DNA of 32,904 bases from a candidate division WOR-3 bacterium (GTDB taxonomy: Bacteria; Hydrothermota; Tepidihabitantia; SM23-42; JAOAFX01), in NCBI GenBank assembly GCA_039802265.1, contig JBDRWI010000023.1, positions 1-32,904 on the forward strand, in the 5' to 3' direction. Below are positions 1 to 32,904 of the stretch, piece by piece. Position 1 is the first letter of the stretch; every line of letters starts with the position of its first letter. The notes under the pieces were generated by a model, which worked only from the letters and a program-made list of their open reading frames with translations, did not search any database and was not told the origin of the DNA. The position numbers and the translations under genes are program-made.

Positions 1-1
1 C

Positions 2-421
2 TTTGCCGCAAAGATAATCGGTAAAATTGATGATATAAAGTTTTCAGAAAACAGATTGATAAAGAGTGGTGAGCAATGGCTACAGATTGGTAGTGGAAAC
101 CGGATTGCAAAGATGAGACTACCTATGGCAATTGAAATTGTGGAAGCAAATGAGATTGTAAAATCCCAGCCTGGCTTGGTCACAAAAGACCCCCACAATC
201 TCGGCTGGCTTTTAAAGATCAAACCACCAAAAGAGATTGGAGAATTTAGAAAAGGAGATAACGCAAAAGACTGGCTTGAAAAGGAGTTTGATAGATTGCA
301 CCAGGAATTTGAACAGAGCATAGGACTGACAATCGCTGATGGTGGTGAAATTGCCTCTGACCTATATGAACGTCTGTCTGACGAACAATGGCATGGATTG
401 GTGAAGAAATTTCTGGAATAA
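2..421 (+). CDS. Glycine cleavage H-like (lipoyl-domain fold) protein, 5'-partial, apparently without the lipoyl lysine
   Basis: Frame is open from base 2: FAAKIIGKIDDIKF..KSGEQWLQIGSGNRIAKMRLPMAIEIVEANE..QPGLVTKDPHNLGWLLKIKP matches the GcvH fold. C-terminal LTIADGG..W..LVKKFL extension is typical of GcvH-like paralogs. Confidence 0.75.
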   Translation, partial: FAAKIIGKIDDIKFSENRLIKSGEQWLQIGSGNRIAKMRLPMAIEIVEANEIVKSQPGLVTKDPHNLGWLLKIKPPKEIGEFRKGDNAKDWLEKEFDRLHQEFEQSIGLTIADGGEIASDLYERLSDEQWHGLVKKFLE

Positions 422-730
422 AAAATGGACAATAATAAATAGAAAAAAAACCGGTATTTCCAAATCTCGCTTTCATCGGAAAAATGTCATAATAAATCTT
501 TCTGAAATAATATAATAATCCTTGGATTTAAGCGGTTTTTATACCAGTGAGTAGATAACCTTACTGATAATAAAAACAACAGGCACGACAGACGGAAAAG
601 AATTTTTTACCAATAATAAGTTTACGGAGGTTCCTTCATAGCAGGATTATTCCAGCATTCTAAAATTTGTTTTCTTTAATATTGCCCCTAATATAAATCA
701 GACAGGATTCTATATGATACAGAGCAAACC

Positions 731-878
731 TCACAAACGCATCAACCGTAGATTGTCTTCAATTAGTCGCCTTTAAAATCTCTTGAAACAATTGCCAAAT
801 CTATATCATCATCGTTGTCTTATAATCTTTATCAGCCATTTTTACCCAGTAATTTATTAATTCTTTTTTTGTGATTAT
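731..878 (-). pseudogene. Decayed HEPN / minimal nucleotidyltransferase (MNT) toxin-antitoxin remnant
   Basis: Minus strand reads IITKKELINYWVKMADKDYKT (HEPN N-terminus-like). After a frameshift it reads DDDIDLAIVSRDFKGD*, then IEDNLRLMRL* (MNT DxD motif region). A TTGACG-N15-TATAAT promoter lies at 913-887. Confidence 0.55.
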
Positions 879-1212
879 ATACTATTATTATAATCAAATG
901 CTTAATCCGTCAAGCAATAGAGCGAAAAAAAAGGCAGCAAGAAATAATCTGTAAGACAATTTCTTGTATGGTAATATCTTGGGGTTTCAATTGAGAATTC
1001 ATCACATACATAAATTCTTGTTTGTAAAAGGTGTTAAAAGTTAAAACTTATATTGTCTCCACTTCGTAAGTGGGGCGGGTACAAAAATGCCATTCCACTT
1101 TTGCAAAAAGTGAAAAGATTAAAAAGTTTACTTCGGAGAAACTTCTAATTTTGTCTGTCTCACTGGTTCAGTTATTGAATTTATTTGAAATCCATTCATG
1201 ATATCACTACGG

Positions 1213-1240
1213 TTGACTCACTTTAAATTATGAGTATAAT
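1213..1240 (+). promoter_or_regulatory. Sigma70-type promoter of the lipoprotein gene
   Basis: TTGACT(1213-1218)-N16-TATAAT(1235-1240). An ACTCA...TGAGT inverted repeat overlaps the spacer. Confidence 0.7.
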
Positions 1241-1310
1241 GTTGGCGTATGACCTTCCCTGTTCACACGAAAGGGTTTCATCAAAAGTTTTTACACAAAA
1301 GGAGAATAAA

Positions 1311-2531
1311 ATGTTTAAGAAAAAAGTCCTGTTCGTTTTTTTGTTGACTTACTTTTTATTTCTAAATGGCTGCAAGAAAAAAGAACCGGAACTGCCAGCT
1401 AAGGGTGTGCCATTCACCGATTCACTTTATGGCACAACAATTGTCCGCATTACCGATAAAGATATTGATAATTATTCGGGTAATGGTATAGAAAACGAGT
1501 ATGCACGGGCAGATGCTTATAATAGAGATGAGACCTATTTAATCCTCCGTGGTAATGATGGTGTCTTTTATCTATATAACGCCTCAAATTATCAACTTGT
1601 AAGAAGCCTTGACCATCTTAGCGGTGGTCAGGAACTGGAACCAAGATGGCACGCAACCGACCCCAATATCTTCTACTATTTTTCTGGTCCCAATCTCAAT
1701 TCATATAATATTACAAGCAATGCACAGCAGATAATCCATAACTTCGCCCAGGAATTTCCTAATTGCTCTTACATAACCACTGGGTCAGAAGGTGATGCAT
1801 CTATGGATAGAAATTACTGGTGTCTTATGATTGTAGATTCGACATTTAACACAATTGCGGTCGTTGTCTATGAATTGAGCACAGATAGCATTATCGGTCA
1901 AAAGACGAGTTTTCCGGACGCTATAAATTGGGTGAGTATGGATATGTCAGGTAACCATGCAGTCATTGGATATGATAGCCATGTCTGCCAGGTCTTCAAC
2001 AAGAATCTCACAAGTTATATTGACCTGCCTGCCGGTGCGAATGGGCATATGGATTTGGCACTTGATGCCTCAAATAATGATGTGATGGTCTATCAGAATA
2101 ATGCCACGGACTGGATTGCAATGGCGGATTTGAATACTGGAACTGAGACCCCACTCGTCCAGATTCCCTTTGATGTCAATCCTGACATCGGGCTTCATTT
2201 TTCCGGCAATTGTGGTGCAACACCTGGCTGGGTTCTCGTTTCTACCTATGGAGCAAAAAATCCACCTAAAGGTAATACCCATTCGTGGATGGATAATTTA
2301 CTATTTATGGTTGAACTGAAGGCAAACCCAAGGATAATAAAACTGGCGCAGACCCACTCCTACACCGCTGAAGACCCAGAAGATGTAGAAAAAAATTATT
2401 TTGCTGAGGCATTTGCGAGTATAAATTATAATGGCACAAAGGTTGTCTTTGGTTCAAACTGGGGGATTCTGTCCCCGATTGATTACACCGATGCTTATCA
2501 GGTTAAAATGCCCACTGGCTGGAATCAGTGA
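1311..2531 (+). CDS. Lipoprotein with probable beta-propeller fold (TolB/oligogalacturonate-lyase-like)
   Basis: Start moved to ATG 1311 after SD AAGGAG. MFKKKVLFVFLLTYFLFLNG-C is a signal peptide II/lipobox. Beta-rich repeats and a C-terminal 'GTKVVFGSNW' blade. Confidence 0.7.
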   Translation: MFKKKVLFVFLLTYFLFLNGCKKKEPELPAKGVPFTDSLYGTTIVRITDKDIDNYSGNGIENEYARADAYNRDETYLILRGNDGVFYLYNASNYQLVRSLDHLSGGQELEPRWHATDPNIFYYFSGPNLNSYNITSNAQQIIHNFAQEFPNCSYITTGSEGDASMDRNYWCLMIVDSTFNTIAVVVYELSTDSIIGQKTSFPDAINWVSMDMSGNHAVIGYDSHVCQVFNKNLTSYIDLPAGANGHMDLALDASNNDVMVYQNNATDWIAMADLNTGTETPLVQIPFDVNPDIGLHFSGNCGATPGWVLVSTYGAKNPPKGNTHSWMDNLLFMVELKANPRIIKLAQTHSYTAEDPEDVEKNYFAEAFASINYNGTKVVFGSNWGILSPIDYTDAYQVKMPTGWNQ

Positions 2532-2602
2532 GCAATCAAACATTATGTAATAAAATTGTTTGTAATGATAATTTGATTTGTGTGTGAAAGTAACTCGTTT
2601 CG

Positions 2603-5284
2603 TTAGAATCCTATTCCAACAGCGGTAAATTCTACTGACCAGTTCTTGGGCCAGAATTTGTCAATGTGGTTATACAGGGGCAGGATGAAGCCGATTGGTC
2701 CAACAATAATCTTTATACCTGTATCATAGGCATATTCCCATTTTAAACTATCGCCATTATAATAATAACCCAAATCACCAAAAATTCTTAATGGGAAACC
2801 TTCTGGAAATTGTATATTCATACACAAAAGCCCATCAGTCTTTATATGATAACCCTGATAACCCGCCATATTCCCATCCTGTTTGATATGGATATGCTCC
2901 TGCGGAGACGCATATCCTTTATGCCCGAAGAATAAATCAGAAATAAAGGTGTGCCTCAAGGCACCATTTAAAAATATCATTTCCTGATTTGGCGCACTAC
3001 CAAGGATCTTTCCGGCAAAAAGTCGGAAATATAATGGCGATAGATATAACTTTGAATTTTTCTCAAACTCAAAACTCAATTTTGTAAAACTCCAATCAGT
3101 ATTAAAAAATTTATCAGTTCCGCAGAGGTTCATGCCCATAAACCAGTGATTTGTGTGATAAGATAATTGATTCTGTAGTAAATAATATTCTGTAATCGTC
3201 CAATCTATTGGATCAACCGAGATAAATGATTTTAGATTATTATAACTTAAAAAAGTCTTTATATCTATCCTGGGGTTTGAAGTTAATAGAATTCCAAAAT
3301 TATTCGTAAAACCTGCCTCATATTTTAATTCATCATTATGGTTAGAAGCTTTTAAAAATATTCGGGAACGATAACCCTTTTTGAAGATAAGGGGTGTCTG
3401 ATAATTGAAGTTATAATAATGTTTTTTGCTTTTGACACCGTAAATATAGCCAACCAGCCACTGGTTTTTCCCCTTGATGAAATCTGCATCAATAAATTGA
3501 GTGCCGGCAAGATAAAATCCCGGGGTGAAGCCGTCGTTTGTATCATACCATAAATAAGGGAGAAGAAAGACCTGATAGGTATCAAACGAGGGCCAGTTGA
3601 AGAATGGTTTTATTGCAAATTTCTTTGGATAAAAGTTATTATAGCGGTCTGCCTCAGGTGTGTAATTATATGGGTCAATGATTACTTTCTTTATTTTCCT
3701 TGCTTGAGAAAACTCAAAGGTATCTATCTTTTGTTCAATCTTCAAAACCTGTGCACCATTGTCAGTCTGAACCAGTAAATCGGTCGGAAGCAAAAATTCA
3801 CCCTTATTTTCAATCATAAGAACATTTTTTGATATCTTTTTTATCTGCCAGTCACAATATTTTGTAGTATGTAAAAAATCATTGAAGAATTTTTGCAAAT
3901 CCTTGCCACTCACCTCCTCACATATACGGATAAAATCTTCGGTATGCGGATGTTTGAATTTGAATTCTTCAAAATATATTTTCAATACCTTATCAAATAT
4001 GCTTGTGCCGAGATATACCTCAAGATATCGCAAGAATAAGGCAGGTTTTGAATATGCAGAAGTTTGATACACAATCGGTGCATCCACAAATTCATAAGCA
4101 GGGGTCAAAATTGGTTTTTCTAACTCATTGGTTAGGGTAATATAATAAAGCAACTTACTGGTATAGTCGTGCGGTAGTGAAGGAAGGCTCTTAGATTTCA
4201 AGAATGAATTGGCAACACCGTATTTATCAATAAAATATCTTGCCTCAGTGTATGAGGTCAGCCCTTCGTCAAGCCAGGCTTCGTCCATTTCATTAGAACC
4301 GAGTATGCCATAAAACCACTGATGGGCAATCTCGTGGATAATCACCATCTCAAACTGCCTTGTCAGTCTATCTTCACTAATGCCAATTATTACCAGATTC
4401 GGATACTCCATTCCACCACCGAAATATCCCTGGACCACACTCAATTTTTTATATGGATACATACCAAACCACTTGTTATATCTCATTATCGCATCAACTG
4501 CATAATCTCCGGCATTCTCCCATTTTTTGCGGTATTTTTTTATATAATAAACCTCAATCTCTATTCCATCAACTATTCTCTTCTCAATCTCAAAATCTTT
4601 ATCACAGACCCAGGCAAAGTCGTGGACATTCTCGGCAAGGAAGCGAACAATTTTTCTATTATTCTCTAATTTAGATGAATCTAAAACCACACCACTACCT
4701 GCCACCACATAATCGTTTGGCAATTCTATTGAAACATCAAAATTTCCAAATTCTCCGTAGAATTCACCGATTGCGTGATAACCCTGCTTGTGCCAGCCCT
4801 TTTCATCAAAAACACAGGGCTTTGGATACCACTGGACTATCTCATAATGTTTACCCCTGTACCCAAGACGGGAGAAAATCTTTGGAATTTTTAAAATTGC
4901 ATCAATTTTTAGAACAGCTGAATCGCCGTTCAATAAAGGTTTTTCAAGCACCACTGCCATAATCGTTTCATCTATTATAAAATTTAATTCCCTCTCCCCT
5001 ATTTGCACCGAATTTATATCAATCCAGCCCCTTTCTGACTTCTTTGCCTTTAAGAATTTATAAGAACCCATTTTTTTTAATTCCTTTGCAAAAGTTGTAT
5101 TGTTATCACGATAGGCATTGGCGTAGAGATGGAAATATAGTGTTTCAATCGTGCTTGGAGAATTGTTATAATATACAAGGATTTCTTTTATTTTGAGTGT
5201 ATTACTATCAGTATTCAGAGATGCATTTATCCTGTATGATACATCCTGTTGCCAAAAGAATAATAAAAGGATAAATAAACTCAT
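2603..5284 (-). CDS. M1 family zinc aminopeptidase with long C-terminal beta-rich extension
   Basis: GGMEYP exopeptidase motif, HEIAHQW zinc motif, AWLDEG third ligand, QWYPK and HDFAW motifs. ATGA overlap with the upstream gene. Confidence 0.9.
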   Translation of the reverse strand: MSLFILLLFFWQQDVSYRINASLNTDSNTLKIKEILVYYNNSPSTIETLYFHLYANAYRDNNTTFAKELKKMGSYKFLKAKKSERGWIDINSVQIGERELNFIIDETIMAVVLEKPLLNGDSAVLKIDAILKIPKIFSRLGYRGKHYEIVQWYPKPCVFDEKGWHKQGYHAIGEFYGEFGNFDVSIELPNDYVVAGSGVVLDSSKLENNRKIVRFLAENVHDFAWVCDKDFEIEKRIVDGIEIEVYYIKKYRKKWENAGDYAVDAIMRYNKWFGMYPYKKLSVVQGYFGGGMEYPNLVIIGISEDRLTRQFEMVIIHEIAHQWFYGILGSNEMDEAWLDEGLTSYTEARYFIDKYGVANSFLKSKSLPSLPHDYTSKLLYYITLTNELEKPILTPAYEFVDAPIVYQTSAYSKPALFLRYLEVYLGTSIFDKVLKIYFEEFKFKHPHTEDFIRICEEVSGKDLQKFFNDFLHTTKYCDWQIKKISKNVLMIENKGEFLLPTDLLVQTDNGAQVLKIEQKIDTFEFSQARKIKKVIIDPYNYTPEADRYNNFYPKKFAIKPFFNWPSFDTYQVFLLPYLWYDTNDGFTPGFYLAGTQFIDADFIKGKNQWLVGYIYGVKSKKHYYNFNYQTPLIFKKGYRSRIFLKASNHNDELKYEAGFTNNFGILLTSNPRIDIKTFLSYNNLKSFISVDPIDWTITEYYLLQNQLSYHTNHWFMGMNLCGTDKFFNTDWSFTKLSFEFEKNSKLYLSPLYFRLFAGKILGSAPNQEMIFLNGALRHTFISDLFFGHKGYASPQEHIHIKQDGNMAGYQGYHIKTDGLLCMNIQFPEGFPLRIFGDLGYYYNGDSLKWEYAYDTGIKIIVGPIGFILPLYNHIDKFWPKNWSVEFTAVGIGF

Positions 5285-6489
5285 CGAAGCGGAGTAGCGA
5301 TTTTTATTATCTCACAATCATCACTCAATCTATCCATCTTGCTTCCCCAGTGTGTATCACCTAAATATGCCGGGTCAAGGATAAAATAATTATCACCAAT
5401 ATAAAATCCCTTTTCCATTAAAATTGCCAGTGCCGAGTCTGTTCTGGGCTTGAGTCCCAAGGCGACATGATTGGGCCAACTTAAAAAGACGATGTTGGAG
5501 TCTGGATAATCAAGGACGCTCCATAATAAACAGTACAAAAAGACACTTCTGCCATCGCAATCGTTCTTACCATCAATCAACTGATTGGTGATGCTCTTTA
5601 TCGGCAGGCTGTTATCGTAACTAAAGATGCTCTCTGATTGGCAGAATTTTAAAAGGAAATTTACCCGGTCAAACTCATCAAAATTGCTTACCAGAAATTT
5701 TAGTTTATCTATAATGCCTAAATTCTTTAATTCCTCTATACCACAGGAGACCATACCATAAAGACTGGGTGGAAGATTCATTGTCCATTCTGCCTGTTCA
5801 GCCGGAATAGAAATTGTCAATTGATACACACTATTTTTAAAAAGCCATTTCAATCTTTTGGTGTGAACCGGGGATCTTGAAAAATGCGGGATTGATTTAA
5901 TGAGTGGAAAGGGCTTGAGATTCGTATTATCTATTCTCAAACTCTGGTAGACCGACGCTGGATTGTCGTATCTCAATTTGCCTAAAGGAGTTCTGGTATC
6001 AAATTCTTTGAGATAATACCTTCTGCGATCCTTTTCTATCCAGGTCCCTTTTCTTATCTTCCAGTCATCGGATAGATTCAATCCAAGATAGCATTCCCTT
6101 TCATTATAAAATAACTGTATGTCCCAGCCCAGGTTCTGCACGATTGCAACCGTCGCGATGGCACCGCTTTTTTGATTGCTAACCTTTTTTGTGAGAATTT
6201 CATTTATAGTAAGATAGGAATCTTTTACCCCCTTTTTTTCAAATTGAGAAAAATACTCTATGAGAAAAATGACCAGTGCAAATGGGTTATCCTTTATATT
6301 TTCTATACCTGATAAAGAATCCAGGGGGTCAAACAATTCATCGGTCACCTGTCTGCTTGATTCTTCAAATGTGCTATTGAACTGAAAAAAAATATCACCG
6401 ATATTATTCAGGGCAAATATCTTACTGATAAAAAAAATTGACCACGCAGAAAGTAATACTAATATACCAATCAATACTATCTGACGCAT
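5281..6489 (-). CDS. Membrane-anchored protein with putative transglutaminase-like Cys-His-Asp domain
   Basis: N-terminal TM segment. Motifs NDCDGRS, WPNHVALG and ILDPAY occur in transglutaminase-like order. Confidence 0.55.
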   Translation of the reverse strand: MRQIVLIGILVLLSAWSIFFISKIFALNNIGDIFFQFNSTFEESSRQVTDELFDPLDSLSGIENIKDNPFALVIFLIEYFSQFEKKGVKDSYLTINEILTKKVSNQKSGAIATVAIVQNLGWDIQLFYNERECYLGLNLSDDWKIRKGTWIEKDRRRYYLKEFDTRTPLGKLRYDNPASVYQSLRIDNTNLKPFPLIKSIPHFSRSPVHTKRLKWLFKNSVYQLTISIPAEQAEWTMNLPPSLYGMVSCGIEELKNLGIIDKLKFLVSNFDEFDRVNFLLKFCQSESIFSYDNSLPIKSITNQLIDGKNDCDGRSVFLYCLLWSVLDYPDSNIVFLSWPNHVALGLKPRTDSALAILMEKGFYIGDNYFILDPAYLGDTHWGSKMDRLSDDCEIIKIATPLR

Positions 6490-6500
6490 AGGTATGATTC

Positions 6501-6731
6501 TTATGTCATTGTTTTTTTCATCCCTTCTATCTTCGCCTCCAATTCCTCGATCTTCTGCCTTAATTTTTCCTTCTCTGCCCTTGAAATTTTAACCCGGACA
6601 CGAATTAAAAAATAGACATCTATTACAATTATCACAATCTGTAGAATAATCAACAACACATTTTTGTTGATAATTCCAATTATCAATGAGACGAAAGACA
6701 AAATTAGAATAACAATCAGCCCTTCTATCAT
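6501..6731 (-). CDS. Small 2-TM membrane protein with C-terminal coiled coil
   Basis: SD GGAGG upstream. Two hydrophobic helices, then EKEKLRQKIEELEAKIE. Confidence 0.7.
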   Translation of the reverse strand: MIEGLIVILILSFVSLIIGIINKNVLLIILQIVIIVIDVYFLIRVRVKISRAEKEKLRQKIEELEAKIEGMKKTMT

Positions 6732-6776
6732 AAAACCTCCCTGGGTATCGCTGATGTCATAATCTTGCTGACCTAT

Positions 6777-7055
6777 TTAGCGCGACTGGCTTATCTTTAT
6801 TATCTCACCCTTTTCATTTAATGTAACAACCAGAATCCGATTTATCTTTACCGCATCAACCGTGCGAACGGTCTTTTTGAACTGCAGACTGTAAACCTCT
6901 TTCACTCCCTTGGGCAATCCCAAGGATAGTTTTCTGTACACACTCTTCTGAGGAGCAACAACTTTCTTAATCAACCTGGGTTCAACATCCCTGAAATCAG
7001 GAAACCTCGCCATAATCTCTTTTTTTATTTTCTTCAGTTTTTTTTCATCAACCAT
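6777..7055 (-). CDS. Small basic hypothetical protein
   Basis: SD AAGGAG upstream, co-oriented with neighbours, protein-like composition. Confidence 0.65.
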   Translation of the reverse strand: MVDEKKLKKIKKEIMARFPDFRDVEPRLIKKVVAPQKSVYRKLSLGLPKGVKEVYSLQFKKTVRTVDAVKINRILVVTLNEKGEIIKISQSR

Positions 7056-7176
7056 TGCTACTCCTTTATCCTACATCAGGGGGTGTCCCTGAAATTTCCA
7101 GCCCTCATTTCTATTTTCTCCCTTAAAGAGGAAGAAAATGAAGAGATTGTATGCATCCTTTGGATACAGTAGCCTC

Positions 7177-8211
7177 CTATTTTAATCTTATAAGGGGGTC
7201 GCCATACAACACAAACTGCAGAAGTGTCTTCTGGTCATCGTCGTCCAAAAAACCATGTCTTCTGATCATCTTGCGCGCAAAATCCAATTTTGCGTTCTTA
7301 AATGCCTCACCCACGGTAATCCCCTGTTTTACATATTCCAAGAAATATTTCACCAGCAAATCCGCCTCGGTTGAAGGCGGAACCGGTGGTCCATAGGCAA
7401 TTGTTGTTGAACCACAGAAACAAAGGACATGATCCTGACTCAAAAACCTCAAAGAAATTGCATTATTTTCGGATTTATTGATAATATATGCGCCATAGCA
7501 GGCCTCGGATGCAACAACACCCGAGGCATCAACAATATTCTTTGGGGTCAGGGCAATTGGATAATTATCACCTTCTTGACCATACCAGTTTGATGAAATG
7601 TCACTTCCGTGGAGATTAAAATATAAAAAATCTTTTTCCTGGAGCCAAACGGATTGGAATTTATCCGAAGTAATCGGTGGTGAAATCTTCAGATCTTTCA
7701 CATCCCCGATTTGCTGATAAACATTCTTTGATGCCTCCTTCCATACTTTGGCGGTCATCCCGAAGGATTTATTTACCATTTTAAAAGACTTGTTTAATTG
7801 TTTTATGATAAAGTCCGCATTCCGGTTATCAGGAATTCGGGCGCATACCCGTTCCGGTATCAAAAAATCGTCATCCCTTGAGGCGTAGGGATTGTCCGAG
7901 AGAACACTTCTATCATCATCCGCACAGGGATTGGGCAAACGGAAAAAGGGAACGACCTTATCACCGCCAAGCAACAATAAAAAATCAACACTTCCCCAAC
8001 TTGCCTCAATTGACTGGATAAAATCTCTGATTGCCCCGGGGTCTTTCTTTGCGGGTTTTATCCTGAATCGGTTGGACTGGTCAAAGTAGATAAATTCAAT
8101 CTGGTATCCTTTTCTTTTTTTAATATAATCTTTAACTGCCTCCTCCACCGATTTGCTATCGCCAATTTCTTTAACAAGAAAATCTTTACCGCTTAAAATC
8201 AGCATCCGCAT
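7177..8211 (-). CDS. Peptidase C25 (gingipain/caspase-fold)-like cysteine protease, no signal peptide
   Basis: LLLLGGDKVVPF, SDNPY, ARIP, catalytic-like NLHGS and EACYG, and C-terminal FVLYGDP. Confidence 0.75.
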   Translation of the reverse strand: MRMLILSGKDFLVKEIGDSKSVEEAVKDYIKKRKGYQIEFIYFDQSNRFRIKPAKKDPGAIRDFIQSIEASWGSVDFLLLLGGDKVVPFFRLPNPCADDDRSVLSDNPYASRDDDFLIPERVCARIPDNRNADFIIKQLNKSFKMVNKSFGMTAKVWKEASKNVYQQIGDVKDLKISPPITSDKFQSVWLQEKDFLYFNLHGSDISSNWYGQEGDNYPIALTPKNIVDASGVVASEACYGAYIINKSENNAISLRFLSQDHVLCFCGSTTIAYGPPVPPSTEADLLVKYFLEYVKQGITVGEAFKNAKLDFARKMIRRHGFLDDDDQKTLLQFVLYGDPLIRLK

Positions 8212-8219
8212 AACAATTG

Positions 8220-8247
8220 ATTATAACTAAATCTAAAAAAATGTCAA
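8220..8247 (-). promoter_or_regulatory. Sigma70-type promoter, near-leaderless, for the C25-like gene
   Basis: TTGACA-N16-TATAAT, 8 nt before ATG 8211, no SD. Confidence 0.75.
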
Positions 8248-8256
8248 CGGAACGAT

Positions 8257-9984
8257 TCAAAATACCTCACCAATTGCAAAGTGTAAGGCACCCGCTGATT
8301 CACCGGCCGCAGGTTTCATCTTCAATCCATAATCAAGTCTTACGCTACCCAGCGGGATACGCAATCTAATACCCAGGCCAACACCCCATCTCAAATTCCA
8401 AGCAATGCTATCAATTTCTTCCCAGACATTTCCTCCATCAATAAAGAAGACACCCCAGATAATTCGGTAGATTGGAAATCGGAATTCAGTGGTGGTCTCA
8501 AATAATACCTTGCCACCGATAGGATTTCCCCAAGAATCCTTTGGTCCGATTGACCACTCATCATAACCCCTAACCGATGTCGTCCCACCGCAATAAAATC
8601 TTTTGTAAACGGGTATATCTACGAAGGGTGCCATTGCCTGAATAATACCGGTTTTAAATGCACACCCTAAAACTATCGGTAAAAATGGTTTGAAAAATCT
8701 GAGTTCCACTGTTGGTCGCACATAGTTTACATCGGCGGGCATAATAATTCCGCTTGTCTCAATTATTAAACTGGTGTAATTGCCAGAGTTGGTAAAGATT
8801 GGGTCATCCCTCTTATCTTTCAGCCAGTTTAGTATTACTCCGTGGAGCCAATCGTTTTGAGTACTGTCTTTTTTAATATTAATATTGCTAACTGGAAAAT
8901 ATGTGCGGATATGTTCAAAATTATACCTTACTGAGAATAAGCCATCAAAAAGACCAAACCGGGATTCGTTATACAATCCGATGTGGCGGGTATTGAATCC
9001 AACCTCTTTTTTAAATTGATAGAATGAACCGATACAATAACGAACAGGTAGAAAGAGAAGTCTGGGCAGAGAAATTTCAGAATTCAGGCGATATTCAGCA
9101 AAACTCAACTTACCTTCAATCTTTCCCTGCCAGGCGCGACCCATGAGATTCAAGTGTGTAATCCCGGAGCCGAATCTTAAGTAATCTTTGGTCCCATAAC
9201 CGACCCTGAAATTCAAAATGATCGGCTCTTTCTCTACCAGAACAAACTGCACAATTTTCTGATTGGGTTTTGAACCATTTCTTTTTTGGGTTCTGATTGT
9301 ACTAAATATTCCGAGATTTGCTAAATTGCGCCGACTTTTTAAGACCCGGGCATAACAGAATGTATCCCCGGGCTTCAGCGCGAGTTCCTTTAAGACGGTG
9401 CCTTTTTTTGTCCGGTTTAATCCGGAGATTTCAATATCTTCTACAAATTGTTTTTCACCTTCAATAATATTGTATACAATTTTTGCCTGATAGTTACCAA
9501 TAACAAAGTTGAGGTTTATCTGAACCTCTGTGTAGCCAGGTTCGTCATACAAAGATTTAATGATATACTCGTCAATCTCAAATTTTCTCCGGTCAAACGG
9601 CTTTCCAATTCCGGTAATAATTTTTTCTCTCAAGAATTCGTCAGAGAATAAGTTGTTGCCTGCAAAATCAATTTCTCCAATAATGGTCTGTACCCCTTCT
9701 CTTATTTCTATATTGATTACAATTGTTTTATTTGTGCTATCAAATATTAAACTATCGTTGATTTCGGCATCCAGAAAACCATTATAATCATAAAGGTTTT
9801 TTATTGCTAAAATATCCCCGTCGTATATATTCTTGTCAAATTTTCCTTTGCGGAAAAGCGACCTTGTCTTTGTAAACATAACATTCTTGATCGCCCTATC
9901 ACCCAAATAATTGTTACCCTGGATATTTATCTCTTTTACTCGAAAATTGATTTGGAAAAATATTAAAATAATAGAAAAACTCAT
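8257..9984 (-). CDS. tamA: Omp85 family outer membrane assembly protein (TamA/BamA-like, about three POTRA domains)
   Basis: POTRA-like repeats, VRGY motif, FIDGGNVW, GVGLGIR, C-terminal Phe. Coupled to tamB by ATGA overlap. Confidence 0.85.
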   Translation of the reverse strand: MSFSIILIFFQINFRVKEINIQGNNYLGDRAIKNVMFTKTRSLFRKGKFDKNIYDGDILAIKNLYDYNGFLDAEINDSLIFDSTNKTIVINIEIREGVQTIIGEIDFAGNNLFSDEFLREKIITGIGKPFDRRKFEIDEYIIKSLYDEPGYTEVQINLNFVIGNYQAKIVYNIIEGEKQFVEDIEISGLNRTKKGTVLKELALKPGDTFCYARVLKSRRNLANLGIFSTIRTQKRNGSKPNQKIVQFVLVEKEPIILNFRVGYGTKDYLRFGSGITHLNLMGRAWQGKIEGKLSFAEYRLNSEISLPRLLFLPVRYCIGSFYQFKKEVGFNTRHIGLYNESRFGLFDGLFSVRYNFEHIRTYFPVSNINIKKDSTQNDWLHGVILNWLKDKRDDPIFTNSGNYTSLIIETSGIIMPADVNYVRPTVELRFFKPFLPIVLGCAFKTGIIQAMAPFVDIPVYKRFYCGGTTSVRGYDEWSIGPKDSWGNPIGGKVLFETTTEFRFPIYRIIWGVFFIDGGNVWEEIDSIAWNLRWGVGLGIRLRIPLGSVRLDYGLKMKPAAGESAGALHFAIGEVF

Positions 9985-12900
9985 TTTATCTTGAAGTTCA
10001 AATCTAAATCTACACTTGAATTCATATTCTCCTGGTCGTGCAGTGTAAATATTGAAAAATTGTCGTTGAGGCGATAATTTAAGCCGATCCGTCGCATCTC
10101 CCAGGATTCAATGCCCGTGCCATAGATAAGTGTTATCTTTTTGCCAATTTTCTTTTCAAATCCAATATCCCACTCTGCCGGTTCAAACAAATCACCCGTA
10201 ATGGTAAACTTCTCAAATCCTAAGGATTTCTCAGCCGCCCTTTCCAGTTTACCCCTTGCCAGACTAACTGCATAATCCTTGGCGAGACCGCGCAGATTTA
10301 TATCCCTTGCCTCAGCAATGAGATATAACCCGGGTCTCCTCCGGCCAATCAAAAGAAGGCTTATAATATCCTGTTCCGGAACCGATGGGATTGAGGATAA
10401 TCTGAGATGCCATTTTTCAATAGTCCCGGAAAGGGTCAGCGTTATCTCGTAATCACCATCAACCGATGATACAAAATGGACTGCCTCCAGGTCAAGGACT
10501 GGATTTATCTGATATGGGTTATCAAACTGTATTAGGGCATTTGTAATTTCAAATTTTCTGCCAAGATAATTAATCGTTCCCACCGATGAAGTTTTAACGG
10601 TACCGTAAACATTTATCTTAGACAAGAACCCTTTAATCTGTAAATCTGCCTCAACATTGACATTAGCCACATTGTTGGCAATTTTTATCCCGTTGGGAGT
10701 ATTGATGCCAATATCACAGTATATCTGCTGTAAAATTTTATTTTGCCCACCCACCGGTCGATTTGCGTTTGTTAATAATTTAGCGATTGTCTGGAGATTG
10801 AATGGCTTATCATATATTGCACGGTCAATAGTTATTTCACCATTTATGGTGTATGAATTCTTTCTGGCAAAAAAGCTGAGAGAACTTGAAATAACGAATG
10901 AACCAAATTCTTTGTTTGTATAGTCAAGCTTTTTGAGCAATGTTCTTATCGCAATTGTGTCTATACCACCTTTACCCATCCGGACAAAACCGTTTACAAG
11001 GAATTCTCCATTATTAACCATACCGCTTATATATTCAATATTAAAATAGTCCCTCTGAAATTTTATCAGACCAGAAACTGAAGCAATTACCATATCGGGT
11101 AGTGTATAACCTATTTCTTCTAAAACCAATTCTCCATTTATATCAGGGGCATTTAAAGATCCCGTGACTGTTACATCTAAATCAAAAAAGCCTACAGGCG
11201 GTGCCCCCTTACTGAAAATTGCATATAAGTTGCCAATCTCAATATGGTCAGCCCGAATTTTTAGATTAATTTCACCATATTTTTGGTCTAATGGCACCTG
11301 CCCCTGAATTGATATATTATGATTTTGTACCTGGATAAATGCCCTTTGAATATTGGCAAGTCCATCTTTGATTTCAATATTTATCGGCTCTGAATTGAGG
11401 ATTTCATTCTTCTGGGCAACTAAATCTATTGTATCAATTTGAACTTTTGCCTCCGTCATTATAGGATTGTTGAGTTCACCATTTGCAAGAATGTTTCCTG
11501 TAACGAATGCCCGGTCTAATTCAGTATATGGTGTAAATTCAAAATGCCTTAGCAATAAATAAACCTTAAAAGGGTATGGCTCTTTCAATTGGACACTTGC
11601 CCTTAATCCCAGACTTTTTTTTATATCAAAAAATTCAATATCTGCGGAGTTTTTAAAAATATCAAATCCAAGGACACAATCTCCAAAAGTCCATTTATCA
11701 TAAATGAAATTGGTAAATTGAATTTTACCCTTTCCATTGATATCGTTGATATTACCCGATAGATTGATTTCAAGTTTGATATTACCCCGCAAGGGAATTG
11801 AATCTCTACCAAAGACCCCGGGTGAATTAAACCTTATATCTTCGCTATATATCTTGAAAGAAAAACTACTATCCGCTATCTTATAATTGCCGGTAATTCC
11901 CAAGGTTCCACGCGGGCTTTGTATTAATCCCTTCTCAAGATAAATGTTTTTATCTCTAAAATCAAACTTCAAATCTGCCCGCTCTATTTCTTCGTTGTAA
12001 ACACTACCTTTGTTAAATCTCAAATCTCCTGAAACAGATGGATTATCAAATTTACCTTTCACTTTTAAATTTACATTCAACGCCCCAGAAATGGGTATCT
12101 GTTGGTCCAAAAAATTATTTGTCAGATTTATGTCGTCACAAACAACATTTAAATCTCCCACAATGATTTCTGATTTTGTAATATTCAGTTTCCCGTTAAA
12201 TTTTGTTAGAACATCTCTATCTATTAATCTCAAATTACTGATGGAAAGAAAACTATCTTGATAAATTACCATTCCAGAAACTCGGGGCTGAAATTTAGAA
12301 AATTTTAATTGACCCTGAATATAGCCTTTAAATTTTGGATTTTCAAAAGAACCTGTGATAGAACCTGGTATTCGTAAATTACCGTAGGGCGAGACAACTC
12401 CAGCAAATAGATTGGTAAATTTCTTTTTCAATGTAATCTCCCATCTTCCCTGCTTCTCAGTATTTGCGCTGATTTCCGCATTAAAATCAAGACTATCAAG
12501 GTATGGCATTTTCCATTTAAATTCAATACGACCGGAAATCTGATTCTGCAAATAGTTCAGCATTATTTCGGCGGTATTTGAAATCTTTATATCGGGTAGT
12601 GCGCCATCAACCCTGCCTTTTATCCTAACAACTCCACTCAGATCCCTGATTCCAAATTCTTCCGGATGCAGTTGTAAAGAATATTCCAGTGCAAAAATAT
12701 TACCTTTTGCCAATGGTATATCTCCTTTTATTGTGGCATTAGACCTCTCTGTTTTAATAGCCAACTCTTCAATGAAAAGAATCTGCCCTGATAACCTGCC
12801 TATAATATCAAGTGAGAATTTTATATCCCTTTGATTTAATTCACCGATGATCTTCGTATTTCTGATTTCAATATGTTTGATACTTACCGCAAAAGACTTT

Positions 12901-13277
12901 TCCGTTTCTTGTTTTTCTTTCTCTTTATTGGGTTTAACGATCGTTGCCAATTCTCTTGCCCGATTCAAATCCACTACTATCTCATCAATAAGTAGCGAAT
13001 TTATTTCAATCTTTTTTGATAGCAGGGCAAGGATATTGTATGCCACACTGATCGATTTGATTTCCGCAACATCTTCAATTTTCAGATTATAGATTTCTGT
13101 TTTGTACAATAGATTCCCTCGCAATGTGCCGATGCTGACCGGTAAACCAATCTGGTCTTGAATTGCCGAGGTTATCTTATCGCGGACGAAATTCAAAATA
13201 AATGGAGTCCCTGCAAGAATAAAAATAATGATAATCAATATTAAAAGAATCAAAGGCAAAAATAGTATCTTCTTCAT
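9981..13277 (-). CDS. tamB: Translocation/assembly module TamB (AsmA-like, DUF490)
   Basis: N-terminal anchor, repeated beta-taco segments (GSLNAPDING, GKFDNPSVSG), C-terminal INPVLDLEA..LSSIPSVPEQDIISLLLIG. Adjacent to the Omp85 gene. Confidence 0.85.
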   Translation of the reverse strand: MKKILFLPLILLILIIIIFILAGTPFILNFVRDKITSAIQDQIGLPVSIGTLRGNLLYKTEIYNLKIEDVAEIKSISVAYNILALLSKKIEINSLLIDEIVVDLNRARELATIVKPNKEKEKQETEKSFAVSIKHIEIRNTKIIGELNQRDIKFSLDIIGRLSGQILFIEELAIKTERSNATIKGDIPLAKGNIFALEYSLQLHPEEFGIRDLSGVVRIKGRVDGALPDIKISNTAEIMLNYLQNQISGRIEFKWKMPYLDSLDFNAEISANTEKQGRWEITLKKKFTNLFAGVVSPYGNLRIPGSITGSFENPKFKGYIQGQLKFSKFQPRVSGMVIYQDSFLSISNLRLIDRDVLTKFNGKLNITKSEIIVGDLNVVCDDINLTNNFLDQQIPISGALNVNLKVKGKFDNPSVSGDLRFNKGSVYNEEIERADLKFDFRDKNIYLEKGLIQSPRGTLGITGNYKIADSSFSFKIYSEDIRFNSPGVFGRDSIPLRGNIKLEINLSGNINDINGKGKIQFTNFIYDKWTFGDCVLGFDIFKNSADIEFFDIKKSLGLRASVQLKEPYPFKVYLLLRHFEFTPYTELDRAFVTGNILANGELNNPIMTEAKVQIDTIDLVAQKNEILNSEPINIEIKDGLANIQRAFIQVQNHNISIQGQVPLDQKYGEINLKIRADHIEIGNLYAIFSKGAPPVGFFDLDVTVTGSLNAPDINGELVLEEIGYTLPDMVIASVSGLIKFQRDYFNIEYISGMVNNGEFLVNGFVRMGKGGIDTIAIRTLLKKLDYTNKEFGSFVISSSLSFFARKNSYTINGEITIDRAIYDKPFNLQTIAKLLTNANRPVGGQNKILQQIYCDIGINTPNGIKIANNVANVNVEADLQIKGFLSKINVYGTVKTSSVGTINYLGRKFEITNALIQFDNPYQINPVLDLEAVHFVSSVDGDYEITLTLSGTIEKWHLRLSSIPSVPEQDIISLLLIGRRRPGLYLIAEARDINLRGLAKDYAVSLARGKLERAAEKSLGFEKFTITGDLFEPAEWDIGFEKKIGKKITLIYGTGIESWEMRRIGLNYRLNDNFSIFTLHDQENMNSSVDLDLNFKIK

Positions 13278-13285
13278 TGTTTATA

Positions 13286-13313
13286 ATTATAAATAAATAT
13301 CTTGCATAGTCAA
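13286..13313 (-). promoter_or_regulatory. Sigma70-type promoter, near-leaderless, for tamB-tamA
   Basis: TTGACT-N16-TATAAT, 8 nt before ATG 13277, no SD. Confidence 0.7.
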
Positions 13314-13350
13314 TTGTAATCTGATTAAGACACATTTTGAGTTGAATGTA

Positions 13351-14562
13351 TTAATGGGAAAATCTATGTTTGTAGGAAATAAAGCACAAAGCCGAAGAAA
13401 GGGCAATAATACAAATAATTCCCCAGTTAAAAATGGACCGCCCCGGAAATAAATCAAGAAGAATCCCCCCGAGGAGTGGACCGAATGCCCAGCCAAATGT
13501 CTGGGCGAGATTATAAAAGGCAAGATAACGACCGCGATTCTCATAATTAGCAATCTTTGATGCATAACTCTGGCTTGAAGGGGTTATCACCATCTCAGCG
13601 ATGGTGATGATTACCATTGAGATAATTAGAAAAGAAAAATCCCGTGCAAAACCCACGGATAGATAACCTATTGCGTAAAATAACGAACCAACCCACAGGG
13701 CATTAAGTTCTTTCTTATCTGGAATCAGGTTCGTTATGAAATACTGAAAGAAAACTACCATAAAGCCATTGATGGAAAATAGTATCCCCAGTTGACTTTT
13801 GGTTATGCCTACACGATTTACTGCATATATAGATAATGGAGAGACGAGCTGTCCCCAGACAATGAATATTATGAAGGAAATTAATGTAAAGGTAAGAAAA
13901 CGCCGGTCATAGATAACGGAAAAGGTCTCTTTCATACTTATTTTAGTAGTCGGTGAACTTCTTCTTTCATAGGACTTCGTTTCACAACAAAAATTGAACA
14001 TAACAATTGTAGCAATAAACATACACAATGCAGTGACAAAAAATAGATAGGCATAATCAATTGTCGCAAGTAAACCACCTATTGCCGGACCCAGTGCCCA
14101 GCCTAAATTTCCACCCATCCGCAATAATCCGTATGCGGGCAACCGCTGCTGCTCATCGGTCAGGTCAGCAATATATGCCTGGGATGCCGGAATATAGAAA
14201 GAGAATAATATTGAATTAACAATAAGAAAGAAAAAAAGGACGTAGAGATTATGCCCGCGGAGTATAAAAATGCCAATTAAGATAAATAAGATAAATCTCC
14301 CCAAGAGTGAACGGACCATAATAAATTTTCTGCCCAGGCGATCGCTCAGCTCTCCCCCATAAAGCCCGCAGGTTGCACCAATAACCTGGGCGGTCATAAG
14401 AATCATCCCCACAAAGGTCATTCGAACACCAAGGATGTTATTGAGATAAAGACTCATATAGGGCATTGTAATGGAAAATCCAACGGCACTTATAACGTTC
14501 GTCGCAAAAAGCGCCCAGATATCTCTGGGAAACCCCCGGGGCAGGATTGAATATCTATTCAT
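13351..14562 (-). CDS. MFS transporter (drug/H+ antiporter-like)
   Basis: About 12 TM segments, motif A GELSDRLGRK, motif C-like GWALGPAIGG. Confidence 0.9.
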   Translation of the reverse strand: MNRYSILPRGFPRDIWALFATNVISAVGFSITMPYMSLYLNNILGVRMTFVGMILMTAQVIGATCGLYGGELSDRLGRKFIMVRSLLGRFILFILIGIFILRGHNLYVLFFFLIVNSILFSFYIPASQAYIADLTDEQQRLPAYGLLRMGGNLGWALGPAIGGLLATIDYAYLFFVTALCMFIATIVMFNFCCETKSYERRSSPTTKISMKETFSVIYDRRFLTFTLISFIIFIVWGQLVSPLSIYAVNRVGITKSQLGILFSINGFMVVFFQYFITNLIPDKKELNALWVGSLFYAIGYLSVGFARDFSFLIISMVIITIAEMVITPSSQSYASKIANYENRGRYLAFYNLAQTFGWAFGPLLGGILLDLFPGRSIFNWGIICIIALSSALCFISYKHRFSH

Positions 14563-14571
14563 TAAGAATTG

Positions 14572-15966
14572 CTACTCAACCCTCAAAATTTTTGCCATCG
14601 GGTCCCAGATTGGCAGGTGAATTGGTTTCTGTTCAAATATTTCTTGTATTTCTTTCGGTAGATATTTTATATTTACTATCGCCTCATAAACATAATCATC
14701 AAACCAGTCATCATACATTGTGTAAAATCCTTCTGCTCCCTCTTCTCTTCCGTGGCTATTTTCAACCCACCATTTTACCGGTTTATTTTCTCTAAGATCA
14801 ACACCCAACAACGCCATTGCGTGATTTGCCGTGCTAAATCTATAAAAAATTCGCATTTTTTTATCCATTTTCAAATCAGGCTGAAAAATTGAATTATAAT
14901 CATAAACCCTTGAACTGAGTATTCCCATTTCCCTGTTGTTTTCTTTACCTATATCACAGGCAAACCAGACAGGTTCGTCATTCAGGATTGATTTTTTAAC
15001 CGCCTCCTTTATTACATCAATATTGACATTTGCATGCTGGGGGTCAGAGGTATCAAAGATATTACGGCAGTTGTCAAACTGATAAAGACGATTAAACTCT
15101 CTACCCGGATAGTTGATCAATGATACATAAGATTGAAGATTAACCCCAACAAATTCCCTGTAGAATTCCTGGGGCGTATATCTTTTGGTTTCAAAAATTT
15201 TGCCATTTTTATCTTCGTATCTGAAGACAAATTCATCAGGTGGTTGAGAAAACTGCATCACGAGCATTCGGTAAACATTCTTCAGGACCTTGATCTTAAA
15301 TGCCCTAAGTTCGGTTTCATCCGAGCCGTTCTGCGCCATCTTTCTTATTGTATCTGCTCCGGCAAGAACCTGTTCATTTATCAACTGCGTCATCAGCCAG
15401 GTATTACTGCTCGGTTCTGTTTCAGGAAATACATCTTTTGGTACAACCCCATACTTTTCCACGAGTGCAACAAACCATTGCCAGTAGCCGCCATCCTGAA
15501 CACCGTTGTCGATGATAATATCAAGTTCCCTATCAAGGAGGTCGCGCCCAGTAGTATGAATTATAAACTCCAACAGGAAATTTGCCTTTTCCAATTTATC
15601 ATAGAATGAGATGTAAGATTGAGAAAATTCAAATTCCTTGAGATTGTATTTCTTGATTACAATCGGTCGCAGGATATTCAAACCCGCAAAAATCCAGCAT
15701 CTTCCGCTGTTCTTCTGGTCGGTAACTCCCTTTGTTTCAATCCGGTTTGTGAAGAAGTTGTTGTGCTTTCTCAAAACTTCGCGACTCAGTGCTATCTCGG
15801 GTAATTCATTATTGGTCAGGGCATTAATTAAAGCAGTATCTTTAGCACTTAAACTAAGTGAAGATTTCAATTCCCGCAATACTGGCTGGGAAATTCCGGT
15901 ATCCTTCAGGAACTGACCAAAAAGGAATGATAAAGAGGCAAAAAACAAAGGCACTATCCATTTCAT
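14572..15966 (-). CDS. pepC: C1B cysteine aminopeptidase (PepC/bleomycin hydrolase), exported
   Basis: DQKNSGRCW (catalytic Cys), NHAM (His), VENSHG (Asn), DGGYW, PVWFACD. N-terminal signal peptide, SD AAGGAG. Confidence 0.9.
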   Translation of the reverse strand: MKWIVPLFFASLSFLFGQFLKDTGISQPVLRELKSSLSLSAKDTALINALTNNELPEIALSREVLRKHNNFFTNRIETKGVTDQKNSGRCWIFAGLNILRPIVIKKYNLKEFEFSQSYISFYDKLEKANFLLEFIIHTTGRDLLDRELDIIIDNGVQDGGYWQWFVALVEKYGVVPKDVFPETEPSSNTWLMTQLINEQVLAGADTIRKMAQNGSDETELRAFKIKVLKNVYRMLVMQFSQPPDEFVFRYEDKNGKIFETKRYTPQEFYREFVGVNLQSYVSLINYPGREFNRLYQFDNCRNIFDTSDPQHANVNIDVIKEAVKKSILNDEPVWFACDIGKENNREMGILSSRVYDYNSIFQPDLKMDKKMRIFYRFSTANHAMALLGVDLRENKPVKWWVENSHGREEGAEGFYTMYDDWFDDYVYEAIVNIKYLPKEIQEIFEQKPIHLPIWDPMAKILRVE

Positions 15967-16022
15967 AAAACTCCTTTCTTTGATGATTCTTAAGATAACT
16001 GCCGGGCTTGCCTTAGACTATC

Positions 16023-18767
16023 TTATTTAATAAATACCACCTTTTCCGTAAAACCTTTATCTTCGTATTGTGCCTTGACAAAATAGACTCCGCAGCCCAG
16101 TAGATTCCCCTGATTATCCCGGCCATCCCATTTAAATTGATACCTTCCCATGGTCAGGTGTTCATTGACCAATTCCCTTATCAACCTACCCCCTGCATCA
16201 TAAATGCTAACCTTTACATTCTCATTTCCCGGGGTGTTAAAACTGATCCAAACATTACTCTTAAACGGGTTAGGGAATGGTCGGTAAAGCAAAAACCTTT
16301 CTGCACTTACTGATTTCTTATCCGCAATCCCCGGGGCATTATTAGTATAAACCCGCATCATAAAGTCATAGGGATACCAGGGATGCCAGCCTGGATTGGA
16401 GGACTCTGTCCAGTACCAGTATGACACACTATCAAGGGGGATAGTATTATCCATCCCGATGTATGGGGATGTTGGTGAAGAAGATAACCAGTGCACGATA
16501 AGCCAGAATGGATTGGAATTGGTAACGGTAATTGTGGGTGAGAAATTCTTTACTGCCCAGCCTGTCCCCGCAGGATATATTGTCTCCGGAGGCGCCATGT
16601 AATAACTCGGTCCCAGACCGGGTAATCCTGAGGAATCCGCATTTAAGGACATAATCATCGGTGCCCCGGTGCTTACATAAAAGCGCGCAGATAAAATGTA
16701 GTATGGAGGTGGCAGACAGGGAATCATCTTCTGGGCGAATTTGTTATCGTAATAATTGGACGAGACATAGCCATATATATCAAGAATTCCATCATCATAG
16801 AGAATTTCAGTGGTGATATTTGTACCCTTGATTAGCGTATCATTTGAACGATTGTAATCATCAGCAACATTAGTGTAAAAATAAGCAGTATAGTTTCCTA
16901 CAGCATTGGGAGTCCAGGCTGGATTCAGCCACAGTGTGGCTGACTGTAGAGGTGCCAGATATGACTGACCGGTACCGGTGTAAACAAGATTATTGTACTC
17001 ATCGTAAATATTACAGATGACGGGGATATTTTCTGAATAACTCCCACAATTGGTGATCGTAGTTCGGGGTGGTCTTGAATAATTGAGTGTCAACTCACTG
17101 AATGGATAATAAATTGCCGCCACCGAACCATCATGGAAACAGATACTTCCCTGCCGGAGTGTGTCATTCGCCGGAAACATATCCCCGGCAAGCAGGGTAT
17201 AGATGACTGTCGTATAACGGCCATATGCCGGTACTGTCCAGTTCGGTGAAAAAGTTAAGGCCTGCTCATTGCCACCTGCAAGATTAGCAACAAATAATGT
17301 ATCACAATAAAGCAGGGCAGAAAGCGAATCATATATCTGGCAAACTGTATTGAAACTAACGGTGTTTGTTCCGTAGTTGCGAACCACGCCCTGGGGCGTG
17401 ATAGACTGTCCAACCTGTAGCAAATTTCCTGGTGCGTTAATCTGCTTGACACCTACATCACTGGCAAACTGGTCAATAATTCGTATTGCATAAACCTCAC
17501 CACCGTTACCAAATTCCCGGGCGTGAACTGCCTTACCCCCGGCAGTCACAAATGAACCGTCCTTTGAAATATCCACGGACAATAACGAACCAGGTTCATC
17601 GATATCGTCGAGTAACTGAAAGATCGGAGTGGAAGAAGACTTATTGAAAACCGTCAGGACATCACCGAATGTTGCCTGATATTGCCCCCAGGAAACCGCC
17701 GCCCCTCTTTCACCGTTTGAACTTAGTGCACATTCTTCAACATAATCGCCATACTGAGTATATTCCCATAAGGGTGTTGCTGATGATGAATCATACATCA
17801 AAACCTTACCTGAATAAGTTGGACTATATTGAAATGTCCCGGCCATAATTGTTGAACCGCTATCTGAAATGGCAACCGCAGTTACCCAGGGATGCCCGGT
17901 CTGATGCTGCCACTTGAGGGTGTAATTGGTACCGGTCCAGCGATACAAATATGTGCGACCGTAAAAATCACCTTTGACAATGTACTTGCCATCCGCAGAA
18001 ATCTTTGCCACTGTCTGACCATAATTGGCGAGAGAATCTCTTCTTGTTCCATTAAATTCATATATGTAAATTGCGTAGTATGTGGAAATGCAGAAGATTG
18101 AACCATCGTCGGAAATATCAAGACCGTAAATTCCGGAGTTAGGATTAAAGTCAATCGTGCGGATTGTATCACCGAACTGGTTAAAGATAAATAGTTTCCC
18201 CAGCCCGGAAAGGCTACCCAGAACCGCATAGATTGAACCATCCTCACTCACACAGGCGGTTGAGCCATGGGAACTTGTGGCAATCTTATATCCGCCAGGT
18301 AGGATATACTGCCATTGCGGAGCAGGGCTGTCAAAACTAAAACTGTAAAATGGCTCACCGGTGCCACCAACAGCAATGTCATTGGCAGACGAAGAAACAT
18401 CTACCGGTAAGTACCATTCAGTAAGTGGCATAGGATAACTCCAGAGTGGAGTATTGTTACCTAAGGTCCGGTAAAGACTTGTTCGCTCATTATTCAACCA
18501 CCAGCCTGCCTGTATGAACATTCCATTACCACTCAGTGCAACATGTTCAGCAATTGCATATTGATGGACACGGTCAACCCAGAGTTTCTCCGCCCGATAA
18601 TTTTTGTTAACCACTGTTTGGCTGGGCAAGTTAATCTCGCTGGCACGGGGTGTAGTATAGCGCACTTGGTTACCCATCACTTCAATATCTACACCAACCA
18701 CACCATTCTCTATTAACGATGTTGCCCAAATAGCAGGGAACATCAAAAAGATAGTTAAGTATTTCAT
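16023..18767 (-). CDS. Secreted WD40/beta-propeller protein with CARDB-like Ig domains and C-terminal FlgD-Ig/T9SS-like sorting domain
   Basis: Signal peptide. Repeated 'xDISxDGS' blades. 'DxxPANDT' and 'DYNRSNDT' CARDB-like ends. C-terminal PNPF..IYDAGGRLI..WDGRD..GVYF. Confidence 0.8.
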   Translation of the reverse strand: MKYLTIFLMFPAIWATSLIENGVVGVDIEVMGNQVRYTTPRASEINLPSQTVVNKNYRAEKLWVDRVHQYAIAEHVALSGNGMFIQAGWWLNNERTSLYRTLGNNTPLWSYPMPLTEWYLPVDVSSSANDIAVGGTGEPFYSFSFDSPAPQWQYILPGGYKIATSSHGSTACVSEDGSIYAVLGSLSGLGKLFIFNQFGDTIRTIDFNPNSGIYGLDISDDGSIFCISTYYAIYIYEFNGTRRDSLANYGQTVAKISADGKYIVKGDFYGRTYLYRWTGTNYTLKWQHQTGHPWVTAVAISDSGSTIMAGTFQYSPTYSGKVLMYDSSSATPLWEYTQYGDYVEECALSSNGERGAAVSWGQYQATFGDVLTVFNKSSSTPIFQLLDDIDEPGSLLSVDISKDGSFVTAGGKAVHAREFGNGGEVYAIRIIDQFASDVGVKQINAPGNLLQVGQSITPQGVVRNYGTNTVSFNTVCQIYDSLSALLYCDTLFVANLAGGNEQALTFSPNWTVPAYGRYTTVIYTLLAGDMFPANDTLRQGSICFHDGSVAAIYYPFSELTLNYSRPPRTTITNCGSYSENIPVICNIYDEYNNLVYTGTGQSYLAPLQSATLWLNPAWTPNAVGNYTAYFYTNVADDYNRSNDTLIKGTNITTEILYDDGILDIYGYVSSNYYDNKFAQKMIPCLPPPYYILSARFYVSTGAPMIMSLNADSSGLPGLGPSYYMAPPETIYPAGTGWAVKNFSPTITVTNSNPFWLIVHWLSSSPTSPYIGMDNTIPLDSVSYWYWTESSNPGWHPWYPYDFMMRVYTNNAPGIADKKSVSAERFLLYRPFPNPFKSNVWISFNTPGNENVKVSIYDAGGRLIRELVNEHLTMGRYQFKWDGRDNQGNLLGCGVYFVKAQYEDKGFTEKVVFIK

Positions 18768-18790
18768 ATAACCTCCTCGGATATATCAAA

Positions 18791-18879
18791 TCCCTCTCCC
18801 CCTGTGGGAGAGGGCAAGGGTGAGGGGTATTTTATATTTCACCCCCACCTTTATCCTCCCCCATCAAGGGGAGGATAAA
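18791..18879. repeat. Pair of inverted BoxC/REP-like palindromic units
   Basis: CCCTCTCCC-CCTGT-GGGAGAGGG followed by GGGTGAGGGG (18791-18827). An inverted related unit CCCCCACC..TTTATCCTCCCC-CATCAA-GGGGAGGATAAA has a 12-bp stem at 18850-18879. Confidence 0.75.
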
Positions 18880-19056
18880 ACTTACGAAATTTAATAATAT
18901 TTTAAGCACCATAAATGGTGCATCTGCTTTTTTGAATCACCAATCAATCTTACAGCACTTTTTCTAATCACCATTTTTATTCCCTTTTTGCATTACCGTA
19001 AGTCTTTCTTTATTTTATCCATCACCGAACTAAAATCAAGTGGGTCGGTTAAAAAA

Positions 19057-20415
19057 CTATTTAGTAAAACGAAGGGTATTGAGGAGTAAATCCTTGTGTT
19101 CATTCAGGCGCCGCACCGCATAATCGCCGATCATTTGTAATGCAGAAAGGGTCGGATATGCCTCCTTTTCTCTGACCCTTCTCAATAAAGCGATACTCAG
19201 AAATCTAAAAATTGAGGTTCCTAAAAAAAGCAGATGAAAATTGACAAAGGTCTGACCTAAAAATTCAAACTTAAAATTCACAAACAATTGGGCAAGTAAT
19301 CCACCCAAAATTGATGAGAAGAATCCACAGATGCCTGTTATCGTTGAAAAGACCGCAAAGTATGATTCTTTTAACTCCTTTTCCTCGGTGAGGCTTAAAA
19401 GAATATTAAAGAGACTTAAGTTGATTCCGCTCCAGAATGCACCACTGAAAAAGGCATCAATCCAGATGGGTAAGATAAAATTTGGTGTTGCAAAAAGCCA
19501 GATTATTGGCAGGAAGGTAATACCAACAAAATTCATAACAAGTATGGGCTTTGACTTCACCCGGTCAATCATTCTTCCCCAGAAAATTTGAAACAAAAGG
19601 GAGGCAATCCCGGCGATAATTCCATACACGGCAATCATTGAATATGCCATCTTTAAATTTTTAATCATATGTACAACCCAGAATGGAGCGGCAATGCCTG
19701 CAAATAGATACCAGAAGGATACAAATTTTATAAGGGCAATAAAACTTTTATCCTTCAGGGGCTTTAAAAATACTTCACGAAAACTGATTTCTCTCTTTTC
19801 AAATTTTGGTTCAGGCTGAAGCGAAAGGGTGACTCCAGCAATTGTTGAGAATAAAACAGCGGTTGAAAATAGTGTTATATAAGCCCGGCGCGGTTCCCAG
19901 ATATCAAGAATCTTCCCGCCAAGATAGTTCACCACCATCCCAATCCCGTTTAAGATTGTATTTCTAACACCAAAGTATCTACCTCGCTGTTCCCTCGGTA
20001 TCAAGTCGCTCATCCAGGATAGCCAGAGATTTCCGGAAAAATTTAAAAGAAGATTAAATAAAAAGATAATTAAAAAAAAGATAGTAATGCTGATACGGAT
20101 ATTCAAGATAAGGGCGATAATAAAAAATATAAATAACCCCCTTCCCACTCCGGCAGTGAGGGCACAGGGTGTCTTTCGCTCACCAACGATATGGGCAATA
20201 TAGGCGGAAAAGAAACCAACCCCGGCAAGAAGCGATGGGATTGAAGCAAGAATACCCATCTGAAATGGATTGGCATTCAGAAAAAGGGCAAAGGAAGTAA
20301 GAAACATACCACCGGTAAGGGTGATGTGAAATTGGGCAAAGATACCTTCAATAATTGAAATGCGTGCACCCTTTATGCGGGTGTGCTCGCTTACATTCTC
20401 TACCTTAGTTCGTAT
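19057..20415 (-). CDS. MFS transporter; start uncertain (first ATG at 20307, coding frame extends to about 20415)
   Basis: Multiple TM segments, WMSDLIPREQRGRYFG, WGRMIDRVKSK. In-frame upstream ISIIEGIFAQFHITLTGG resembles TM1 of this family. Confidence 0.8.
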   Translation of the reverse strand: MRTKVENVSEHTRIKGARISIIEGIFAQFHITLTGGMFLTSFALFLNANPFQMGILASIPSLLAGVGFFSAYIAHIVGERKTPCALTAGVGRGLFIFFIIALILNIRISITIFFLIIFLFNLLLNFSGNLWLSWMSDLIPREQRGRYFGVRNTILNGIGMVVNYLGGKILDIWEPRRAYITLFSTAVLFSTIAGVTLSLQPEPKFEKREISFREVFLKPLKDKSFIALIKFVSFWYLFAGIAAPFWVVHMIKNLKMAYSMIAVYGIIAGIASLLFQIFWGRMIDRVKSKPILVMNFVGITFLPIIWLFATPNFILPIWIDAFFSGAFWSGINLSLFNILLSLTEEKELKESYFAVFSTITGICGFFSSILGGLLAQLFVNFKFEFLGQTFVNFHLLFLGTSIFRFLSIALLRRVREKEAYPTLSALQMIGDYAVRRLNEHKDLLLNTLRFTK

Positions 20416-22061
20416 ATGCTCGTCTCCTCTTCTTTTCCCTTAACTTTGACCTTACCTAATTCCTTAAAATAAAGTTCAATTGTTGGATGCTGTGCAACCA
20501 TTTGATAGGCCTTCTCACCAACGATTATATCAACGCCAAATTCTTTAGTCAATCCTTCAAGCCGTGATGCCAGGTTCACTGCATCACCAATAACCGTATA
20601 CTCCATTCTTATTGGCGAACCAAAATTTCCACTCACCACTATGCCTGAGTTTATTCCTACACCGATCTTGAAGCCCATCTCTCCGGCTTTCTTTACCATT
20701 TCCCGAGCGCACAAGCAGGCATTGAGCGCCGAATTTTTTAAAGCAACCGGATGCCCGAATACTGCCATTACACAATCACCGATAAACTTATCTACCCGTC
20801 CCTGATACTTAAAAACAATCATCACCATTTCCGTCAAGAATTTGTTCAATGATTTTGCTACATCTTCGGGTGTAGATTTTTCAGTATAAGGTGTAAAATT
20901 CCTAATATCCGCAAAGAGTATTGTGCAGAATACCTTCTCACCGCCCAGTTTGGGGGGTTCTTTTACGACCCTTTCGACAAGTTCTTTTGAATAGTATCGG
21001 GAAAAGATTGCCTTTATCCTTCGTTTCTCCTTTTCTTCAAATTGATACCGATAGACCAGGGAGATAATGATTGTGCCCAGAAAAACATAATAACCCCTGA
21101 TTACCCCCATCTGAATGCGGTTGTAGAATAATATAACAGAAACGAGAAAATATACGAAAAAGCAAACAATACTGAAAGGAATATAAAATCGGGTTGATTT
21201 AGTGAGTGTAAAGAAAGAGATAAAAAACGCCGGGATAATTGTTATTAATATAAGCAAACCCGCGGAGAGCTCTTTAATTCGCAATCTGTTGATAAGATTG
21301 TTTACCAGATTTGCCTGAATCTCAATCCCGGGAAAATGTCTTTTAAAAGGAACGGTATGATAGTCAAACAGACCCGGGGCAGTGCCACCAATGAGAACTA
21401 TCTTTCCGCTGAAATACTCCTGAGGCACCCTTTTAAAATAGACATCGCTGAATGGAATCCTTTTAAAGGAACCCGAAGTGAGATAGTAAATCAGAAATTT
21501 CCCTTGCAGTTCCTCATCACTGACCGATCGAGCAATCCGGGAGGCGAATGTCTCCTTTTCCTTTAACCAGGGATAACAGGTCCTTACCACACCATCATCA
21601 TCAGCAACAATCTCACCCAGACCACTCTGGGCAATATTACTAAATATTGACTCTTTATCGTAAGAACTAACGACAACGACCCTTTTATGTCGCAATATTG
21701 CACTGGTTAGCAATGAATCAAAATCCGGTTTCTGGTAGTATTTCTTCGCTGCATCCGGCAGGGTATCAGGTTCACCGAAAAATATATCAAGCCCAAGGAC
21801 TCTCACATTGGTTAGATAATCAATTACCTCAGCAAAATAGGCACGGGGCCAGTTCTGGTAACGACCGAGTTTGGTCAAACTGCTTTCGTCAATGTCAACA
21901 ATCACAATCTCCTTATTTTCCTGCGATGAAATACTTAAGGAGTATTTAAAATCATATATCCTTCTTTCAAAAGGTACCCATAATAGATTAATACAGAAAA
22001 AATGAAAGACTATGATTGTAATAAGGGCAATAAAGATTGCCAGGATAAATTTATTCTTCAA
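20400..22061 (-). CDS. CHASE2-domain class III adenylate cyclase
   Basis: CHASE2 motifs (IVIVDID..WPR..LDI, DDDGVVR, PGIEIQAN), three TM segments, FADIRNFT, DKFIGDCVMA (Lys indicates ATP specificity), YTVIGDAVNLASRLE. TTG start abuts the upstream TAA. Confidence 0.9.
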   Translation of the reverse strand: MKNKFILAIFIALITIIVFHFFCINLLWVPFERRIYDFKYSLSISSQENKEIVIVDIDESSLTKLGRYQNWPRAYFAEVIDYLTNVRVLGLDIFFGEPDTLPDAAKKYYQKPDFDSLLTSAILRHKRVVVVSSYDKESIFSNIAQSGLGEIVADDDGVVRTCYPWLKEKETFASRIARSVSDEELQGKFLIYYLTSGSFKRIPFSDVYFKRVPQEYFSGKIVLIGGTAPGLFDYHTVPFKRHFPGIEIQANLVNNLINRLRIKELSAGLLILITIIPAFFISFFTLTKSTRFYIPFSIVCFFVYFLVSVILFYNRIQMGVIRGYYVFLGTIIISLVYRYQFEEKEKRRIKAIFSRYYSKELVERVVKEPPKLGGEKVFCTILFADIRNFTPYTEKSTPEDVAKSLNKFLTEMVMIVFKYQGRVDKFIGDCVMAVFGHPVALKNSALNACLCAREMVKKAGEMGFKIGVGINSGIVVSGNFGSPIRMEYTVIGDAVNLASRLEGLTKEFGVDIIVGEKAYQMVAQHPTIELYFKELGKVKVKGKEEETSIYELR

Positions 22062-23159
22062 TTATTTCGTCCTTGAATAGACCCTAATGAATATATCCAC
22101 CAGCCTGGGGTCAAACTGACTTTTTTTATTTATTCTCAGCTCCCTTAAAGCCACCTCTGGTTCCATTCTTCCGCGATAAGGTCGGTCCGAAGTCATTGCA
22201 TCATAGGAATCCGCTATCGCAATTACCCGGGCAAAGAGGGGAATTTTTTTGCCCTTCAATCCAGCCGGATAACCTCTGCCATCAAATCTCTCGTGATGGT
22301 GCAGGATATTGGGAACAAGGCTCTTTAGTTTTGCAATCGGCGCAATTATTTCGGAGCCTAATTCGGGATGGCGCTTCATATATTCATATTCCTCATCACT
22401 CAAACGTCCCGGCTTGGAGAGAATTCTATCTGGAATACCAATCTTACCCACATCATGCAATATAGCAGAAATCTCCAGGTCTTTCATCTCTTCCTTTTTC
22501 AGTTTCAATCCGGCTCCAACCAGCAGTGAATATTCAACAACCCGGGCAGAATGCCCCTTGGTATATGGGTCCTTTGCATCTATTGCCTCAACAATTGACC
22601 TGATTGAAGACAAAAATAACTCATCAAGTTCCTTATAAAGCGAGGCATTTTCTATCGCTACCGCAATTTGATTTCCCAGTGCAGTAAAGAGTTCTTTATC
22701 ATCCTCGTTGAATTTACGATTCCCGCGTTTGTTTAAAACCTCCGCCACCCCAATAATCTTTCCTTTGGCAAATAGCGGAACTGCAAGTATTGAGCGTGTT
22801 ACAAACTTGGTCTTTTCATCAACCCCGCCAAACCAGCGGGGGTCCTTTCTCACATCCGGAACCAGCAGGGGCTTTTTATGCTCGGCAACCCAGCCAACGA
22901 TTCCCTTACCCATCGGTATCCTTATCTCCTTCAGCTCTCTTTCCTTTACCCCTCGTGCGGTCATAAAATAGAGTTCATTCCTCTCTTCATCAATTTTAAA
23001 TACACTTGATGCCTCGGCATCCATTACCTCTTCCGCCTTCTGTAGTATGATGTTCAGGAGGGCGTCAATATCAAGGGTGGAAGAAAAAATGAGTGAAGTA
23101 TCTATAAGGGTTTCGAGATTCTTTACCCTCTTTGCCAGTTCAGATGACTTTGATTTCAT
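22062..23159 (-). CDS. GAF + HD-GYP cyclic di-nucleotide phosphodiesterase
   Basis: GAF (GKGIVGWV..FVTRSILAVPL..VLNK), KDPYTKGHS, LHDVGKIG, HHERFDGRGYP, IADSYDAMTSDRPYR. Start moved to ATG 23159 after GAGG SD. Confidence 0.9.
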   Translation of the reverse strand: MKSKSSELAKRVKNLETLIDTSLIFSSTLDIDALLNIILQKAEEVMDAEASSVFKIDEERNELYFMTARGVKERELKEIRIPMGKGIVGWVAEHKKPLLVPDVRKDPRWFGGVDEKTKFVTRSILAVPLFAKGKIIGVAEVLNKRGNRKFNEDDKELFTALGNQIAVAIENASLYKELDELFLSSIRSIVEAIDAKDPYTKGHSARVVEYSLLVGAGLKLKKEEMKDLEISAILHDVGKIGIPDRILSKPGRLSDEEYEYMKRHPELGSEIIAPIAKLKSLVPNILHHHERFDGRGYPAGLKGKKIPLFARVIAIADSYDAMTSDRPYRGRMEPEVALRELRINKKSQFDPRLVDIFIRVYSRTK

Positions 23160-24150
23160 ATTTCCTCGTCCCGACTTTAAACTTCTCTGCATAAAAAAGT
23201 TGAATCTGGGAATCAATATCGGGTCTTATTCTATCTATGGGTTCGCGCACCATATCATATGATGCCTGGTCAATTGCTACCGGGTCAAAACCGGCAAGTA
23301 TACCAACATCAGCACAGACTGGTGGCTCAGTGGTATGCAGGCAATCACAATCAGGTGTAATATTTATCAAAAAATTTAAATAGAATATCTTCTTATTTTT
23401 TATTAAGTTAGCTGCATATTGGGCAATTCCTTTCTGGACTTCTTCAGAGGCTGCGCTCCAAGAAAATTTAATAGCCCTTTGCGGACAGATTGACATACAA
23501 CCTGCACATCCACTACATTTTTTTTGGTTTATCTTAACATATTTCCTTTCTTTTTCAATTGCATCATAGGCACAATAATCGTAGCATTTCAAACAGAGAT
23601 TACACCTTTCTGTTTCTATATAGGGATGGGAACGGGAATGGAGGGAAAGTTTGCCACCCTTTGCTGCACAACCCATACCTAAATTTTTTAATGCCGCGCC
23701 GAAACCGGTAACCATATGCCCCTTGAAGTGGCTGATGCAAATCATTGTATCTACATTCTTAAATACCAGAGCAATCTTTGAACCATTGACTTCAAAATAC
23801 TCATCTCCAAAAATGCCATCACCAATGATTATTGGAGCAAAATCAAAGTGATGTTCCTTTGCCAGTTCAATATGGGTATCGCCTTTAAATCTTCGCCCCG
23901 AGTAAAGAGTTGTAGTATCAGTTAGAAATGGACGTCCCCCTGCCTTTTTTACTAAATCAGTAATAATACGAATATATAATGGGTTCACAAAATTCAAATT
24001 GCCATCCTCACCAAAGTGAACCTTTACTGCAACCAGTGAACCTTTATCCACGATATTCATACCCCCCGAGACTTCAACTAATCTCTCCAGCATCTTCAGG
24101 TAATTTTCTTTTTGTTTCTTTCTCAGATCCAAGAAATAAATTCCTGCCAT
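23140..24150 (-). CDS. DUF362 family protein with two 4Fe-4S binding motifs
   Basis: KVHFGE, TDTTTLY, SHFKGH..GFGAALKNLGMG, CNLCLKCYDYC, CSGCAGCMSIC, PDCDC, DPVAID. Start placed at ATG 24150, downstream of the promoter. Confidence 0.85.
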   Translation of the reverse strand: MAGIYFLDLRKKQKENYLKMLERLVEVSGGMNIVDKGSLVAVKVHFGEDGNLNFVNPLYIRIITDLVKKAGGRPFLTDTTTLYSGRRFKGDTHIELAKEHHFDFAPIIIGDGIFGDEYFEVNGSKIALVFKNVDTMICISHFKGHMVTGFGAALKNLGMGCAAKGGKLSLHSRSHPYIETERCNLCLKCYDYCAYDAIEKERKYVKINQKKCSGCAGCMSICPQRAIKFSWSAASEEVQKGIAQYAANLIKNKKIFYLNFLINITPDCDCLHTTEPPVCADVGILAGFDPVAIDQASYDMVREPIDRIRPDIDSQIQLFYAEKFKVGTRKYEIKVI

Positions 24151-24163
24151 ATATTTTAATGTA

Positions 24164-24254
24164 ATGATATTTACTTTAAATAAAAAATCAAGAGGGAAAT
24201 TTAACATTCGGATTTATTTTTTAATCTTGACTTTTAGACTTTTTTTGTTAAAAT
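24164..24254. promoter_or_regulatory. Divergent sigma70-type promoters for the DUF362 operon and xerD
   Basis: Minus strand: TTGATT(24191-24186)-N16-TATCAT(24169-24164). Plus strand: TTGACT(24227-24232)-N16-TAAAAT(24249-24254). Confidence 0.6.
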
Positions 24255-24267
24255 TTGTTTATATACA

Positions 24268-25170
24268 ATGAACGAAAAATATATTTCTGACTTTGAAAAT
24301 TTCCTGATTGCCCGCGGTCAGGAGTTAAATACCATACAGTCTTACTGCTATGACCTGAAACAACTTGCCTTATTCCTCGGTGAAAATAATAGAGATTTCA
24401 TAAGTGCTGACGAGGTTGACCTGCGCAATTTTATTCATCGCCTCTTTGACCTCGGTTTGAGGCCGACTTCCATAAATAGAAAAATTTCTTCAATCCGGGC
24501 ATTCTATACCTATCTATTTCAGACCGGCGCGATTAAAAAAAATCCGGCTGTGGAACTTGAATTTTCAAAGGCGGGTAGAAGATTACCCGACACTCTCTCA
24601 GTTGAGGAAGTTATAACAATTATTGAATCGGCGGATGATAAAACCCCGCTTGGACTCCGCGACCGTGTTGGCCTTGAACTTCTTTACGGCGCTGGATTGC
24701 GTATTTCGGAATTACTGAATTTAAAACTGAACGACATACATCTTGACCAGGGTTTATTGAGTGTAACCGGCAAGGGGAATAAACAACGCCTCATTCCCTT
24801 CGGAAAAAAGGCGGGTCAGGCAATTGAGGAGTATCTTTATTATGGAAGACCAAAACTTTTGAAAAATAAACCTTCAGCATTACTTATTCTTAATTGCCGG
24901 GGCAAGAAACTTTCAAGGATGGGATTTTTGAAAATTTTGAAAACTTATAAAATTAAAGCGGGCATCAAAAAACGTATCACCCCCCACACATTTCGTCATT
25001 CCTTTGCCACCCATCTGCTTGAGGGGGGCGCTGATTTGCGCGCTGTTCAGGAATTGCTAGGCCATGCCAGTATCACAACCACCCAGATATATACTCATAT
25101 TGACCGTGAATATCTGAAGGAAGTTCATCGCCAGTTTCACCCGAGAGAAAGGTATAGCCAAAGATCGTAA
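24268..25170 (+). CDS. xerD: Site-specific tyrosine recombinase XerD
   Basis: GLRISEL, GKGNKQRL, TPHTFRHSFATHLLEGGADLRAVQELLGHASITTTQIYTH, C-terminal FHPR. Confidence 0.92.
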   Translation: MNEKYISDFENFLIARGQELNTIQSYCYDLKQLALFLGENNRDFISADEVDLRNFIHRLFDLGLRPTSINRKISSIRAFYTYLFQTGAIKKNPAVELEFSKAGRRLPDTLSVEEVITIIESADDKTPLGLRDRVGLELLYGAGLRISELLNLKLNDIHLDQGLLSVTGKGNKQRLIPFGKKAGQAIEEYLYYGRPKLLKNKPSALLILNCRGKKLSRMGFLKILKTYKIKAGIKKRITPHTFRHSFATHLLEGGADLRAVQELLGHASITTTQIYTHIDREYLKEVHRQFHPRERYSQRS

Positions 25171-25225
25171 ATTGACGCTGATAATCCGCCACTATTGATT
25201 TAAAGATTTGATTTTTTGTTGGCTA

Positions 25226-25253
25226 TTGACCAACAAAAAATTTTTTGTATAAT
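25226..25253 (+). promoter_or_regulatory. Sigma70-type promoter, likely leaderless, for buk
   Basis: TTGACC-N16-TATAAT, 5 nt before ATG 25259, no SD. Confidence 0.75.
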
Positions 25254-25258
25254 CGTCT

Positions 25259-26332
25259 ATGAATTACTATATCTTGGTTATTAACCCTGGTGCAGGTTCA
25301 ACCAGGATTGCAGTCTACAAAAATGAAAGACCGATTCTTGAAGAGAATATCAGACATAGTTCTGATGAATTGCTCAAATTCCCTAAAATAATTGATCAAT
25401 ACCAGTGGCGTAAGGAGAAGATTCTTGACTCACTAAATAACAAAAATTTTGATTTAAAGACACTGAGCGCGGTGGTCGGAAGGGGTGGACCATTCAAACC
25501 CCTTAAAAGTGGAACTTATCTTGTCAATGAAAGGTTAATTACAGATATAAAAAGGGGGAATTATCAATCCGAACATCCTTCCCTTTTAGGGGCAATGATT
25601 GCCAAAGAAATTGCCGATTCATTAAAAATCAATGCCTATTTTGTTGACCCGGTATCAGTGGATGAATTCTGGGAATTATCCAGATTCTCGGGTCTAAAAG
25701 AGATTCAGAGGAAGGCATTGAGCCACGCCTTAAATGTGCGAATGGTCGCTAAAAAGACCGCCAAGAAACTACAAAAACCCTATAACAGGTGTTCTTTTAT
25801 CATCGTCCATCTTGGTACAGGAATAACCGTGGCAGCCCATTTGAAGGGCAAACAGATTGATTCATCAAATGCCAATGAGGATGGGCCATTTTCACCCCAG
25901 AGAACCGGTTCATTGCCCACCATACCCCTGGTTGAATTATGCTTCAGTGGAAAATACAAGGAGTCTGAAATAAAAAAGAAATTGCTCCGGGAAGGTGGAT
26001 TGCTGTCATATCTGGGGACAGACGATATAGCGGAGGTTGAAAAGCGGATTGATTCGGGTGACAAATATGCAGAACTCGTCTATAACGCCCTAATCTATCA
26101 AATAGCCAAGGAAGTTGGTGCTTATGCGGTTGTCTTGAAGGGGAAGATTGATGCCATAATCATCACCGGTGGCATTGCCCATTCTAAGAAGTTTGTCAAT
26201 AGATTAAAGTCCTGGATTAAATTTCTCTGTCCTAAATTTTTTGTATATCCTGGTGAAGGTGAGATGGAGGCACTCGCCCTGGGCGTCCTGCGTGTCCTTA
26301 AGGGAGAGGAAGAACCATTAGAGTACAATTAA
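25259..26332 (+). CDS. buk: Butyrate (branched-chain carboxylate) kinase
   Basis: ILVINPG.GST, VGRGG, DPVSVDE, HALN, HLGTG, GPFSPQRTG, TGGIAH, YPGEGEMEALA. Confidence 0.93.
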   Translation: MNYYILVINPGAGSTRIAVYKNERPILEENIRHSSDELLKFPKIIDQYQWRKEKILDSLNNKNFDLKTLSAVVGRGGPFKPLKSGTYLVNERLITDIKRGNYQSEHPSLLGAMIAKEIADSLKINAYFVDPVSVDEFWELSRFSGLKEIQRKALSHALNVRMVAKKTAKKLQKPYNRCSFIIVHLGTGITVAAHLKGKQIDSSNANEDGPFSPQRTGSLPTIPLVELCFSGKYKESEIKKKLLREGGLLSYLGTDDIAEVEKRIDSGDKYAELVYNALIYQIAKEVGAYAVVLKGKIDAIIITGGIAHSKKFVNRLKSWIKFLCPKFFVYPGEGEMEALALGVLRVLKGEEEPLEYN

Positions 26333-26368
26333 AGAAAATGTAAAATCACCAGCAAAAATTTTGCACTC

Positions 26369-26396
26369 TTGACATTTGCAAAAAGGGGAATATAAT
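26369..26396 (+). promoter_or_regulatory. Sigma70-type promoter of the selenoprotein gene
   Basis: TTGACA-N16-TATAAT, then SD-like AAGGGGGT before ATG 26418. Confidence 0.75.
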
Positions 26397-26417
26397 TTAC
26401 AATGAAAAGGGGGTAAA

Positions 26418-27479
26418 ATGAAATTCAAAAAACTCCTACCCTTAAGTCTCCTTATTCTTCTCTTGTCAACCCCGGGCTTTGCTGCCCAGAGGGTGGTAGT
26501 TTGTGAGGAACTCTATCAGGAAGACTGAGGTGGCTGCACCATTGCCAGTGGGACACTGGCACAGATTGCCATAAACTATCCGGGCAGGGTCGCAGCAATA
26601 GAGATGCATATTGATAATCAATTTCCTCTATACAATGCTGAGGCGCGCCAGAGAATGTACTTTTATCCACCCCCACATTGGTATAATGGTTCTTGGATAT
26701 ATGCAACCCCTTGGCTCTGGATCGATGGCACTAAAAAAGGCCGCACCACTTACACAAATTGGCAAGATTCTATAGTTGCCAGGATGAACCGTCCTTCACC
26801 TTTTTTCTGCACAATGTGGGGAATATATAATCAGGGGACAGGAAATGGAACAGTCTATGCAAAATTCAAGAGCGATACTACCGCAACGGTTACTGGACGT
26901 GTCCGTTTTGTTCTGACCGAGGATAGTTTATATTACTTAGGACCAAATGGTGATGGATGGCACAACCATGTGGCAAGGGATTATCTACCGGATACAGGTG
27001 GAACAGCAGTAACTATTGCACCCGGTGATTCTGTAATTGTTAGCAGGAATTTCACGGTTCAAGCAGGCTGGAATGCAAACCGGTGTGAAATCGTTGCCTG
27101 GATACAAGACATAGTTTTGCGACCAGATACTACAATTGAAATCTGGCAGGGTGGAATGATTAAAGTTACAGATTTGACTGCGGTCGAAGAAGATATTTCA
27201 CAAAAACCAGTGATACTCGCAATCTCACCCATTCCCAATCCCTGTGTGGACCAAACCAGATTTATCTTCACGCTTAATAAAGGTGAATCATATACCATTT
27301 CATTCTTTGATGTGAGTGGGCGAAAGATTCGTGAGATAAAAGGATATGCATCAGGAGATAAACAGATAATAGAATGGGATTTGAAAAATCAAACAGGTCA
27401 AAGGGTCAATTCTGGGGTTTATCTTTACCACTTTGAGAGTAACACAACCAATACATCAGGGAAAATTGTAGTTAGATAA
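26418..27479 (+). CDS. Secreted Omp28-like thioredoxin-fold selenoprotein (UxxC) with C-terminal FlgD-Ig/T9SS-like domain, 353 aa
   Basis: MKFKKLLPLSLLILLLSTPGFA-AQRVVVCEELYQED-TGA-GGCTIA..RVAAIEMH is in frame with the 26604 ORF. TGA at 26526-26528 occupies the first Cys of the Omp28 CxxC motif. Further motifs: TPWLWIDG, VLTEDSL, HNHVARD, IVAWIQD, and C-terminal PNP..FDVSGRKI..WD..SGVY. Confidence 0.85.
26530..26572 (+). promoter_or_regulatory. Candidate bacterial SECIS element
   Basis: Perfect stem TGCCAGTG(26543-26550)/CACTGGCA(26554-26561) with a GGA loop starting 22 nt after the UGA. Lower stem GTGGC(26530-26534)/GCCAT(26568-26572). Confidence 0.7.
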
Positions 27480-27501
27480 AATAAGAGTCATAACTATGTC
27501 T

Positions 27502-27534
27502 AAGGCGCGGCACTTAAATCGCCGCGCCTTTTTT
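27502..27534 (+). terminator. Rho-independent terminator
   Basis: AAGGCGCGGC-N9-GCCGCGCCTT followed by TTTT. Confidence 0.9.
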
Positions 27535-27575
27535 AATTTGCTTCTGATTTGGGTAAGATTAATTAAAAATTCACC

Positions 27576-27604
27576 TTGACAAAGGAGAAATTTATGGATA
27601 TAAT
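27576..27604 (+). promoter_or_regulatory. Sigma70-type promoter upstream of the S8 protease
   Basis: TTGACA-N17-TATAAT, about 260 nt upstream of ATG 27863. Confidence 0.7.
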
Positions 27605-27862
27605 TATAATAGTTACTGGGAAATTTAAAAATTACTGTGCAAGACTTAAGTCATATTCTGTATGGCGTTTATATAAATACGACAATGAGGAATAGGGTAT
27701 CGACTATTTTTAGCCAAATGATAATGCCTTTGTCCAAAGAATTATCAAGGAGCACTAACTCCTTGATAGAAGATGATGAATAAGAAAGGAGGTGATATAA
27801 AGAGCAAATAAGAGCAATTGAAATAGCTGGGAAAGTTATAGCACTAAAAGAAAGGAGGCAAT

Positions 27863-30800
27863 ATGCAAATCTTACTAATAACTTATCTGTTCTGGACAGT
27901 GGACCCTTATCTGATTTCCCAAAAAAGTGGAACATTTACACCACCGTATCTGCAGGAATATAACTACATCTCAATTGCCGGATACCTTTTCAACCCCAGA
28001 GAAAAACTCCCGGAGATTCCGCCAGAATTAACAGGTGCTTCTGACTATTGCCTTATCCATTTAAAAGGTCCTGTATACGAGGGAATGAAGCAAACAATAG
28101 AATCTTATGGTGTTAAACTGATTCAATATGTTCCCTTCAACGCATTCATTGCCAGGGCTGATGCATATAAAAGGGAAATAATTGCCGCTCTGCCTTTTGT
28201 GAATTGGGTTGGCAATTATGAGCCAGCATATAAACTTAGCACATCTCTTAAAGAGCATAGCAATGCCACCAAATTCAATGTTCAGATATTCTATGATGAA
28301 GACGAATATGCAGTGCGGAAGCAATTACAACAAATGGGCTGTGAAATTGTAGAGGTCGCTGTTGACCCCTATGTCAAGATTATTGTCCTTGAAACCAGGA
28401 TTGAAAATTTACCAAATATTGCCCGGCTCTCAGAGGTAATGCATATTGAACCCTGGTTGGAGCCAAAGCTTGTCAATCAGAACGCCCAGTGGGTAACCCA
28501 GACCTGGAAGCAGACCTATCGCCGGATATGGAACAAGGGCTTGATGGGACAGGGTCAGGTCGTAAATACCGCCGATAGTGGAATCCTGACAAGTCACAAT
28601 ATGTTTCGGGACCCCGCAGTTCCGATTAATAATTGGGGTAATTATCCAACGCACCGCAAGATAATTGCCTATCTACAACCAAGCGGTTCTTCCTCTGTCT
28701 TTGGTGACAATGCCGCAAACAGTTGGCATGGCACTCATACCGCAGGTACCATCTGCGGCGACGATTCTTATGTCTCAGGAATAAGTCCAAATGATGGTAT
28801 GGCACTTCAGTCAAAGATGTTCTTTATGGACATCGGAACCGCAAGTGGACTTTCGGTTCCCGCTACATTGAGTAATCTATATCAGCCCCCCTACAACGGA
28901 AATGCTGGTGGTGCAGCACGGGTCTCTTCCCATTCCTGGGGCAATACCAATTCTTGGGGTGATTATAACTCCTATGCCAGCCAGACCGACCAATTTATGT
29001 GGAACAATCGGGACTTTGTGATCTGTTATGCAGCGGGCAATGATAGCACCCTTGGTGTCTTATCACCGGGAACATCAAAGAATGTTATCACCGTTGGCTC
29101 AGTCAGGAATGGCTTTGATGCAATATATGTCTCAAGTTTCTCAGGTCGTGGTCCCTGCGATGACAACCGCTTAAAACCCACGGTGACAGCACCAGGGGAA
29201 TTTCTTTGGTCTTCCGCTGGTTCCGCAAACACCTTTTATTTAGGAATGGCAGGAACAAGTATGGCGACCCCCTGCGTGGGTGGTGATGCAGCACTGGTAA
29301 GGCAATACTTTGCAAAGGGATTCTATCCTACCGGCGACTCAACACCCGCAAATCAGTGGTCATTCATACCCGCATCCTTAGTCAAGGCAATGATTATCAA
29401 CAGTGCCCATCCCCAACTAAGCGGTTTGACAATCCCGGATAATAATACGGGCTGGGGCAGGGTCTGTCTTGATGATGCCTTGTACTTTAACGGTGATGTT
29501 CGTAAACTATGGGTTACCTATGATAGTGTCGCTACCGGACAGTATGATGAGTTCACCATTTCGGTTAATAATCAGTCTGAACCATTGAGGATAACTGTGG
29601 TCTGGACTGACTATTACGGTTCATCCGGACAGAATCCAGCAATAGTAAATAATCTTGATTTGACGGTAACGAGTCCGAGCGCAACCACCTATTTGGGTAA
29701 TGTCTTCAGTGGCGGACAATCAGTACCTGGTGGCACTGCTGATAACCGGAATGTTGAAGAGTGTGTGATTCGGAATGTACCGGAAATGGGGAACTGGACG
29801 ATTAGAGTAACCGGCACCAATGTACCTCAGGGCACAAATCAACCGTATGCCGTTGTCGTCTCAGGAGGGCTCGGTTCAACATCAACCGCGGCACTCCATT
29901 TCACGGGTCATCATATCTATGACCCTCCGCCAGCTAATTGGAATGGTAGATGCGACCAGGGAGAAACAGTCTATCTTACTGATACCCTGAAGAATCTCTC
30001 GGGTCTGGCAGTCACCAATTGTGTGGGCGTACTCCGCACCTCAAGTTCCTATATCACCCTGATTGATTCCAATGGAACATTTGGAAATATCCCTGTCGGT
30101 AGTACCGCGCATAATGGCTCGGACCGCTTCATTTTTTCAATCTCGGCATCTACCCCAGCGGGAACCTGGGTCTCCTTTATCCTTCATCTAACCGGCGATG
30201 GTGGTTTCACGCAGGATATCACATTTGACCTTCTGGTGGGACAGAGGGAATCATTTGTTATCTGGGGACCGAAGCAGGTTCAGATTGCTCCCGGTGACAC
30301 CCATTTCCTGTATGGTGCTGGCTACAATCCCAGTAATGACCGGCTCTATGTAACAAATGCCTATGAGACCAAAATTTACTACTACACCTCAGATAGTTTT
30401 GCCACCTATTTAGGATACATTCCGGCACCGGATACCTTTGGTACCGATATAAAATACTGCGCCTATGATAATACCTTCTGGTTCGCCGCTGACTGGTCGC
30501 AGGCATATCCTAATGGCAGAAGGATATTCAAATTGAATACGAGTGGAACAGTACTTAGGCAATTCGCAAACCCGGTAACTGATTATCCAACCGGACTTGC
30601 CTGGCTTGAGCCACAACGTCTATTATATCTTGCTGACCGTAGGACAAGCACAATACCGAGTCGTGTCTACCGTTCTGATACCCTCGGTAATTCCACATTG
30701 AACTGGAATGTGCCTGCCGGTGATAGTTTTGGTGCCCGGGGTATGGCAAGGGATCCGTACGGTCCCGATACAACACTTCTTTTAGTCTATACCCACTTCT

Positions 30801-31312
30801 ACAATGGGGCAATTCAGGCAATGAGACTTTACGAGCTCAGGCGCAGCGATGGAACAATTCTAAATCAACTTGACCTTCCTGGCTGGAATGTGCGGGGTGT
30901 TGAATATGACCCAAGGGATGGTAATTACTGGCTCGTCATTGCTCAAAATCCGGCACGCGCACTGGTAAAGATCGTCGGCTTCCATGGAATTCCCGGTATT
31001 GGAATAAGTGAAAAGGGTACACCTGTACAAATGGAAAAAATTATCCTTTCGCCTGGCTTACCCACACCCTTTTCAAAACAGGTGAAATTCACATATTCTG
31101 TGCCGGTTCCGATGCGGGTACAATTGAAACTCTATGATATTACCGGTCGGCTGGTAAAGACATTCGTTGATGGCTTTGTGGAACCGGGTATTAAGACAGT
31201 TATCTGGGATGGTAATGCTGATGATAATAAGAGATGCTCGAGCGGTATTTATTTCTGCAGATTGGATACCGAACATGGCTCTATAGTGCGCAAGGTAGTC
31301 TATACAAGATAG
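27863..31312 (+). CDS. Secreted S8 subtilase (KP-43-like) with propeptide, beta-sandwich and propeller-like domains and FlgD-Ig/T9SS-like C-terminus
   Basis: Catalytic ADSG, HGTHTAGT and GTSMATP, plus AAGN, TGWGRV and VNNLDL. C-terminal LYDITGRLV..WDG..SGIYF. SD AGGAGG. Confidence 0.92.
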   Translation: MQILLITYLFWTVDPYLISQKSGTFTPPYLQEYNYISIAGYLFNPREKLPEIPPELTGASDYCLIHLKGPVYEGMKQTIESYGVKLIQYVPFNAFIARADAYKREIIAALPFVNWVGNYEPAYKLSTSLKEHSNATKFNVQIFYDEDEYAVRKQLQQMGCEIVEVAVDPYVKIIVLETRIENLPNIARLSEVMHIEPWLEPKLVNQNAQWVTQTWKQTYRRIWNKGLMGQGQVVNTADSGILTSHNMFRDPAVPINNWGNYPTHRKIIAYLQPSGSSSVFGDNAANSWHGTHTAGTICGDDSYVSGISPNDGMALQSKMFFMDIGTASGLSVPATLSNLYQPPYNGNAGGAARVSSHSWGNTNSWGDYNSYASQTDQFMWNNRDFVICYAAGNDSTLGVLSPGTSKNVITVGSVRNGFDAIYVSSFSGRGPCDDNRLKPTVTAPGEFLWSSAGSANTFYLGMAGTSMATPCVGGDAALVRQYFAKGFYPTGDSTPANQWSFIPASLVKAMIINSAHPQLSGLTIPDNNTGWGRVCLDDALYFNGDVRKLWVTYDSVATGQYDEFTISVNNQSEPLRITVVWTDYYGSSGQNPAIVNNLDLTVTSPSATTYLGNVFSGGQSVPGGTADNRNVEECVIRNVPEMGNWTIRVTGTNVPQGTNQPYAVVVSGGLGSTSTAALHFTGHHIYDPPPANWNGRCDQGETVYLTDTLKNLSGLAVTNCVGVLRTSSSYITLIDSNGTFGNIPVGSTAHNGSDRFIFSISASTPAGTWVSFILHLTGDGGFTQDITFDLLVGQRESFVIWGPKQVQIAPGDTHFLYGAGYNPSNDRLYVTNAYETKIYYYTSDSFATYLGYIPAPDTFGTDIKYCAYDNTFWFAADWSQAYPNGRRIFKLNTSGTVLRQFANPVTDYPTGLAWLEPQRLLYLADRRTSTIPSRVYRSDTLGNSTLNWNVPAGDSFGARGMARDPYGPDTTLLLVYTHFYNGAIQAMRLYELRRSDGTILNQLDLPGWNVRGVEYDPRDGNYWLVIAQNPARALVKIVGFHGIPGIGISEKGTPVQMEKIILSPGLPTPFSKQVKFTYSVPVPMRVQLKLYDITGRLVKTFVDGFVEPGIKTVIWDGNADDNKRCSSGIYFCRLDTEHGSIVRKVVYTR

Positions 31313-31327
31313 GTAAATCCCGAAGTG

Positions 31328-31369
31328 AAAGGTGGGGTTGGTTAACTTAAGACCAAGCCCCACCTTTTT
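31328..31369 (+). terminator. Rho-independent terminator
   Basis: AAAGGTGGGGTTGGT-loop-ACCAA(G)CCCCACCTTT followed by a T-run. Confidence 0.85.
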
Positions 31370-31421
31370 ATTTTTGCCTCTAATTAATCTTAAATTCAAA
31401 AAACCTAACCAACAATATAAA

Positions 31422-31449
31422 TTGACAAACCCTATATTTTTATTATAAT
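31422..31449 (+). promoter_or_regulatory. Sigma70-type promoter, likely leaderless, for yjbQ
   Basis: TTGACA-N16-TATAAT, 5 nt before GTG 31455. Confidence 0.75.
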
Positions 31450-31454
31450 TAGGG

Positions 31455-31859
31455 GTGATTGAGAAAATAATGATTTCTACTGAAAAGAGATGCCAATTAG
31501 TGGATATAACTGGAGAAATTCAGAAAATAATTAATAAAAATAAAATAAAAGATGGAGTAATCCATATCTTCTGTCCGCATACAACTGCAGCGATTACTAT
31601 AAATGAAAATTATGACCCATCAGTCCAGGAAGATATAACAAATGCACTTGAAAAACTCATCCCCTACCGAGGGAACTATTCCCATACAGAAGGTAATGCC
31701 GATGCCCATATTAAGGCAGCGATAATTGGTTCATCACGAACACTATTCATTGAAAATGGTAAACTTGCCTTCGGCACCTGGCAGGGAATTTTCTTCTGCG
31801 AATTTGACGGACCAAGAACAAGGGAAATATGGGTGAAGATTGTAGAATGTAGAAGTTAG
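31455..31859 (+). CDS. yjbQ: YjbQ / UPF0047 secondary thiamine-phosphate synthase family protein
   Basis: PHTTAAITINEN.DP.V, H.EGNADAHIK, GTWQGIFFCEFDGPR. Confidence 0.92.
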   Translation: MIEKIMISTEKRCQLVDITGEIQKIINKNKIKDGVIHIFCPHTTAAITINENYDPSVQEDITNALEKLIPYRGNYSHTEGNADAHIKAAIIGSSRTLFIENGKLAFGTWQGIFFCEFDGPRTREIWVKIVECRS

Positions 31860-32350
31860 GTGATGAAGTTGGTATGGAAGTTAGAAATAAGAAACATGAA
31901 AAATAGTAAACCGATAAGGAGTTTTAGAGATTTAATAGTGTATCAAAATACTTATAATGCGGCGATAATGGTTATGAAGAAAATCGTTGCAAAATTACCG
32001 GACGAAGAAAAACACGGACTAAAAAGTCAATTATCTCGTGCCTGTAAATCTATTCCTGCTTTGATTGCTGAAGGTTATGCGAAGAAACACCAAAAGAAAC
32101 ATTTCCAAAAATATTTGGATGACGCCATAGGCGAAAGTAACGAGATGATAACACATCTAAGTTTTTGCAAGGATATATATGGGGATTTACTTGAAAATGA
32201 ACTATGTGATAAACTAATTGAGATTTATGATATTGCAGGAAGACAACTTTATATGTTAAGCAAAAAATGGCAAGATTTTAAAGAACGTTAAAAACTTATG
32301 GTTAACACCTTAAACCAAAAACTAACTTCAGTACTCACTTCCTCACCTTA
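31856..32350. repeat. 29-bp imperfect inverted repeat flanking the four-helix-bundle gene
   Basis: 31856-31884 TTAGGTGATGAAGTTGGTATGGAAGTTAG versus the reverse complement of 32322-32350, TAAGGTGAGGAAGTGAGTACTGAAGTTAG: 23/29 identical plus two G-U-compatible differences. Confidence 0.8.
31896..32291 (+). CDS. Four helix bundle protein (23S rRNA intervening-sequence protein / Avd-like family)
   Basis: SFRDLIVYQ, LPDEEKHGLKSQLSRA..SIPALIAEG, F..YL..AIGE..E. Start placed at ATG 31896. Confidence 0.88.
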   Translation: MKNSKPIRSFRDLIVYQNTYNAAIMVMKKIVAKLPDEEKHGLKSQLSRACKSIPALIAEGYAKKHQKKHFQKYLDDAIGESNEMITHLSFCKDIYGDLLENELCDKLIEIYDIAGRQLYMLSKKWQDFKER

Positions 32351-32381
32351 TAACCAATATCAAAATTTTTAAGGAGGTATA

Positions 32382-32904
32382 ATGCATAAAAAACTCTTCA
32401 TTCCCGGACCGACTGAAGTCAGGGATGATATATTGCAGGCACAGGCAAAGCCGATGATCGGTCATCGGTCAAAGGACTTCAGTGCCTTATATGAAGGCAT
32501 TGTCAATAAGATAAAAAAGGCACTCAATACCCAGAATCATGTCATTGTCTTTACTTCTTCAGGAACCGGTATAATGGAAGGGGCAATCAGAAATTGCGTT
32601 TATAAAGATGTTCTCTGTTGCGTCAATGGAGCCTTCAGTGATAGATGGTTCAAGATTGCCAAGGCATGCGGTAAAAATGCGGATGAGATCCGCGTTGACT
32701 GGGGTAAGGCAATCAAACCGGAAATGATCGAAGACAAACTAAAAAAGAAAAAATACGATGCAGTTACATTGGTCCATAATGAATCATCAACAGGTGTGCG
32801 TGCACCAATTGAAGAGATTGCCGAAGTGATGAAAAAATATCCTGATACCTTTTTCCTTGTTGATACCGTGAGTTCATTGATGGGTGATAAGATTGAGATT
32901 GATA
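32382..32904 (+). CDS. Class V aminotransferase (serine-pyruvate / alanine-glyoxylate type), 3'-partial
   Basis: Not in the ORF track. SD AAGGAGG, then MHKKLFIPGPTEV..MIGHRS..SSGTGIMEG..NGAFSDRW..VHNESSTGV..VDTVSS. Confidence 0.92.
   Translation, partial: MHKKLFIPGPTEVRDDILQAQAKPMIGHRSKDFSALYEGIVNKIKKALNTQNHVIVFTSSGTGIMEGAIRNCVYKDVLCCVNGAFSDRWFKIAKACGKNADEIRVDWGKAIKPEMIEDKLKKKKYDAVTLVHNESSTGVRAPIEEIAEVMKKYPDTFFLVDTVSSLMGDKIEID

Follow-up and report, generated by a model that had tools for sequence, protein, structure and literature searches.

The gene at positions 26418-27479 on the forward strand of a 32,904-nucleotide contig from a candidate division WOR-3 bacterium (the whole stretch of DNA that was analysed, called the window here) has a TGA codon in frame near its start, which raises the question of whether a selenoprotein is made from it and, if so, where such a protein would act. 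A mechanical ORF caller puts the start at 26604 (Met63). An earlier note on this DNA had proposed ATG 26418 instead, with a signal-peptide-like beginning and an in-frame TGA, and both the translation and the sequence features bear out this frame. The full coding sequence gives 353 amino acids and ends at a TAA stop; its single in-frame TGA is codon 37 (26526-26528), read as selenocysteine (Sec, U) in the context EELYQED-U-GGC. A Shine-Dalgarno-like AAGGGGGT (26407-26414) lies 3 nt upstream of the ATG, and a sigma-70-type promoter (TTGACA-16-TATAAT, 26369-26396) is predicted from a 12/12 match to the consensus only. A 4-codon ORF (ATG AAA AGG GGG TAA, 26402-26416, forward strand) overlaps the ribosome-binding site; it begins at about the expected transcription start and is therefore probably untranslated. 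Downstream is an intrinsic-terminator-like hairpin with a 9-nt loop and a T run (27502-27535, -19.7 kcal/mol), passed over by an automated scan whose loop limit was 8. With its own promoter and this terminator-like hairpin, the gene looks monocistronic. Among the sequencing runs matched, no RNA dataset was found; two were labelled metatranscriptomic and were flagged as probably DNA.

The same two signals led us to reject an operon link to the acetate/butyrate-kinase-family gene upstream or to the S8 protease gene downstream. Moreover, neither the butyrate-kinase-like gene nor an S8 catalytic domain was present beside the gene in 52 other loci, within flanks of about 1.5 kb, and the suggestion in the earlier note that the protein serves the neighbouring secreted proteases is not upheld. 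The gene neighbours point to no client. Eight 'S8' matches near the loci include the window itself and short ones of 134-147 aa beside CU-family (Cys-Sec) genes, which we read as a probable shared, non-catalytic domain. Upstream of the S8 protease gene stand a second 12/12 promoter and, after it, a long leader that contains an inverted repeat of 11 bp (27576-27604 and 27743-27768 of the window).

The TGA is well supported. It is covered by contigs of four out of four runs with no other letter listed, from two studies with hot-spring metagenome labels, although one of the four may be the source sample of the assembly, and run contigs of a strain with 16 differences elsewhere carry it too. All 15 family genomes have the TGA form; of their 47 matches at E<=1.4e-35, 46 contain a single TGA and the last does not span the site. 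Across a sample of the phylum, 111 of 201 genomes gave matches (283 in all), and among the best 150 of these 283, every one of the 80 at E<=2.6e-32 holds one TGA. With the codon position checked directly, UxxC was seen in 57/57 distinct close contexts, down to about 41% identity. The motif had been described as U-G-G-C; the UxxC pattern stands, but the paired glycines are not conserved, since the middle residues vary (UGGC in 2/57 and UGSC in 23/57).

These data bear on the possibility that codon 37 is a nonsense mutation or a sequencing error and that the real product begins at Met63. The annotation of all 120 database homologues would fit such a start, as each begins at residue 38 or later, that is, after the UGA (those that are named are assigned to candidate division WOR-3 by their protein labels), and internal starts are used by the P. 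gingivalis protein HBP35 (PMC2907840). However, the same codon is TGA in 57/57 close homologues and in 4/4 runs, and the part upstream, comprising the signal peptide and the first thioredoxin strand, is conserved, with the U mostly 32-38 aa from the start Met in close relatives. There is also no clear ribosome-binding site upstream of 26604, and Met63 is not kept in several homologues. A start at Met63 thus deserves almost no credence, and a sequencing error or pseudogene is refuted by the conservation of the TGA together with the independent run contigs. Because its members have been cut after the UGA, a conserved multi-copy family looks like a set of truncated 'Omp28-related' proteins.

The genome contains selA, selB, selC and selD. 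The genes for SelA (555 bits), SelB (348 bits) and tRNA-Sec cluster on contig C13, and selD (319 bits), itself with an in-frame TGA, is on contig C5, all over their cut-offs. The tRNA-Sec, which matches RF01852 at 76.9 bits against a cut-off of 47, is the only tRNA with a TCA anticodon that was reported, and a tRNA-Trp(CCA) is also present. As had been argued before, the code of the organism is not recoded globally: TGA ends 384 of 1161 long ORFs in the genome and 5 of 19 long genes in the window, and TGA as an ordinary stop, together with the identity of the one TCA-anticodon tRNA, rules this out. Within the phylum sample selA occurs in 67/201 genomes overall, compared with 53 of the 54 with a listed TGA form, a comparison that counts only the TGA forms among the matches listed and that is made over related, not independent, genomes. 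No selA match was found in one genome that has a TGA form (G168, 300 contigs). In another relative (locus L031, G005:C10), the orthologue at about 1435-2496 is followed on the same strand, 161 nt downstream, by selA from 2658, and several more genomes carry selA within about 3-11 kb of family members.

Further from the window protein the residue at this site changes. At the same column, 21 distant loci have 8 TGA and 13 TGT or TGC codons. In a tree of 34 rows, built from phylum sequences only and including no sequence of the marine selenoprotein family GOS_C, the window protein falls in an all-Sec clade of 18 rows (support 100/99), outside which Sec and Cys forms are intermixed, with at least four changes forced. 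Among 146 library representatives there were 111 CxxC stretches and none with U, and the nearest full-length protein shares 35% identity, so that no close Cys orthologue was found. The Cys at this site in distant homologues would suit a reading of UGA37 as Cys by a special tRNA, and UGA-reading Cys tRNAs exist in some bacteria; Trp by a changed code, or a regulatory leaky stop, would be further options. All of these seem very improbable given that the only TCA-anticodon tRNA is tRNA-Sec, that canonical selA and selD are present, that so many long ORFs end in TGA and that TGA forms track selA.

If UGA37 is read as Sec, a SECIS element is expected, and a candidate bacterial SECIS hairpin is found at 26543-26561 (forward strand), with a perfect 8-bp stem, a GGA loop and a free energy of -12.1 kcal/mol. 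It had been placed 22 nt after the UGA, which is true of the loop G at 26551; the stem, whose eight perfect pairs were correctly described, begins at 14 nt. The constraints quoted for the bSECIS model in PMC13188914 (including its Fig. 2 legend) are a loop of 3-5 nt, a stem of 7-8 bp, N-G-G-N-N with a closing pair and a spacing of 21-22 nt; the window hairpin agrees with all four, and no difference from them was found. Taken as a single sequence, it is merely moderately unusual (z -2.46, 4/200 shuffles; some such hairpin in 29 of 1098 comparable TGA contexts of the genome), and the case for it rests on conservation. In the context alignment the conserved core stem is 26545-26549/26555-26559 (+17..+21/+27..+31), paired in 54-57 of the 57 contexts per position, and RNAalifold found the same five core pairs; the lower stem is not conserved. 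The G at +23 is present in 57/57 contexts, in which the residue encoded there is Gly, Ser, Cys, Arg or Trp. Pair +21:+27 is C-G in 27 contexts, U-A in 25 and something else in 5, and to handle relatedness the pair was mapped on a tree in which the residues encoded by the SECIS had been masked, where well-supported branches force at least seven swaps. In a seven-pair version 88.7% of cells pair, slid partners reach at most 41%, and 0/500 shuffles reach 88.7% in a test that ignores relatedness. At the three conserved stem codons the codon entropy lies between 0.22 and 1.0 bits, whereas 35 other conserved degenerate codons average 1.84 bits and go no lower than 1.21. With its invariant loop G, its frozen synonymous sites and the swaps between C-G and U-A, the hairpin is under selection as RNA. 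Among distant TGA homologues, local folding at loci L096, L097 and L101 gives weak hairpins (-2.6 to -6.0 kcal/mol), and the G at +23 is found in 7/8 distant TGA forms but also in 5/13 Cys forms. No Rfam family matched at gathering level, the one chance match being to preQ1-II (E 0.28). The Sec machinery is in the genome, close relatives keep the TGA with a conserved hairpin showing compensatory swaps, and independent contigs carry the TGA. All three conditions that the earlier note named as refuting have thus turned out in its favour; the recoding first put forward on this one sequence has held up, and codon 37 almost certainly specifies Sec.

The protein itself appears to be built for export. 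A Sec/SPI signal peptide is predicted at residues 1-23 (26418-26486) from a basic n-region and hydropathy, with likely cleavage at FAA/Q; residues 6-16 are the most hydrophobic stretch, and 56/57 homologues have a hydrophobic stretch at this position. A thioredoxin-fold domain follows at about residues 24-125 (26487-26792; model pLDDT 92, HBP35 match) and contains the redox motif U37-G-G-C40 (TGA 26526-26528, TGC 26535-26537). Invariant alignment columns are U/C37, C40, the preceding E30, H64 and a T-P98 motif (26709-26711) of the cis-Pro type, in which the proline is probably cis. About residues 127-256 (26796-27185) form an Omp28 Ig-like domain (PF11551, 51.3 bits against a cut-off of 34.9) that aligns with PDB 2R2C at Z 9.7 and rmsd 1.8 over 104 residues. 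The last domain, at about residues 267-353 (27216-27476), is a type-A C-terminal sorting domain (CTD) of a type IX secretion system (T9SS), with 36.8 for TIGR04183 against 23; PF18962 gave 26.3, just below 27, and the PorU and mirolase CTDs gave Z 12.5 and 10.4. The tail is matched in 60/61 aligned family members. In the predicted model the thioredoxin and Ig-like Omp28 domains are followed by a flexible linker and then the CTD. A single-sequence PDB search returned only weak CTD and thioredoxin matches, whereas profile and fold searches reached HBP35 (PDB 5Y1A), the top match in both fold searches (Foldseek E 7e-14; Z 24.7, rmsd 2.5 over 223 residues), with the match spanning residues 1-235 of the model at 15% identity. 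The Omp28 and thioredoxin fold and the sorting tail, both proposed in the earlier note, are strongly supported by family models over cut-off and by fold comparison.

HBP35 is a biochemically studied protein of this design. It has a signal, a thioredoxin domain with an Omp28 Ig-like domain and a T9SS CTD, in 344 as against 353 aa. It reduces insulin through C48/C51, binds haemin by its C-terminal part independently of CxxC, and reaches the cell surface by export (PMC2907840); a discussion of its CTD can be found in PMC11285876 as well. In contrast to the window protein, HBP35 has CxxC rather than UxxC, leaves the cell by a complete Bacteroidota T9SS and is attached to A-LPS, and its activity and haemin binding have been measured, whereas the window protein is known from sequence and a model. 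The Omp28 lipoprotein family (NF033782, PF11551, PDB 2R2C) shares the thioredoxin and Ig-like core; the window protein, however, lacks a lipobox Cys at its cleavage site and carries a CTD and Sec, and membership in NF033782 was rejected at 42.4 bits against a cut-off of 150.

How new is such a protein? Omp28-like UxxC selenoproteins were predicted in 2008 by Zhang and Gladyshev as GOS_C, a group of 74 Sec sequences with a Trx-like fold, UxxC and a predicted bSECIS (PMC2398784), so that the kind is already known, and Table 1 of the 2026 review PMC13188914 equates GOS_C with NCBIfam NF045500, 'Omp28-related selenoprotein'. UxxC is in the same place in GOS_C, after a first strand containing E or D, and two GOS_C sequences in the supplement of PMC2398784 have signal-like N-termini as the window protein does. 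NF045500 matches residues 23-255 of the window protein (E 8e-11) at 41.8 bits against a cut-off of 200, and membership was rejected on this score, the UxxC and thioredoxin-like fold being shared. The cut-off is passed by none of the 201 phylum genomes; the best score, 97.8, belongs to a Cys form, and distant Cys homologues reach up to 90 bits, the same as or above the window protein. The model, of 377 positions, is unmatched past about 275, where the window protein has its T9SS tail, and GOS_C came from marine reads whereas the window protein comes from WOR-3 in hot-spring metagenomes. Other exported bacterial selenoproteins have been described as well: SaoC/SaoX (10.1101/2022.07.06.499078) and, from the table of PMC13188914, ExtKL, a beta-barrel and a TonB receptor. 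The view that both location and architecture were unusual for a bacterial selenoprotein was therefore overstated. What the WOR-3 branch adds to the GOS_C kind is a T9SS tail, at scores below the NF045500 cut-off. Our literature search, which missed most subscription literature, turned up no paper about selenoproteins with a T9SS tail or from WOR-3 and none pairing Omp28 with selenoproteins; by title it gave nothing relevant on secreted or surface selenoproteins and nothing on T9SS in WOR-3. A term search of PMC13326102 and PMC12013277 found no T9SS-tailed or WOR-3 selenoprotein, and the part of the BSepDB genome list that we could consult has no WOR-3 row, though BSepDB may already include these genes under GOS_C.

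We suggest that the gene encodes a selenoprotein of the HBP35/Omp28 superfamily that is exported by SprA/PorV and acts at the cell surface or outside the cell as a thiol-disulfide oxidoreductase, a reading to which we assign a probability of roughly 0.7. Comparison supports the first step, in which SelB binds the hairpin after UGA37 and delivers Sec-tRNA made by SelA and SelD. Guided by its signal peptide, the protein would then cross by way of Sec, and its type-A tail would pass it to an SprA/PorV outer-membrane translocon and so to the surface or the outside. SprA and PorV-family genes are each over cut-off in 15/15 family genomes. The genome of the window has an SprA of 1809 aa (C29:13554-18983, equivalent to L108:1555-6984), 15 matches to the PorV family and dozens of cargo proteins with a CTD. 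Type-A CTD cargo, SprA and PorV/PorQ-family genes are thus held in common with the Bacteroidota T9SS, in contrast to the Gld and PorU components, for which no match over cut-off was found. GldM and GldK were found in 0/1 genome and GldL and GldN over cut-off in 0/15, with Bacteroidota-trained models that no control genome passed, and the best PorU score in this 89% complete genome was 73.5 against a cut-off of 420, likewise passed by no control genome; on that score anchoring at the surface is not supported. A complete T9SS has been reported only in Bacteroidetes (Abby et al., 10.1101/031039), although the system may occur in other FCB phyla (PMC11285876), and to judge from the gene matches it is possibly reduced or highly diverged in these genomes.

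The missing GldKLMN and PorU matches are also what might be expected if the Sec protein were periplasmic, or only loosely released, and took part in the oxidative folding or isomerisation of tail-bearing cargo in the manner of DsbA or DsbC. Complementation of an E. coli dsbA mutant by HBP35 has been reported (as cited in PMC2907840), and 11/15 relatives have CcdA-type conduits, which supply the periplasm. However, the type-A tail is over cut-off and kept in nearly every member, SprA and many PorV-family genes are found in every family genome, and no DsbB was found in the genome of the window, so that we regard a periplasmic folding role as rather unlikely.

At the surface or outside the cell, by analogy with HBP35, U37 would act as the exposed nucleophile, with C40 as the resolving residue, and the enzyme would most likely be a reductase or isomerase whose substrates are proteins in the envelope or outside the cell. 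It would draw its electrons either from a CcdA-type conduit or from thiols or sulfide in the surroundings. CcdA/DsbD-type genes are present in 11/15 family genomes, and neither DsbD/CcdA nor DsbB was found in the genome of the window, which is 89% complete; because of the CcdA-type genes in relatives and the lack of a DsbB match, the reducing direction of exchange is mildly favoured on gene content. In another genome (locus L162:2779-3483, reverse strand; G002:C10), an Omp28-like ORF with no visible N-terminal redox motif lies upstream of genes for a thioredoxin-like protein, a CcdA-type protein and a small redox-disulfide protein; this neighbourhood could be an electron-supply context. Plausible clients would be the numerous cysteine proteases that are exported, and food proteins with disulfide bonds. 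Gingipain-like C25 proteases give 26 matches in the genome, 24 over cut-off, on many contigs, and these are putative clients. A short C25-like gene lies in the window itself (7177-8211, reverse strand), and the copy at C109:1249-2376 has an in-frame TAG. It is quite doubtful that the main job of the exported Sec protein is instead the binding of haem or soft metals, or the detoxification of peroxide or persulfide, with disulfide exchange secondary. HBP35 does bind haemin through its C-terminal part with no need of CxxC (PMC2907840), and the exported Cys-Sec proteins that co-occur have CBM-like or repeat folds rather than thioredoxin folds; against this, the catalytic hallmarks of thioredoxins are all invariant in the present family.

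Is this protein alone? A scan of the genome took 5821 TGA contexts to 150 with coding potential on both sides and 9 with a hairpin, and a motif scan gave 70 raw matches. C51:13127 was rejected as a genuine stop codon, that of a gene which overlaps the following gene, and C36:718 and C17:1830 because they precede ORFs that apparently have their own starts. Eight candidates remain: SelD and seven exported-looking proteins, of which four are Omp28-like with UxxC, two are CBM-like with Cys-Sec and one is a repeat protein with Cys-Sec. The proportion of seven exported in eight is provisional, since the genome is 89% complete and the coding-potential filter missed SelD. Besides the window protein, the putative Omp28-like paralogues are a UADC form at C28:15477-16502 (forward, TGA C28:15585), a UPYC form of ~595 aa at C87:234-2021 (reverse, TGA C87:1922), whose orthologues have sometimes Cys and sometimes Sec, and a UGFC candidate at C18:99-818 (reverse, putative Sec TGA C18:698), which has no sorting tail and may, from its sequence, be a lipoprotein. 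In two other genomes, Omp28-like matches with one in-frame TAA (G007:C10:71205-71873 and G013:C111:1422-2090) adjoin Cys-form paralogues, and G008:C20 has an uninterrupted counterpart.

The CBM-like family is represented at C28:16569-18509 and C2:7579-9507 (both forward; loci L105 and L104, TGA C28:17130 and C2:8131). Its members have a signal peptide, a jelly-roll domain with Cys-Sec-Gly, further domains and a T9SS tail, the fold of the N-domain being a carbohydrate-binding jelly roll; their SECIS has a GGUC loop, with six stem pairs kept in 37/37 contexts, and matches occur in 44/48 genomes of the order, some weak ones hitting a shared domain. The C28 copy directly follows the Omp28-like Sec paralogue, and such adjacency was seen in 13/53 loci. 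The repeat protein (C95:5728-7080, forward; locus L106, TGA C95:6028) has 450 aa, a D-S-C-U motif and a weak match to a beta-propeller repeat that is below cut-off; in its family a hairpin with the loop CGUGU is conserved, C-U is present in 21/21 contexts checked and matches occur in 45/48 genomes of the order. Apart from the sorting tail, no NCBIfam or Pfam family over cut-off matched the CBM-like or repeat families, and no name in the table of PMC13188914 can be recognised as either of them. The exported-looking candidates would span three unrelated folds and are often clustered with each other, sometimes with selA. Tentatively, and with less than even odds, we raise the possibility that the Sec machinery of this WOR-3 branch mainly supplies the cell surface, where an extracellular Sec redox relay would serve a coat of gingipain-like proteases, exported by SprA/PorV with no recognisable Gld motor.

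These results correct a systematic annotation error, by which 120/120 database homologues have been left without a signal peptide and an active site. They extend the Omp28-type selenoproteins beyond the marine GOS_C to a WOR-3 clade that bears T9SS tags and is strictly Sec-containing, and they provide an unusually clean SECIS, supported by covariation, that can be used for better models of bacterial SECIS elements. As a natural Sec counterpart of HBP35, the protein makes the advantage of Sec over Cys outside the cytoplasm directly testable. If the wider proposal is true, this lineage would have a mostly extracellular selenoproteome, and it is here that a specialist might be surprised.
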